Source: Nitrospirota bacterium
GTDB taxonomy: Bacteria; JACPQY01
Length of the DNA stretch: 64,000 bases
Assembly: GCA_016180645.1 (NCBI GenBank)
Contig: JACPAV010000028.1
Location: 1 to 64,000, forward strand
Direction: 5' to 3'
The notes below the pieces were generated by a model, which saw nothing but the letters and a program-made list of their open reading frames with translations, searched no databases and was not told where the DNA came from. Position numbers and translations under genes: made by a program. Shown here in pieces: positions 1 through 64,000 of the stretch. The number at the start of each line of letters is the position of its first letter. The first letter of the stretch is position 1.

Positions 1-88
1 CTCATCACGGCAGCAAAGAAGCGTATCGTCGGCGCATTGTGGAAGCAATGTGATCCCACTTCCCCACAGGATCGCAAGGACGAAGTAT

Positions 89-1162
89 CTACCGGGGGTT
101 GTAGACATAGACCAGTCCGCCAAACAGTTGAGGGAGGAAGACGGCGCTTCCTTCCCACTGGTACTTGCTCTTGTCTCCAAGCACTTCGAACGATATCTCC
201 TTGGAATCTGCGTACGGAGCCAGTATGTACATCCGCCCTCCAAGGACAATCCCGATGGTATCCGCAGCGATGAGTCCAAGAACTACACCCGCAGAACCGG
301 ACAGCACCGTAGAATTCCCGGACTCTGCTGGGAAAAGGGACGTTCCTCCGAACGATAACGTTATCCCACCTATCGCTGGAGGCTCCAACCGCCCCAGATA
401 GATGGTACCAAGATACCCAAACAGCTTGAGATTATTTGATCCGCTCGCTTCGATCGCCGTCCCGCTCTTCGCTGTCGCCTCCACATCCGTTGGCAAATAC
501 AGAAAAGTGAGACCCCCGGCGACATGATCGCCGATGGAAGCAAGAAAGTCGGCTCCCATGACCGGACCAGTTCCGATCTTCTCGGAAATTGAGGCTACAA
601 CCTTTCCTTGGGAGAAACTCTCAAGCTTCGCTGTTTCGTCTAGCAACCCAATTGCTACTCCGCCTGTGATCGTTGCAATCGTGGATTCGAGGCCCCGCCC
701 GAAAGCATCCGTCCTTCTCCTTCGAGAACGGAAGCCCCTTCGGGTTGGTCGTCTGGAAGCCCGTTCCAACTCCCTCGCCAAGTCGTTTCCGACCACGATC
801 AGAATCTCGTAGCGGGATTCGGACGGGAGCTGCTCAACAGAGTCGGATTCTTCAAGAAGCCCCTCTTTCAAGTCCTTGCAGGTCCATACGTGCATAGGCT
901 TGCAAAGGATCTTGGTTTTCCCCTGCACTTTCTTTGCTCGTCCGACTCCTTTGATGGTGTATCCCTTCTTGGCAAGCAATTCGCGGGTTAATTCTGCCGT
1001 GTGTTCATCGTCGGAAGCGTTCAAGATCACAATCTCCGGATTGGTGGCATAAGAGGGGAAGGGGCCAGCGATGACAACACAAAGTATGACGAGGTAGACG
1101 GTTCTACTCGTGCGTGGTTTGCGCCGAGGCCAAGCTGGAGATCCCCGTCGCCCACCGATCAC
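89..1162 (-). CDS. Exported protein with LytR C-terminal domain and a possible beta-barrel C-terminus
   Basis: Hydrophobic signal, then IVILNAS...LAKKGY...YEILIVVGND (LytR_C pattern); C-terminus has alternating beta-strand-like segments ending VYVYNPR. Confidence 0.65.
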   Translation of the reverse strand: MIGGRRGSPAWPRRKPRTSRTVYLVILCVVIAGPFPSYATNPEIVILNASDDEHTAELTRELLAKKGYTIKGVGRAKKVQGKTKILCKPMHVWTCKDLKEGLLEESDSVEQLPSESRYEILIVVGNDLARELERASRRPTRRGFRSRRRRTDAFGRGLESTIATITGGVAIGLLDETAKLESFSQGKVVASISEKIGTGPVMGADFLASIGDHVAGGLTFLYLPTDVEATAKSGTAIEASGSNNLKLFGYLGTIYLGRLEPPAIGGITLSFGGTSLFPAESGNSTVLSGSAGVVLGLIAADTIGIVLGGRMYILAPYADSKEISFEVLGDKSKYQWEGSAVFLPQLFGGLVYVYNPR

Positions 1163-1193
1163 GATCTTTGGAAATGGATTGGAGAATTCGCAG

Positions 1194-1547
1194 TCACGCC
1201 AGTCCGAAAAGTTTGAGCATCAACCCGAATAGAATGATACCCACGATCCCCCACACGATGTCAGATCGTGAAACTGGTCGGAGAACGTATTTCCTGAACG
1301 CTTCTTCCTCTGGAGTGGTAGTTTCCTTCTCAGGGTCGGTCTGAGAATCCAACCCTAGACTCTTCCATCCTGTCTGTTTCCGGGAAAATAGCCCTGTACC
1401 TGGGAAACTTGCTTGCGTGTGAACACCCATCGGGCCGATGCCGAACCGCAAGCCCTTGACGCGGAAACTCGACCCGACGCCCTTCTTGCTCAAGTTCAGC
1501 CGTAGTCCGCCACCGAGATTGATCGATTTTCTGAAGTTTAGGCCCAT
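1194..1547 (-). CDS. DUF4236 domain membrane protein
   Basis: MGLNFRKSINLGGGLRLNLSKKGVG...ASFPGTGL signature; C-terminal TM helix. Confidence 0.8.
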   Translation of the reverse strand: MGLNFRKSINLGGGLRLNLSKKGVGSSFRVKGLRFGIGPMGVHTQASFPGTGLFSRKQTGWKSLGLDSQTDPEKETTTPEEEAFRKYVLRPVSRSDIVWGIVGIILFGLMLKLFGLA

Positions 1548-1628
1548 TCGTCCCCCTTTTTCTTGGTCAATTGGTTCGATGCCAACCCCCGATCATTCTG
1601 CGCAATACCTCTTGCCTGGACGATAGCA

Positions 1629-1676
1629 TAGGGTTGCCCCGTAGGCAACTCTACGGAATCCCCGTCTTGGTAGCGT
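1629..1676 (+). promoter_or_regulatory. Inverted-repeat operator plus extended -10 of the HTH gene
   Basis: TAGGGTTGCC-CCGTA-GGCAACTCTA (9/10 inverted repeat, 1629-1653); TGg-TAGCGT (1668-1676) 6 nt before GTG 1683. Confidence 0.55.
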
Positions 1677-1682
1677 CCGCGC

Positions 1683-1895
1683 GTGGAAGCGGATTACCGG
1701 AAATCGCTCGGACGGAAAATCGAGAAGCTACGGCAACGTAGGAAAATGACCACGGAAGGTCTCGCCTGGGCTTCCGACCTGAGCAAGAGCTACCTTGGTC
1801 GGGTTCAGCGAGGTGAGCGGCTCCCTTCAGTAGACGTTCTTGCGAAACTCGCCAAGGTCCTGGGATGTAAAGTCCGAGAGTTTTTCGACTTCTGA
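1683..1895 (+). CDS. XRE/Cro HTH regulator, controller (C)-protein-like
   Basis: LGRKIEKLRQRRKMTTEGLAWASDLSKSYLGRVQRGERLPSVDVLAKLAKVLG. Confidence 0.85.
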   Translation: MEADYRKSLGRKIEKLRQRRKMTTEGLAWASDLSKSYLGRVQRGERLPSVDVLAKLAKVLGCKVREFFDF

Positions 1896-2707
1896 TAGGC
1901 CCCCGATTCTCGTTTTCTGTACGCGGAATCGCCTGTTGCCTCGGTGGAACCGGCGCTTGAACGGATCGACCCGGTGCACTGGATCAACACCTGGTTAGCA
2001 ATCTGAAGCCGGAGGCGCAGAAACGGGCCTGGCGCATCATGAAAGGGGCCTTCCGATAATTGCGATTGAGGCCGGGAGAAAGATTCCGAGCGTAGTGGTT
2101 GTGGCGTGGATCACCGAGGCTTTTGTCGTGAAAGTCCCCGACCTCCTCAATTTCGGGTTGTAAAAGAGTGCCTCCGCTGCTTTCTCGCTAATTCTCTTTT
2201 TTTCGCGGTTTTCAGAATTTCGGGGGGAAGGAATCGGACTTGTTGATATTCTGTTGACAACGTCGAGAAAACGGGCGGTTAGGTAGCCAAGCCCGGAAAG
2301 TGAACCAAGACAAATGGTCATTTCTCAATAAACGTCAACAAACACCCCAGAAAAGTGAAACACGGCGCACCGTGTCTGTTTCCACTCAGGAGCGTGAGGG
2401 ACGGCGCAAGGTGGCGATGACGATTTGATCCGTTGTTTCCTGCGCGTCGATCTCCCCTATCCCGGAAAATCTACTTCCTGTTTCCTTTGTCATGGGCTGA
2501 AGAATCTTTCAAGCTGCGAATTCTTGGACTTTTGCAATATGCACCGTATGTCACGGTACTGAAGCCGTTCGCGGTGAGCCTGCCGAGCCAAACACGGTGT
2601 ACTTCCAAGAACTTGCCTTTCGACAACCACATGGCGCACGTGCTGGGAAGCGCAGCAAAGCCCAATCTGTAGGAATCCGACGATTTTCAGAAATTGAAAA
2701 GAAGCCT

Positions 2708-2726
2708 TCTCAGGGTAAAGAAAGAG
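2708..2726 (+). repeat. 19-bp direct repeat, copy 1 (upstream of rep)
   Basis: TCTCAGGGTAAAGAAAGAG, identical to 3805-3823. Confidence 0.9.
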
Positions 2727-2767
2727 AAAGCAAGCAAATGAATCCGTAAAGAAAAAGGAGGAATTGA

Positions 2768-3727
2768 ATGGCTGAAAACAAAGGCCGCGCGGCATTCACT
2801 CCAGCGCGGCCCGAACTGAATCACAATCGGCAAAATAAACCATGGACAGGATCACGTCAACCATCATTTTCCACAACCCCTTACCTTGCATATACCGGTT
2901 CTAACCTTGCATTTCTTCCCGATGTAGATCGAGATTGGCATCTGTCAACGTGCGGAGGTCGCCTTGCGACCATTTACGTTCCATCGACCGGGAGGGCCAT
3001 CTACGTTCACGCTGGGTGTAATTCAAGAACCTGCGCAATTTCCGCCCGAAAGCGGCGACGCCGCCATTGGCGCAAATACCGCCCCGTCCTAATCACGTTT
3101 AATCACCCTAGTTTCGTCGTTCTCACCATCCGTCGAGTCCGCTTGGCGGACCTCACCGATGCCGTCGACGCCCTCAAGCGATGTTTTGCCAGACTTCGGA
3201 GGTCCAAGGTATGGCCAATCAAGGCCGGTTTTTGGTCGGTGGAATTTACCGTTGATTCCGAATCGGAAACTGCCTTCCCTCACCTCAACATCATTGGTTT
3301 GAAGGGGGGATGGATCGTCAAAGCGCGACTCAGGAAAGCTTGGCGCAGGATCACCCGGAAGGAAGGACTTGTGGCCAACGACCTCCCCTACGTAAACCAA
3401 ATCCATACACCCAAACATCGGCGAAACGTGTTCAAGTACTCAATCAAGCCCTTGCGGATTCGGAAAAGGATTCGGGTCCAAGTCGATCGAGCTATCAGAG
3501 GAAAGCGTCTTTTCGGCACTTTTGGCCCGCGATCCTATTTCCGCCTAGCACTACGGCCGAAGTCCCGAAGTGCTTTCTTTCGTCAGACACCTGACGTGAA
3601 CGACGTTATCGACAGCCTCTTCCTTCCTGTCAATGTGCCTGCCCTCGAAGAGGACATACTCAATTCGCGCGATGACGACAAGGACGAAACCTTCTGGGGT
3701 CCAGCGGAACTCTTCGGATTCGAATAA
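2768..3727 (+). CDS. Rolling-circle replication initiator (Rep_1/pC194-like HUH endonuclease)
   Basis: CNSRTC, motif I FVVLT, WSVEFT, motif II PHLNII, motif III KYSIKP; RBS AAGGAGG upstream. Confidence 0.75.
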   Translation: MAENKGRAAFTPARPELNHNRQNKPWTGSRQPSFSTTPYLAYTGSNLAFLPDVDRDWHLSTCGGRLATIYVPSTGRAIYVHAGCNSRTCAISARKRRRRHWRKYRPVLITFNHPSFVVLTIRRVRLADLTDAVDALKRCFARLRRSKVWPIKAGFWSVEFTVDSESETAFPHLNIIGLKGGWIVKARLRKAWRRITRKEGLVANDLPYVNQIHTPKHRRNVFKYSIKPLRIRKRIRVQVDRAIRGKRLFGTFGPRSYFRLALRPKSRSAFFRQTPDVNDVIDSLFLPVNVPALEEDILNSRDDDKDETFWGPAELFGFE

Positions 3728-3804
3728 CAGGATTGAAAGGTGACTGATGGGCCTAGCGGGTCGGCCCGGCGAATGCCGGAAATGCTACGTTTTAAGATTC
3801 AGGG

Positions 3805-3823
3805 TCTCAGGGTAAAGAAAGAG
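3805..3823 (+). repeat. 19-bp direct repeat, copy 2 (downstream of rep)
   Basis: TCTCAGGGTAAAGAAAGAG, identical to 2708-2726. Confidence 0.9.
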
Positions 3824-4008
3824 TGTGGAGACAGATAGTGAAATGAGACTCCGGGCGACGAGCCGCATGAGGGCGGTGCTGTTGTCACAAGATCCGGCCG
3901 GAATTGGTGCGGTTTCCGCGATACTGCGGCGAGTCGCACTACCGCCCTACCGAGGGCATGGGAACGCGCCGGTCATCCGGAAATCCGCCCTGGAAGGGCC
4001 TTTCTGAA

Positions 4009-4194
4009 ATGGCCAGGAACACGAAACCTACCGAGCCGAGAGAATGCCCGGCATGTGGGCGGGAATTCTTGGTGAGCAAATGGAACGGCAAGAAACGGTA
4101 TTGCAGCCGGGAGTGCCAAACCCGTGCGGCCAGCCAGCGGCAATACGTGCAGTTCAAGGAGGCTCTCGCCGCCGTGAAGAGGTCAGCCGGGTAG
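4009..4194 (+). CDS. Small zinc-finger protein
   Basis: CPACGREF...KRYCSREC motif. Confidence 0.65.
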   Translation: MARNTKPTEPRECPACGREFLVSKWNGKKRYCSRECQTRAASQRQYVQFKEALAAVKRSAG

Positions 4195-4197
4195 GGT

Positions 4198-4455
4198 ATG
4201 GACACCACCACGGAGGTGAGTCCATTCCCGTCTCCGGGCGGCTGTGCCGAGCCGTTTTCAGTTGGACCCATCCAGGCGGAGAAATTGACCGGCATGAGTC
4301 GGCATTACTGGCGGCAACTTGCTTACAAGGGGGTCATTCGTTCATTCAAGGTGGGGCGTCGTCTGCTCCTTGATTGGGGCGAGGTGAAAGCCCACATCGA
4401 GAAGCACCAAGTTGAACGAAAGGCGGCGACCTCAATCGAAGAGCGGCACTCTTGA
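4198..4455 (+). CDS. Excisionase-like HTH (HTH_17/MerR-type) protein
   Basis: QAEKLTGMSRHYWRQLAYKGVIRSFKVGRRLLLDWGEVKAHIE. Confidence 0.75.
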   Translation: MDTTTEVSPFPSPGGCAEPFSVGPIQAEKLTGMSRHYWRQLAYKGVIRSFKVGRRLLLDWGEVKAHIEKHQVERKAATSIEERHS

Positions 4456-4479
4456 CAACACGATTGGATATGCTACCGT
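4452..4479 (+). promoter_or_regulatory. Sigma70-type promoter of a leaderless HTH gene
   Basis: TTGACA-16 nt-TACCGT with TG extension, 7 nt before GTG 4487. Confidence 0.6.
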
Positions 4480-4486
4480 TGGTAAC

Positions 4487-4687
4487 GTGAGCGCAAGGCG
4501 TGTCCGGCAGATTCGGAAAAGGCTTGGTCTCACACAAGCGGAATTGGCTGAACGCCTTGGAACGACACGGACAACCATTTCACGCTGGGAAGCCGGTATC
4601 CGGCAGCCATCGCGTATGGTCCTGAATGCTCTTGGTTGGTTAGTGGAGATTTCCGGGAAGTCGCTGAAAGGGGGGAAACGTGCCTAG
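4487..4687 (+). CDS. XRE-family HTH regulator
   Basis: VRQIRKRLGLTQAELAERLGTTRTTISRWEAGIRQP. Confidence 0.85.
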   Translation: MSARRVRQIRKRLGLTQAELAERLGTTRTTISRWEAGIRQPSRMVLNALGWLVEISGKSLKGGKRA

Positions 4688-4726
4688 ACCGACGGGCTTT
4701 TTTCTCTCCGGGGTTGCGGGGATCGG

Positions 4727-5005
4727 CTATCCAATGCCCTCCAAGCGGTGCCCGCCGACGGCCCGGATTCGAAGTTGCCCGGACGCAGGAATTTCGAAGT
4801 GGATTCGGTGCGCGTCATCCATGCGGGAGCGGAGAGCGGGCCTGCCGCCTATTTCAATTTTCTCCGTATGAAGCGACGGATGGAAAAGGTTTCCACTGGC
4901 GAGACAGCAAGCCTTGATGAAACGGGATTTCAGGTTCTTGTCCCATGAGTCCACGGTATCAAGTTCGGCAGGCGGAATGACGATTTCGAAGCGAGCGGTG
5001 GACAC
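4727..5005 (-). CDS. RelE/ParE-superfamily toxin
   Basis: HPSLHTEKI...RSRMDDAHRIHF...IRAVGGH pattern, 92 aa. Confidence 0.65.
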   Translation of the reverse strand: MSTARFEIVIPPAELDTVDSWDKNLKSRFIKACCLASGNLFHPSLHTEKIEIGGRPALRSRMDDAHRIHFEIPASGQLRIRAVGGHRLEGIG

Positions 5006-5024
5006 GTCCGGCGTGGGCCGCGGC

Positions 5025-5198
5025 CTACCGAGCGGTCTTACGCCACTGTTTCAGTTCTTCAGGCGTAAGGGCTTCCTTGAGTGTGCGGTAACGAACGACC
5101 GGGAGCTTATCCAGCATCTTCTTGATGGCGATGGACTCCGCGCGGGTTCGCCCGTAATTGGGAACCTTCGCGGATTTCTTTCCTCTTCCGTTCTTCAC
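5025..5198 (-). CDS. Small basic protein, putative antitoxin
   Basis: 57 aa, directly upstream of the toxin; GTG 6 nt after the -10. Confidence 0.5.
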   Translation of the reverse strand: MKNGRGKKSAKVPNYGRTRAESIAIKKMLDKLPVVRYRTLKEALTPEELKQWRKTAR

Positions 5199-5204
5199 GC
5201 TTTC

Positions 5205-5233
5205 AGTGTACTCCCGGCCCGGAAGCCGGTCAA
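5205..5233 (-). promoter_or_regulatory. Sigma70 promoter of the TA operon
   Basis: TTGACC-17 nt-TACACT on the minus strand. Confidence 0.65.
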
Positions 5234-5250
5234 ATGGAAGGAGGGAAGTC

Positions 5251-6678
5251 ATGCCTAGACCGAGGCTGAAACCTTGCAAAGGCGTCACACCGCTCAAGGA
5301 TGGCCGGTACCTGGTCCGGTACGTGGATCAATTTGGATCGGACCACAAGGAAATCAAGGCCACGCTTCAAGAGGCCATGGACCGCAAGCGGGAAGTAACG
5401 GAGGCCATCGGGCGGGGGGAACGCCCCTGGATGGAGCGGAAGGACAAGCCGGTGCTGTTCGATGAAATCGTCGCGGACAAACTGGCGGACATGGATGACA
5501 AAGGGAGAAAATCGGCGAAAAAGTATGAGGCGGCTTTCCTCACCTTCTGCGAGAAGGCATTTTCCGGGAAGCCGGTGGACTTGATTACCCCCCGTGCCAT
5601 TGAAGATTTTTTGCGGGCGCTACAAAAGGCGGATGGCGAATTCAAGGGGGCCAACCTGCACGGTCAAGGACGCGAAGGGGCCACGCTGAACCGTTATCGG
5701 GCTTTCCTCTCCGGTTGTTTCCGGGTGGCGGTGAAGAACGGGAAGGCGAAGTACAACCCGGTGTCTCAAGTGGACCGGAGGGACGAAAAGCCCCCGCGTG
5801 ACGTGTACCTGACGGTCAAGGATGAATCCGCGATCCTGGAAAAGTGTCCGGGTTGGCTCCGGCCCGTTGCGGTGCTTGGGTTCGACACGGGGGCGCGGCT
5901 GTCGGAGATTCTCGGCATTCGGTGGGAGGATGTGGATCTGGACCGCCGGGAAATCCACTTCCCGGAAACGAAGAATGACCAACCCCGGACGATTGCGATG
6001 ACGGAGAGGGTGAAAGCGATCCTTGGCAACTTGCGGTACGGCGGGCTGGTGTTTTCCATGCTCGGGCCGCGCCGGTATGGGAATGTTGAACCCGTGGTCG
6101 CGTCGGTTCCATTGGGACGTGTGTTCCTCGCCAAGCGGGATGCCGTTTCACGCGCCTTTGTGAAAGCGGCGAAGGATGCAGGTTTCGCGGATTTCCATTT
6201 CCACGATACCCGGCATGTGTGCGCTACACGGCTGGCGGAATTGGGCTTTCCTCAAAAGGCCATTGGGGAATGGCTGGGGCACTTGACGCCATCGGTCACG
6301 GCCCGGTACATCAACTTTGCAAAGGCGAAAGCTTTCAAGCAGACTATGGCCCGCGCCCTTTCCGGGGAGAAGGCGGGCGGATTGCCCCAAAATGCCGGGT
6401 TTTCCGCCCCTACCGGAAGCCTACCGGAAGCGGAAAAGATGGCTTCCGGGATGGCTCCTAACCCATTGATCTTGCTTGGCCGGAGTGGCGGAATGGCAGA
6501 CGCAGCGGACTCAAAATCCGCCGGTGGCAACGCCGTGGAGGTTCAAGTCCTCTCTCCGGCATTGGCTTCGTCATGCGAGCATTCCTTGCTCGCGAAACAA
6601 GGAAGCCAATACGGCCGGCCTCCTGCCGGGCCGCACTTTCTTCGTGAGCGCGGACATCGTTTCCGCCGAAAAGGTTGA
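5251..6678 (+). CDS. int: Tyrosine recombinase/integrase (ORF continues through tRNA-Leu)
   Basis: RBS GGAGG; TGARLSEI, FHFHDTRH and LGHLTPSVTARY catalytic motifs. Confidence 0.92.
   Translation: MPRPRLKPCKGVTPLKDGRYLVRYVDQFGSDHKEIKATLQEAMDRKREVTEAIGRGERPWMERKDKPVLFDEIVADKLADMDDKGRKSAKKYEAAFLTFCEKAFSGKPVDLITPRAIEDFLRALQKADGEFKGANLHGQGREGATLNRYRAFLSGCFRVAVKNGKAKYNPVSQVDRRDEKPPRDVYLTVKDESAILEKCPGWLRPVAVLGFDTGARLSEILGIRWEDVDLDRREIHFPETKNDQPRTIAMTERVKAILGNLRYGGLVFSMLGPRRYGNVEPVVASVPLGRVFLAKRDAVSRAFVKAAKDAGFADFHFHDTRHVCATRLAELGFPQKAIGEWLGHLTPSVTARYINFAKAKAFKQTMARALSGEKAGGLPQNAGFSAPTGSLPEAEKMASGMAPNPLILLGRSGGMADAADSKSAGGNAVEVQVLSPALASSCEHSLLAKQGSQYGRPPAGPHFLRERGHRFRRKG
6409..6470. promoter_or_regulatory. 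att-arm region: tandem 11-bp repeats and IHF-like site
   Basis: CCTACCGGAAG x2 (6409-6430); TAACCCATTGAT (6459-6470) is the reverse complement of ATCAA-N4-TTA. Confidence 0.55.
6479..6561 (+). tRNA. tRNA-Leu(CAA), CCA not encoded
   Basis: Acceptor GCCGGAG/CTCCGGC-A, anticodon arm GCGGA-CTCAAAA-TCCGC, long variable arm, T-arm GAGG-TTCAAGT-CCTC. Confidence 0.95.
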
Positions 6679-6686
6679 AAGTGCGG
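6631..6686. repeat. Structured repeat, copy 1 (CCGCACTTTC...GAAAGTGCGG)
   Basis: Homologous to 10666-10721. Confidence 0.8.
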
Positions 6687-6754
6687 CGGGCATCCGGCCC
6701 GACCGCACTTGCTTCGTCATTCCGACCTTCCATGGTCGGCGTCGGATGAAGCGA

Positions 6755-6816
6755 GGTAGTCGCGGGCTTTACGCCCGCGTCCCTTCGGCGAGACGACCCC
6801 TGAAGGGTGCGGCTCC
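6755..6816. repeat. GTAG-type REP doublet (second arm degenerate)
   Basis: GGTAGTCGCGGGCTTTACGCCCGCG...CCCTGAAGGGTGCGGCTCC. Confidence 0.65.
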
Positions 6817-6837
6817 CTCTGGCAAATGGGCCTCGCT

Positions 6838-9051
6838 TCAGTCCTGCGGAGGGGGTTCGGTGGGAAGGGTGACGGTGAAGGTGGATCCCCGGCCGGGCTC
6901 GCTCTGCACGTCCACTGTGCCGCCGAGGAGATCCACGAATTTTCTGACGATGTAGAGCCCCATGCCGACCCCTCCCCGCGAACGATCGTGCTGCCTTTCC
7001 GCTTGGCGGAACATGTCGAAAATGTGGGGCCGGTCTTCGGAGGGGATTCCGATTCCCGTGTCGGCGACGGTGAGCTGGATCTTTCGCTCATCGGGGAAGT
7101 GCTGCAGGGCCACCGCCACGTGGCCTTTGTCCGTGTATTTGACGGCATTGTCGACCAAGTTTTGAAAAATATGGCGGAGCTTGAGGGCATCCGTGCGAAT
7201 CGTGGGCAGATCTTCCGGGTAGTGCCATCCCAGGTCGATCTCCTTCGCGAGCGGCGTGGAGTAGGCGGCACGGAGATCTTCCATGAAGATACGCAGGGAG
7301 ACGTCCCGTGATTCGGCGCGCGCGCCGCCCGTTTCGATCCGGGTGGCCTCGAGGATGCTGGAGATCATGGCGTGCAGGTCGCCGGCGTAGCGCATGATTT
7401 TCGCGAGCGCCGTTTGCTGATTGGTTGTGATGGACCCCAGCAGGCCTTCGCGAAGCATCTTGGCGTAACCAATCAACGCCGTGAGCGGCGTTCGAAGTTC
7501 ATGCGACATGAAGCTGAGGAATTCCGATTGAACGCGGTTGGCCTGGAGGAGATCGTCCGCCTGCCGGCTCACCTTCTCGTAGAGCCTGGAGTTGCGGATG
7601 ACCATGCCCGCCTCCGAAGCGAGACTGGACAGGAGGTCCACCTCCGCCTTGGAGAAGGCGTGGGCCGAAAAGGTGTAGACCGAAAGAACGCCCAGCGGTT
7701 CTTCCTGGGCCTCAAGGGGAATTCCGATGCACGATACGAGGCCCTTCCGTTCGAATAGATCCCGATCCAGGGTCGAAGGATCCGTCTGCACGTTCGCGAC
7801 GAACACGGGATTCTTGCCGCCCAAGGCGGAATGACAGTGACAATGGGGCGATTCCAGGCCGTGACGCCGTGCGCCTTTTTCTTCGAGCCCCCGGAGGGCC
7901 GCGGGTTCCAGTTTTCCGCTCTCCGGATTGACGAGGCAGATGCAGGCTACGGTGGGAAAGCCCAGGACTCGAGCGGATTCCTCGAGGAGGACATTGAGCA
8001 CGGCGTGGGGATCGAGATTGGCGCTGATGGCGCGGTTCACTTCCCGGAGTGTCGCCAGCCGCTCGAAGTCCCGCTGCATCTGGCGACGGGCTTCGTCCGC
8101 GTCTTTCCTGGCCTTTTCGGCCTCCGCAAAGAGTCGCGCGTTGTCGATGGCGAGGGCCGCGTGGGCGGCGAACTCGCGCGCCCGGCCGAGGTCTCCTTCT
8201 GAATACGGGCAGTGAGAAGGGCCGCCGACGAAGGTGACCACGCCGAACGTGTGGCCGCGGGCGGTGAGCGGGACATGCATGGCCGTTCGGGCGTTGGCCT
8301 TTCGCATGAGTTCGAGGTGACGGGCGTCCCGCGCGGTCTGTTCGAACAGGGCCGCCGGAATTTCGGGTATCAGCATCGGCTGCCCCGACCGTAACGCGTG
8401 TACCACGGGGTGGGACTCCTCGGTTACCGTCGGGGCATAGCCGTGCAGTTCACGAGCCAGGGCGTCCTTCTCCGGATCGTCCCTCGGGACCCAGAGATGG
8501 TTGAGCCGTCCTTCATCGTCGAGCCGATAGATCGCGCACCAGTCGGCGATCCGTTTCTCGGCCAGATGGATGATGCTGTGGAGCGTGGCATCGTAGTCGA
8601 GCGATTCGACGAGGACGCGGCCGGCTTCCGTGAGGAAGTCCGACCATCCTTCGGCCCGTTTCCGCTCGCGGCGGAATTCCGTTTCGCGAAGCTCCCGCTC
8701 GATGGCGGGCAGGAGCCGCGTGAGGTTTGCTTTGGTGACGTAGTCGGCCGCCCCCATCCGCATGGCGGCGACGGCCGTTTCCTCTCCGATCGTTCCCGAG
8801 ATGAAGATGAGCGGCGTTTGGAGTCCCGATTCCTTGAGGATCGAAAGGGCCTCCGTGCCGCTGAAGTGGGGCATGGTGTAGTCGGCGAGAACGACGTCCC
8901 AGGGGCGGGCCTTGAGGGCGGTGGTGAAGTTCTCGGAGGACTCCACGCGATCCCAGCGCGGGTCGATTCCGGCTTTGCGGAGATGGTGAACCACAATCTC
9001 CGTGTCCTGCTCGGAATCTTCCACGAAAAGGATTTGAAGCGGCTTGTTCAT
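6838..9051 (-). CDS. Hybrid sensor histidine kinase (REC-GAF-GAF-HisKA-HATPase)
   Basis: ILFVEDS receiver, SHELRTPL H-box, NLVDNAVKYT, DTGIG, GVGMGL. Confidence 0.92.
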   Translation of the reverse strand: MNKPLQILFVEDSEQDTEIVVHHLRKAGIDPRWDRVESSENFTTALKARPWDVVLADYTMPHFSGTEALSILKESGLQTPLIFISGTIGEETAVAAMRMGAADYVTKANLTRLLPAIERELRETEFRRERKRAEGWSDFLTEAGRVLVESLDYDATLHSIIHLAEKRIADWCAIYRLDDEGRLNHLWVPRDDPEKDALARELHGYAPTVTEESHPVVHALRSGQPMLIPEIPAALFEQTARDARHLELMRKANARTAMHVPLTARGHTFGVVTFVGGPSHCPYSEGDLGRAREFAAHAALAIDNARLFAEAEKARKDADEARRQMQRDFERLATLREVNRAISANLDPHAVLNVLLEESARVLGFPTVACICLVNPESGKLEPAALRGLEEKGARRHGLESPHCHCHSALGGKNPVFVANVQTDPSTLDRDLFERKGLVSCIGIPLEAQEEPLGVLSVYTFSAHAFSKAEVDLLSSLASEAGMVIRNSRLYEKVSRQADDLLQANRVQSEFLSFMSHELRTPLTALIGYAKMLREGLLGSITTNQQTALAKIMRYAGDLHAMISSILEATRIETGGARAESRDVSLRIFMEDLRAAYSTPLAKEIDLGWHYPEDLPTIRTDALKLRHIFQNLVDNAVKYTDKGHVAVALQHFPDERKIQLTVADTGIGIPSEDRPHIFDMFRQAERQHDRSRGGVGMGLYIVRKFVDLLGGTVDVQSEPGRGSTFTVTLPTEPPPQD

Positions 9052-9152
9052 GGTTTTCGCATCCGGTCTAATCGGCGGGTGGGGATGCTCCCAGACTCGT
9101 GCCACGGGCACAATACCGCACATACCCTATTCGCCGAGCAGTCCGGCACCAA

Positions 9153-9168
9153 TGTGATGTAGATCACA
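9153..9168. promoter_or_regulatory. CRP/FNR-family binding site
   Basis: TGTGA-TGTAGA-TCACA. Confidence 0.65.
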
Positions 9169-9191
9169 AGTGATAGCACGTGTTACTTGGC

Positions 9192-9206
9192 GCAATTACA
9201 GTGCCA
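9192..9206 (-). promoter_or_regulatory. Sigma54 promoter for the hybrid kinase
   Basis: TGGCAC-TGTAA-TTGC on the minus strand, consensus -24/-12. Confidence 0.65.
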
Positions 9207-9446
9207 TCCCTCCAAGAACTTGTTTCGAGCACACGAAAGAACTAGTAATTATTAGATGTTGGATAAATCGCCTTAGGGGCCAATGAATTCTTTCAAACTG
9301 AGAGGGTGGAGATGGGGGTACGGGGACGACAATCCTGGTCAGATTGTCACGTGGATTTGACGGGGGTGCGTTCTGTTATATGAATCACCACCCCGTCGAG
9401 GCGAGGAGCGGTGAGCGAACCTCCTCGATTCCCGTGATGGTCCGAC

Positions 9447-9815
9447 TCACCTCAGCGGCAGCACGTTCTCGATGTGCTCCCACCAGCACGGTTTCTGAAG
9501 ATAGGCGCAGGCGCCCGCATCCAGCGCGGCTTGCTCGTAAATTTTTCGCGGAAGGCCGCTGATCACGAGGCACTGGACCGCCGGATCCTGCTTCTTGGCC
9601 TCGCGAATGACGTCCAGGCCGCTCCCGTCCGGCAGGTGCATGTCGACGATGATGATTCCGGGCTTCTCCCCCTTGAGCACATGGAGGGCGCCCTTGCGCG
9701 TATACGTTTGGGTGACGTCCAGTTTGTGCCGGCTGAGATTCACCGCCCACATGGCGGCGAGGTCGTGATCGTCCTCCACGATGAGAACTTTTTTTCGTTC
9801 GGTCTTGTCCTCCAC
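9447..9815 (-). CDS. Single-domain response regulator
   Basis: VLIVEDD...VDMHLPDGSG...YLQKP. Confidence 0.88.
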   Translation of the reverse strand: MEDKTERKKVLIVEDDHDLAAMWAVNLSRHKLDVTQTYTRKGALHVLKGEKPGIIIVDMHLPDGSGLDVIREAKKQDPAVQCLVISGLPRKIYEQAALDAGACAYLQKPCWWEHIENVLPLR

Positions 9816-9913
9816 GCGAACCCCCTTTCCCCGGCGGTCCCCACCGGGCCTACGCGAATGGTACGCGTTCGCCGGCACTTGTCAACCTGGGCGGGAATGC
9901 TACATTCGCGCGC

Positions 9914-10663
9914 GTGCCCCCATCACCCCCTCCGGACTCTCAAATCTCAAGTTTCAAATCTCAGAAAAGTGGTGGGATGACCCTGGACGATGCCCTCCGC
10001 ATCCTCCGAGCCGAGGTTCGGCAGTGGAAAGTGCCGGTCGTCGGTTGGTACTCTCCCGGCGCCGGCGAAATCGCCCCGGGGGTCCGGGCAGAGTCCCGCA
10101 CACGGTCGCCGTACGCCGTTCTCATCTCCTGCATCCTCTCGCTTCGCACGAAAGACCGGACGACCCACGCCGCCGCTGAAAGACTTTTTGCGGCCGCCTC
10201 CACGCCGCGCGATATGCTCACGCTCACGCCGCGGAAAATCGAGAGATTGATCTACCCGGTCGGTTTCTACAGGACAAAGGCAAAAAACATTCTCCGGATC
10301 AGCCGAATCCTTCTTGAACGGTGGGGCGGTCGAGTCCCCGATACGATCGAAGCATTGCTGGAACTTCCCGGCGTCGGCCGAAAGACCGCGAATCTGGTCG
10401 TCACGCTCGGCTACGACAAGTACGGCATCTGCGTGGATACCCATGTCCATCGAATTTCGAATCGATGGGGCTACGTGCAAACCCGAAGCCCCAATGAGAC
10501 CGAAATGGCTTTGCGCAAGAAACTTCCACGCCGCCATTGGAAAACATTCAACGACCTCCTCGTGACCTACGGACAGAACCTCTGCGTGCCCATTTCGCCG
10601 TGGTGCTCGAAGTGCAGGATTTCGTCGTTCTGTCGGAGGGTTGGCGTCAAGACGCACAGGTAG
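9914..10663 (+). CDS. nth: Endonuclease III (alternative start ATG 9977)
   Basis: HhH LPGVGRKTANLV, VDTHVHRI, C-x6-C-x2-C-x5-C Fe-S motif. Confidence 0.93.
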   Translation: MPPSPPPDSQISSFKSQKSGGMTLDDALRILRAEVRQWKVPVVGWYSPGAGEIAPGVRAESRTRSPYAVLISCILSLRTKDRTTHAAAERLFAAASTPRDMLTLTPRKIERLIYPVGFYRTKAKNILRISRILLERWGGRVPDTIEALLELPGVGRKTANLVVTLGYDKYGICVDTHVHRISNRWGYVQTRSPNETEMALRKKLPRRHWKTFNDLLVTYGQNLCVPISPWCSKCRISSFCRRVGVKTHR

Positions 10664-10665
10664 TC

Positions 10666-10721
10666 CCGCACTTTCCACACCATCGCGGACTTCGTGTCCG
10701 CCGTAAAGGTTGAAAGTGCGG
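10666..10721. repeat. Structured repeat, copy 2
   Basis: Homologous to 6631-6686; starts 3 nt after the nth stop. Confidence 0.8.
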
Positions 10722-10784
10722 CCGGCATCACGCCGGGCCGTCTTTCCAACATGGGCCATTCGTCTATAATGCCGCGGAATAGGG

Positions 10785-11405
10785 ATGGGCAAAATCATTC
10801 TCGCCTCGAAGTCGCCCCGGCGGTCGGAACTGCTTGAAAGCATGAAGATTGCCTTTGAGGCGATCCCCAGTGCCGTTCAAGAGAGTTTGAAGGAGGGGGA
10901 GGATCCGAAGGACGGTTGCATGCGGCTCGCCTTGGCCAAGGCGTTCGACGTCTGTGAAAAAGTCGACGGTCAGTCGGCGGAGGAATCGTGGGTGATCGGG
11001 GCCGACACCCTGGTGGTGGTGAACGGAACCGCCCTCGGCATTCCGAAATCGTACGACCAGGCGCGGCACATGCTGCGGATGCTCAGCGGGCGCGAGCACT
11101 GGGTGTTCACCTCGTTCGCCGTGGTCAACTCGGTCACGCGGGGATGGGAGGCGGAGTTGGTCGGAACGCTGGTGAAGATGAAAGAGGTGGACGAGCAGGA
11201 GATCGAGCGGTACCTCCAGACGGGCGAACCATTCGACAAGGCCGGGGCCTATGCCATTCAGGGGATCGGGGCGTTCATGGTGGAGAAGATATTCGGCTCG
11301 TACACCAACGTGGTGGGGTTGCCCATGGCGGAACTCATTCAGGTCCTGATCAAGATGGGCGCGATTCCGGGGTTCCCGGGGAAGCACGAGGAGGAGAAGA
11401 AGTGA
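10785..11405 (+). CDS. maf: Maf nucleotide pyrophosphatase
   Basis: ILASKSPRR, IGADT, DKAGAYAIQ, NVVGLP. Confidence 0.95.
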   Translation: MGKIILASKSPRRSELLESMKIAFEAIPSAVQESLKEGEDPKDGCMRLALAKAFDVCEKVDGQSAEESWVIGADTLVVVNGTALGIPKSYDQARHMLRMLSGREHWVFTSFAVVNSVTRGWEAELVGTLVKMKEVDEQEIERYLQTGEPFDKAGAYAIQGIGAFMVEKIFGSYTNVVGLPMAELIQVLIKMGAIPGFPGKHEEEKK

Positions 11406-12256
11406 GCACGATCCCGATGCCGGCCGTCCGGCCTTCCGACATCGCCGGGAGGCTGCGGGAGGTTCGGGAGAGAATCGACCGGGCGGCGCGACGGTCCGGC
11501 CGATCGGCCCACGACGTCCGTTTGGTCGCGGTCACGAAGACGCTCGACGCCGCCGTGGTCCAAGCGGCCTGCGCGCTCGGCCTTTCGGACTTTGGCGAGA
11601 ACTATATTCAGGAAGCCGCGAAGAAAGTGGCGATCCTCGTGGGGGAAGGCGCACGCCCGACGTGGCACTTGATCGGCCACCTTCAGGCGAATAAGGTGAA
11701 AGCCGTGATGGGAACGTTCGCTTGGATACATTCCGTGGATCGGATGTCGTTGCTCGACGATCTCGCGCGTCAGGGTCGGGCCGAAGCCGCCATGCCGGAA
11801 CTCCTTTTGCAGGTCAATCTCGAACAGGATCGCGCGAAGAGCACCAAATTTGGATTTGAGCCGGCGGAGTTGGAAAATGCCCTCCATGCCGCCGCGGAGC
11901 GGCGCCTCCCCGTGCGGGGCCTGATGACCTTCCCGCCCTATTTCGAAGATCCCGAACGAGCGCGCCCGTACTACGCAAGATTGCGGGCCTTGCGCGAGGA
12001 ACTGGCCCGCCGCGATTGGGGCGAGGGGATCGAGATCCGGGAACTCTCGATGGGAATGTCGAATGACTTCGAAACCGCGATCGAAGAGGGGGCGACGATG
12101 GTGCGTGTGGGGACGTCCTTGTTCGGCGCCCGGATGGCAGAGCCGTCCCGCGACGGCCAGGACGGCCCCAAGCGGGGCGGCGCCCGGATGGCAGAGCCGT
12201 CCCGCGACGGCCAGGACGGCCTAAAGCGGGGTGGGCCGCGGAGGAGAGACGAATGA
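11402..12256 (+). CDS. yggS: PLP homeostasis protein YggS
   Basis: LVAVTK, FGENY, WHLIGHLQ, LSMGMSNDF, VRVGTSLFG. Confidence 0.93.
   Translation: MSTIPMPAVRPSDIAGRLREVRERIDRAARRSGRSAHDVRLVAVTKTLDAAVVQAACALGLSDFGENYIQEAAKKVAILVGEGARPTWHLIGHLQANKVKAVMGTFAWIHSVDRMSLLDDLARQGRAEAAMPELLLQVNLEQDRAKSTKFGFEPAELENALHAAAERRLPVRGLMTFPPYFEDPERARPYYARLRALREELARRDWGEGIEIRELSMGMSNDFETAIEEGATMVRVGTSLFGARMAEPSRDGQDGPKRGGARMAEPSRDGQDGLKRGGPRRRDE
12124..12231 (+). repeat. 54-bp tandem duplication in the yggS 3' end
   Basis: Two near-identical copies encoding GARMAEPSRDGQDG(P/L)KRG. Confidence 0.9.
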
Positions 12257-13071
12257 AAAAGGTCGGACTCATCGGTGGCGGTCGAATGGGCGAGGCCCTC
12301 GTGCGGGGCCTCATCTTTTCCAAGTTTCTCCCGTCCGACGCCGTGGGGGTGTGTGACGTGGACTTGCGCCGCCTGGACCATCTCCATCAGGAGTTCGGCG
12401 TGGCGACGTTCAAGAGTAACGCGCTGCTGACCCAATGGGCGGACGTCATCGTGTTGGCGGTCAAGCCCCAGATCGTGACCGGGGTCCTCCGGGAGTTGGC
12501 CGGCGGGAAGCTGGACGGAAAACTGATCGTATCGATTGTTGCGGGGCTGCCGCTCGAAACGATCAAGGCCGGTTTGTCCCCAGCCGTTCGCGTGGTGAGG
12601 GTCATGCCCAACACGCCGGCCCAAGTGCTTGAAGGCATGTCCGTGCTCTGCTTCGATGCCGGTCTTGGAGAAGCAGAGCATGTGTTTGTGAAGCAGATGT
12701 TTGAATCGGTCGGCCAAGTGGTGGTTACGGAAGACGAGAAGATCATGAATGTGGCGACGGCGCTCGTGGGAAGCGGGCCGGCCTTTGTGTTTCTGTTCAT
12801 CGAGGCGGTGGCGGACGGTGCGGTTCGGATGGGGCTGCCGCGGGACAAGGCTTACGCGGCCGCGGCGCAGATGGTGCTCGGCGCGGCCAAGCTCGTGCTC
12901 GAAACCGGTCAGCATCCCGGCCAGCTCAAAGACCAGGTGGCTTCCCCCGGCGGAACTACGATCGAGGGGCTGAGCGCGCTTGAAAAAGGCGGTTTCCGCG
13001 GGCTTTTGATTGACGCGATTGAAGCGGCCACAAAGCGCTCGGAACAGTTGTCTCCCACCGCGAAGAAGTGA
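12253..13071 (+). CDS. proC: Pyrroline-5-carboxylate reductase
   Basis: IGGGRMG, LAVKPQ, RVMPNTP, GSGPAF, SPGGTT. Confidence 0.96.
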   Translation: MKKVGLIGGGRMGEALVRGLIFSKFLPSDAVGVCDVDLRRLDHLHQEFGVATFKSNALLTQWADVIVLAVKPQIVTGVLRELAGGKLDGKLIVSIVAGLPLETIKAGLSPAVRVVRVMPNTPAQVLEGMSVLCFDAGLGEAEHVFVKQMFESVGQVVVTEDEKIMNVATALVGSGPAFVFLFIEAVADGAVRMGLPRDKAYAAAAQMVLGAAKLVLETGQHPGQLKDQVASPGGTTIEGLSALEKGGFRGLLIDAIEAATKRSEQLSPTAKK

Positions 13072-13072
13072 A

Positions 13073-13369
13073 ATGCACAACGTTTTAGCCGGGCTGGCGG
13101 TGGTCCTCGATGGACTCCTGACGTTCTATTTCTGGATCGTCGTCGTCGGAGCCCTGATCTCGTGGGTCAACCCTGACCCCTACAATCCGATCGTGAGATT
13201 TCTGAGGGGGGTGACGGAACCGGTGTTTCGCCCCATCCGGCGCCTTTTGGGAAGGTGGATGATGGTTTCGGGGATCGACCTGAGCCCGCTGGTGGTCATT
13301 CTTCTCATCCAGTTTCTTCAGTACGCCGCCGTGGCGAATCTGCGCGAATGGGCCGCGAAGCTGAATTGA
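13073..13369 (+). CDS. yggT: YggT family membrane protein
   Basis: ISWVNPDPYNP...TEPV...IDLSP. Confidence 0.92.
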   Translation: MHNVLAGLAVVLDGLLTFYFWIVVVGALISWVNPDPYNPIVRFLRGVTEPVFRPIRRLLGRWMMVSGIDLSPLVVILLIQFLQYAAVANLREWAAKLN

Positions 13370-13397
13370 GATCGATTTTTCGTCGAAGGAGGGAACG

Positions 13398-13904
13398 ATG
13401 AAACTGACTCCCATGGAAATCCGGCAATCGGAGTTTCGCCGCACGTTCACCGGCTACGATACGGGCCAGGTGCGGGCGCTGCTCGACGTGGTGGTGGAAG
13501 AAATGGAACGGCTCATCAAGGAAAATTCGACGATGAAGGGGGATCTGCGGCGAAAGGACATGCGGCTTCAGGAGATGGAAGACGGCGAAAAGAACGTTCG
13601 CGAGACACTCCTCACGCTTCACAAGATGACCCAGCAGGTCCGAGGGGACGCCGAGAAAGAGGCGGAGCTGATCGTCAGCCGGGCGCAACTTCAGTCTGAA
13701 ACGATCCTCAACGACGCCCAGCAGAAATACAACCGGCTGGTGTCGGAACTCCAGGAGATGAGGCGTGTGAAGATTCAGTTCGAGGCCGCCGTGCGATCGG
13801 CCGTGGATCAGCATTTGAAGATGCTCGAAGGACTGACCGCGCCGGAAATCGAGCGGACGGAGGACAAGATTCGGTTTTTCACCGGAGCCAAATCGGGCGA
13901 GTAG
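13398..13904 (+). CDS. divIVA: DivIVA domain protein
   Basis: MKLTPMEIRQSEFRRTFTGYD followed by coiled coil. Confidence 0.9.
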   Translation: MKLTPMEIRQSEFRRTFTGYDTGQVRALLDVVVEEMERLIKENSTMKGDLRRKDMRLQEMEDGEKNVRETLLTLHKMTQQVRGDAEKEAELIVSRAQLQSETILNDAQQKYNRLVSELQEMRRVKIQFEAAVRSAVDQHLKMLEGLTAPEIERTEDKIRFFTGAKSGE

Positions 13905-13928
13905 TGGCGTGTAGGGCAAGTCATGGTC

Positions 13929-14000
13929 GAGATTGCTTCGTCGGGAACTCCTCGCAATGACGGCAACCGTTTGTCCTTGCGAGCGAAGCGAAGCAATCTC
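13929..14000. repeat. Palindromic REP-like element
   Basis: GAGATTGCTTCG...CTCGCAATGAC / GTCCTTGCGAG...CGAAGCAATCTC. Confidence 0.8.
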
Positions 14001-14050
14001 ATGACGACAAACCCGGCCACGACTTGCCCTACGATCCGGTAGTGGCCTGG

Positions 14051-14698
14051 GTGAAGACCCCTTCGAGGGGCCGTTTCATCACCTTCGAAGGGATCGAAGG
14101 CTGCGGGAAGTCCACCTGCATCCGCCATGTGGCGGGCCGTCTGCGGCGTTCAGGCAGACGGGTGGTGGTGACGAGAGAGCCGGGCGGAACTCCCGACGGA
14201 CTCTTCATCAGGAAGCTGCTTCTCGAGTCCTCAGACGCGATGGACCCTCGAACCGAGCTTGTTCTCTACTGCGTGGACCGTTGGATTCATTCGGCTAGGG
14301 TGATCCTCCCCAGGCTGAGGCGTGGGGGCATTGTGCTGTCCGATCGATACTACGACTCCACGATGGCGTACCAAGGGGCGGGCCGGAAACTGCCCTCTTC
14401 TTTCCTTCGTGAGTGGGTCCTGGGCGTGGGCAATCTTCCCCGGCCGGATCTTACCCTGCTCCTCGACTGTCCGGTGGAAACCGGTTTCCGACGTCTCCGG
14501 AGTCGTGGGTTTTCGCGAGACCGGATGGAGCGGGAAGCACTTTCTTTCCACCGGAGGGTCCGAGCGGCCTACCTGGAACGAGCAAGACGCGATCCGGAGC
14601 GCTTTCGCGTGATCGACTCTTCCCGTTCTCTCTCCAAGGTGCTGCTGGACGTGGAGGGCACGGTGGAGAATCTTCTGCCATCCTCTCGTAGACGGTAG
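14051..14698 (+). CDS. tmk: Thymidylate kinase
   Basis: FITFEGIEGCGKST, TREPGGT, SDRYYDSTMAYQG. Confidence 0.95.
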   Translation: MKTPSRGRFITFEGIEGCGKSTCIRHVAGRLRRSGRRVVVTREPGGTPDGLFIRKLLLESSDAMDPRTELVLYCVDRWIHSARVILPRLRRGGIVLSDRYYDSTMAYQGAGRKLPSSFLREWVLGVGNLPRPDLTLLLDCPVETGFRRLRSRGFSRDRMEREALSFHRRVRAAYLERARRDPERFRVIDSSRSLSKVLLDVEGTVENLLPSSRRR

Positions 14699-14706
14699 AC
14701 CATCGA

Positions 14707-15618
14707 ATGGGCTTAATTGAGGGATGGTCGAAGGTCCGCCGGGCCATCGTGGCGAAGTTCTCCGCCCTCGCGGACGGGGTGGCCAAGCGTGATCCCAAGG
14801 TCCTGGCGGAATTGGAGGAGTTTCTGATCACCTCGGATTTTGGGCCGGAGGTGTCCAAACGGCTCGTGGAAGAGGCACGGAAACTCCTGGGTGCCGGAGA
14901 ATCGACCGACGTCCAGACCGTCAAGGGTAGACTGGCCGTGGTGCTCCTCGAAACGCTGAAGATTCCATCGACCGGGGCGGTTGTCGGTCCCAAACCCCGG
15001 GTGATCTTTCTGGTGGGCCCCCATGGGGTGGGGAAAACCACCACGGCGGGCCGGCTGGCGCATCGTTTCGCTTCAGAAGGGAAATCGGTGGTGCTGGCTG
15101 CGGGTGACACTCACCGCGCGGCGGCCATTGAGCAAGTGCGCCAGTGGGCAGGGCGTTCAGCCTCCACGCAGGGTCGGGTGGAATGCGTGGGTCAGCAGGA
15201 GGGTGCTGATCCGGCTGCTGTGATTTTTGATGCTGTGACGCATGCGCGGAAGTCGGCATCGGATTTCGTGATTGCGGACACCGCCGGACGGGTCCACACC
15301 CGGCAGCCGCTCATGGAATCTCTCCAGAAGACCCGCCGCGCCATGGAGAAAGCGCATCCCGGTTCTCCGCATGAAACGCTTCTCGTTCTCGATGCGACCG
15401 TAGGGCAGAATGCGCTATCCATTGCCCGCAGCTTCGCCCAAGCCGTGCCGCTCACGGGGCTGGTGCTGACCAAGATGGACGGAACGGCCAAGGGTGGAAC
15501 GGTCTTCGCGCTATGCCGGGAGTTGAGGATTCCGGTCGTCTACGTCGGAGTGGGGGAAGGAGCCGGGGATTTGGTGCCGTTCGAAGCAGGGAGCTTCGTC
15601 GGTTCGCTCTTGGATTAA
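14707..15618 (+). CDS. ftsY: SRP receptor FtsY
   Basis: GVGKTTT, DTAGR, TKMDGTAKGG. Confidence 0.93.
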   Translation: MGLIEGWSKVRRAIVAKFSALADGVAKRDPKVLAELEEFLITSDFGPEVSKRLVEEARKLLGAGESTDVQTVKGRLAVVLLETLKIPSTGAVVGPKPRVIFLVGPHGVGKTTTAGRLAHRFASEGKSVVLAAGDTHRAAAIEQVRQWAGRSASTQGRVECVGQQEGADPAAVIFDAVTHARKSASDFVIADTAGRVHTRQPLMESLQKTRRAMEKAHPGSPHETLLVLDATVGQNALSIARSFAQAVPLTGLVLTKMDGTAKGGTVFALCRELRIPVVYVGVGEGAGDLVPFEAGSFVGSLLD

Positions 15619-16133
15619 GCTTCTTCCTCGTCGATCTTGGCGCGGGACGCGTGAGTGGCGGATTCGATGACTTCCCGGCGCCGTTGCTCCCCCATCTCGT
15701 TCTCAAGACCGGACTGGCACGTTACGCACATTCGGGCAAAGGGCATGATGCGAAGGCGGGCCGTGGGAATCGTGGACGTGCAATTCTCGCAGGCGCCGTA
15801 TTCCCCCCGGTCGATCCGAAACAGGGCGTCGTTGATCTCCTTGAGTTTCTGGCTTTCGATGTCTCCGAGCATGAGCGTCAATTCGCGCTCGCGGTCGCTG
15901 TAGGCCTGATCGTACAAGTCGCCCACTTCCCGTTTCAGAGAGTACCGCTCCTTCTTGGCCGTTTTCAGGATCTGGGTGAGGAGATCTTCCTTCATCTTGG
16001 CCAGCTGATGGCGAATTTCGAGGTAAGGTCCGCTGGTCGCTTTGCGGATCTTTTTGGCGGACTTCTTGGCCGTCACACGGGCGGGGGTCGCCGACTTCTT
16101 GACCTTGGCCGTCTTCTTCCTATCTTTGCTCAT
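15615..16133 (-). CDS. DksA/TraR C4 zinc-finger protein with Lys/Ala-rich N-terminus
   Basis: DALFRIDRGEYGACENC...RLRIMPFARMCVTCQ. Confidence 0.88.
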   Translation of the reverse strand: MSKDRKKTAKVKKSATPARVTAKKSAKKIRKATSGPYLEIRHQLAKMKEDLLTQILKTAKKERYSLKREVGDLYDQAYSDRERELTLMLGDIESQKLKEINDALFRIDRGEYGACENCTSTIPTARLRIMPFARMCVTCQSGLENEMGEQRRREVIESATHASRAKIDEEEA

Positions 16134-16334
16134 GCTTTTCTTGGAGCCGCGGATTCGGTGGGCAATCCGTCTCAAAATTCCGATGGCGTTCTCCCTTCTG
16201 CCCGCGGCATCTGCCCATCTTAGCGGGGAAAGTCCCCATGTCAAGTGGACCCCGGATCGATTCGACGCAGCGGACGCATGGACGGGTTCCGAATGCACGG
16301 TATACTGGTGGGCCTGCAACCCGAGGGATACACG

Positions 16335-16958
16335 ATGGAAGGGATTGATACCAAGACGACGCCGGCGGGCGATCCGCCCAGCGGACTCCCGCGATTTTTT
16401 CAAAATCTCGAGCGCCGGAGGGCGGAGCGAATCGCGGAGGAACTCGGAGCGTATCTTGGGCCCGGAGAGCGTGTCCTCGATCTTGGATGCGGACCTCTGG
16501 TGGTGGCGGATCACATCCGGAGGCGGCTCGATGTTCAGATTGTGGGCCTCGATACTTTCGACGCGCGCAAGGTCCGGCTGCCCCTGGTGCTCTCCATGGG
16601 CGACCGTACGCCGTTTAGGACGGGTTCGTTCGACACCGTGTTAATCGGATTTGTTCTGCATGAGTGTTCGGATGCCGGCGTGGCGATCCTTCAGGAAGCG
16701 CAGCGGCTCGCGCGGAAGCAGGTCCTGCTGTTGGAGGAAGGGTACGATACGACCCTGGACCGCATTCTCCTGCGCACGATCGACAAGCTTCTGAATCGCC
16801 CCGACCCCAACGCCCCGATCTCGCGGCCGCTGTTCCGGCCCTCGGCCGATTGGTCAAAACTCTTCCGGAATCTGGGATTTGAAATCGCCGGCGTGAAATG
16901 GATGAGGACCACTCCGCTGTTCCGGACGCGGCAAGTCCTATTCGTCCTCCGCCCGTAG
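16335..16958 (+). CDS. Class I SAM-dependent methyltransferase
   Basis: VLDLGCG, PFRTGSFDTV...LHE. Confidence 0.8.
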   Translation: MEGIDTKTTPAGDPPSGLPRFFQNLERRRAERIAEELGAYLGPGERVLDLGCGPLVVADHIRRRLDVQIVGLDTFDARKVRLPLVLSMGDRTPFRTGSFDTVLIGFVLHECSDAGVAILQEAQRLARKQVLLLEEGYDTTLDRILLRTIDKLLNRPDPNAPISRPLFRPSADWSKLFRNLGFEIAGVKWMRTTPLFRTRQVLFVLRP

Positions 16959-16964
16959 CCGGGA

Positions 16965-18428
16965 TCAACGCTGAACGATCTTGATGTCATTCTTGCCGCT
17001 GCCCCCGTAGATCGTAACGCCTCCGTATTCCCGGTCGATGGTGCTCACGGCCGGCCCGATGCGGACGCGTACCCGCGCCGCGAGCTTCTCGGTTACCTTG
17101 ATCGTCGGCCGATCGGACCCCCGCGTGCCGCCCCCCTGCTGGAGGAGTTGCCTGCGTTCCTCGATCTGCTGCTTCTGAAGATGCAAGGCTCTCCAGTGGT
17201 TGACGATCTTCTCGATCTGCGGGCGCTTCTCCTCGGGCACCCAGGATAGGTCCTCCCGGCCGAGGACGTCCTTCGAAATCGTGCGTTCGATCTTCATGAG
17301 CTCTTCCGTGACCGTTTTCAGGGTGAGGTTGAGGTCCTTCAACTCTTTCTCGCGCACGAAATCGATCCCCACCTCCACGGACGTGGGCGCGGCCATCTCC
17401 GAGCCGAGTTTCTTGACTTCGATTCCCTGGGCGGCCCGAACCTCTCCTCCGAGGATGGCCCCCTTGCCTTTGAGCGCCCGAATCTTTCCGCCACAGGAGA
17501 CTCTGCTGTCGAGAAGGGCGTTTCCCACTTCAACGTCCCCGTAGACCTCGAGCGTGGCCCGCTCCACGTACATGGCGCGCAAGCTCCCCTTGCAGCGAAT
17601 CACCGCTTTGTCCTGTCCCATGACGCCGCGCTCCAAGCGGACGTTTCCGCCCGCGGTGATATCCGCTGCTTCGACGACCTCGTGTACATCCAGGTCGCCT
17701 TCCACCTCGATCTTGAAACCATTGGCCACGCGGCCGCGGACTTCCAAGTTTCCCTTGCAACGAATGTTTCCGGTGGAGAGGTCCACGTCGCCTTGAATGA
17801 CGGTCAGCTGGCTGACCTCCATCCGATTTTCGACAATGCGGCAGGAGCCGCCGGTGGTTGCGCGGTATTCGAGAAGTCCGTCTTCCCGCCGGAGGATCTC
17901 CACGTTCTTGCCGGCGGCCGGGGATTCATCCCGTCCGGCATGGCCGGGGAGTACACGGCCCGTGACGGTGAACCCGTCGCGTCCCGCGATGGCCTCCCGC
18001 TTGGTCGCGATCAGGTCGCCCGCTGAAACCGAGCGGACGGTCGACCGTTCCCTGAAGTCGACCGGCTCATCCGCCGGCGATGGGGCCCGATCCTGGGATC
18101 GCGGTTCCGCCCATTTGAATTCGGCGTCGATCCCCTTGCCGGCCGCCTCGCCGCGGGCGATGAGCACCCCTTCGAAAGCTTCCCTCTGCCGGATCTTCTC
18201 CAGACAGTCCGCGACGGGGGCGTCGAGGATGCCTCGAACCACTTTTCGATCGTGCACGGCCTCGCTCAGATCCTCCGCCGAGATCGGGCGGGGAAGATTG
18301 AGCGGCAGGTCGAGTGGGTTGAAGGTGGCAGTCGCTTCCATCTCGTCAGGAGACACGGTTACGCGAAGGATGAGCGAACGCGAACCGGCTCCCGGCGGCG
18401 CGGCGGCGAGATCCGAAAGCTCGGGCAT
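16965..18428 (-). CDS. FapA/DUF342 family protein
   Basis: PVDFRE, GFTVTG, GDVDLSTGNI, GAILGG. Confidence 0.85.
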   Translation of the reverse strand: MPELSDLAAAPPGAGSRSLILRVTVSPDEMEATATFNPLDLPLNLPRPISAEDLSEAVHDRKVVRGILDAPVADCLEKIRQREAFEGVLIARGEAAGKGIDAEFKWAEPRSQDRAPSPADEPVDFRERSTVRSVSAGDLIATKREAIAGRDGFTVTGRVLPGHAGRDESPAAGKNVEILRREDGLLEYRATTGGSCRIVENRMEVSQLTVIQGDVDLSTGNIRCKGNLEVRGRVANGFKIEVEGDLDVHEVVEAADITAGGNVRLERGVMGQDKAVIRCKGSLRAMYVERATLEVYGDVEVGNALLDSRVSCGGKIRALKGKGAILGGEVRAAQGIEVKKLGSEMAAPTSVEVGIDFVREKELKDLNLTLKTVTEELMKIERTISKDVLGREDLSWVPEEKRPQIEKIVNHWRALHLQKQQIEERRQLLQQGGGTRGSDRPTIKVTEKLAARVRVRIGPAVSTIDREYGGVTIYGGSGKNDIKIVQR

Positions 18429-18660
18429 ACCTGGCCTGGACCGTATCTTATCAGGGCTGTTCGGTTCGGGCGAGGAGAATCAATGGGGAGATCGGCGCGC
18501 CGATGTGATCCAGCTCACGCCTCTTTCATCTGGGGATACTTTGCCCCACGGTTGGGGACGGATCGTGAGCCTTGGCCACGTGGCGTTCCGTCGCATCGGC
18601 GCAACGCACGATTCATCGACGGCGTTGGAGAAGTTGCGCTCCCTGCCCGGCGTTTGAGCC

Positions 18661-18676
18661 TGGCACGTTCTTTGAT
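18661..18676 (+). promoter_or_regulatory. Putative sigma54 promoter
   Basis: TGGCAC-GTTCT-TTGAT (one mismatch at -12); CRP-like TGTGA-N6-TCACG at 18504-18519. Confidence 0.45.
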
Positions 18677-18765
18677 CTTAGGAGGTTGGCACCCGGCCTT
18701 CAATAGCCTCCCATCGTGGTCGGCCTGGAGGGCCGGGTACCGCGCCTTCCATGGCTGGAGGAAAG

Positions 18766-18858
18766 ATGGATCGAGATTTGACCGACGAACGAAGTCTTCG
18801 AATCTACCTTGTGCTGCTCACGATCATGGTGGGCGCGATGCTCTACCTGGCGGCCTGA
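18766..18858 (+). CDS. 30-aa single-TM small protein
   Basis: GGAGGA RBS; MDRDLTDERSLRIYLVLLTIMVGAMLYLAA. Confidence 0.55.
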   Translation: MDRDLTDERSLRIYLVLLTIMVGAMLYLAA

Positions 18859-18869
18859 CGATGAATAGG

Positions 18870-20270
18870 CTACAGATCGGCGAAAACCAGCGACTCGAGG
18901 AAGGGGAGAGAGAACGTTTCTCGTTTCTCGCCGAACTCCATCAATTTGCGCTGGACCTCATTCAAGCGATCCGGTCCTTCAGCCCGACTGAGGCCCGAAA
19001 GATTCTCCGGTGCGTCGAGGACTCGATCAAGCCCTAGACAAACGGAATCCCCCGTTGGACAGATGGCGGGGAAGGCAGGGTCGTTGATGATCCACGGCCC
19101 CATCACGAGAAACCCCCCACTTGGAAATGGGCCCATGTTCGGCTGACCGGGCCGGACGCCGAGCGGATATTCCGCCAGCGGGCGGTTTCCAACGTAGTTG
19201 ATATCGCGCCGGATGCGCGGATCGCTTTTCGCCGTGATCGCGGTCTGCCCGTCGAACACCTCGTCCATGAATCGTCCCGTCATCATCGGATTGACGTTGT
19301 AGATCAACGAAGGGTAGGCATCCTGCATCGAGTAGAGCACCGAGCCGAGCCACTCTTCCGGCTGCCAGTACCCGGCCCCACCGATGCTGGTCCACGAGCT
19401 GTCGTTGGCGTCGGGTTGGACCAAGACCTGCACGCCGAGGTCGTTCAGGTGCTTGAGATAAGCCGGGATAAACGCGTCCAGGGAAATGCCGATTCCGTAC
19501 CGATACCCGGCGTAATCGCATGCGCCCACGTCACCCAGCGCGCCCGGCGTGACCTCGATGGTTTGCTCAAACGGAACGAGGTTTACCTTGTCCCACCGGT
19601 AGACGATACGGCCCTGGGTATCGAAGAAGAGCGTGGCGTTGGTGACGCGCGTGTCCGAGGCGCTGACGGCGAGCGTGGCGGCATCGAACATCGGCACAAG
19701 CGTGGTGGCCATGACCGGCACGCCGTATTTCTGAGCCGCATAGGCGAAGGTTCGCGTGAAGGATTTCCAGCCGTGGCTCGCAAGCTTGTGGACGATGACC
19801 TTCACATCGCCGGAGTCGGCGAACTGGGCGGCCGCAATGAAGAGCGATGTCTGTCTCCTGGCGCGGGCCCCCTCGTCGCCGACAAACACCAGCGGGAGCC
19901 CGGTGTATTCCTCGAAGACCACCAGGTTGGGTATGTCTTTTCGAAAATAATCGGACGATCGCTTCATCATGCAATCGATCACGGCCGCGTAGGACGCTTC
20001 GGATTCCCCTTCTTCCACGTTCACTCGCCGCCCGAGCGCGAAGACCCTCACCTTTGCATCCTGCTTCATCGATCCCAGGACCACGGGATCGAAAAGCTTG
20101 GCGCAGTCGACACCCCCGGCGGCCATCGAGGGAGCCTCGGGAATGGCGGAGGCGGTGTACGCCGGCGTGCATGTGATCGGCGCGCTCGTCAGGCTTTCAC
20201 CCTTCTCGCAACTGAGGCCGAGAGCCGCCAGGATCCAGGAACCAGGAACGAGGAACTGTGAGATATTCAT
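18870..20270 (-). CDS. Carbon-nitrogen hydrolase (nitrilase-fold) lipoprotein
   Basis: LVVFEEY, WDKVNL, GISLDAF, LVQP; lipobox LGLSC. Confidence 0.7.
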   Translation of the reverse strand: MNISQFLVPGSWILAALGLSCEKGESLTSAPITCTPAYTASAIPEAPSMAAGGVDCAKLFDPVVLGSMKQDAKVRVFALGRRVNVEEGESEASYAAVIDCMMKRSSDYFRKDIPNLVVFEEYTGLPLVFVGDEGARARRQTSLFIAAAQFADSGDVKVIVHKLASHGWKSFTRTFAYAAQKYGVPVMATTLVPMFDAATLAVSASDTRVTNATLFFDTQGRIVYRWDKVNLVPFEQTIEVTPGALGDVGACDYAGYRYGIGISLDAFIPAYLKHLNDLGVQVLVQPDANDSSWTSIGGAGYWQPEEWLGSVLYSMQDAYPSLIYNVNPMMTGRFMDEVFDGQTAITAKSDPRIRRDINYVGNRPLAEYPLGVRPGQPNMGPFPSGGFLVMGPWIINDPAFPAICPTGDSVCLGLDRVLDAPENLSGLSRAEGPDRLNEVQRKLMEFGEKRETFSLPFLESLVFADL

Positions 20271-21784
20271 GCCAACCTTTTCTTGATCCCTTCCGCAATC
20301 TTCGTCGCAAAAGCCATGATGGTGAGCGAGGGATCGAGCGATAAGGAGGTGGGGAAAACGCTCCCGTCGGCCACAAAAAGATTTTTCACCCCCCGCGCCT
20401 CGCCGTTCAAGTCCAAGACCCCGAAATCGGGGTCTTTCGACATGGGGACGGTTCCCATGATGTGCGGCCCCACGGCGATGCAGCGTTTCATGTCGATCCC
20501 GTTGACGGCGCTCTCGATGTCCGAATCTTTCCGAACCCGTGTGCCGACGTTGTCGAAGAAGATCACCTCCTCGCAGCCGGAGGCCAGGAACATGCGGGCC
20601 GACTTCTTGAAATAATCGCGGGCCTTCAGGGCATCGGGCTCGCTGATGGCGTAGTGCGGGACTTCGCGGCCCTCGGAGTCCAACTCCACGCGGCCACCGA
20701 CCTCGTCGTCCAAAATAGAAAGCGTGAGGCCGTAGTGATCGTATTTCGACATGAACTCGGTGAGCTCCGGACCGAACCAGGGGCTCAGCGCGGCCATTGA
20801 GCCGGGATGGAGGAAGCCGGGAAGAATGAGATAGCCCCCTTCGATGTGGCGGCCTTGGGCATCGCGACGCGTCTTGCGCCATTCATGGACGGCAAACGGC
20901 GACGGGATATTGCGATACGAGTGGACGGGGTCCGGGAATTTGCCCATGACCCAATAGTTCGGGTTTAGAAACAGTTGTGCGCCAAGTCGCTTGTGGGCGA
21001 CGCCGGAGCGGAGCAGGAGTCCGGCCGATCCGAGCCCGCCGGCACTCACCACCACGGCCTTCGCGTGGACCTCGATCTCGTGCGTGGGTGTTTCGGACGC
21101 GGGATCGAGGAACGTGCCTTGAATGCCTACGGCCATGCCGTTTTCGGTGATGACGCGACGGGCGCGGCAGTTGGTGAAAATCCTGGCCCCGGCGTTCGAC
21201 GCCCGGGGGACATACGTGACCAGCATGCTTTGCTTGCGGTTGTACGGGCAGCCCAGAGTGCAGAATCCGGAAGAGGTACACGCCTGACGTGCCTGCGGAA
21301 CGGCCCCTCCCTCCCATTCGAGCGTCTTGCAGGCCTCGCGGAATCGCTTGTTCTGCTCGTTGAACAGGTATTCCGGAGCGACTTCGACGTGAAGGTTGCC
21401 TTCGACCCGGTCGTAGTACGAATAGAACTCGTCGCCGATCCCATGCGGATCGCGCCACTGCTCGAATCGGTCCCGCGGCAGCCGAAAGCTGTCCGCCCAG
21501 TATTTGACCGTTCCCCCGCCAAGGCACCGCCCATACGAGAGGATGACGCCTTCGCGCGTGGCCACGAACCCACCCCAGGCGGCCACTTTGAGAAAACTTT
21601 CCGTCTCGATTTCGTTGAAATCCTTCTCCGCGGTGAAGAATCCGCCTTCTTCGAGGACAACGACGGAGAGTCCCGCCTCCGAAAGTTCCCCGGCCACCAC
21701 CCCCCCCCCGGCACCGGAGCCGACGATGCAGACGTCGGCCGTCTCGGTCACCTTCTTGTTGATCGTCCGGCTTGTGTAAATCAC
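20267..21784 (-). CDS. GMC-family oxidoreductase
   Basis: VGSGAGG, GRCLGGGT, HIMGTV, VADGSVFPT. Confidence 0.9.
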   Translation of the reverse strand: MIYTSRTINKKVTETADVCIVGSGAGGGVVAGELSEAGLSVVVLEEGGFFTAEKDFNEIETESFLKVAAWGGFVATREGVILSYGRCLGGGTVKYWADSFRLPRDRFEQWRDPHGIGDEFYSYYDRVEGNLHVEVAPEYLFNEQNKRFREACKTLEWEGGAVPQARQACTSSGFCTLGCPYNRKQSMLVTYVPRASNAGARIFTNCRARRVITENGMAVGIQGTFLDPASETPTHEIEVHAKAVVVSAGGLGSAGLLLRSGVAHKRLGAQLFLNPNYWVMGKFPDPVHSYRNIPSPFAVHEWRKTRRDAQGRHIEGGYLILPGFLHPGSMAALSPWFGPELTEFMSKYDHYGLTLSILDDEVGGRVELDSEGREVPHYAISEPDALKARDYFKKSARMFLASGCEEVIFFDNVGTRVRKDSDIESAVNGIDMKRCIAVGPHIMGTVPMSKDPDFGVLDLNGEARGVKNLFVADGSVFPTSLSLDPSLTIMAFATKIAEGIKKRLA

Positions 21785-22341
21785 GCGTGATAGGTGGATT
21801 CCACCAGCCCCGGCACCTCGACGGGCGCGATCCCATACTTGTCCTTCCACGTTCCATCGTACGGGAGATGGGCGAAGACGCGCGGGTCGCCGAAATAGTA
21901 GAACGCGCAGACGGATTTGATCGCGTTGTACCCCAGAAGTCGAAAGCCCAGTCCCGACGAGCGCCACCGGAGCAGTTCGCTACGGGCCTGGTCCACGCTC
22001 ATCCGGGTGAACCGGCTGAAGCGGAAACCTGGGAACACCGGCCACCATTCAATCAACCCGAGGAGGGTTTTGAAATCGCTCGTGATCGCCGGCTCGGCGG
22101 CGGACATCCATACGAGGTGGCGGTCGACCCGGTCGACGATGCCGATTTCATCGGGGCTCGGCCACGGTGGCTCGCTTGGAAGAACGGCGTGGGATGCCTT
22201 GCGAAGGACTTCGCGATGTTTGGGGTTCAGAAATAGATTCCCGGCGGGTACGGGCGGCGCGGCCGATGTGGTATCATAGCCGGAAGCTGCGAAGTAGGTG
22301 GAAATCATTCCCAGAGATTGCAGGAACTCCCTTCGCCTCAT
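21781..22341 (-). CDS. Tat-exported dehydrogenase small subunit (gluconate 2-DH subunit 3-like)
   Basis: MRRREFL twin-arginine motif; GTGA overlap with the GMC gene. Confidence 0.65.
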   Translation of the reverse strand: MRRREFLQSLGMISTYFAASGYDTTSAAPPVPAGNLFLNPKHREVLRKASHAVLPSEPPWPSPDEIGIVDRVDRHLVWMSAAEPAITSDFKTLLGLIEWWPVFPGFRFSRFTRMSVDQARSELLRWRSSGLGFRLLGYNAIKSVCAFYYFGDPRVFAHLPYDGTWKDKYGIAPVEVPGLVESTYHA

Positions 22342-22375
22342 GAGGCGAACCTACTCCATCGTTACCGTCGGGTCA

Positions 22376-23362
22376 ATGCTTTCGCTTGGATTGGCGCTGC
22401 TGCTGGGACGGCCTGCCGCTTCATGGGGGCGGTCATCAAGCGCCTCCCATCGGGATGCGGATGTTCCAGTGCTGATTTTCGTCCCCGAGGTGGCCGAGAC
22501 CTCCTATCAGCGCGGGCCATTTAGCTTTCTGCCCGACGGCATCGCGCCTATATTCCTGCGCGACGAACCATCGCTCAATCCGCTCCTCGCGCAAACGGCC
22601 GGCCGCATCCGGGGGAAATGGCACGTCTTTCCTTCGCCTGTGATGGCGTTGCGCCTCGACCGCTGGCTGGCCGAGGCCGCGTCGGCGATTTCACCGCGGG
22701 AAGGAGCATGGGGAGCGAACCGGGAGGCCCCGAACCCCTATCCGGTAACCACCGTCGCCGTCGAGCGCGGTAGCGCGCGGGTGCGGCGTGTTGCCCTGAC
22801 CTTTGATGCGTGTTCGGGCAGGCATCCGGCGCTCGACCAACGTGTGGAGGCCGTTCTGACGCGAATGGGAGTCCCGGCCACCATTTTCGTGGGGGGTGCT
22901 TGGGCGGAGCATTCGCCGGATCGGGTGCGCCGACTCGCCAGGAATCCCCTCTTCGAAATCGGGAACCATTCCTACAGCCATCCCCATCTTACGCGTGTCA
23001 CGGATGAACGTCTGATGGAGGAGATTCAGTGGACGCAGGACATCCTGTACAACCTGACCGGCAGTACCCCCAGACTTTTTCGGGCTCCCTTCGGAGAGGT
23101 GGACGACCGGCTCGTGCGGGGCGCCGCGCTCCTGGGGCTGAGGACGATTCAATTCGACGTGGCCTCGGGCGATCCCGACCCGCGCGCCACCAGCGACCGC
23201 CTGGTGTCGTGGGTGCTGCACAGCGCCCGGAGCGGTTCCATCGTCGTGATGCACATCAATCGAAGGGGCTGGCACACCGCGGAGGCCCTGCCGGAGATCG
23301 TCCGATCGCTTCGTCGTCGCGGTTTCCAGCTTGTGAAAGTGTCGGATCTCTTGCAGGGATGA
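22376..23362 (+). CDS. Polysaccharide deacetylase (NodB/CE4)
   Basis: VALTFD, IGNHSYSHP, FRAPFGE, GSIVVMH. Confidence 0.88.
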   Translation: MLSLGLALLLGRPAASWGRSSSASHRDADVPVLIFVPEVAETSYQRGPFSFLPDGIAPIFLRDEPSLNPLLAQTAGRIRGKWHVFPSPVMALRLDRWLAEAASAISPREGAWGANREAPNPYPVTTVAVERGSARVRRVALTFDACSGRHPALDQRVEAVLTRMGVPATIFVGGAWAEHSPDRVRRLARNPLFEIGNHSYSHPHLTRVTDERLMEEIQWTQDILYNLTGSTPRLFRAPFGEVDDRLVRGAALLGLRTIQFDVASGDPDPRATSDRLVSWVLHSARSGSIVVMHINRRGWHTAEALPEIVRSLRRRGFQLVKVSDLLQG

Positions 23363-23386
23363 ACCCATCCCTGTAAGAAGGCGCCT

Positions 23387-24766
<1,380 letters not shown>

Positions 24767-24893
24767 GTCTACCGTCTTCTCCAATCGCGTAGGCTCTCAG
24801 GGATTGAATCCGCCGCGCCCAATGGCGGATCGGGAGATCGCCGCGCTGAAGGAGATCCGGACGATTCGAAACTAGGTCGCGACCTTCGGCGTT

Positions 24894-25583
24894 TCAGGGA
24901 GCGCCGAATTCGGATTCGAACTCGCGGAGGCGGCCGCGCACGCCGAGCGTGTCGGCCCACGAGCGGAGGTAGGCCCAGTCGAGGGTCAGGCGTCGTTGGT
25001 CGAAGACCCTCCAAGCGTCTCCAATGTCCGGTGGGCGCGCGGATTTCAGCTTGAGCAAGATAAGGTCTTCGGCCGATATGATGGGTGCTTGGAGTCCCGG
25101 CAGTAGTTCCTCGTTGGTTGTGCGGCCAAGCACGCTTCGGAAATAGTCGATCCCCGAAAAAATGATGTCGACATCGACTTTTGAAGGGTAAGGACCCACA
25201 AGCGTTTGGCAGGTCACCCCTTCCCAGTTGCCGAGTTGGCCCTCACCCCGCTCTTCGGACAGGTCGAACCATTTGCGGGCCACGGCCATCTTGATGTCCT
25301 GGAAGTTGGCGGCGAGAACGACGACATCGACATCGAAGGTGGCTCGGGGCTTGGCGCGGACACCTACGGCGAATCCTCCGGCAATGCCCCAGGGCAATCC
25401 CATCTCATTCAGGGCCTCCGACACGCGGATGAGAGCGGTTTTCACCTCTTCGAGTGTGGCGAGTCCCTTCACGTCGGTATCCCGATGGCGATTGTTATAG
25501 GCCCGGCCCAACAAGTCAATAAGCGAGGCCGTCTGCTCCGGGGGAGTGAAGTGAATCCATCCGCGTTCGTCCTGGTACGGCAT
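24894..25583 (-). CDS. Pol-beta superfamily nucleotidyltransferase (DUF6036/AbiEii-like)
   Basis: IAGGFAV...PRATFDVDV...SAEDLILLKL...RPPDIGD. Confidence 0.75.
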   Translation of the reverse strand: MPYQDERGWIHFTPPEQTASLIDLLGRAYNNRHRDTDVKGLATLEEVKTALIRVSEALNEMGLPWGIAGGFAVGVRAKPRATFDVDVVVLAANFQDIKMAVARKWFDLSEERGEGQLGNWEGVTCQTLVGPYPSKVDVDIIFSGIDYFRSVLGRTTNEELLPGLQAPIISAEDLILLKLKSARPPDIGDAWRVFDQRRLTLDWAYLRSWADTLGVRGRLREFESEFGAP

Positions 25584-25642
25584 GGGCGATGAATATTATA
25601 CCAAGTTTGTGCCGAAGGAGAGGGGGGAAAAACGCGCGGAAA

Positions 25643-26725
25643 CTACCCGCGGTCGAGGCGGTCGGCCATAAGCAGAGGTCGGCCGATGGGGTTCTTGGCG
25701 AAGACTTTCCCGTGGACGATGACCTTGTCGCCACGCTTGAGTGCGTTCAACGTGCCCAAGGCGTCGCGATTCGACTTCGCGATGTAAATGATCAGATTCA
25801 CCCGGTTCTCGCCCGAGAAAAACTCGACGTACTCTTCGGGACCAATCCCGTGGTCCTTCATTCCGAGAAAATAGTTCGATTGGTCCATGAACTCGTCCTG
25901 CACCCGTACGTTCTTCCCGATGTGGTCTGCCACTTGTTTCATAAGATCAACGGCCCCGATTTCGGTGTAGCCCGCGGGTTCCGGCTTTGGCGCAGGCGAG
26001 GACGTTTTGGCGGCTGCTTTCGAAGCGGACGGTGAGGTCGGCGCCGCCCGGGTTGCGGCTGGGCTCGCCGGCTTGGTTGATTTGGGTTTGGCAACCTTAG
26101 GCTTGCCGGTGGCGGCGGGCTTGGCCGGTGCGGCCGGCTTGGGCGCAGTGGGAGGAGCCGTTTCGGCAGCCTCTCCGGCGGCTTCCCCCGGAGTGGGAGC
26201 ACCCGCCGCCTCACGCTCTTCCTCCACCTCAGGGACTTCAGGTTCGGCGCTTGCCGGAGGTGTGCTTGTGACTTTGCCGGAATTTGGATCCGGGGAGGGA
26301 GCTTCTTCCGAGGTGGTTGATGCAACGGATTGGGGAGCGGGAGGCTCCTGCGAAGGCTCCGCCGACGGTTCGCCCTGAGCCGAGTGATCATTTCCGACGA
26401 CGATGATCAGGTCGAACTGGCTCTCCCAGGAAAGCGGCTTGATCGATTGAGTGGACGGCATGAGATCGGCTATTTTTTTCGCGTCGTCCCGGGCGCCGTC
26501 TTTGTAGTAGATGACGGTGGAGTCGAAGATCTTGTCCGCTTTGTCCACCTTGGAGACGGTGAATCCGTGCTTCTTGAGAAAACTTCCCATTTGCGCCGCG
26601 CGGCCCGTCGTACGCGTACCGTTGAGGACTTTGATGGAAAGGGCGAAAGCCGGGAGAGTGGAGCAACAGACCGTCAAGCCCAGAATTGCCGCCGCGAGCC
26701 GGCGGGGAGCGGTGTGCCTTTTCAT
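25643..26725 (-). CDS. Exported LytR_C protein with long Pro/Ala/Lys linker and OB-fold-like C-terminus
   Basis: IKVLNGT...FDLIIVVGND; low-complexity linker; LKRGDKVIVHGKV. Confidence 0.75.
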   Translation of the reverse strand: MKRHTAPRRLAAAILGLTVCCSTLPAFALSIKVLNGTRTTGRAAQMGSFLKKHGFTVSKVDKADKIFDSTVIYYKDGARDDAKKIADLMPSTQSIKPLSWESQFDLIIVVGNDHSAQGEPSAEPSQEPPAPQSVASTTSEEAPSPDPNSGKVTSTPPASAEPEVPEVEEEREAAGAPTPGEAAGEAAETAPPTAPKPAAPAKPAATGKPKVAKPKSTKPASPAATRAAPTSPSASKAAAKTSSPAPKPEPAGYTEIGAVDLMKQVADHIGKNVRVQDEFMDQSNYFLGMKDHGIGPEEYVEFFSGENRVNLIIYIAKSNRDALGTLNALKRGDKVIVHGKVFAKNPIGRPLLMADRLDRG

Positions 26726-26768
26726 CCGGGCGGATTCTAGTCAAAATGGAGCCGTGCGTCAAAAAACA

Positions 26769-27740
26769 ATGCTGGGGACGGAGGATCGGTTTGTGGATGC
26801 TTTGCGTCGTCGAGCGGCGGGCGGAGATCCGTCGATCCGACTTGGAATCGGCGACGATGGGGCCGTGGTCTCCGGACCGAGGGGAGATTGGGTTTTCAGT
26901 GTGGACGCGTGTGTGGAAGGAATCCACTTCGACCCGGCCATCATGCCCCTGGAAAGTATGGGTTCCCGAGCGCTGGGCGCGGCGCTCAGCGACTTGGCGG
27001 CCATGGGGGCGACCCCCCGCTACTACTTGGTTTCGGTGGAGATTCCTTCGGCGGGCGCGGAGAACCGCTTGCGAAGGGTGTACAAAGGTTTCAGCGCCCT
27101 CGAGCATCAATGGAAATTGCACCTCATTGGGGGAAATGTTTCACGGGGGGATCGACTCTCGCTCCATACGACGGTCATCGGAGAGTTAGGCAAAGATCGC
27201 CCCCTCACCCGAAGTGGGGCAAGGCCGGGCGACGGCCTGTACGTGACCGGGACCCTCGGCGAGTCGGCATGGGGACTGCGGCTATTGAAGGATCGCGGCC
27301 GGCGGCTGAATCCTTCGGAGCGTCAATCCGTTCAGAAGTTTCTTCGGCCGTCTCCGCGAATCGATGAAGCTCGCTTCCTTCTGAGGCATCGATTGGCGTC
27401 GGCCGGGATGGATATCAGCGACGGGTTGCTGCTTGATCTTTCCCGCCTCTGCCGCGCGAGCGGCGTGGGAGCTGCGCTGCGGGAGGGTCGGATTCCGCGC
27501 CCGCAGGGAGCGACGGAACGAGAGATGCTCACGGGAGGCGAAGACTACGAACTGTTGGTGGCCGTGCGGCGGAAGGCTGTGGTTAGGCTGAGCAAGGCGG
27601 CTTCCCGCGTATTCCACGCCACGTTCAAATCGATCGGGGTGATTGAAGCGGCACCGGGGGTTCGACTACACTATCCGGACGGAAGGATTGTGAACGCATC
27701 GCGCTACGGCAGTCTGGGGTGGGATCATTGGAAGAGCTAG
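26769..27740 (+). CDS. thiL: Thiamine-monophosphate kinase
   Basis: GIGDDGAV, LSDLAAMGA, DISDGL, GGEDYEL. Confidence 0.95.
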   Translation: MLGTEDRFVDALRRRAAGGDPSIRLGIGDDGAVVSGPRGDWVFSVDACVEGIHFDPAIMPLESMGSRALGAALSDLAAMGATPRYYLVSVEIPSAGAENRLRRVYKGFSALEHQWKLHLIGGNVSRGDRLSLHTTVIGELGKDRPLTRSGARPGDGLYVTGTLGESAWGLRLLKDRGRRLNPSERQSVQKFLRPSPRIDEARFLLRHRLASAGMDISDGLLLDLSRLCRASGVGAALREGRIPRPQGATEREMLTGGEDYELLVAVRRKAVVRLSKAASRVFHATFKSIGVIEAAPGVRLHYPDGRIVNASRYGSLGWDHWKS

Positions 27741-28825
27741 CGGCTTCGGTCGGGCCCAAACTTCTGATTCTCCTGGGCCTGCTCCTGCTTTCCTTCCTCT
27801 TTTCCGCATCCGAAGCGGCGCTTTTCTCGCTTAGCCCGCTTGATCTGGCCGGCCTCAAGCGCGAACGTCCCGAAGCCTTCACGAAACTCTCCCGGTTCCT
27901 TTCCACTCCGCGGCGGGTGCTGGTCACGCTGCTGCTGGGCAACGAGTTGGCCAACGTCGGTGCGAGCGCCGTGGCGACGGCGCTGGTGGTTCAGCAGGTG
28001 GGCGAAGATTTGAAATGGCTGGCCGCCGTGATCATGTTTCCGACGGTCCTGCTCTTCTGCGAGCTGACGCCGAAGACCCTTTCGTTGAGGTATCGATTGC
28101 GGGCGGCATTGCTCGTGAGGGCGCCGCTTCAGGTGTTTTTCTTCCTGGTATCGCCGGCGGTCGTCTTTCTGCGTTTCATTGCGGATGGCGTCATCAAACT
28201 GGCGGCGCGGCGGGCCCCGCCGGCCGATTCAGGCCTGGCGGAAAAGGATTACAAACGGATGGTGCGGCGTGCCGCGCGCGACGGGTCGCTCACCCCGTCC
28301 GAGCAGGGCCTGATCGAAGCCACGTTCACACTGGCCGATGTGGGTGTGGGAGAGGTCATGACCCCGCGGGACAAAGTGTTCGCGGTTCCGGTCTCCAGCA
28401 GCTACGAAGATCTCCTCTGGGGATTCAAACAGAAGCAGTTCAGGCGGATTCCCGTGTACGAGGGATCGCCCGATCGCATCGTGGGGGTGGTCCATGTGAA
28501 AGAGCTCCTGCGACCCGTGGCCGTCCAGAAAATCAAGGAGACGGGGTCCGTGGCCTTGGTGATGCGGCGGCCGCTTTTTGTAGATCGAAACCGAAAACTG
28601 GACGAGATTTTCTCCAAGCTGAACCGGGAGAAGACACACATGGCGTTTGTGAAGGGCGAGAAGGGGGAACTCCTGGGGCTTGTGACGATGGACGACGTAC
28701 TCTCGAGGATCATGCAGGAGGTCTCGGGCCCAAGAAGCGCGCCGGAAGCAGGGGCGGCGCGAGGACCCCACGAAGATTCTTCTCGCCGTCCGTGGAGCGG
28801 AGCGGAGGGGGCAGGCCTTAGGTGA
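27719..28825 (+). CDS. CNNM (DUF21)-CBS hemolysin family protein
   Basis: FSASEAALFS, ELTPKT, VMTPR, RIPVY. Confidence 0.9.
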   Translation: MGSLEELAASVGPKLLILLGLLLLSFLFSASEAALFSLSPLDLAGLKRERPEAFTKLSRFLSTPRRVLVTLLLGNELANVGASAVATALVVQQVGEDLKWLAAVIMFPTVLLFCELTPKTLSLRYRLRAALLVRAPLQVFFFLVSPAVVFLRFIADGVIKLAARRAPPADSGLAEKDYKRMVRRAARDGSLTPSEQGLIEATFTLADVGVGEVMTPRDKVFAVPVSSSYEDLLWGFKQKQFRRIPVYEGSPDRIVGVVHVKELLRPVAVQKIKETGSVALVMRRPLFVDRNRKLDEIFSKLNREKTHMAFVKGEKGELLGLVTMDDVLSRIMQEVSGPRSAPEAGAARGPHEDSSRRPWSGAEGAGLR

Positions 28826-30075
28826 CGATCGGACTCGTCCTCCTGGTGTCCCTGCTCTTCATCCTGATGGAGGGCTTCTTCTCCGGATCGGAAATCGCGA
28901 TCCTTTCGTGCGATAAGATCCGCGTGAAACAGAGATCCGCGGAGGGCAGCACGGCTGCTCAGTTGATTCTCGGCTGGATGCAACACCCCTCGCGCCTGCT
29001 TTCGACCACGCTGTTGGGGACGAATCTTGCGGTGGTGCTCAACACCGTCTTCGTAACTTCGGTCATCCTGTCCGGGGGATTTCATCATGCCGAGCTGCTG
29101 ACCACGTTCCTGCTCGGACCCGTGGTCCTCTTGTTCGGGGAAATTCTTCCGAAGAGCGTATTTCAAGCGTATGCCACCCCCATCGCGCTTCGGGTGGCGC
29201 CCCCCCTGCAAGCCGTTTCGTGGATTCTGACGCCGCTCATCTACGTCTTGGATCGGTACGGGCGACTCCTGGGCCGGAGGAAGGAAACCCTGCGGATCAC
29301 CCGCGACGAACTGGTCATTCTCCTGGGACGCCGGGGGGGGGACGTGAAAGACGTCGAGCGAAGAATCATCCACCGCATCTATCGTTTCGCCACGGGCCGC
29401 GTGAAGGACGCCATGGTACCGCTGGCCGAAGTGGCGGCGCTCCCGGAGACGGCTTCGGTGGGGCAGGCCGTCGGGCTGATCCTCCACACCGGTCACACGA
29501 GAATCCCGGTGTTTCGAGAGCGGATCGATCACCTGGTCGGCGTGCTGAGGTCGTACGAGCTGATTGATCAAGTGGGATCGCCCCATCAACCGATCCGCGC
29601 CTTCGTGCGAAAGCCTCTGTACGTGCCGGAGACCAAACCCCTGGTGGGGCTGCTGGAACTTCTGAAGGAGCGCGGCGTGAACATGGCCATCGCCGTCGAT
29701 GAGTTCGGAGGCGCGGTGGGCTTCCTCACGCGGGAGGACATTGTGGAAGAAATTGTCGGCGAAATCGAGGATGAGTATGACGAGGGGAGGCGGCGTTGGG
29801 AGGAGCGCGACGGCGGAACGGCGATCGACGCGCGGATGGACATCGAGCATGTGAATGAGGTGCTCGGCTTGAACCTTCCTCTCAGTGAGGACTACGAAAC
29901 GTTGGCCGGATTCGTGCTGGATCGGATGGGGCGGGTGCCGAAGGTGGGGGATGAATTCAAGTTCAACGGGATTCAATACAAGGTGACGAAAGCGACTCCC
30001 ACGCAGGTGAAAGAGGTTGAAGTTCGCGCCCCGGATGGAGTAGGTGAAGTCAGTTCGACTTCAGCCGGAACGTGA
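28822..30075 (+). CDS. CNNM-CBS-CorC hemolysin family protein
   Basis: FSGSEIA, GEILPK, VDEFGG, EEIVGEIEDEYD, YETLAG. Confidence 0.92.
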   Translation: MTIGLVLLVSLLFILMEGFFSGSEIAILSCDKIRVKQRSAEGSTAAQLILGWMQHPSRLLSTTLLGTNLAVVLNTVFVTSVILSGGFHHAELLTTFLLGPVVLLFGEILPKSVFQAYATPIALRVAPPLQAVSWILTPLIYVLDRYGRLLGRRKETLRITRDELVILLGRRGGDVKDVERRIIHRIYRFATGRVKDAMVPLAEVAALPETASVGQAVGLILHTGHTRIPVFRERIDHLVGVLRSYELIDQVGSPHQPIRAFVRKPLYVPETKPLVGLLELLKERGVNMAIAVDEFGGAVGFLTREDIVEEIVGEIEDEYDEGRRRWEERDGGTAIDARMDIEHVNEVLGLNLPLSEDYETLAGFVLDRMGRVPKVGDEFKFNGIQYKVTKATPTQVKEVEVRAPDGVGEVSSTSAGT

Positions 30076-31069
30076 GGCTGGCCGTATAGGTCCAGCCGGA
30101 AAAGTCGTGCTGGCGCAGGATCGCGCCGGTATTGAGATCTCTGGCGTCCTTGTCTCGCACCGTTCCCTTCCGTCCGTCCAAAGTTAGATAGGTATCCGCA
30201 ATGCCCCACTCGTCCTCCATCTTGTCCGCGTGGTACCGGTCGAACGTGTCCAGCAGGATCATGGCCCCCCCCCCGTAGTGCCAACCCCGTTTTTCAAACC
30301 AGTAGCGTTCGCTTTTGAGTTGGCGGTGGCTGGACCGTGCGATCACTTCATCGGCTCCCGCGATGCCATACGGGATGATCCACTGGTTTCGGAAGACGTG
30401 GAGACGCAGGCCCAAGTCTGCTTGGATGGGAATCGCAGAAAGCGAATACAGATCCCGGGTACGGAGCGAATAGTCCCAGTCGCATTTGGGGAGGGGCTGA
30501 TCTTCGGCCTCCGGCTTAAAGCCCGGTGCGCAACTGGGGTCGTCGGAGGGCAGGGGGGAGGTTTGTTCCTGGAGGCCGAATCCCGAGGCGTACATGTAGC
30601 CTGCGGAGAGGCTGAGAGAAACTATTCTGTAAATGAACCAGCCGGTCGTAAGGCGGAAGGTTGTCACCTGTTTGTCGGGGTCTTGCGGCGCCCTGTGGTC
30701 GTTGTAGAATTTCTGGAAAGTCTTGTCTTCCGGGAGGAAAACCCCGCCGCCGATTTCGGTGAGCGTCGGCTTGAGGGAGAATGCGTAGGACGGACCCGTC
30801 GAGAGGGCAAGGATGAGGGCGGTGGCCGCCAGTCTCTTGGAGTGCGTCCGTAAACTCACCTGTCGTAGGGGAGGACCTTCAGGTCCTCCCTTCTTGGGAG
30901 CAGCTAAAGCTGCTCCCCTACACGCTTGGAGGAGAGGGAACTCCCTCGCCCTGAAAGGCCATGTTACATGCCGCGCCATCCTCGGCGCGGCGACATTCCA
31001 TGGCCCCAGACCATCCATGGTCAGGGGGAGAGGGTGGGGGTGAGGGTTTTCAGCCAAGCACTTGGTCAT
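30050..31069 (-). CDS. Outer-membrane beta-barrel protein (MXAN_2562-like)
   Basis: WIIPYGIAG, GWHYGGG...LLDTFD...EWGIADTY...FSGW; ATGA overlap with the upstream gene. Confidence 0.65.
   Translation of the reverse strand: MTKCLAENPHPHPLPLTMDGLGPWNVAAPRMARHVTWPFRAREFPLLQACRGAALAAPKKGGPEGPPLRQVSLRTHSKRLAATALILALSTGPSYAFSLKPTLTEIGGGVFLPEDKTFQKFYNDHRAPQDPDKQVTTFRLTTGWFIYRIVSLSLSAGYMYASGFGLQEQTSPLPSDDPSCAPGFKPEAEDQPLPKCDWDYSLRTRDLYSLSAIPIQADLGLRLHVFRNQWIIPYGIAGADEVIARSSHRQLKSERYWFEKRGWHYGGGAMILLDTFDRYHADKMEDEWGIADTYLTLDGRKGTVRDKDARDLNTGAILRQHDFSGWTYTASLTFRLKSN
30865..30921. repeat. GTAG-type REPIN inside the ORF N-terminus
   Basis: GTAGGGGAGGACCTTCAGGTCCTCCC...GGGAGCAGCTAAAGCTGCTCCCCTAC. Confidence 0.85.
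30941..31046. repeat. Compound palindromic element (copy of 49036-49146)
   Basis: 30957-31008 matches the reverse complement of 49073-49124 at 47/52 nt. Confidence 0.85.
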
Positions 31070-32145
31070 GGTTTCCGTCTGCGCGCGAGGAGAACCGGTA
31101 CGAGGATCAGCCAGGACCAATCGCCCGGGCCGCCGGAACCCGGCATTGTCGAGCAGCCGTTGTCGCCGGGGAAAATATCTTTGGGCCCGATGGCGGGCAC
31201 GGGAATTCCAATTCCTGGCGCGGGCCCGCCTTCATTATTGGCGCGATCCACCGCGTACAGTTTCAAGAAATAGACGGTATCCTCTCTCAATTCTTCGCCT
31301 TTGAACTTGGTCAGGACGGCTGTCGTTTCGGCGGCGTCCACCTCCACGGAGTCCTGGGAATCCTCCGTGGTGGGGTCGTTGCATTTCGTCTCGAGATTCT
31401 GCCTGAGCTTCTGCTGCCGTTCTCCCGTGTAGTTGGCTTGGATGGCGGTGACGAGTGCATCCTTTTGTTTGTCGTGGATATCTTTCTGGCACCTGTCGTC
31501 TACGAAGATGCGGTACTTGGCGACGTCGCCGGACTCGCTGGCCTGCCAATTGATCCGGATGGCCTTGTTCAGCCCGCTGACGTCCAACGCCTCGGTTTGC
31601 AGTTTGGGAGGGTTTTCGTCGTATGCCACCGTGATGGGGATTTCATGATTCGCGTCCGTCGCAGAAGTCGTCCCGCCTGTCTGGTTGGAAGCCCCCGTCA
31701 CTTGCGAGTCATTGGTATGCTCGCCCGCTTCAAAGCAGAGTTTGAAGCTGATGGGGGGCCGCTCGGTCGCGGCGGCCGGTTTACCCGACAGCAGGTTGGC
31801 CACGGATTCCCGCTTCAGCTGGAATGTCAGTTCGGCATCCTTGGTGGGGTAGTTTGACTTGGCCACATCCTGATACCTTTTGGCCTCATTGTCGTCGCAG
31901 GTACCGTCGGTGACCTCCACATAGTACCGAGCTTTGTCCGAGCCGTGATTGGACTTCCACGTGATCGTGATGTGCTCACTGTTGGGTCCCAGGTAGACCT
32001 TGCAATCTTTCCCTTTTTGGGCCGAGCAGGCTTCGCTCTGTGCTGCGGGCGAGGCCCCAACGAGTGTAATCTCGGGCTTGTCGGCAAGTGCGGGAGATGC
32101 GGTGAGAATGGATAGGAGGGCCGCGAGCGAGAAGCGGACTCTCAC
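31066..32145 (-). CDS. MYXO-CTERM-anchored surface protein with FN3-like domain (MXAN_2561-like)
   Basis: Signal peptide; YFLKLYAVDRANNE; C-terminal GCST...WLILVPVLLARRR. Confidence 0.75.
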   Translation of the reverse strand: MRVRFSLAALLSILTASPALADKPEITLVGASPAAQSEACSAQKGKDCKVYLGPNSEHITITWKSNHGSDKARYYVEVTDGTCDDNEAKRYQDVAKSNYPTKDAELTFQLKRESVANLLSGKPAAATERPPISFKLCFEAGEHTNDSQVTGASNQTGGTTSATDANHEIPITVAYDENPPKLQTEALDVSGLNKAIRINWQASESGDVAKYRIFVDDRCQKDIHDKQKDALVTAIQANYTGERQQKLRQNLETKCNDPTTEDSQDSVEVDAAETTAVLTKFKGEELREDTVYFLKLYAVDRANNEGGPAPGIGIPVPAIGPKDIFPGDNGCSTMPGSGGPGDWSWLILVPVLLARRRKP

Positions 32146-32185
32146 GGCAAAGGGGTCAGGTCTTGCATTCGTTCACCTGCTCGCT

Positions 32186-33196
32186 TCATCGGATCAACAA
32201 CCTCTCCGCGATCTGGACGGCGTTGAGCGCGGCGCCTTTTCGGAGCTGGTCGCCCACCGCCCAAATGTTGATCCCGTTCTCCACGCTGTGGTCCTCCCGG
32301 ATCCGGCCGACGAACACGGGGTCGGTGCCCGCGAGATCCTTCGGACGCGGAAACTGGGCCGTCGCCGGATCGTCCAACACCTTCACGCCTTCCGCCTGTT
32401 CCAATTCCTTCCGCACATCCTTCGCGGTCGCCTTCTTCCTCGTCTGAATGTTCACGCTCTCCGAGTGGCACCGGAAAACGGGTACGCGCACGGTGGTCAC
32501 GCTCATCCGGAGATCCGGCAGACCGAGGATCTTGCGGGTTTCCTGCATGACTTTGGTTTCCTCTTCCGTATAGCCGTCCTCGCCGACTTTCCAGTCGAGC
32601 GTAATCACATTGAACGCCATGTCAAACGGCCACACCTTGTGCGGCAACGGTTCGCCCCTTGCCCAGGCGCGGGTCTGCTGATCGAGTTCATCCACGGCGC
32701 GGGCGCCCTTGCCGCTTACGGCTTGGTACGTGGAGACGACCACGCGTTCGAGGCCGAAGGCCACGTCGATTGGTTTCAGCGGCACGCAGAGAATCGCCGC
32801 CGTGCAGTTCGGATTGGCGATGATGCCCTTGTGCTTTTTGATGTCGCCGGGATTGACTTCGGGGACGACGAGGGGGACCTGCGGGTCCATCCGCCAGGCG
32901 GACGAATTGTCGATGACGACCGTACCCGCCTTCACCGCCCTTGGAGCGTACTCGCGGCTGATCTTCGCGCCGGCGGACATCAGGGCGATGTCGCACCGAT
33001 TCCTTTCGAAGGACTCCGGAGTGAGTTCGATAATGGTCTCCTCTCCGCCGTTGAATTTCACTTTCTTCCCCGCGGAGCGTGCCGAGGCGAAAACTTTGAG
33101 GGAGCTTACGGGAAACTTTCGCTGATGGAGAACGTGGACCATTTCCTGTCCGACCGCTCCGGTAACCCCCACAATGGCTACGCTGTGCCCGTCCAC
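32186..33196 (-). CDS. asd: Aspartate-semialdehyde dehydrogenase
   Basis: VGVTGAVG, ANPNCT, STYQAVSG, DQLRKGAALNAVQ. Confidence 0.96.
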   Translation of the reverse strand: MDGHSVAIVGVTGAVGQEMVHVLHQRKFPVSSLKVFASARSAGKKVKFNGGEETIIELTPESFERNRCDIALMSAGAKISREYAPRAVKAGTVVIDNSSAWRMDPQVPLVVPEVNPGDIKKHKGIIANPNCTAAILCVPLKPIDVAFGLERVVVSTYQAVSGKGARAVDELDQQTRAWARGEPLPHKVWPFDMAFNVITLDWKVGEDGYTEEETKVMQETRKILGLPDLRMSVTTVRVPVFRCHSESVNIQTRKKATAKDVRKELEQAEGVKVLDDPATAQFPRPKDLAGTDPVFVGRIREDHSVENGINIWAVGDQLRKGAALNAVQIAERLLIR

Positions 33197-34269
33197 TAAA
33201 GCCTTGCTCCTTTGGCCACGTAGTCTGCGATCCGGTCGCCAACCTGTTCGGTGGTCATGCCCATCTTTCCTGCGGACAGGTTCTTGATGTCGTCGCGCAA
33301 TGCCTTGATCACGGCCACTTCCACGTTCTGTGCCGCTTTCGATTCGCCGAGAAAATCGAGGAGCATCTGGCCGGCGCAGATACACGCCAGCGGGTTGATC
33401 ACGTTCTTACCCGTGTATTTCGGCGCGGATCCGCCGATCGGTTCGAACATGGAGGCGCCGCCCGGATGGATGTTCCCGCCCGCGGCGATGCCCATGCCGC
33501 CCTGAATCATCGCGCCGAGGTCGGTGATGATGTCGCCGAACATGTTGTCCGTCACGATCACGTCGAACCACTCGGGATTCTTCACCATCCACATGCACGT
33601 GGCATCCACATGCGCGTAATCCGGCTTGATGTCCGGAAACTCTTTCGCCACGTCGTAGAACGCGCGTTCCCAGAGGTCGAACGCGTAGGTCAATACGTTG
33701 GTCTTCCCGCAGAGCGTCAACTTATGGTCCTTTTTTCGCTTCCGGGCGACCTCGAAGGCGTAGCGGATGCAGCGTTCGGCCCCCTTGCGCGTGTTGATCG
33801 ATTCCTGGACCGCGACTTCGTCCGGCGTTCCCTTCTTGTGGAAGCCGCCCGCGCCGCAATAGAGCCCTTCGGTATTTTCGCGCACGACGACGAAATCGAT
33901 TTCCTTCGGCCCTTTGTCGGCGAGCGGCGTCTTCACGCCGGGATAGAGTTTCACGGGCCGCAGGTTGATGTAGAGGTCGAGCTCGAACCGCATTCGGAGA
34001 AGAATGCCTTTCTCAAGAATGCCGGGCTTCACATCCGGATGCCCGATGGCCCCGAGAAAGATCGCATCGAACGTCTTGAGTTCGGCCACGGCGGAATCGG
34101 GGAGCGTCTCGCCGGTCTTGAGATACCGCGCGCCGCCGAAGTCGAATTCGTGGAAATTGAGACGGAACCCGTTATCTGAGGAAGCGGCCTTAATAACCTT
34201 AACTCCCTCGCGCATGACTTCGGGGCCGGTCCCGTCGCCGGCCACTACGGCAATGTTGTATGTCTTCAT
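33196..34269 (-). CDS. leuB: 3-isopropylmalate dehydrogenase
   Basis: [32 protein letters not shown]. Confidence 0.93.
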
Positions 34270-34291
34270 GGTGGACCTTCCAGGGGTGAGA

Positions 34292-34792
34292 TCAGGCCGC
34301 TTTCCTTGCCGCCAGCTTTCTCTTGACCCACGGCATCAACCCGCCCAGTTCCACGAGCTGCTGCATGAAGGGAGGTAGGGGCTGGGCGCGGAAGACCCGC
34401 CCGTCGAGCTTGATGATACCTTCCTCGGGCACGACCGTGATGGTTTGGCCGGCCTGCACGGCCTCCACCAATTCGGGGCACTCGACGGCGCACATCCCGA
34501 TGTTGAAAGAGTTGCGGTAGAAGATCCGCGCGAACGACTTGGCCACGATGCAGCGGATCCCCAGGCCCTTGATGGAGATCGGGGCGTGCTCGCGGGAGGA
34601 TCCGCAGCCGAAGTTCTTTCCGCCGACGAGGATGTCGCCCCCCCGGGCCTTCTTGGAAAAATCCGGATCGGGGATTTCCATGCAGTGACGGGCCAGTTCT
34701 TTTTCATCGGTAGTGACGAGGTACCGGGCCGGGATGATCTGGTCCGTATCCACATCGTCTCCGAATTTCCAAACGCGTCCGGTGTAGATCAT
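34292..34792 (-). CDS. leuD: 3-isopropylmalate dehydratase small subunit
   Basis: DVDTDQIIP, NFGCGSSREHA. Confidence 0.93.
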   Translation of the reverse strand: MIYTGRVWKFGDDVDTDQIIPARYLVTTDEKELARHCMEIPDPDFSKKARGGDILVGGKNFGCGSSREHAPISIKGLGIRCIVAKSFARIFYRNSFNIGMCAVECPELVEAVQAGQTITVVPEEGIIKLDGRVFRAQPLPPFMQQLVELGGLMPWVKRKLAARKAA

Positions 34793-34796
34793 GGGA

Positions 34797-36092
34797 TCAG
34801 GCGGCTTTCTCGCCCGCGGCATCTTCCCACGGGGCGAAATCCGCGGGATGGCTGATGGACCCCGCGATGGCCGTGGCCGCCACCACGGCCGGATTGGCGA
34901 GATAGACTTTCGCGTCCTTGTGCCCCATCCGGCCCGGGAAGTTTCGATTGGAGGAGGAGATGCACACATCGTCCGGTCCGAGGACGCCCATGTGCCCGCC
35001 GAGGCACGGGCCGCAAGTGGCCGTGGACACGCTGGCGCCGGCATCCGCGAAGATTTCGATGAGTCCCTCCCGAAGGGCCTGCTTGTAGATGTTCACCGTG
35101 GCCGGGATGACCATCATTCGCACCCCACGGGCGATCTTTTTCCCTTTCATGATCCGTCCGGCCAGCCGGAGATCTTCGATGCGCGCGTTGGTGCAGGATC
35201 CGAGAAAAACGTACGTGACGGCGGTCCCTTTCAGCTCTCCCACAAAGCGAGTGTTGGAGGGGAGAGAGGGGCAGGCCACCACAGGATCGAGCCCTGAGAT
35301 ATCCCACTCCAGAGTGTCGGAATAGCGCGCGTCCGAGTCGCTGGGAAAAATCTTAAATGCTCGCTTGGAGCGGCGTTGAACGTAATCGGCGGTCGTTTCG
35401 TCCGCCGCGACGATGCCCGATTTTCCACCGGCCTCAATGGCCATGTTGCACATGGTGAGGCGCCCTTCCACGGAGAGTTGTCGGACGCCGGGTCCGGTGA
35501 ATTCCATCGCTTTGTACCGGGCGCCGTCGTCCCCCACTTTCCCGATCGTGTAGAGGATGAGGTCTTTTCCCATGACCCAGGCGGGCATCGCGCCCTTGTA
35601 GATGAATTTCATGTTCTCGGGAACTTTCATCCAGAATTCTCCCGTGGCGAGGACGGCCGCCAAATCGGTGCTGCCGACCCCCGAGGAAAAAATGCCGAGT
35701 CCGCCGTAGGTGCAGGAATGCGAATCGGCGCCGATGACGATGTCGCCCGGCACCACGAGCCCGAGTTCGGGGAGGAGCGAGTGCTCGATGCCTCCCTGGC
35801 CTTCGTCGAAAAACAGCGGCAGGTCATGCTTGCGCGCGAACTGGCGCGTGATACTCCCTTGCTCTGCGCTGGCGATGTCCTTGGCGGGGATGAAGTGCGA
35901 CATGACGAGGGCGACTTTGCCGCGGTCCCACACGCCGTCGAGGCCTTCCTTCTGGAGGGTGCGGATGGCAATCGGCGCGGTGACGTCGTTTCCCATCGCG
36001 AGATCGACCTTCACTTCGATGAAATCGCCGGGCTTCACACTCTCGCGCCCGCAGTGCGCCGCGAGAATCTTCTCTGTAATCGTCATGCCCAT
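34797..36092 (-). CDS. leuC: 3-isopropylmalate dehydratase large subunit
   Basis: GADSHSCT, LGSCTNAR, CGPCLG, NRNFPGRMG. Confidence 0.94.
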   Translation of the reverse strand: MGMTITEKILAAHCGRESVKPGDFIEVKVDLAMGNDVTAPIAIRTLQKEGLDGVWDRGKVALVMSHFIPAKDIASAEQGSITRQFARKHDLPLFFDEGQGGIEHSLLPELGLVVPGDIVIGADSHSCTYGGLGIFSSGVGSTDLAAVLATGEFWMKVPENMKFIYKGAMPAWVMGKDLILYTIGKVGDDGARYKAMEFTGPGVRQLSVEGRLTMCNMAIEAGGKSGIVAADETTADYVQRRSKRAFKIFPSDSDARYSDTLEWDISGLDPVVACPSLPSNTRFVGELKGTAVTYVFLGSCTNARIEDLRLAGRIMKGKKIARGVRMMVIPATVNIYKQALREGLIEIFADAGASVSTATCGPCLGGHMGVLGPDDVCISSSNRNFPGRMGHKDAKVYLANPAVVAATAIAGSISHPADFAPWEDAAGEKAA

Positions 36093-36169
36093 AAGCTTTG
36101 TATCTTAGCGGAGCCAACGCACTTTGAGAAGCGGGTAGAGCCAGTAGCGTCGAACGACCCGTCGACGGG

Positions 36170-37684
36170 CTATCCCAGCACTTCCAAGACGGATCGATCA
36201 ACCGATCGTGCCAGTTTTCGGATTTCGGAGGGCGTGATGCTCAGGGGCGGCATCAGGACGATGACGTCGCCGAGGGGGCGGAGGATCACGCCGAAGTCGC
36301 GGGCCTTCATGCAGACGCGGTAGCCGACGCGGTCTTTGACGTCGAAGAGATCCCGCGTGGCCTTGTCCTTCACGAGTTCGATCCCCACCATGAGGCCGCG
36401 TTGGCGGATTTCGCCGACAAACCGTGAAGAGTGAAGTGTGATGAGTGAAGTGTGAAGAGCGCGGATCTTGTTGGGAAGCGATTGCAGGACCTGCTTCTTT
36501 CGGAACACATGGAGACTCGCCAGCGCGGCGGCGCAGCCGAGAGGATTCCCCGTGTAGGTGTGTCCATGATAGAAGGTTTTTTGTTCCTCGTATGCGCCGA
36601 TAAAGGCTACATAGACCGCATCCGTGGTGAGCGTGGCCGCGAGAGGGAGCACCCCTCCCGTGATGCCTTTGGCTATACACATAATATCGGGTGAAACGCC
36701 TTCATGCTCGGCGGCGAACATTTTTCCGGTTCGACCGAACCCCGTGGCTACTTCATCAAGGATCAGCAGGAGACCATGGTCGTCGCAAAGTTTTCGGATC
36801 CGCTTGAGGTAGCCGGGAGGGTGAACCACGATTCCCGCGGCGCCCTGGACGAGTGGCTCCATGAAAACCGCGGCGAGTTCAGTGTGATGTTCGCGGAGCG
36901 TTTTCTCCAGGACTTTGTAGCATTCAAAACGACAGGGGAGATCGCGTTCGGCGTTGAATGACTTGCTGCTCCTGTGAAGGGCGTTGGCGAACTTGTCGAA
37001 GCCCATTCCCTTGTACCCCACCGGACACCGGTGGCAATAGGGCGAGGGGGCTTTGATGGTGTCGAACAGGAGCGGTTTGTAGGTTGCGTGAAAAAGGTCG
37101 ATGCCGCCAAGGCTGACGGAGCCGATGGTATCGCCGTGATACGCCTCCGTGAGCGTAAGGAATCTTGTCTTTCTTTTCGGTTCGGGGACCTTCCTGGTGG
37201 GTCCCATTTGCTGCCAGTACTGATACGCCATCTTGAGCGCGATCTCGGCCGCCGTCGCGCCGCTATCCGAGTAGAACACCTTGGAGAGTCCGGGGGGAGC
37301 GAGTTGGACGAGTTCTTTGGCGAGTTGAATCCCCGGCTTGTGGGTGAGTCCGAGGAAAGTGGAGTGATCGAGTTGGCCGAGCTGATCCTTAATGGCTCGA
37401 TTGATCTCGGAGACGTTGTGTCCATGCACGTTGCACCAGAGGGATGACACGGCGTCCAGATATTTGTTTCCGTCTTCGTCATATAGATAGTTTCCCTTCG
37501 CTCGCTCGATGATGAGGGGATCGGCGGCGTTCCACTCGGCATGCTGGGTGAAGGGATGCCAGACGAATTGCTTGTCCATCTCCTTCCAGTTCGATTGGCA
37601 CTTGCCGTTCTTGCGCCGCCCATCCTTGGGACGGCGCCGATGCGGCAAGTACCGCACCATCCGTGGCTGGCTTCTCTTTTTCAT
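36170..37684 (-). CDS. bioA: Adenosylmethionine-8-amino-7-oxononanoate transaminase (alternative start 37579)
   Basis: VWHPFTQ, SSLWCNVHGH, YHGDT, DEVATGFGRTG, AKGITGG. Confidence 0.94.
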   Translation of the reverse strand: MKKRSQPRMVRYLPHRRRPKDGRRKNGKCQSNWKEMDKQFVWHPFTQHAEWNAADPLIIERAKGNYLYDEDGNKYLDAVSSLWCNVHGHNVSEINRAIKDQLGQLDHSTFLGLTHKPGIQLAKELVQLAPPGLSKVFYSDSGATAAEIALKMAYQYWQQMGPTRKVPEPKRKTRFLTLTEAYHGDTIGSVSLGGIDLFHATYKPLLFDTIKAPSPYCHRCPVGYKGMGFDKFANALHRSSKSFNAERDLPCRFECYKVLEKTLREHHTELAAVFMEPLVQGAAGIVVHPPGYLKRIRKLCDDHGLLLILDEVATGFGRTGKMFAAEHEGVSPDIMCIAKGITGGVLPLAATLTTDAVYVAFIGAYEEQKTFYHGHTYTGNPLGCAAALASLHVFRKKQVLQSLPNKIRALHTSLITLHSSRFVGEIRQRGLMVGIELVKDKATRDLFDVKDRVGYRVCMKARDFGVILRPLGDVIVLMPPLSITPSEIRKLARSVDRSVLEVLG

Positions 37685-37785
37685 CCGCGGCCCTTTCCGC
37701 TATGCTACAAGGACCGCGAAAGGAAACGTCATGCCAATCATGCGCGGCATTGTACCAGACACACAAGTTGAAGGAGGCAAGACTC

Positions 37786-38508
37786 ATGGGAGCGAAAAAG
37801 ATCCACTACGAACTTCGAGATTCGGTCGCCGTGCTGCGGTTGGACGACGGGAAGGCCAATACGATCGAGTCCACTTTCCTTGCGGAACTCAACGCGTGCT
37901 TGGATCTGGCTTTGAAGGATGCCAAGGCCGTCCTCCTTGCCGGCCGTGAGGGGATTTTCAGCGCCGGGCTGGATCTAAAAATCCTGCCGACGCTCCCCAT
38001 GGATCAACTCAAGCCGTTTCTGCGGATGTTTGGGGAGACGATGCTCCGTGTCTGGCAGCATCCGAAGCCGGTTGTCGCCGCCATAACGGGCCATGCCATC
38101 GCGGGGGGCGCCGTGCTCGCCCTCGGATGTGATCGGAGGATCGGGGCACAGGGGCCGTTCAAGGTGGGCCTGAACGAAGTGGCTATCGGGATCGTACTTC
38201 CCCCGTATGTCGTGGCCATGGCGAAATCAGTTCTGCCCGAACCGGCATGGTCGGGCGCCATGCTGTTTGGCGATCTGTACGATCCGCTCACCGCGGTGGG
38301 GAAAGGCTACCTCGACCGGGCTCTGCCGGCGAGCCAGGTGTTCGATCAGGCCTTCGAAGATGCGAGGAGACTGGCAGGGTTACCCGAGCTTGCCTTCGCG
38401 ATGACGAAAAAAGCGATGCGTGGGCCGGCCGCCGAGACAGCGTGGGCCTTGGAGGAGTCCCACATCGACGCCTTCCTCCGCACCGGCCCCTTCGCGGGGA
38501 GACAGTGA
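37786..38508 (+). CDS. Crotonase/enoyl-CoA hydratase-isomerase
   Basis: DDGKAN, FSAGLDL, GHAIAGG, GLNEVAIG. Confidence 0.9.
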   Translation: MGAKKIHYELRDSVAVLRLDDGKANTIESTFLAELNACLDLALKDAKAVLLAGREGIFSAGLDLKILPTLPMDQLKPFLRMFGETMLRVWQHPKPVVAAITGHAIAGGAVLALGCDRRIGAQGPFKVGLNEVAIGIVLPPYVVAMAKSVLPEPAWSGAMLFGDLYDPLTAVGKGYLDRALPASQVFDQAFEDARRLAGLPELAFAMTKKAMRGPAAETAWALEESHIDAFLRTGPFAGRQ

Positions 38509-38542
38509 CGAAGCGTCAGGTCTTTGCCGGTCGGTCCTGAAG

Positions 38543-41500
38543 TCAGTTCTTCGGAAAGAAGGTACAGTCGCCCGTTGCGAGGCAGGGGTCGTCGGAGATT
38601 GATTTCCCGTCCGCCAGGAAAAATGCGGCGGCCTGCTGGAGGATGAAGTTGTCCACGTTGAACTCTTTGCTCGGATTCGACGGACCGAAGCAATGCTGGC
38701 CGGTGGACCGCATGTAGGGAATCCGCATTCCGGAGACGCCGTTACGCGTCGATTTCGTCGCCCGCAACGGAGACTGACCCTTCGCCCTCAAATCAGGGGC
38801 CTTGTACTTGTCCGTCCCGTTGTCGAGGTCGTCCAGATCGAATAGGATTTCTCTGTCATCATTCCAAGGCGGACCTGCGAACAGTTTGAGTCGTTCGGCT
38901 CCCTGGGCGACGCCATTCCTCAGAATCACTTCGTTCTCGGTGAGTCCGCCGTACTCCGCCTTGGGCGAGAGCACGTCGATAATCCCCGCTGCGCGCGCGA
39001 TGTTGACGCCCGTGCCGATCGGGACGTTCATGTCTCCCACGGTGTTCACGACGAGGACGGGAACCGCCCAATCGTCCCTGGGAATGTCCTTTTCGTAACT
39101 GAAGTCGAGAGGTGACTGGAAGTAATGGGGGGCGTAAGCGACGGGATCGCCGGGGTCGATGGCGGTCTGGGCGATGGAAACGAAACGGCGGAAATCGGGG
39201 CGGTTCCGTTTGAATCCGTATCCGGAGTGGAGCGCCACGAGCCGGCTCCCGGCTTCGTATCGGGCTCCCTGAAATACGAAGGGGCTTTCCACGCGCCGGA
39301 AGGTGGCTTTCCGATCGGAACAGGGCGCGGTTCGAAAGTCTGGGCCGGGACACACGCGAACTTCCCACGCATCACCGGCGAGGAGGGATTCATCCGTATC
39401 GAGAGAAGGCGTTTCCTCGGGAGGCTTGACCTTTCCCAAAGTTCCGAGCAGATGACGTTTTTCCGAACCGTTCAACGCATCGGAGGCTACGGCCAGCCGA
39501 AATCTCCGAGTGGACGGGACGATCTGCCAGTCCCATTCGCCGTTGGTGAGGTTGTGGAGCTCCACGCGGTCGCCGGGCTGAATCTGATCGGTGACGAGAA
39601 ACGGGAGGTGAGCCTGTAGATATATGTTGAGAGCAAGGTGCTTGATTTCGATCCGTCCATCCGACGTGGGGTTTCCGGAAATCATCGGTCCGAAGAGCGG
39701 CATATAGATGGCTTCGATTGCGCGGGGCTGCACGGTGCGGATGGCAACGTCGGCCAGACCGGCGGCGCCGGACATCGGGGCGGAGGCCACGAGCGCGGGT
39801 TCGATGCCGCTCATGAGGCCGGAGGTGATTCCGCCCAATGAACAACCGGTCATGTAGTATTTTCGCCCCATTCCGACCGGACCGCCGAAATCCACCCTCC
39901 CGTCGCCGTTGAAATCGCCCGCGATCTCCGGTAAGCCGTCGCCGTCGAGGTCCTGCTTTGATCGGGCCGCTCCGTCCCACGATCGCATGATCCGCACGAG
40001 CTGGAGGTAGTCCACCATGGTTTGCCGAAGGGCGTCTCGCGTGTGGAACAGGTCCGGCGTGAAAAGGTCGCCGGCCGATTCGGCGAAGCCATCGTTGTTC
40101 AGGTCGCGTGCGCGGCCTTTGAGAATCACGTTGTCGAAGAAGGGTTCCATCGCCAGGCCTTTGAGCAGAGCTCGAATGGTTTCGAGGTTGATCGGGAGAT
40201 TGGCGCTTTCGCCGAGAATGACGGCCATCCCGCTGCTGAACGCATCCACGCCACAGGTTGCGAATCCATGTTCGGCCATCGGTCCCATCTGGAGAATCGC
40301 GGCGATTCTCGAACCCCCGTAGCCATGAGGAAGGAATACGAGGGGAAAGGGCTGCGAGCGTCCCTCCTTTTCCTTCGGAACGGCGCAGAAGAACATGCCA
40401 CGCCCTCGCCCCACCGTGGCTCGTCCCGCCGGCGCGTCAATATCGAACACCTCATCCTCGTCCGCGGGGTAGTCTTTTTCGGCGATGCCGTCTTTGTCCA
40501 CCATGAAATCGGGACTGAGATGCGTTCCCGCGATGAAATAGTCGATGGAGTCCCATGGGCGGAAAAACTCCTCGAGGAAACCTTCGGTGTCCGGCGTGTC
40601 GACGAAAAACTTCAAGATATCCGGATAGCCCTTCGCGATGCTGTCGAAGAGGCCGCGGAGCGTAGAGGCGGGCATCCGATGGACGTTGGTTACACCGAGT
40701 GAGGAGTTTGGACGGCTGAAGAGCGGATCGATTTCGTATTCGGCGGGAAATGCCGTACTGAGCCATGCCATTGGGCCGTGACCGTAGAGGCCGGCGCGGA
40801 TGAGCTCCATCTCGCCGGTGGCATCCTGCGTGGTGAAGGGCCAGGCGAAAGCGACATCGGACAGGGAAATCCCGAGGTTGGCGCGGTCACCCGTTCCCGG
40901 CACGGTGGCGACGGAAAGGGCCTCCGGGAGGGCTGTGAGCGAGGGAGTCTGGTTGGCGTGATTGATGTAGCGGAAGGGGGAGCGGATTGGATTCCCATCG
41001 GCGCCCAGGAGACGCCGGGTGAGGACGACCGCGTAGGTCGTCCGCTGATCGAGCGGCAGGACAGGGCGGGCCACCAAAGTGTTGGTTTCCCGCTCGTAGA
41101 AGGCCAGCAGTTCATGATCCTGATCCACGGGGCGTTTTGAGGGATCCCAAACGTTCGGGTGATCGAGGACGCCGTCGAAATCCACATCCTCTCCTTCGTC
41201 GAGAATCCCATTGCCGTTGCGGTCCTCTTCCTGAGTATCGAACAGCAAGTTGCTGGCGAAGCGTTTGGGATCGTTTTCAAAGATGCCGAAGGGATCGTCG
41301 GCGTCTTTCTTCTTTTCGTCGATCAGGACCGGGAAATTCCCCTGCCCAAGTTCGAGCGGGATGAGGCGGCCGAAATTCGGCGAGCGCTTTTCGATGTTGA
41401 TGAGATAGATCAGATCGTCGGTGAAATCGTTGTCGGCGATGTGGTGTTGGGCGAAAAGAGTGAGGTCGAGCGGCGCGGAGAAGCGCACGCTGATCGGGCC

Positions 41501-41800
41501 GAAAGTGCTGAACCCGGAAAGCCTGTTCGCTTCGAGGCGGACGCCGCGCTCGAGGTCGGTGGGAGCGTCGAGAGAGAGGGATACTCGTCGTCCGGTAGGA
41601 CTTGAAGGGTCGATGCGCGTGGCGATGTCGTTCGGAAACGGGATTTCAGGGAGCGGCTCGTTGAAGAGGTCGAAAATGACGCGCGGACCCGGGCCCTCCT
41701 CCGCATCGAGCAAGCCATTCGGCTGGCCGGCACAGCGGAACAAAGCCAGGAACAGGGTGCTGAGGAAGAGAGCTGACCGGTGAGTGCTGATGGCTGTTCG
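38543..41800 (-). CDS. Large lipase-like alpha/beta-hydrolase lipoprotein (start codon unresolved)
   Basis: PFPND N-terminus, HGYGG, GCSLGG nucleophile elbow, DxNxDG repeats; paralog of 54218-57652. Confidence 0.75.
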   Translation of the reverse strand, partial: RTAISTHRSALFLSTLFLALFRCAGQPNGLLDAEEGPGPRVIFDLFNEPLPEIPFPNDIATRIDPSSPTGRRVSLSLDAPTDLERGVRLEANRLSGFSTFGPISVRFSAPLDLTLFAQHHIADNDFTDDLIYLINIEKRSPNFGRLIPLELGQGNFPVLIDEKKKDADDPFGIFENDPKRFASNLLFDTQEEDRNGNGILDEGEDVDFDGVLDHPNVWDPSKRPVDQDHELLAFYERETNTLVARPVLPLDQRTTYAVVLTRRLLGADGNPIRSPFRYINHANQTPSLTALPEALSVATVPGTGDRANLGISLSDVAFAWPFTTQDATGEMELIRAGLYGHGPMAWLSTAFPAEYEIDPLFSRPNSSLGVTNVHRMPASTLRGLFDSIAKGYPDILKFFVDTPDTEGFLEEFFRPWDSIDYFIAGTHLSPDFMVDKDGIAEKDYPADEDEVFDIDAPAGRATVGRGRGMFFCAVPKEKEGRSQPFPLVFLPHGYGGSRIAAILQMGPMAEHGFATCGVDAFSSGMAVILGESANLPINLETIRALLKGLAMEPFFDNVILKGRARDLNNDGFAESAGDLFTPDLFHTRDALRQTMVDYLQLVRIMRSWDGAARSKQDLDGDGLPEIAGDFNGDGRVDFGGPVGMGRKYYMTGCSLGGITSGLMSGIEPALVASAPMSGAAGLADVAIRTVQPRAIEAIYMPLFGPMISGNPTSDGRIEIKHLALNIYLQAHLPFLVTDQIQPGDRVELHNLTNGEWDWQIVPSTRRFRLAVASDALNGSEKRHLLGTLGKVKPPEETPSLDTDESLLAGDAWEVRVCPGPDFRTAPCSDRKATFRRVESPFVFQGARYEAGSRLVALHSGYGFKRNRPDFRRFVSIAQTAIDPGDPVAYAPHYFQSPLDFSYEKDIPRDDWAVPVLVVNTVGDMNVPIGTGVNIARAAGIIDVLSPKAEYGGLTENEVILRNGVAQGAERLKLFAGPPWNDDREILFDLDDLDNGTDKYKAPDLRAKGQSPLRATKSTRNGVSGMRIPYMRSTGQHCFGPSNPSKEFNVDNFILQQAAAFFLADGKSISDDPCLATGDCTFFPKN

Positions 41801-42136
41801 CTATCTTAACTTTGCCCCGAGACCCCAGACGTGCACGCAGAACTTCTGGTAGACGAGGTAATTGTGAAACTCCACTTCCGTTCGAGGCTCAAGAATGAAA
41901 TCAGCGCTCTTCGATTCGAGGGCGTTCTTGTACGCTTCCATCGCGCTGGCAGGGTCAATGTGGAGAATGTAGAGAATCGACTTGCCGCACTCGCTTCCGT
42001 AAACGGGGCCGACGATGGAGTATGTTTCAGGAGTGAGTTGGTGCTGCTGAAGTCCGACGACGATGTTGGGCGCCGCCGCCCGGAACGTTCCGCAGCCGGC
42101 CAGGAAGATCGTGGCGAAGAGAATCGCTTTGCGCAT
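41801..42136 (-). CDS. Small lipoprotein (TRL-like)
   Basis: Lipobox LAGC; GPVYGSECGKSILY. Confidence 0.65.
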   Translation of the reverse strand: MRKAILFATIFLAGCGTFRAAAPNIVVGLQQHQLTPETYSIVGPVYGSECGKSILYILHIDPASAMEAYKNALESKSADFILEPRTEVEFHNYLVYQKFCVHVWGLGAKLR

Positions 42137-42196
42137 GGGATTCAGGCTACACGCTCGCCCTCTCCAAATCAACGCCATGGCGTTAGAATACCGGCG

Positions 42197-42799
42197 ATGA
42201 AACTGAATCGCTGGGAATTCCTGATGATGAACAATCCGCTGCGGGAAGCCTCACAGCGGCTCGAGTGGCGTTTCATCAAGGGCAAGGCGGAGATCGGCCC
42301 GGTGGAGCGGGTCTTGGAGGTTGGATGCGGGCGTGGCGTGGGCGCGCAGATTGCGCTGCGCGATTTCGATCCGAGGGAATACGCGGGAATCGATCTGGAC
42401 GAGAGAATGGTTTCGTTGGCGCGGCAACGCGTGAAGGATTCGAGAGCTCGATTCGAAGTGGCCTCGGCGACGGCCCTCCCGTTTGCTTCAAAGCAATTCG
42501 ATGTAGCCCTCGATTTCGGGATCATCCATCACATCCCCGACTATCCGAAAGCTCTGGCGGAAATCTACCGTGTACTGAAACCAGGCGGGCGATTCCTCCT
42601 GGAGGACTTGACCATCGATTTCTTCAATTTCGCTCCCACGAAAATTCTGAAATACGTCCTCGATCATCCGTACGACGAAATGTTCACAGCGGAACAATTC
42701 CGTGGGGCCTGCCGGAAGGCCGGCTTTCGAGAAGAGCGATGGCGCAGTCCCCGCGGGCTTTTCATTCTTGCCCACCTGGCCAAACCCTCCAACAAGTAA
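42197..42799 (+). CDS. Class I SAM-dependent methyltransferase
   Basis: VLEVGCGRG, LPFASKQFD, RVLKPGG. Confidence 0.9.
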   Translation: MKLNRWEFLMMNNPLREASQRLEWRFIKGKAEIGPVERVLEVGCGRGVGAQIALRDFDPREYAGIDLDERMVSLARQRVKDSRARFEVASATALPFASKQFDVALDFGIIHHIPDYPKALAEIYRVLKPGGRFLLEDLTIDFFNFAPTKILKYVLDHPYDEMFTAEQFRGACRKAGFREERWRSPRGLFILAHLAKPSNK

Positions 42800-42941
42800 C
42801 AGGAAACCTCGCTCGCGAATCCGCCGGATTGCGATTTGACTTGAATGAGCACGGGCCTAGAATGTGGACCTCACAGCTCCACATCACGCGGCATAGCCGA
42901 CGCTGATCGGGGGAGGTTATTCGGCGAAGGGAGAGGAAAAC

Positions 42942-44222
42942 ATGGGACGAGGAATGGGCAAGGTAGTCACGCTCGGGTTCGGAGTATTGGCGTGGGCGGG
43001 CCTGTCCGCTTGCGGCGAGGATGACGGCTGCACGCCGGCCGCGGCCGGTGGGAACTGCATCCAGGTCGGGACGGGCGCAGACGTTCAACGCGACCTCCAA
43101 TCGGCGTTTATCAAGGCGAAGCGCGGGGACACCGTTGAACTCGGCGAGGGAACATTCAATCTGACCCTGGGGCTGACTCTGGATGCGAGCGACGTTACGG
43201 TTCGCGGGAAGGGGATGGATAAGACGATCCTTTCCTTCAAGAGTCAGGAGGCCGGCGCGGAGGGCATTCACGCGACGGGCGACAGCCTGGTCTTCGAGGA
43301 TTTCTCGATCCAGGACACGAAGGGCGATGCGTTGAAGGTGGAGGGGGCCAATGGAGTGACGTTCCGTCGGATGAAGGTGGAATGGACGGGCGGTCCACTG
43401 GCTTCGAATGGGGCCTACGGACTCTATCCCGTGCAATGCACCCATGTGCTGGTCGAGGATTCCGTGGCCATCGGAGCGTCCGATGCCGGCATTTACGTGG
43501 GGCAGTCGAACAACATCATCGTTCGCCGGAGTCGGGCCGAGTACAACGTGGCGGGTATCGAAATCGAGAATTCGCGAAACGCCGACGTGTACGACAACGA
43601 AGCTCGGAACAACGCCGGGGGCATTCTGGTATTCGATCTTCCGGGACTCCAAGTGAAAGACGGCGGGAACGTCCGGGTCTACAACAACAGGTCCATCCAG
43701 AACAATACGAAAAACTTTGCGCCCGCGGGGAACATTGTGGCGATGGTTCCCAAAGGCACCGGCATGCTGGTGATGGCGAACGACAACGTGGAGATTTTCG
43801 GGAACACGATCCAGGACAACGACACGGCGCAACTGGCTGTGATCAGCTATTGGGTCACTCAGCTCGCGTTCAAGGACATGGATGCCGTCTACGATCCGTA
43901 TCCGGTGAAGACCTTCATCCACGACAACACCTTCATCGGAGGCGGGGGGAACCCGGACATCACGAAGGAAATCGGCATTGGCATGAAGGTCCTCTTCGGG
44001 AGCGAGGCGGTGCCGGACATCCTTTACGATGGCATCAAAGATCCCGCCCGATCGTCCATGGAGATCTGCCTCCAAAATAATACGGATGGGGGCTTTGCGG
44101 ACTTGCAACTTAATCCCAACGATATCCTCGACCTGTCCGCCGACCGTGTAATCCGCGACGTGGCGGCGTTCACGTGCAGTCGATCGGCGCTTCCGGCCGT
44201 ATCGATCCCCGGCGTACAGTAG
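42942..44222 (+). CDS. Parallel beta-helix lipoprotein
   Basis: Lipobox LSAC; NGAYGLYPV, GASDAGIYVGQS, NVAGIEIENS. Confidence 0.88.
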   Translation: MGRGMGKVVTLGFGVLAWAGLSACGEDDGCTPAAAGGNCIQVGTGADVQRDLQSAFIKAKRGDTVELGEGTFNLTLGLTLDASDVTVRGKGMDKTILSFKSQEAGAEGIHATGDSLVFEDFSIQDTKGDALKVEGANGVTFRRMKVEWTGGPLASNGAYGLYPVQCTHVLVEDSVAIGASDAGIYVGQSNNIIVRRSRAEYNVAGIEIENSRNADVYDNEARNNAGGILVFDLPGLQVKDGGNVRVYNNRSIQNNTKNFAPAGNIVAMVPKGTGMLVMANDNVEIFGNTIQDNDTAQLAVISYWVTQLAFKDMDAVYDPYPVKTFIHDNTFIGGGGNPDITKEIGIGMKVLFGSEAVPDILYDGIKDPARSSMEICLQNNTDGGFADLQLNPNDILDLSADRVIRDVAAFTCSRSALPAVSIPGVQ

Positions 44223-44234
44223 GCGGAGCGGGAA

Positions 44235-45329
44235 TTGGGAAATCGTTGGCGGCTGGGCACGGTGCTCGTCATTCCAGCTGCGGTGTGTGTCGCGGCTCTC
44301 CAAGGCTGCTCAACGGAGAGCAGCGAGTCGACCGTTCAGGTCCATTTGAACCGCGAGACGCCGGTAAGACTTTCGTCCTACCGTTTCTTCGTGGGCCGCA
44401 TGGCTGATTTCCAGCCGAACGAAGGCGTGGTCCCATACGATCTCAACACGCCGCTCTTCTCGGACTACACGCACAAGAGACGATTCGTGTGGATACCTCC
44501 TGGCTCGAGCGCCGCGTACGCCGAGAACGGGCCCTTGGAACTCCCCATCGGCACCGTTGTCGTCAAAACATTTTCCTACCTGAACGACATGGGCGACCCA
44601 TCCGCCGGAGAGCGAATCATCGAGACGCGGTTGTTGGTGCGGACGGCTTCGGGTTGGGAACCGCGAGTTTATGTTTGGAACGAAGCGCAAACGGAAGCGG
44701 AGTTGGATCAAGCGGGAAGCATCTTCGAAGCGAATTGGGTCCACTCCGATGGGGAGTCGAAGACCAATCGCTACATCATTCCCGATGCGAACAAATGCAA
44801 GTCGTGCCACGTGACCGGGAAGACCGTGACGCTCATCGGCCTGAAGGCAGCCAATCTCAATCGCGACTACGACTACGCGGAAGGTCGGGAAAATCAGCTC
44901 GATTATTGGGCGCGGGTGGGGGCCTTGAGCGGCCTGCCATCCGTCAGTCAGGTTCAGAAACTTCCAGTGTGGGATGATTCCAAGTCATACTCGCCCGCCG
45001 ATCGGGCGCGTGCGTGGCTCGATGTCCAATGCGCGCACTGCCACAATCCGGAAGGCCCGGCCCGTACGTCGGCCCTGGATCTCCGATACCTCCAAGTCGA
45101 TCCGATTCAGTTTGGCGTGTGCAAGCCGCCGGTTGCGGCTGGACGCGGCGCGGGAGACAAACTCTTCGACATCGTTCCCGGCCGTCCGGACGATTCCATC
45201 CTTGTTTTTCGCATCGAATCGACCGAGCCGGGAATCCAGATGCCGGAACTCCCTATCAAGCTGGTTCATCAAGAGGGCGCCGCCCTCGTCCGCGAGTGGA
45301 TTACCGGCCTCTCCGGCTCGTGCAAGTGA
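44235..45329 (+). CDS. SO2930-family diheme c-type cytochrome lipoprotein
   Basis: YDLNTPLFSDY, CKSCH, CAHCH; usual partner of the beta-helix gene. Confidence 0.85.
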   Translation: MGNRWRLGTVLVIPAAVCVAALQGCSTESSESTVQVHLNRETPVRLSSYRFFVGRMADFQPNEGVVPYDLNTPLFSDYTHKRRFVWIPPGSSAAYAENGPLELPIGTVVVKTFSYLNDMGDPSAGERIIETRLLVRTASGWEPRVYVWNEAQTEAELDQAGSIFEANWVHSDGESKTNRYIIPDANKCKSCHVTGKTVTLIGLKAANLNRDYDYAEGRENQLDYWARVGALSGLPSVSQVQKLPVWDDSKSYSPADRARAWLDVQCAHCHNPEGPARTSALDLRYLQVDPIQFGVCKPPVAAGRGAGDKLFDIVPGRPDDSILVFRIESTEPGIQMPELPIKLVHQEGAALVREWITGLSGSCK

Positions 45330-45366
45330 GGGCCTCAAACCGAAGGGGAACCCGCTGCTGGATCTC

Positions 45367-45433
45367 CGCAGGCATGAAGCCTGCGCCTACCACGGATCCG
45401 AAATGCTGGTAGCCGCGGGCTTTAGCCCGCGTC
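45367..45433. repeat. GTAG-type REP doublet (left)
   Basis: CGCAGGCATGAAGCCTGCGCCTACC-16 nt-GGTAGCCGCGGGCTTTAGCCCGCGTC. Confidence 0.85.
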
Positions 45434-45439
45434 CCACGG

Positions 45440-46111
45440 TCAAGCAAGCTCTATCTCCTCGAACGAATCGACGATCTGATCTGCTCCTCCCAGCAGGTCG
45501 CGCCGGTAGGTGGTGGTGAGCGCAATGCACCCCATTCCTGCCCGCCGTGCCGCTTCGATTCCGTTGGGGGAGTCCTCGATCACGATGCATTCTTTGGGGG
45601 CAGTTGCGAGTTTTGCCGCAGCGTGAAGGAAGAGATCGGGGGCCGGCTTCCCCACGTTGCCCACATCCGCCACGGAGTAAACGTGACCGCTGAAACGGCG
45701 CCGCAAACCCAGCTTGGCATCTACCATACCCAGGAGCGAAATCTCCATGGCCGTCGCCACGCAGGTTTTGAAGCCATTCCGCACTTCCGCGAAGAAGGCC
45801 TCGAAACCTTGAACGTAGGAAATCTCGTTTTGGAAGAGGGTGCGGATGATTTTCACGCGCTCTTGTGCAATCTCCTCGGGTGTTTCGGGCAGGGCGTAAG
45901 CCTCTTTCATGACCACCGCGCCCGCGAGGATGGACTGCCCGGACATCCGATGCTTCAGCCGCTCCCTCTCGTATGGGAGCCCGCGCCCCGCAAAGAAGAT
46001 CTCTTGTCCCCGGTCCCAGAGTTTCTCGCTGTCGATGATCACTCCGTCCAGATCAAAAAGGATCGCTCGAAGGCTTTTCACGGATTGACGTTGCGTTTCA
46101 GAGGGCGTCAT
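45440..46111 (-). CDS. HAD-family phosphatase
   Basis: [24 protein letters not shown]. Confidence 0.92.
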
Positions 46112-46151
46112 TCCCCGCGGGCTGGCGGGGAATCCAGGAGGATTGAGACTC

Positions 46152-46325
46152 CTATCTCTTCTTTCCCTTTTTCTTCAAGAACTCTTCAATTTCACTCTGG
46201 AGCTTGGCCGACGCGGGATGGCACTGGCACTTCCTGTTATGTGCAACATGCCACCGCATCCTCTCCTCGTGGGTGGGGTTCTTCGGCATCTTGTTCGCCA
46301 GATGCCAGACTTTGTTGATCTTCAT
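46152..46325 (-). CDS. Small His/Cys-containing hypothetical protein
   Basis: [12 protein letters not shown]...[21 protein letters not shown]. Confidence 0.6.
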
Positions 46326-46386
46326 GGGCGCTCCGCGAGGCTGAGGAGATGGTTTGACTGCTCGCGCCGCTTGGCCAAGGCGACGC

Positions 46387-46842
46387 CTACTCCACTGGGG
46401 GCAGCACATCCAGAGTGCCCATGATCGTGGCGGACTCGGCCATTCGGCGGTCAAACGTGATCAGCGTATGTGCGCCTGAACCGGTCGCCAACGCGATGTG
46501 GAGGGCATCGGCCGCTCGCAGAGACTGGCTCGTGCCCAGGGTCATCAAGAACTGTTCGGCGCGACGATGGGTGTCCGGAGTCAGATCCAGGTGTTGGTAC
46601 TGTCCATCACGCAGGTCGCGAATGAGGCGCTGGTAGACTCGTCCCGCGTCCCGCGCGGACAGGTGAGACTGGCGAACTCTTCGCCATATCGCGGACGTCG
46701 CCTCCGTGATGCTGAGGTCGGAGACGAGGAGGTCGGTCCGGCCTTCGAGGGCGTCCTCCAGTTCGTCGCTGCCGGATTCCGACACGTAGATTTTGATGAG
46801 GGCGCTTGTGTCGAGGTAGACGGGACTAGAGACGATCTTCAC
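46387..46842 (-). CDS. vapC: PIN-domain toxin
   Basis: YLDTSALIK...LRAADALHIA...ITFDRRM. Confidence 0.9.
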   Translation of the reverse strand: MKIVSSPVYLDTSALIKIYVSESGSDELEDALEGRTDLLVSDLSITEATSAIWRRVRQSHLSARDAGRVYQRLIRDLRDGQYQHLDLTPDTHRRAEQFLMTLGTSQSLRAADALHIALATGSGAHTLITFDRRMAESATIMGTLDVLPPVE

Positions 46843-47062
46843 GTTCCTTGGCCACGGTTGCCGAAAGCGGGGGGCCCTTCAGCGGAACGGTTTTGCGGAA
46901 CTGGCGATGGCTGCGGAAGGGACGGCGTGAGCCGTCCGTCGGACGGACGAGTCGGGCGACCGGCCTTCCCCGATCCGTGAGCAGCACCTCCCGTCCTTTC
47001 GCCACCTCTCGGATCAGCGTGGTGATGTTCTGCCGCGCTTCCCGGATGCCCGCAACCTTCAT
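46826..47062 (-). CDS. Phd/YefM-family antitoxin
   Basis: GIREARQNITTLIREVAKGREVLLTDRGRPVARL. Confidence 0.88.
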   Translation of the reverse strand: MKVAGIREARQNITTLIREVAKGREVLLTDRGRPVARLVRPTDGSRRPFRSHRQFRKTVPLKGPPLSATVAKEREDRL

Positions 47063-47068
47063 GAGACC

Positions 47069-47097
47069 AATGTGCTACAAGTAGAACATTTTGTCAA
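47069..47097 (-). promoter_or_regulatory. TA promoter with overlapping palindromic operator
   Basis: TTGACA-17 nt-CACATT, 6 nt before ATG; AATGTGCTAC-AA-GTAGAACATT palindrome at 47069-47090. Confidence 0.75.
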
Positions 47098-47243
47098 ACG
47101 CCGTTCGGCCCCGCCGCCGGCCCTCACGGCCACGGGAACATCAATGAAAGTTCCGCCCCCGAGCCCCACAAATAAATCGAGATGTGATAACGAAAGACCC
47201 GGCCCCATGACTTGAATAAGAGCCTCCAACAGAATGCCGATTC

Positions 47244-47360
47244 GTAGGGGAGCATCTTCAGATGCTCCCTCTTGTCCTTGCCTCCTCGTAGGGGAGCACC
47301 TTCAGGTGCTCCCTCTTGGTTGCTCCCTCTTGTCGGGAGGGTCTGAAGACCCTCCCCTAC
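47244..47360. repeat. Three GTAG-type REPs (same family as 30865-30921)
   Basis: GTAGGGGAGCATCTTCAGATGCTCCC, GTAGGGGAGCACCTTCAGGTGCTCCC, inverted GGGAGGGTCTGAAGACCCTCCCCTAC. Confidence 0.85.
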
Positions 47361-47389
47361 GCATTCCATACGTGTTGACATCTTGGACC

Positions 47390-47791
47390 TCAACGGGGGT
47401 GGGTGCTCACCAAGCGGCGGACGGTGTGGATGTAGTCTCCGACGGCGCGGAGGTCGCGTTCGATCAGCTTGGCCGAAATATAGTCCATGTACCCGGCCTG
47501 GACGTGGAGCCTCGAATGAAATCGGGCGAATTTCTCCAAAATGTCGGCTTTCTTGATCTCAGGATACTTCTTCTCCAATCCGGCGAGCTCCTCCTCCTTC
47601 CGGCGAGTACCTGAAGTGATCTTTTTCCCGCGATGCGCCAGTAGGGCGTTCGTCGCCCGGTGAGCTGCCAGCCATCCTTTTTCAGCCGCCTGGATCAAAT
47701 CGGCCTCTTCCATGCCGTTCCGTCGGGCGGCATTGAATTCCTCCGAAGCTTTCTTCTGGAGCCGTTCAGCGAGAAGCAGAAGTTTGTTCAT
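47390..47791 (-). CDS. HEPN/PaREP1-like protein
   Basis: QAAEKGWLAA...ATNALL...RFHSRLHVQAGY. Confidence 0.65.
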   Translation of the reverse strand: MNKLLLLAERLQKKASEEFNAARRNGMEEADLIQAAEKGWLAAHRATNALLAHRGKKITSGTRRKEEELAGLEKKYPEIKKADILEKFARFHSRLHVQAGYMDYISAKLIERDLRAVGDYIHTVRRLVSTHPR

Positions 47792-47956
47792 GTCTCATTC
47801 CTATTCTACGCCGATAGCCGGATCGCTCAACGCGCGGCCCGGAAGTGTCGGTATGATTTCCCGGTTCGGCAGAGTGCTCATATCCTCTGGAAAGATTGTA
47901 GGAGAAGGTGGGGGGAAGTCAATGTGGGGAAGCGGCTGTTCTGTCCCCAGGAATCC

Positions 47957-48022
47957 GACGCGGGCTGAAGCCCGCGGCTACCAAGGATTCCTTTCCGAGG
48001 TAGGCGCAGGCTTCAGCCTGCG
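47957..48022. repeat. GTAG-type REP doublet (right), inverted copy of 45367-45433
   Basis: GACGCGGGCTGAAGCCCGCGGCTACC-16 nt-GGTAGGCGCAGGCTTCAGCCTGCG. Confidence 0.85.
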
Positions 48023-48042
48023 GTGGCTGGGCTGAGGAGGAC

Positions 48043-49179
48043 TCAGAACGAGCGGGATTCGCCGTGGTAGGGGAGCCAGAAAAGATTGTCGGGGAGCCCC
48101 TTCTCAGCCAACGCGGCCTTGGCCTTGATGGGCGGCTCGTCTTGAGGTTCGTCCGTCAGCCGAAATGTGTTGAAGTGCATGCCCATGCAATGGGCCGCGC
48201 CGAGATCGACGCAGGCTTGAACGGCCTCCGCCGGATCGATGTGGACGGGACTCATGAACCACCGCGGTTCATAGGCCCCAATGGGGAGCGCAGCGAGGCG
48301 AACCGGCGTGAACCGGCGTCCGATTTCCGAGAAGAACTTTGTGTAGCCCGTATCGCCCGCAACAAAGACGCTGCCGTCCGGGCCTTTCAGAATCCAGCCG
48401 GACCAGAGCGTCCGGTCAAGATCCGTGGGTGATCGCCCGGAGAAGTGTTTCACCGGCACGCTGAAGATGGACAACGGACCCAGCGAACGCGATTGCCACC
48501 AATCGAGTTCGGTCACCGGCGCGATGTGCTTCTTTTGGAACCAAGCGCCCACCCGGAGCGGAACGAAGAACTGCGGATGATGCTCGATGGAGAGCCGTTT
48601 GATCGTCGCTGCGTCCATGTGGTCGTAGTGGTTGTGGCTGATGACGACGGCGTGAATCCGCGGCAGATCCTCGAACCGGATGCCCGGCTCGGCGTGTCGC
48701 TTCGGCCCCGTCCACTTGACCGGACTCGCCCGCTCGGACCAGATCGGGTCGGTCAGGATGTTGATCCCCTGCCACTGGATCAGGAATGTCGAGTGACCCA
48801 CCCACGTGGCGCGGATCTCATTTCCATCGACTGCCTTCGGGGGGACGGTGCGGGTGACGGGAACGTCGACCCATTTCGGCGGTTTTCGGGTGAATCCCCA
48901 TCGCAGGACCGCGAGTGTGCGGCTCTTGCCCCGGCCGCCTTCGGGATTGAAAAAACGTTTGCCGTTGAAATGATCGGTGAGGGCGGGAGACTTTCCCCAT
49001 GATACGGAGGCACCGGCGAGAATCGAGGCCAGGACCACCCCCCCCACCCACGCCCTCTTGCCGAGGACGGCTTGGGGCCATGCGATGTCGCCGCGCCAAG
49101 GAAGGCGCGGCATGTACCATGGCCTCCCCCGCCAGGGGGGAGGGGAATTATTCGATTCCCTCTTTGCCGATTCGCTCAT
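48043..49179 (-). CDS. MBL-fold hydrolase (NAPE-PLD/RomA-like)
   Basis: WVGHST, ISHNHYDHMD, AGDTGY, LPIGAYEPRW. Confidence 0.92.
   Translation of the reverse strand: MSESAKRESNNSPPPWRGRPWYMPRLPWRGDIAWPQAVLGKRAWVGGVVLASILAGASVSWGKSPALTDHFNGKRFFNPEGGRGKSRTLAVLRWGFTRKPPKWVDVPVTRTVPPKAVDGNEIRATWVGHSTFLIQWQGINILTDPIWSERASPVKWTGPKRHAEPGIRFEDLPRIHAVVISHNHYDHMDAATIKRLSIEHHPQFFVPLRVGAWFQKKHIAPVTELDWWQSRSLGPLSIFSVPVKHFSGRSPTDLDRTLWSGWILKGPDGSVFVAGDTGYTKFFSEIGRRFTPVRLAALPIGAYEPRWFMSPVHIDPAEAVQACVDLGAAHCMGMHFNTFRLTDEPQDEPPIKAKAALAEKGLPDNLFWLPYHGESRSF
49036..49146. repeat. Compound palindromic element inside the MBL gene N-terminus
   Basis: Inverted copy of 30941-31046. Confidence 0.85.
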
Positions 49180-50243
49180 GGGTACTGCTGGTCCACGCTT
49201 TGGAGGAGACCTCGGAGGAGGGCGACGTTGGGTTCGGATTTGGGTTGGCCGGCTGCGGCGAGGTTCCAGTTGAACCAGTTGCCGCGATCGGGTTTTCCCA
49301 AAACGCCTTCGAGAGAGAAAAAGTGGAGGCGATCTACGGGGATTCCCGCGGCAAAAGCGGCCAGAACGTCCGCCTCCATCTCAGCGGGCGATTCGAAACC
49401 TGCGGCACCGCTGAACACGTCCGGGCTTGCGAGGAAAAGCCCGAGGTCCAGCGCGGCTTTGTCCCCGAACTGGGTCCGAGCCGTCCGGGCGTAACTGTAG
49501 ACCAGCGCGGGGCCGAGCTTGAGTCCGTACAAGTTCGAGAACATCGTCGTGTAGACTTGGAAGGAGTACTCGTCCCAATCGATCCCTTCGACCGGTGATT
49601 CCAGGGCGCGTTGGATGGACGGGTCACCGTCCCCAAAATCATCGAGGATGAAGGGGATGGTGGTCATGAACACCTTGAAGCCCCGCGCGTGGGCGTTGTC
49701 GACCATGTTCTTGAAATCGGTCTTGCCCGGCTCGAAATCGGGATCGAGGACTTTGGCCTCATAGAACTTGAGGAGTCCGTCCAGGACGTTCGATCCCGGT
49801 TGGGAGAGTGCCGCGAGAAGCTCCCGACCACGTGCAAGCGAGGGTTCGAGATCGACATAGAGCGTATCGACGGGGAGCTTCCTGGATTCGACGAAATCCA
49901 TCAGTTCATAGAAGAAAGGGATGAAGAGGCCGCGCGTTCCGACGCTGGGCCATCGACCGTCTTCTTCCTTCAGCTCCGGCCAGAGTCGGACAACCACGTC
50001 TTGGCGATGCGCGGATTTCACGAGCGATTCCAGCCGCCTGAAATCGGTTGCCCCCAGCGTTACGCTTCGATTCAACGCCAGCCCATGTTCGGCCATGAAC
50101 GGGAGAACCGACTCGACCTCTTCCTCGGTCTCAAACTCGCTCCAGACGGCGGCGCCGGAGGAGACCGCGGGGATCCGGCCCGAGTTTCCACCGCACGAGA
50201 AAAGAAGAATGGCGGTCATCAGCGCGCATTGAAGGGGGGTCAT
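49176..50243 (-). CDS. Hypothetical lipoprotein (possible TIM-barrel)
   Basis: Lipobox LFSC; long ORF within the operon; YVDLEP. Confidence 0.65.
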   Translation of the reverse strand: MTPLQCALMTAILLFSCGGNSGRIPAVSSGAAVWSEFETEEEVESVLPFMAEHGLALNRSVTLGATDFRRLESLVKSAHRQDVVVRLWPELKEEDGRWPSVGTRGLFIPFFYELMDFVESRKLPVDTLYVDLEPSLARGRELLAALSQPGSNVLDGLLKFYEAKVLDPDFEPGKTDFKNMVDNAHARGFKVFMTTIPFILDDFGDGDPSIQRALESPVEGIDWDEYSFQVYTTMFSNLYGLKLGPALVYSYARTARTQFGDKAALDLGLFLASPDVFSGAAGFESPAEMEADVLAAFAAGIPVDRLHFFSLEGVLGKPDRGNWFNWNLAAAGQPKSEPNVALLRGLLQSVDQQYP

Positions 50244-50244
50244 G

Positions 50245-51303
50245 CTACGGATCAATTCGGGTGCTGAGATAACGCAGGAGAGCTTGGGATGCAATTTCAT
50301 GGGCGAGACCATTCGGGTGGTGATCGGTCTCGTGGACCCAGAGATCACGGTCCCTGTGCCGAGCGAGATCAGGAAGGAGATTTATGGCGGGGATTTTCTC
50401 GGCAGCCAGGAAAGTGTTGAGTCGTCCGACAAGATTGGCGTAGGGATAATCTTCCAGACGAACCAATTCGGGGAAGACGAGGACGGCAAACTCCTGTTGT
50501 CGGGACCGGACGAGGTTGCTCAGGAGCAGGACCTTCGTGAAATTGGTGCCTCCCCGGGCCAATTCGTCTTCCGTCAAGCTCACGACATTCGATGACACGG
50601 ATCGCAGCCGGACTTGGCGCCAAGCGAAGGAGGCCGCCATGCTCCAGGCCAGAATCGCCGGCGGCCTGAAGCTGTCGCGGTACTGGATGCCGATGAGGCG
50701 CTGATGATCTTGGGCGAGCTTGGAGGAAGGGAAATCGTTCGTGTTCCATTGAAGGACGACGAGATCCGGATCGAGTCGGGATGCGGCCCGGTGGTAGAGC
50801 GCGATCATGCCGTCCGTATCTTCGCCGGAAACGGCCATGTTCAGCACCTGGATGTTCTTACCCCGAATGGCCTTGCCTTCCAGTGCCGAGGCGAGTCTCC
50901 TCGCGAAAATGCGCTCGAAGGGCACGCCTTCTCCGACGGTGAACGAATCGCCGAGGAGAACGATCCTGAAAACATCCAGCGGCTTGTTGGCGTCGTATTC
51001 CACGTCCCGGTAACCGGCGGAATTGATCCGGTAGGGCACGCAGTTCTCAGCGTCGAATTCGCCATTAGGGTTGCTGTCGTAGCAGTGTTTGAAACTTGTA
51101 CGTGGAGGGAACTTGTACAGCCCATCCTCGATGGTCAATTCCCCCACGCAGCACCAGTCAGCGGTCTTGCCGTCCTGTCCGACAACGATCCGCGGCCGGT
51201 GGGAAACCGCGCTTCCAAGAATCCGGAACGCGATTTCCACGATCCCGAGGGTGACGAGCAGGGAGCCTCCTGCGAGTGCGGGAAGCTTTGCGCGGAAAGC
51301 CAA
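50245..51303 (-). CDS. SGNH/GDSL hydrolase
   Basis: LLGDSFT, NTND, DHHPN. Confidence 0.85.
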   Translation of the reverse strand: MAFRAKLPALAGGSLLVTLGIVEIAFRILGSAVSHRPRIVVGQDGKTADWCCVGELTIEDGLYKFPPRTSFKHCYDSNPNGEFDAENCVPYRINSAGYRDVEYDANKPLDVFRIVLLGDSFTVGEGVPFERIFARRLASALEGKAIRGKNIQVLNMAVSGEDTDGMIALYHRAASRLDPDLVVLQWNTNDFPSSKLAQDHQRLIGIQYRDSFRPPAILAWSMAASFAWRQVRLRSVSSNVVSLTEDELARGGTNFTKVLLLSNLVRSRQQEFAVLVFPELVRLEDYPYANLVGRLNTFLAAEKIPAINLLPDLARHRDRDLWVHETDHHPNGLAHEIASQALLRYLSTRIDP

Positions 51304-51321
51304 TTCAGCGGTGGGAGAAGG

Positions 51322-52716
51322 CTATTTCTTGACGCTCAGCACCGAGTGGTCGACCATGTCGTCGTACCCCCAGATGCCCATCTCGGCGCCGATGCCGCTT
51401 TCCTTGATTCCGCCGTAAAGCACGTCCGGCTCGAGCCAGAGGTGATTGTTCACCCAAACCGTGCCCGCTTGGAGACGCGAGGCCACTTCCTCCGCCCGCT
51501 CTCGGTTGGCCGACCAGACCGATCCGCCCAATCCGAAATGGCTTGAGTTGGCGCGCTCGACGGCCTCCTCGACGTCGCGATATCTTAGAATAGGAAGCGC
51601 CGGTCCGAATTGTTCTTCGGCAACGAGCGGCGCGGAGTCGTCCAGGCCCGTGACAATCGTGGGGAGAAAGAAATAACCTTTGTCCGCACCACGCTCCCCA
51701 CCGGCCTCGATTTTCCCGCCCCGCTTTCGGGAGTCCGCGACAAGTTCCGACACGCGTTGCAACTGGGGCTCGTTGTTCACCGGGCCCATCTGGTTGTCCG
51801 GATTCAGCCCGTCGCCGACCTTGGCGGCCTTCGCCATTTCGGTGAGTTTGACCACCAGCCGTTCGTAGATGCTCTCATGCGCGTACACGCGCTTAATCGC
51901 AATGCAGATCTGGCCTGCGTTCATGAAGGCATTCCGGTAGATGTATTTCGCGGCCTTCTCTACATTGAAATCGTCCAGCAGAATGGCCGCGTCGTTCCCG
52001 CCGAGCTCGAGCGTGTAACGCTTGAGCGTATCGGCGCCGTCTTTCACGACGGTTTTCCCGACCTCCGTGCTCCCCGTGAATGAAACTTTCCGGATGTCCG
52101 GATGCTTCACGATGGCCGATCCAATGGAGCCAGGGCCGCTGATGCCGTTCACCACGCCGGGAGGGAGCGCTTGCGAGAGGATCTGAATCAATCGGAGCGT
52201 GGAAAGCGGTGTGTAGGAGGCGGGCTTGGAAACGACGGTGTTCCCCGCGAGAAGGGCGGGCGCGAGTTTCCAGCAGAGAATGGCGAACGGGAAGTTCCAC
52301 GGCGTGATCGTGGCGACGACGCCCATCGGCTTCCGCTGTAGGACGACTTTTTCCGAACCGTCGTCTTTCAGCACGGTATTCTCGACCGCAAGGTTCGCGT
52401 AATAGCTGAAGAACATCGAGCCGAAGAAGACTTCTCCGCTCGCTTCGAGGAGGGGCTTGCCCTGTTCTTTGGTCAGGAGCTGGGCGAGATCCTGCATGTT
52501 CTCCTGAATGAGTTCGGAACACCGTTGAAGGGCTTTCCGACGGGCCGCTTGGTCCTTGCTCCAGTTTTTGAACGCCTTTTTCGCGGCCTCCACGGCCTGA
52601 TTCACCTGGTCGGGTGTGGCCTTGGGCACTGAATCCACCACCTCAAGCGTCGCCGGATTGCGCACCGGGAATGTTTCCCGCGCGCCGGTACTCTTTCCAT
52701 CGATCATCATTTCCAT
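51322..52716 (-). CDS. Aldehyde dehydrogenase
   Basis: TPWNFP, FTGSTEVG, LELGGND, GQICIA, EEQFGP. Confidence 0.95.
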   Translation of the reverse strand: MEMMIDGKSTGARETFPVRNPATLEVVDSVPKATPDQVNQAVEAAKKAFKNWSKDQAARRKALQRCSELIQENMQDLAQLLTKEQGKPLLEASGEVFFGSMFFSYYANLAVENTVLKDDGSEKVVLQRKPMGVVATITPWNFPFAILCWKLAPALLAGNTVVSKPASYTPLSTLRLIQILSQALPPGVVNGISGPGSIGSAIVKHPDIRKVSFTGSTEVGKTVVKDGADTLKRYTLELGGNDAAILLDDFNVEKAAKYIYRNAFMNAGQICIAIKRVYAHESIYERLVVKLTEMAKAAKVGDGLNPDNQMGPVNNEPQLQRVSELVADSRKRGGKIEAGGERGADKGYFFLPTIVTGLDDSAPLVAEEQFGPALPILRYRDVEEAVERANSSHFGLGGSVWSANRERAEEVASRLQAGTVWVNNHLWLEPDVLYGGIKESGIGAEMGIWGYDDMVDHSVLSVKK

Positions 52717-52861
52717 GCAATGCCTCCAATCATGGGTTGGACAGGCGCTGAAGCTACCACGCCCACCCGGAGGTCTCAATCCATCCGCCCGGTGGCGGGT
52801 TGCACGGCTCTTGGCGCTGTTTGCCGGAGGGTGTAGTGTTGGAGCTGATGAAGGAGGCCAC

Positions 52862-53254
52862 ATGTTGACGCAAGCGGAAGTGAAGACCTTTTCGGACAAA
52901 TTTCTGGGGGCGTGGAACGAGCAAGACGTGGCAAAGGTCGTCGATTGTTACACCCCGGACACGGTTTACCGGGATCCGAATACGCGAGGCGAAGTGAAGG
53001 GGAGCGATGGAATGCGGCGGTATCTGACGAAGCTTTTCGCAAGCTGGCAGATGCATTGGTCGCTTCGCGAGGCTTTTCCGCTCGACAAGCTGAACGGCGT
53101 GGCGGTGTTGTGGCATGCAAAGATCGGCAAGCCGAACGGCGGACCCTCCGTGGAGGTGGACGGGATGGATCTCGTCGTCATCGAGAACGACAAGATCAAG
53201 CGAAACGAAGTCTACTTCGACCGGGCCGTGCTCGCGCCGTTGCTCGGTATGTAG
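52862..53254 (+). CDS. SnoaL/NTF2-like protein
   Basis: RBS AAGGAGG; FLGAWN...YTPDTVYRDP...KIKRNEVYFD. Confidence 0.85.
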   Translation: MLTQAEVKTFSDKFLGAWNEQDVAKVVDCYTPDTVYRDPNTRGEVKGSDGMRRYLTKLFASWQMHWSLREAFPLDKLNGVAVLWHAKIGKPNGGPSVEVDGMDLVVIENDKIKRNEVYFDRAVLAPLLGM

Positions 53255-53280
53255 CGGGTTTTGTCCCGGCCGGCGATCGC

Positions 53281-54234
53281 TCAGTCAGGTGGTCTGCGGC
53301 CGTTCTTCTGTCCCCGGATCAAGCCGTGGGACTGAAAGAACTTCTCGACGCGCAGGTTGATCCAGTCGGGGAATTCGATGGGAACGTAGTGCGTTCCATT
53401 CGGAATGACCATCAGCTCGGAGCCGGAGATCGCCTTGTGCATCTTGATCGCTCGACTCGCGGGCGTCATGTTGTCGTGGTCGCCGAAAGCGATGAGCACC
53501 GGGACTTTCACGTCCGGGAGCACGTCGCCGGCGTCATGTTCCCCGAGAAGATTCAGCGTTCGGTAGTAGACTTCAAAATCCATGTTGATGAATTCTGCGG
53601 CCACGGAACGGAAGATTTCTTCGGCACAGGTCTTGCCGACAATGCCGAGGAGTTTCATCCCGTCGAAGGCCCAATCCTGCTTCAGGAGCCAGTCCATCGC
53701 CTTCTTCTGCGGGCCGCCCATCCGTTCGAGAAGGGTGATGAATCGGGGGAGCGTGGCGCGAAGGCGGACGTTCTGGACGAAAGAGTCGAAAGGCTTTCCG
53801 TCCACCCCGGAGAAGGCCACGATGGCATTGAACCGATCCGCGTGCTCACGGTAGTACTCGAAGCAGACTTGGACGCCCATGCTCCACCCGGCGAAGATGG
53901 CGCGAGGGATGTTCTCCTTTTCCATGAGGATCTCCAGGTCGCGGCACTGATTGGGCACGGAGAGGGTGGACAAATCCTTCGGGCGCTGGGAGGTGTACAG
54001 CCCCCGGTAGTCCCAAATGTAAATGCGGAAGCGGTCGCCGAAGTAATCGATGAAGAATTTCCATGGGACCCAATTGCCGCCGAGGCCGTTGGCCACAACC
54101 AGGGGGATTTTCCCCCGGCCCGTGACGTGGTACCCGATGCGGGTGCCGTCGTAGCTGCTGAAGGATCGGGACTCGATCGGGTATTTCACCTCGATCGGGG
54201 CGACGATGGGCGGCTCGCTATGGGTTTTCATCAT
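53281..54234 (-). CDS. Alpha/beta hydrolase
   Basis: ANGLGG, WDYRG, GWSMG, GDHDNMTP, GTHY. Confidence 0.9.
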   Translation of the reverse strand: MMKTHSEPPIVAPIEVKYPIESRSFSSYDGTRIGYHVTGRGKIPLVVANGLGGNWVPWKFFIDYFGDRFRIYIWDYRGLYTSQRPKDLSTLSVPNQCRDLEILMEKENIPRAIFAGWSMGVQVCFEYYREHADRFNAIVAFSGVDGKPFDSFVQNVRLRATLPRFITLLERMGGPQKKAMDWLLKQDWAFDGMKLLGIVGKTCAEEIFRSVAAEFINMDFEVYYRTLNLLGEHDAGDVLPDVKVPVLIAFGDHDNMTPASRAIKMHKAISGSELMVIPNGTHYVPIEFPDWINLRVEKFFQSHGLIRGQKNGRRPPD

Positions 54235-57200
54235 GGAACGCGCAAGTGTTGCTCTCCAGACACGAATCGTCAAGCAGTTCCCGGCCGTCCGTGCTGACGA
54301 AGCGGGCCATCTGTTGGACGATGTAGTTGTCGAGGTTGAAATCTTTATTCGGGTCGGACGGCAGAAAGCAGTGCTGGCCGTGATCGCTGAGGTAGGGGAG
54401 GCGGAACCCGGAGACGCCGGAGGCTCCCGGCTGAACGTCGCCTACATTTACTTTGACGCGAAGGGGCGCGAGTCCCTCCGTGCGGAGGTCGGGGGCGTCG
54501 AGGTCCGCGTCCTTCCGGCCCGTTTCCTGAGCATCCCATCGGTCGGCTCCTTCATCGAGGTCGTCCAGGTCGAATAGAATCTTTCGCGCATCATTCCAGG
54601 GCGGGCCGGCGAAGCGCCGGAGCCGCTCAACTCCCTCCGCGGCGAAATGCTCGACGATGAGGTCGTTTTCGACGCGGTCGGCCTTTCCGCTATAGGCGAA
54701 CGTGCGGCGGGGAGTGGGGTAACCGATGTCGATGATGCCTGCCGAGCGGGCGATATGGATGCCGGTGTTGACGGGGACGGCGGTGTCGCCATCGGTGGCG
54801 ACAACGAGAATGCGCTGAATCGGGTCCGTGACCTCGCGGTCATACGAGAAATCCAGCGGGTCCTTGAAGTAATGGGGCGCGGAGCCGCCCGGGTCGCCCG
54901 AGTCGAGGATGACTTGTGAGATGGCGGAGAAGCGCCGGATGCGGGGCGAGTTGCGCTTCATGCCCAATCCCTCCGTGATCGCGGCGATCCGGCTGCGGGC
55001 CATGTACCGCGCGCCTTGGAAGAGAAACGTGTTCGTTGTCATGTTGATCGGTTCGAAGTCCGCGCAGGGTTCCGAATCGTTCCAAGTCTCGTCTGCATCC
55101 GAGGTGCGGCAGAGCCGGATTTCGAGGGGGTCACCGAACAGGAGCGGTTCGTCGTCATTCAGATCCGGCACCGTGTCGGGCGGCTTGCCTTTTCCGAGAT
55201 CGCCGAGGAGGTGGCGTTTTTCCGTGGCGTCGAGCGCGTCCGCGGCCGCGGCCAGCCTGAACCGTCCGCCCCCGCTCACGACGGCGCGATCCCACTCGCC
55301 GTTCCTGAGATTGTGGAGTTCGATGCGTTGGCCCGCCTTGATCTTGTCAGTTCTCAGAAAGACCGGTTGTACGCGACGGTTCACATCCGTGAGAACAAAC
55401 TTGACCTCGATCGTGGAAGGGTCCGCCGGGTCGGGTGTGCCCGAGATGATGGGACCGAATAGCGGCAGGTATACGGCTTCGACGACGCCGTCCTGCGTCG
55501 TTCGTGCTGCCACGTCCGTCAGGCCCGCCGCCCCCGAACTTGCAATCCCCGCGACGAACGCAGGTTCGAGGCCGAGCGTGTAGGCCGTCATGATCCCGCC
55601 GTTCGAGCAGCCGTCCATATAGTATTTCGCGCCGTCCGCCAGCGGTCCGCCGAAATCCACGACGCCGTCGCGGTTGAAATCGCCCGCGAGTGTTTCTTTC
55701 GTTCCATCGCCGTCCATGTCCATCATTGCCTTGCCGTCCCAGCTCCGGAACATTCGAATGAGTTGGAAGAAATCCACGCCCGTCTGCCTGACGGTGTCGC
55801 GTGTATGGAAAAGATCCACGCCCCAGAAATCGCCGCCCGAATCGGCGATGCCGTCGTTGTTGAGGTCCCGCGCGCGGCCCTTGAAGAACACGCCGTCCAG
55901 CAGGGGCAGCCAATCTTTGGGGATGACGTTTCGAACGAGGGCCTCCTCATCTTTGGACGGTTTGAAAAGGCCGTGAGCCACGGAATCGACGCCGCAGTAC
56001 GCAATGCCAAAACGGTTCATCACGCCGGCGAAGCCGATGCCCTCTATTCGATGAAGCGTGTAACCGTGGGAATGCAGGCCGAGAGGGATCGGCCCCGTCT
56101 GACCCGGTCTGCGCTTGGGAACGGCGCACACGAAGGTAATGAGATTGTGCCCCACCGTGGCGCGGCCGGTCCGAAGATCGATGTCGAAGGATTCATCGTT
56201 GTCCGCCGGATAGAGGGGGTTGACGTTCGGATCCGGCGACGGCTCGCCGATGCCGTCTTTGTCCGTGAGAAAATAGGGCGTGTCCACGAAACCGGCGACG
56301 AGGTAGTCGGTGTACTTGAGACTTTTCCGGACTTCTTCCACGAACGGCGCTCCGGTGCCGATGAGCTGGCCGACGAGTTCCTTTCCGTAGTTTTCCACGA
56401 GGTTGTCCAGCTCCGCGGCCGGCAGGAGGTAGGGATTTTCGCGGCCGGCGCTGTCCGCGTAGATCCGTTCGACGTGGATGTCGGGCGGGTATTGGTCCTG
56501 GATCCAGGCGAAGGGCCCTTTGCCGTACATCCCCTTTCGGATCGCTTCCATCTCGCGGGTGACGGCTTGGGTGGTGAACGTCCAGGCGAAGGCGACGTCG
56601 CTCATCGCCATGCCGGGCAACTTTCCGTCCCTGATGAAGTCGGCGAGGGGTTGCAGGTCGTCCGTCTGCGTGGCGGCATTGACGAAGGGGAAGGGCGACT
56701 CGATGGGCTTGCTGTCTTCGCCCGTGATTCCGGTGGTCAGCACCACGGCGTAGGTCGTTTCCTGTTCCAGGGGAATGAGCGGTCGGACGATCAGTGTGTT
56801 CGTTTCGCGCTCATAGAACGTCATGAGGCATTCTTCCGGCCGGCACTTGGGGACGCAAGCGCCCGACTCGGACTCATAGGAGACGACGGTGCAGCCTTCC
56901 TTGAATATTTGGTCGACGGGAGCGGCAGGTCGCCCTGTGGGACTGCATTGGGGGATGACGGAATCGCGGATCATGTTGGGTTTGTCCAGCACTCCGTCGA
57001 AATCGGTGTCTTCGCCGGCATCCAGCGAGCCGTTGCAATTCACGTCCTCGTCCACGGTTTCAAAAAAAAGATTGTTCGATGTTCTGTGCGGATCGTTTTC
57101 GAAGAGACCGAACGGCGCCTCGCCGCCGCCGGCGCCGCGGTCGCTGTCGATCACGTTCGGGAAATTTCCTTGGCCGACATCCAGGGGGACCGGCTGGCCG

Positions 57201-57652
57201 AACGAACTTGATTTCGGATCCACGTTGACGAGGTAAACCAAATCATCCGAGAAATCGCGATTGGGCGGCCAGTGGGCGAGCACAAAAGGCGCGAGGTCGA
57301 GCGGCCGATCGAATTGTACGTAGATCGGGCCGAGGATGCTGAAGCCTGTAAGCTCGGCGGCCTGGCGGCGAACGCGACGCTCGATCTGAGTCGGGGCGAG
57401 GAGGGAGAGGGTGACGCGCCGGCCGGTGGGCGAACTTGGATCGATTCTTGTCGCGATGTTGTTGGGAACCGGGATTTCCGGGAGGGGTTTCTTGAACAGA
57501 TCCCACACGACCTTCGGCCCGCCGGTATGCACGGTGGCCGTGATCCCTCTTGGACCGTCGCCCGCGCATTGAAACAGCATCAACGCGAGGGCCAATAGGA
57601 TCGTTCCCCACGAGCCACGAGCGACGAGCCACGAGTCACGTCTTGTCAGCAT
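54218..57652 (-). CDS. Large lipase-like alpha/beta-hydrolase lipoprotein
   Basis: Lipobox LFQC, HGYT, GCSNGG, GDFNRDG; paralog of 38543-41800. Confidence 0.8.
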   Translation of the reverse strand: MLTRRDSWLVARGSWGTILLALALMLFQCAGDGPRGITATVHTGGPKVVWDLFKKPLPEIPVPNNIATRIDPSSPTGRRVTLSLLAPTQIERRVRRQAAELTGFSILGPIYVQFDRPLDLAPFVLAHWPPNRDFSDDLVYLVNVDPKSSSFGQPVPLDVGQGNFPNVIDSDRGAGGGEAPFGLFENDPHRTSNNLFFETVDEDVNCNGSLDAGEDTDFDGVLDKPNMIRDSVIPQCSPTGRPAAPVDQIFKEGCTVVSYESESGACVPKCRPEECLMTFYERETNTLIVRPLIPLEQETTYAVVLTTGITGEDSKPIESPFPFVNAATQTDDLQPLADFIRDGKLPGMAMSDVAFAWTFTTQAVTREMEAIRKGMYGKGPFAWIQDQYPPDIHVERIYADSAGRENPYLLPAAELDNLVENYGKELVGQLIGTGAPFVEEVRKSLKYTDYLVAGFVDTPYFLTDKDGIGEPSPDPNVNPLYPADNDESFDIDLRTGRATVGHNLITFVCAVPKRRPGQTGPIPLGLHSHGYTLHRIEGIGFAGVMNRFGIAYCGVDSVAHGLFKPSKDEEALVRNVIPKDWLPLLDGVFFKGRARDLNNDGIADSGGDFWGVDLFHTRDTVRQTGVDFFQLIRMFRSWDGKAMMDMDGDGTKETLAGDFNRDGVVDFGGPLADGAKYYMDGCSNGGIMTAYTLGLEPAFVAGIASSGAAGLTDVAARTTQDGVVEAVYLPLFGPIISGTPDPADPSTIEVKFVLTDVNRRVQPVFLRTDKIKAGQRIELHNLRNGEWDRAVVSGGGRFRLAAAADALDATEKRHLLGDLGKGKPPDTVPDLNDDEPLLFGDPLEIRLCRTSDADETWNDSEPCADFEPINMTTNTFLFQGARYMARSRIAAITEGLGMKRNSPRIRRFSAISQVILDSGDPGGSAPHYFKDPLDFSYDREVTDPIQRILVVATDGDTAVPVNTGIHIARSAGIIDIGYPTPRRTFAYSGKADRVENDLIVEHFAAEGVERLRRFAGPPWNDARKILFDLDDLDEGADRWDAQETGRKDADLDAPDLRTEGLAPLRVKVNVGDVQPGASGVSGFRLPYLSDHGQHCFLPSDPNKDFNLDNYIVQQMARFVSTDGRELLDDSCLESNTCAFHDENP

Positions 57653-57762
57653 GACCCGCCATTCTATACATCCGGAATCCTCCTGGCGAGGCGAATCGGG
57701 CGGGATGCGTGGGCGTCAGGCTCCGTTTGAAAACGGTTCACATGCCCCGTGCCGGGAGGCCG

Positions 57763-59787
57763 TCAATCGCCGCAGGGTCCGATGGCCGGGCCGCCCGCGG
57801 GAACCCGTGGAATCCCCCGCCGGAAAGAATCCAGGAAACAGCGATACTGGTATTGGGGAGCTTCGGTCTGGAAGACAACTTCATGCCCGTCTTCCAATCC
57901 ATCCTCGGGGTGTTGAATCACCACAGCGGTCACCCGCTCACCGGAAATTTCGACATTGCCGGCGGCAGGAAGGGGGATGTGCGAACGCCCGGTCAGCGGG
58001 AGATACGTGGAGAGCGGGGTCTGGCCGATGAGATCGGGAGGACCCGGCCCGTCTCGCTCCTCGCCGGCGAGGTCGAGCCCCAGCGGCAGAGAAAGGGCGT
58101 TGGCGATCCGGGGGAGGATGTAGTGGTCTACGATGCCCTGAAGCATGAGAACGTGGCGCGGCCTTTCGCCGGGCGCGGGCTCCGTCACGATGCGCCGGGC
58201 ATAGACCTGCGGGTCGGCCGACTCCGCGCCCCATTGGACCAGCGTGAGCACGGGATCACCCGCCGCAAGGGCGCGCCCTGCCGATTTGTATCCGAGAAGC
58301 GCCTCTGCGATCGGCCGGACTTCGACCGGTTTTCGCTTGTACAGGATGTTTTCAATCCAGCTTCCCCCGGCGCCGCTCAGGATCGCCGCCCGGTAGCGGG
58401 GCTCCATGGCCATGGCCAGGGGCGCAATCGTCGCGCCCATCGAATGGCCCATGAGCGCCAACCGCTCAACGTCGAACCTGACTCCCGCCGAATCAAGTCC
58501 GGGACAGCCGGACGCGTCCACTTCGAGTCGTTCCACAACATGGGCGACGAGCGCGATCTCCAGCGCCGACTGCCTCACGTTGTCTCGCAGGGCCACGGGG
58601 TTGAGCACGTTGAACATGAGAAATTGTTCGTCGCCGCGGGAGACGTTGCGCAGTCCGCCGTGCGGGCCGTCCACGCTGATCCCCGCAAACCCTGCGCGGG
58701 CGAAATGCAACGCCGGACCGGTGCCCGGCACACGCGCGTCCGCCCCGGGGAAATCCTGCGGGCCGCGGTCCACCAGCGGCCGGTCCCCCCCCCCGCCGGT
58801 GCGGATGAAAACGACGGTAGGGAATCCGGAGGGAGGCATCGGCGCGCGTGGAAGCGTGATCACCATGTTGGCCTCCTCGACTCCGTGGAGGATGGGACGT
58901 CCCTGCGCGTCCAGTTCCCATCCGCCCCCCTCGGTGGCATAGGGCGGAACACCCTGCTGGTAGTCGGGCATGGCGATGGTGCTGTGGTAAACGCAGTAGT
59001 CATCAAAAACTTCAGCTTGGACAAAGGGTCCGGTCGGCGCGGGGATGGGCCTGGAAACGGCGTCCTTCACGTAGGCGGCCATCTGGGTCGCGGGATCGCC
59101 GGTGGTAAAAACGCTCAGTGCCGCGATATCGCGTGTGGCCACCCCGTCTCCGTTCAACGCCTTGAGAGCCGCGCGATAGGAAGCGAAAACCCGCTCTCCC
59201 ATCCCGGCCGGCGGCCGGCCGGATGTGATCTCCTCCAGTTCGGACGGCTGCCCGAGCGTCCTGCCTTCCGCGTCACCGGTCCGTCGAAGAACCACGGCGG
59301 CGTAGGCGGCGTTCGGTCTCAAGGGGAATCCCTGGACCGGAAGAATCGAGAGAAGATTGGGCGCGCCGAACGGTCCGCCATCCGCGTTGAAGGTGACTTC
59401 GACCGGCGACCGCGCGATCGTCCCACCTCCCCATTCGAGTAGGAAGATCGTCGCGTCGGGCCCGATGCTTTCGAGAACCGTCGGCAGATGGGTGGTGCCA
59501 AGGGGCCCCGTGAACGAAAAGTACACCGCGCCGCTGAGGGCGAAACCGCGATTGTCCCGCGCGATCAACTGGGCGGCTTGACGCACGAGCGGAATTCCCG
59601 CCGGGTTGGGGAAACCCTCAAGCCGGATCGCGCCATCGGCCTGGAGAAGATCGTCGCTGGGGAAGGGCGCCGAGTAAAAGGAATCGGTTCGCTCGAAGTC
59701 CATCCGTGCGCGCACGCCCGACCCCCCGGCCTTCGCGCCGCAGGCCAGATGCGCCGAGGCGAACAACAAAAGGAGGTATCGCTTCAC
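57763..59787 (-). CDS. Lipase-like alpha/beta-hydrolase lipoprotein
   Basis: Lipobox HLAC, PFPSD, GPHGGLR, GHSMGA. Confidence 0.8.
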   Translation of the reverse strand: MKRYLLLLFASAHLACGAKAGGSGVRARMDFERTDSFYSAPFPSDDLLQADGAIRLEGFPNPAGIPLVRQAAQLIARDNRGFALSGAVYFSFTGPLGTTHLPTVLESIGPDATIFLLEWGGGTIARSPVEVTFNADGGPFGAPNLLSILPVQGFPLRPNAAYAAVVLRRTGDAEGRTLGQPSELEEITSGRPPAGMGERVFASYRAALKALNGDGVATRDIAALSVFTTGDPATQMAAYVKDAVSRPIPAPTGPFVQAEVFDDYCVYHSTIAMPDYQQGVPPYATEGGGWELDAQGRPILHGVEEANMVITLPRAPMPPSGFPTVVFIRTGGGGDRPLVDRGPQDFPGADARVPGTGPALHFARAGFAGISVDGPHGGLRNVSRGDEQFLMFNVLNPVALRDNVRQSALEIALVAHVVERLEVDASGCPGLDSAGVRFDVERLALMGHSMGATIAPLAMAMEPRYRAAILSGAGGSWIENILYKRKPVEVRPIAEALLGYKSAGRALAAGDPVLTLVQWGAESADPQVYARRIVTEPAPGERPRHVLMLQGIVDHYILPRIANALSLPLGLDLAGEERDGPGPPDLIGQTPLSTYLPLTGRSHIPLPAAGNVEISGERVTAVVIQHPEDGLEDGHEVVFQTEAPQYQYRCFLDSFRRGIPRVPAGGPAIGPCGD

Positions 59788-59793
59788 GGGCCG

Positions 59794-60894
59794 TCACCCT
59801 CTGAGCGAGCCGATCGCACGGAGGACATTCCCTCCGAGGATTTTCCGAACTCGTTCCTCTTTCCATCCGCGGTCCAGCATGGCTTGGACGAGTCTCGGCC
59901 ACTCCTCGCACGTGGGCATGTCGCGGGGCGTTTCTATGAAACCGTCCCAATCGCTACCCAGCGCAGCCGTGTCTTCGCCCCCCGCGTCGATAAGGTGTTG
60001 CAAGTGGTCGACCACGTGGCCGGAGCGGACGGCCCTCGGCGGTGCGCCGAGAAAGGCCGTCTTGTACATCACGCCGATCACTCCGCCCGTTTCCGCGACG
60101 GCGCGGATCTGTTCGTCATCGATATTCCGCCAGTGCGGAAGAACCCCCGTTGTCCCCGTATGGCTGACCATGAGAGGCAGCGAGCGATCGTGCGTTTGAA
60201 CGGCGTCGAAAAATCCGGTGCGATGGATGTGGGCCAGATCCACGAAGATCCGGAGGGAATCGAGCCGTTTTACGAATTCGCGTCCGGCCGGCGTCAGACC
60301 GGCGCGTTTTCTGTTTCCCAGCGGCGAACTCGTCCCGCCGAGCGATGAATCAACCAGATGAACGAGCGTGACCTTCAGAATCTCATGCGGAGTCGGGCCA
60401 TCGAGAGTATTCCCGACGTCTAAGGCGTTTCCACCCTGGACTCCAAGGAACGCGGCGTGGCAACCGGACCGCCTCGCTTCCCGATATTCTCCCGCCGTTC
60501 GCACGAAGCGGACTTGGTCGGGGTGCGAGGCCAGAATACCTTTCATGCGGGCGAGGTTCCTGCCGAAGATGCGGGACCGTTGGGAGCCGCGGCGGAACGG
60601 ATTTGTGGTGATGGACCAGATGGCGCCGGAGACTCCCGCGTCCGTGAGCCGGGGGAGGTCTACCTGACTGTAATATCGGCCGCCGAGAATCCCCCGCCCG
60701 TGGCGTTTGGAAATGTCGTACCCAAAGACCCGGGACCAGATGAAGGAATCCACGTGCAAATCGATGACGTCGGAAGAGTGAATCAGGTCGATGGCCTCCA
60801 AGGATATTCCCAGCCGGCTTGCGGCGCCTTTGGGATCCTCCGGAGTCTCGACCAAGCGGGACCTCTTATCCGAGGAAGCTCTTCCCGAAACCAC
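59794..60894 (-). CDS. Membrane dipeptidase (M19) family
   Basis: IDLHVD, VDLAH, VSHTG, WRNIDD, LGSDWDG. Confidence 0.88.
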   Translation of the reverse strand: MVSGRASSDKRSRLVETPEDPKGAASRLGISLEAIDLIHSSDVIDLHVDSFIWSRVFGYDISKRHGRGILGGRYYSQVDLPRLTDAGVSGAIWSITTNPFRRGSQRSRIFGRNLARMKGILASHPDQVRFVRTAGEYREARRSGCHAAFLGVQGGNALDVGNTLDGPTPHEILKVTLVHLVDSSLGGTSSPLGNRKRAGLTPAGREFVKRLDSLRIFVDLAHIHRTGFFDAVQTHDRSLPLMVSHTGTTGVLPHWRNIDDEQIRAVAETGGVIGVMYKTAFLGAPPRAVRSGHVVDHLQHLIDAGGEDTAALGSDWDGFIETPRDMPTCEEWPRLVQAMLDRGWKEERVRKILGGNVLRAIGSLRG

Positions 60895-62083
60895 GGTACG
60901 TCTTGGACCGTGATTCCAAGCGGTCGCCGCGCACGAGGAGATATTCCCCGAAGTGCTCGGCCGGTTCCCCGGACTTGGCCGGGCGGAAGAACACGGGATC
61001 GCCCAGGCGGAGTTTCAACCCTCCGGACACCAGGAGAGGCGTTTGAACCTCGCCGGCTCCTTCGCGCCGAAGGAGCCGCAACCCTTCGGGGAGCCAGGGG
61101 AGCGGGAGTCGATCCGGACCCGGTTCGCCGGAGGCGATGATGCCCCCACCGTGACAAGTAATCATCCCCGGCGCCGGGCGTCGAACCGCTTGGAGGGCGA
61201 AAAAGAGGGCGGGATCCACCGAGAGTCCGCGATAGTGGTCGAACAGGTGACCCGCCAGAAACCCGGAGCCCGCGGTGATCTCCGTGAGAGAGGGATCGTT
61301 CGCGCTCCACTCCAGGCTGCCCGTTCCGCCGCCGTTCACCACGGTCGGCGTCAATCCCAGGATTTTCAACCGCTCGATCACGCGATGCCGCGCCTCCTCC
61401 ACCTGGCGCCGTGACGCGCGTTTCATGGCGCGAACGAGCTTTCGCCGCAAGGCTGAACCGGTTTCGGGCACCCCGGCAATTTGAGATTCGTACGCCATAA
61501 GGCCGTGAAATCGGAGATGGGGGGATTCGTTCAGCCGGGCGGCGAACTCGGCGATCTCTTCGGGGGAGCGCAACGGACTGCGGCGAACACCGATGTGGAT
61601 CCGGCTGCGCAGAGGCCTCCATGCCATGTCCAGTTCGACCACGAGGGGGATGGTGGCCCCGGCCCGCTGTCCTGCCGCGCTGAGGGCGGCAAGCTGTTCG
61701 GGTGAGTCCGCAACGACGGCGGCGGGAACGCCCGATCCGTTCAGACGCGCGAGGACGTCCGCGTCGTCCGCCCGAGCCGTCGGATAGGCCAGGAGGAAAT
61801 CGGTGAAACCCTGCTCCGCAAGAAAGGCGGTTTCGGCGGCGGTGTACGTCATGAGGCCTTTCACGGCGCCTGCGCCTCGGTTGAGCACCCGTCGAAGAAG
61901 ATCCACGCATCGGAACGATTTCGAGGCGACTCGGAGCGTCTTGCCGCCCGCTCGGGCGAGGCCCGCCAGGCGATCCACGTTGGACTCGAACGCCCCAAGA
62001 TCCACGAGCGCAAGGCTGAGGGGTTCATCGGCGACGACGCGTCGGAACCGCTCCCATTTGTCCCGGCGGTTTTCGGTGGCCAT
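60866..62083 (-). CDS. Fold-type III PLP enzyme (DSD1/alanine-racemase-like)
   Basis: LRVASKS, GLMAYESQIAG, NGGGTGS, GEVQTP. Confidence 0.85.
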   Translation of the reverse strand: MATENRRDKWERFRRVVADEPLSLALVDLGAFESNVDRLAGLARAGGKTLRVASKSFRCVDLLRRVLNRGAGAVKGLMTYTAAETAFLAEQGFTDFLLAYPTARADDADVLARLNGSGVPAAVVADSPEQLAALSAAGQRAGATIPLVVELDMAWRPLRSRIHIGVRRSPLRSPEEIAEFAARLNESPHLRFHGLMAYESQIAGVPETGSALRRKLVRAMKRASRRQVEEARHRVIERLKILGLTPTVVNGGGTGSLEWSANDPSLTEITAGSGFLAGHLFDHYRGLSVDPALFFALQAVRRPAPGMITCHGGGIIASGEPGPDRLPLPWLPEGLRLLRREGAGEVQTPLLVSGGLKLRLGDPVFFRPAKSGEPAEHFGEYLLVRGDRLESRSKTYRGFGKSFLG

Positions 62084-62181
62084 CCGACGGCGAAGCCTAT
62101 CCTATTGACGGGCCAAAGGATACGTCAGGGGCATCATTTCCGCTGGCCTCCACGATCAGGCCCTGCTAGCATCGCCGCACT

Positions 62182-63300
62182 ATGAAGATCATTGTCATGG
62201 GTGGCGCGGGCGACATGGGGAGCCGCGCGGTGGAGGACTTGGCTTCTTCGAAAGGAGTCGCACGGGTCACGATAGCCGACCGGAATGCCGCCGCCGCGGA
62301 GAAAATCAAATCCAGTCTGGCCGGAAAATCGGCCAAGGTCGAGGTCAAGGCGGTTGACGCCAACGACCACACGGCGCTCGTGAAAGCGATGAAGGGGCAT
62401 GACGTGGTCGCTTCCGCCCTCGGACCGTTCTTCATGTTCGAAGCGAAGCTCGTGCGGGCGGCCATCGAGGCAGGAGTGAACTACGCGAGCATTTGTGACG
62501 AGGCGGATGCCGCCGAGGCCGTGTTCCGGGATTTCGACGTCGATGCGCGGAAGAAGCGCGTGACCGTCCTCACGGGCTTGGGGGCGAGTCCGGGCTTGTC
62601 CAATGTAGGCGTCCGGTTCATGTCCAAAGAAGTCGGCCGGATCAAGAAAGCCGAAATCTACGTCTACCAGCCTTTGGACGCCGGAGGAGGCGAAGCGGTC
62701 ATTCGCCACATGCTCCACATCATGACGGGGAAGGTGGTGGCTTGGAGAGGCGGACGGAAAGTCACGGTTCGCGCATGCAGCCGGTCCAAGATCGTCGAGT
62801 TTCCGAAGTACGGCCGTGTCAAGCTGTGGAACATGGGGCACAGCGAGCCGTACACCGTTCCGCGCTATTTCTACGGCATCGAAGAAGTGGGGTTCTACAT
62901 GGGCTACGGCAAAGGGGCCGAATTTCTGGTGTGGCCCGCGCGCGCCGGTCTCTTCCTGAACAAGCGGGTGACCGATGCCACGGTCCGGCTGCTACTGAGG
63001 TTGGAGGGCATGGACAAAAACAAGGAGCCGGGCTGGGGTGCCATCCGGATCGATGTCTGGGGCGAGAAGAAAGGCAAGGAGGAGCACCGGATGCTCTGCG
63101 GCATCGGTCAGATGCGAGAGGCTACGGGGCTGTCTCTCTCCATCGGCGCGCAACTTCTGGGAGAGAAAAAGCTACTCACGAAAGAGGGCGGCGTCTACGC
63201 GCCCGAGGGTTGCCTCGATCCGCAGGATTTCATCCGCCGCATGAAAGACCGCGGCCAACTCGCCTATGCCGACCTCGCCATGACCCAGCCGTTAGCATAA
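62182..63300 (+). CDS. Saccharopine dehydrogenase-like oxidoreductase
   Basis: VMGGAGDMG, LGPF, GASPGLSN, HSEP, GVYAPE. Confidence 0.88.
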   Translation: MKIIVMGGAGDMGSRAVEDLASSKGVARVTIADRNAAAAEKIKSSLAGKSAKVEVKAVDANDHTALVKAMKGHDVVASALGPFFMFEAKLVRAAIEAGVNYASICDEADAAEAVFRDFDVDARKKRVTVLTGLGASPGLSNVGVRFMSKEVGRIKKAEIYVYQPLDAGGGEAVIRHMLHIMTGKVVAWRGGRKVTVRACSRSKIVEFPKYGRVKLWNMGHSEPYTVPRYFYGIEEVGFYMGYGKGAEFLVWPARAGLFLNKRVTDATVRLLLRLEGMDKNKEPGWGAIRIDVWGEKKGKEEHRMLCGIGQMREATGLSLSIGAQLLGEKKLLTKEGGVYAPEGCLDPQDFIRRMKDRGQLAYADLAMTQPLA

Positions 63301-63353
63301 TCGGTGACAGTATACTTTATTACCTGCGAATAGAGTATACTGTCACCGATTAT
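63297..63353. repeat. Palindrome with perfect 20-bp arms between convergent genes
   Basis: ATAATCGGTGACAGTATACT-17 nt-AGTATACTGTCACCGATTAT. Confidence 0.9.
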
Positions 63354-64000
63354 ACGGCGAGTTTCGGCGGGACCCAGCCGCCGAAGGCGCGTTCGAGTTC
63401 GAGGGCGACGGCAATGGTGAGATGATCGTGGCCGGGGAGGGAGGCGACTTGAACACCGAGCGGGAGTCCTGCCTTGTTCAGTCCGAGGGGTGTCTGCGTG
63501 GAAGGCATCTCCATCACGTTCAGAATTGGCGTGTACAACCAGTGGAACGGGTATCGCATCGGAACGCGATGTTTCAGAGCAGGGAACGGATACGACGGAT
63601 AGAGCATCACTCCGTTCGGGCCGAGTTCACGCTTGAGCTCCTCTTTGAGTTCGCGACCGATTTGAAGAGCTTTCTCCGCTCTCTTGGGCATCCATTTCGG
63701 AATGCGTTCGAGCGCGGCCAAAGCGATGGCGGGAAATGTATGTTTGGATCGACCGACTAAAGATTTGATCAGTTCAGGGAGCGGACGGAAAGGTTTTCCA
63801 TCGCCGAGCATCTCGGTGAAGGTCAGTCCGCCGGACGCGTTCAGCATCGCCCCCCATATCTCGAGTGTCTTCTTGAGGCCTTCGAACCGGGTGGAGCGGA
63901 CCTTGGCCCCGCGCTGGGCAAGGTGCTCGGCGCATTTCGCCTGCGCCTCGCGGAGATCCGGACTCACCTTCAGGATTCCGTTGTTCTCCACGTTGAGGAC
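63350..64000 (-). CDS. Amidase-signature family protein (FAAH2-like), 5' end outside the window
   Basis: GVMLYP...YTPILNV...PLGLNKAGLPLGVQV...LERAFGGW. Confidence 0.85.
   Translation of the reverse strand, partial: VLNVENNGILKVSPDLREAQAKCAEHLAQRGAKVRSTRFEGLKKTLEIWGAMLNASGGLTFTEMLGDGKPFRPLPELIKSLVGRSKHTFPAIALAALERIPKWMPKRAEKALQIGRELKEELKRELGPNGVMLYPSYPFPALKHRVPMRYPFHWLYTPILNVMEMPSTQTPLGLNKAGLPLGVQVASLPGHDHLTIAVALELERAFGGWVPPKLAV

Follow-up and report, generated by a model that had tools for sequence, protein, structure and literature searches.

A divergent Rep_1 initiator gene between exact 19-bp repeats with suggestive likeness to a pC194-type nick site, in a tRNA-Leu island of a Nitrospirota bacterium

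A pC194 origin followed by a downstream terminator releases circular ssDNA (PMC7072734), and in pHW126 two origins in direct repeat led to deletion of the part between them, by which release is implied (PMC2831885). The original prediction for the locus described here had started from the point that two directly repeated origins set free the segment between them, and this holds in those other systems. In IS91, terIS lies before the gene and oriIS after it, and the bottom strand is the one transposed (PMC13181058). For the HUH transposons (IS91, Helitrons and Replitrons) several origins from plasmid or viral Reps are thought to have taken place, the intermediates being hypothetical, and origin repeats duplicated so as to flank a rep gene have been proposed, as a speculation, to be a possible early intermediate (PMC10288648). 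We found no description of a rep gene lying between twin origins in the literature searched, most subscription papers being outside the search.

In the window (the whole stretch of DNA analysed, 64,000 nt), the sequence TCTCAGGGTAAAGAAAGAG occurs exactly at 2708-2726 and at 3805-3823, the copies being 1,097 nt apart. The left copy ends 41 nt 5' of the ATG of a rep gene (2768) and the right copy begins 77 nt 3' of its stop (3727), so the bracketing repeat, its spacing and the 1,097-bp unit were confirmed as first described. The unit had been said to hold only rep and its ribosome-binding site; both are inside, together with the larger part of a second, 22-codon ORF (3747-3815), which has a Shine-Dalgarno sequence of its own and a stop inside the right copy. 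The features of the unit are as follows:

2704..2731, minus strand: weak stem of 8 bp (one G-T pair) with a 12-nt loop around the left copy, -3.9 kcal/mol
2708..2726, minus strand: left copy of the 19-bp repeat, predicted nick between 2711 and 2710, putative termination site
2746..2754, minus strand: partial (9-nt) third copy of the repeat core, seen in the sequence
2755..2762, plus strand: strong Shine-Dalgarno sequence of rep, AAGGAGGA, seen in the sequence
2768..3727, plus strand: divergent Rep_1 (pC194/pUB110-type) HUH initiator of 319 aa (profile match, alignment and model)
2783..2811, plus strand: G+C-rich hairpin at the 5' end of rep (folding z -2.6)
3747..3815, plus strand: 22-codon ORF with Shine-Dalgarno sequence and CxxC, its TAA inside the right copy
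3805..3823, minus strand: right copy of the 19-bp repeat, predicted nick between 3808 and 3807, putative initiation site

None of 100 shuffles of the sequence yielded a match like the 19-bp repeat, the calculated chance of a 19-nt match between two 300-nt flanks was about 3e-7, and the 4.7-Mb genome held two copies of the 19-mer only, even allowing up to 2 mismatches; a chance origin of the repeat is excluded. As an isolated exact pair of its size, the repeat is not without parallel in the genome: 116 two-copy exact repeats of at least 19 nt lie 500-2000 nt apart; in 11 of them the flanks are unlike, as with the rep pair, and 5 of these 11 are longer repeats clustered on contig C16. Contigs of the sequencing runs X2 and X3, possibly the source samples, spanned the unit unbroken and with zero differences, and both copies were reproduced in separate assemblies of runs X1-X3. 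The G+C content of the unit (0.527) is close to that of the left flank (0.522), the integrase side being at 0.585-0.593. Folding around the left copy was no stronger than in shuffles, and a 7-nt tandem duplication is present at 3799/3807, by the right copy.

Judging from its sequence, the ORF at 2768..3727 is a very divergent member of the Rep_1 family, as had been predicted. It matched Pfam Rep_1 (PF01446) with 27.4 bits and E 2.9e-6, under the cut-off of 33.2 bits, its feature score in the Atlas was 0.97 to Rep_1 clusters, and it had 964 relatives at E<=0.001, none above 39% identity; one of the 964 matches 386 plasmid records which, among the matches listed, are mostly named 'protein rep'. 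Residue conservation was counted in an alignment of the best 150 hits of the 964 (149 relatives). The protein keeps C62, C84, R87, C89, T120, E159, H172, W192, Y224, K227, R247 and G253, and it deviates at conserved positions with S92, F170, N174 and N220. Motif I is preserved in L119-T120, as is the Glu before motif II (E159). In HUH motif II, H172 is kept and the second His is replaced by Asn (N174), which is also found in 12/149 relatives; F170 stands where 141/149 relatives have His, and S92 where 136/149 have a zinc-finger Cys. The catalytic Tyr of motif III (Tyr214 of pC194) corresponds to Y224, aligned with 139/149 relatives, and K227 aligns with 126/149. Four residues before this Tyr, the protein has N220, where the relatives have Tyr (82/149) or Glu (60/149), 142/149 together; Glu210 of pC194, at the same motif position, drives termination (PMC5703833). 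The protein may have become specialised, or it may be in decay.

The structural model of Rep (residues 51-260 confident, mean pLDDT 73.7) had the HUH fold, and in VIA-align HUH proteins were among the top rows with Z of 5.8-8.0, alongside unrelated folds scoring alike, which makes this result supportive only; Foldseek gave zero matches at E<=0.001. Although the branch leading to Rep measures 1.8-2.3 changes per site, the rep frame has remained intact, and this points to long selection. Two quick trees put Rep among the Rep_1 rows and apart from IS91 transposases, but at a different place in each, and no close relatives were found among collection proteins of 175-559 aa. Viral contigs of roughly 40 kb and prophage-like loci with a His-x-Asn Rep_1 (L007-L015, L026-L028 and L030) make up a clade in which the start of rep bears a 30-nt origin under strong conservation; L026 also has a terminase. 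This clade was considered as the nearest kin and set aside, both quick trees placing Rep elsewhere. Within the N-terminal part of rep, where confidence is low, the 9 nt at 2883-2891 recur directly at 2904-2912, a spacing of 21 nt; this repeat is possibly a binding site or an origin remnant and had a background score. Elsewhere in the family, a genome of the class Phycisphaerae (G931) carries five divergent Rep_1 genes on separate small contigs (L060, L081 and L085-L087), probably several small plasmids.

The gene lies in an element integrated at a tRNA gene, with an integrase, a xis-like gene and a duplicated tRNA fragment at both ends. From its two att copies, which are on different contigs, the island would measure about 8.6 kb (the window begins at a contig end), and contigs C7 and C36 would be adjacent. 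Its features outside the unit are:

89..1895: cargo, a LytR_C-like protein (89-1162, minus strand), a DUF4236 protein (1194-1547, minus strand) and an XRE HTH protein (1683-1895, plus strand), by profile search
4009..4194, plus strand: small zinc-finger ORF, weak zf-CGNR/zf-MYND matches below cut-off
4198..4455, plus strand: excisionase-like HTH_17 protein, profile match below cut-off
4487..4687, plus strand: XRE-type HTH regulator, by profile search
4955..4964, minus strand: ACTTGATACC, an exact match to the nick core of the family, within a 92-aa ORF; a further candidate for the nick site
5251..6678, plus strand: tyrosine integrase, its frame running through the tRNA gene, by profile search
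6476..6518, plus strand: att core of 43 nt, corresponding to the 5' half of tRNA-Leu CAA (6479-6561); contig C7 has the other copy at 2025-2067

After rep, the order is thus zinc-finger ORF, excisionase-like HTH gene, XRE regulator, a small gene pair and the integrase; the small pair looks like a toxin-antitoxin module, with zero family matches in profile searches, and the tRNA was the only family found by the Rfam scan. Since related islands (L020-L022) share the order rep - xis - int - tRNA, rep is probably the native initiator of the island rather than an independent passenger. The earlier idea of a Rep-only unit moving on its own inside the island was not upheld, rep sitting where related islands keep their own rep. 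In the only available genome of the same family (84% complete), rep was not found.

The 5' half of tRNA-Leu(CAA) comes from the island (att core and tRNA, 6476-6561). As the frame of the integrase covers the whole tRNA gene, excision would alter the C-terminus of the integrase. A 1.6-kb relative of the island without rep (L002, G000:C28:82118-83775) sits at tRNA-Leu(TAA) with the same end sequences; the middle ~1 kb of its integrase is deleted, and it is possibly a non-autonomous remnant. Two sibling islands (L003, G000:C15:38408-about 47000; L089, G001:C10:227670-228133) share the small gene pair of window 4727-5297 at 68-69% DNA identity, and the one on C15 has, at the place of rep, a 481-aa ORF of primase/helicase appearance (by look, no domain scan). 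A dispersed hairpin-type repeat was noticed at 6631-6705, directly 3' of the tRNA, at 10666-10740, beside the C7 att copy and on many other contigs, and at 12124-12231 two tandem 54-nt copies, 96% alike, lengthen the C-terminus of the ORF 10988-12256.

Read on the minus strand, the repeat is CTCTTTCTTTACCCTG^AGA. The proposal that its reverse complement resembles a pC194 nick site was borne out by homolog origins and by the first 18 nt of the pC194 terminator RCORI36, with which it agrees at 14/18 positions with one gap (sequence from PMC7072734, table A2). Repeat and 18-mer begin and end at the same places, with 16 nt preceding the predicted nick and 3 nt following it. The repeat also contains the 9-mer TTTCTTTAC, with which many homologs' origins start; it occurs 18 times in the genome and 3 times around rep, all on the minus strand, with 0.03 expected in the island, and two of these three are the repeat itself.

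In the homologs themselves, a single coding-strand origin is located at the start of rep, with the consensus TTTCTTTACTTG^ATACC, found in 26 of 41 first-set loci (24 distinct); origins were scored with up to 3 mismatches to a 14-mer, and 24 were used. They lie 212-381 nt before the C..R.C motif where this could be measured, a range that includes the left copy (306 nt), and CTTGATA was present upstream of rep on the coding strand in all six fetched plasmids with an annotated rep. At the rep unit, instead of the single coding-strand site upstream of rep that is typical of a pC194 origin, there are two sites on the non-coding strand. Among the features of a pC194-type origin, the pyrimidine tract is present and the core reads CCTG^AGA against CTTG^ATA, and 4 of 105 matched low-GC controls score as well; the CCTGAGA variant is found in 0/24 of the homolog origins used, and the most conserved part of the origin motif is the part that differs in the repeat.

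The likeness of the right copy to the homolog origin continues 3' of the nick, beyond the repeat. With a 24-column matrix, whose boundaries were chosen after the match was seen, the right copy ranked 13 in the genome, and its score was reached by 1 of 822 control windows upstream of genes; the rank was 290 with 21 columns and wider gaps and 455 with 15 columns, and with 36 columns the copy was not above 8 bits. Overall, 1-6 of the 822 control windows reached the score of the right copy and 5-16 that of the left, and among 105 matched low-GC windows these counts were 1-5 and 3-6. We regard the likeness of the repeat to an origin as suggestive, not decisive. No coding-strand origin stood above background at rep by motif and matrix scan; a supposed remnant at 2878-2900 was rejected for its background score, and the hairpin 2783..2811, near the position of the homologs' pre-origin hairpin, had no recognisable nick motif 3' of it. 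The exact core at 4955..4964 is a competing candidate for the real origin of the island: ACTTGATACC occurs twice in the genome, with 0.004 expected in the island (0.22 as a 14-mer with 3 mismatches), and the homologous genes in two sibling islands are without it.

A check for flanking repeats at homologs had been proposed as well. Of 56 distinct homolog loci whose flanks were long enough, none had an exact bracketing repeat of at least 13 nt, the longest being 8-12 nt (16 more distinct loci were omitted for short flanks and 8 duplicates removed). The surveyed homologs are all distant, so the layout is not a family trait, and its absence from Rep's own lineage is not implied. Long repeats in L031, L032 and L087 were rejected as tight brackets, being contig-end or large duplications. 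Two integrated elements of G1272 with a recombinase-like gene and a Rep_1 gene (L103:7787-8790 and L104:7724-8728) show an origin motif on the coding strand ahead of rep; 995-996 nt from it, and about 22 nt past the stop codon, comes a similar but weaker one, which is situated within the tail of a convergent gene and is probably a coincidence.

The explanation that we put first, at a probability a little short of even, is that the 19-mers are copies of a Rep nick site on the non-coding strand, left by Rep-mediated joining, and that the predicted rep-only circle is now rare or dormant. An active Rep would nick the downstream (right) copy at G^A on the minus strand, and synthesis would run leftwards, displacing the minus strand across Rep's own gene; the nick, its position and the direction are all predicted. 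Termination at the upstream (left) copy would release 2711-3807 as a 1,097-nt single-stranded circle with rep and its Shine-Dalgarno sequence, leaving the chromosome intact, and joining of this circle to a cognate site could have produced a repeat with a long 5' and a short 3' arm, as is seen. Such release would be rare or would no longer occur. An 18-bp stretch is presumably enough for pC194 termination. The length actually given in PMC7072734 is 36 bp. The strand of the nick-site likeness, opposite to rep, had been noted as a caveat, and all homolog origins are indeed on the coding strand; as an objection it does not stand by itself, since the polarity matches that of IS91, whose layout has an active bottom strand (PMC13181058). 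This geometry, with ter upstream and ori downstream, would fit on two inferred conditions: nicking at the repeat and initiation at its right copy. The further proposition, that the unit is a 1.1-kb Rep-only rolling-circle element which descends from a plasmid initiator of the pC194 type and evolved independently of IS91, with the origin duplicated to the non-coding strand and the gene copying itself out and re-inserting at a cognate site, seems to us improbable.

Circle junctions and an empty single-copy allele, proposed as checks from the beginning, were sought in the Logan contigs of runs X1-X4, all of one groundwater study, three of the runs being flagged as possible sources. These contigs, which drop rare variants, showed neither a circle junction nor an empty site, and none of them broke at the repeats; a double-stranded junction above about 5% of the 36-fold depth of the deepest run would probably have been kept, and single-stranded circles missed. 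Breaks in X1 at 1321-1350 and 3459-3488 were rejected as junctions, being tips at a depth of about 2 with what we take to be the library adapter. Rep was present in one copy in the genome, with no copies at other sites or in the collections, where the lineage is thinly sampled, and neither a second Rep nor an IS91 transposase was found in the genome. The exact 19-mer had one match in the viral and five in the metagenome collections; these are chance matches, since flank homology extended over a few bases only and no Rep lay within 2.5 kb. The predicted empty site restores no clean gene, with only short stop-to-stop frames.

Possible, if on the unlikely side, is that the repeat is the scar of an event independent of Rep, such as insertion of a module driven by microhomology or a template-switch duplication, the origin likeness being coincidental and Rep using another site or decaying. 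With p of about 0.01-0.06 against matched low-GC controls the likeness leaves room for this, and the strand is opposite to that of every homolog origin found; a junction may lie at the right copy, to judge from the 7-nt tandem duplication and the sudden end of the 22-codon ORF there. The genome contains further isolated 19-nt pairs, and conserved residues of Rep have been lost. A scar would, however, leave unaccounted for the match of the repeat ends to those of the pC194 18-mer and the right-copy likeness running past the repeat, and the unit is without a transposase or recombinase; the intact rep ORF on its long branch, arguing for long selection, also speaks against it.

Operators seldom need identity at 19 of 19 positions, which counts against a reading of the 19-mer as a duplicated protein-binding or control site, for Rep or an HTH regulator of the island, placed before rep and before the zinc-finger/xis genes, with nothing excised. 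We found no sigma-70-like promoter overlapping either copy, and the motif is absent from sibling islands with the same toxin-antitoxin-like module. The copies do lie shortly 5' of possible starts (41 nt to 2768 and 19 nt to an ATG at 3843), the partial third copy adjoins the Shine-Dalgarno sequence of rep, there are three HTH genes in the island, and pUB110 RepU silences its own promoter from the adjacent origin, as reported in PMC5703833; a control site is nevertheless unlikely. Very unlikely is the reverse direction, in which both copies are nick sites and productive synthesis, begun at the left copy, passes around the excised island until it reaches the right one, giving a circle of about 7.5 kb that lacks rep and making the island a two-part replicon: the left copy is at a homolog-like origin distance from the catalytic domain, in a small hairpin, and the island carries an integrase and att sites, but the right copy matches the full origin consensus better than the left, and no empty allele was seen in the run contigs. 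That the repeat is due to chance or an assembly artefact, for which its purine-rich make-up only would speak, is hardly credible given the shuffles, the calculated probability and the separate X1-X3 assemblies.

Among known systems, the unit is closest to the pC194/pUB110 replicons (PF01446) and to engineered pC194 origin-terminator pairs, with which it shares the protein family and the 14/18 agreement with the start of RCORI36 and, if the repeat is a nick site, the principle of two direct-repeat sites releasing circular ssDNA (PMC7072734). Unlike pC194, the site is on the non-coding strand, is present twice and has the core CCTGAGA, not CTTGATA; motif III has Asn for Glu210/Tyr, and the unit is chromosomal. 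The tRNA-integrated Rep_1 elements of Acidobacteriota (L020-L022; related L019, L023 and L025) have the same succession of rep, HTH_17 xis, tyrosine integrase and tRNA, but their origin is single and on the coding strand, where rep begins, and repeats bracketing rep are absent.

With IS91 the unit would share a HUH gene between an upstream terminator and a downstream origin end, an active bottom strand and an ssDNA circle intermediate (PMC13181058), the ends being putative in our case. The two ends of IS91 differ, sharing only a cut site at the tetranucleotide level, and the rep unit occurs once. Its protein had no match to IS91 transposases (NF033538, Y2_Tnp, Zn_Tnp_IS91) at E<=0.1 in NCBIfam and E<=1 in Pfam, and it lay apart from 5 IS91 rows in a quick tree; three Rep relatives had weak IS91 matches (E 5e-7 to 3e-4). 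The tandem prophages of CTXphi also yield free ssDNA from the chromosome between tandem copies, in a rolling-circle-like manner and without excision, and circle formation by an origin followed by a terminator is implied there as well (PMC4439123), but these are whole phage genomes in tandem with the RstA initiator and packaging genes. The Replitrons, eukaryotic HUH transposons, resemble the unit in having a lone Rep-type gene between short direct repeats and differ in their Reps of the CRESS/pMV158 supercluster, in repeats of about 6 nt (Replitron-1), in being multicopy and in having been shown to move (PMC10288648).

The layout of the rep unit resembles the intermediate imagined in the Replitron paper (PMC10288648), and a natural Rep_1 gene framed by origin-like repeats with IS91 polarity is what a replicon-to-transposon intermediate would be expected to look like. 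If the unit were a Rep-only element, it would be the bacterial equivalent of the Replitrons and would capture the passage from replicon to transposon. If Rep cuts CCTG^AGA, the specificity has changed in a core otherwise conserved family-wide; should Rep fail to cut there, what remains is a small island of the ordinary kind in which a local duplication has occurred. The whole unit measures 1.1 kb, a singleton with negative mobility results that can be tested cheaply. The rep unit would work, if at all, like a pC194-type origin-terminator pair with the polarity of IS91, of which it is not a member.
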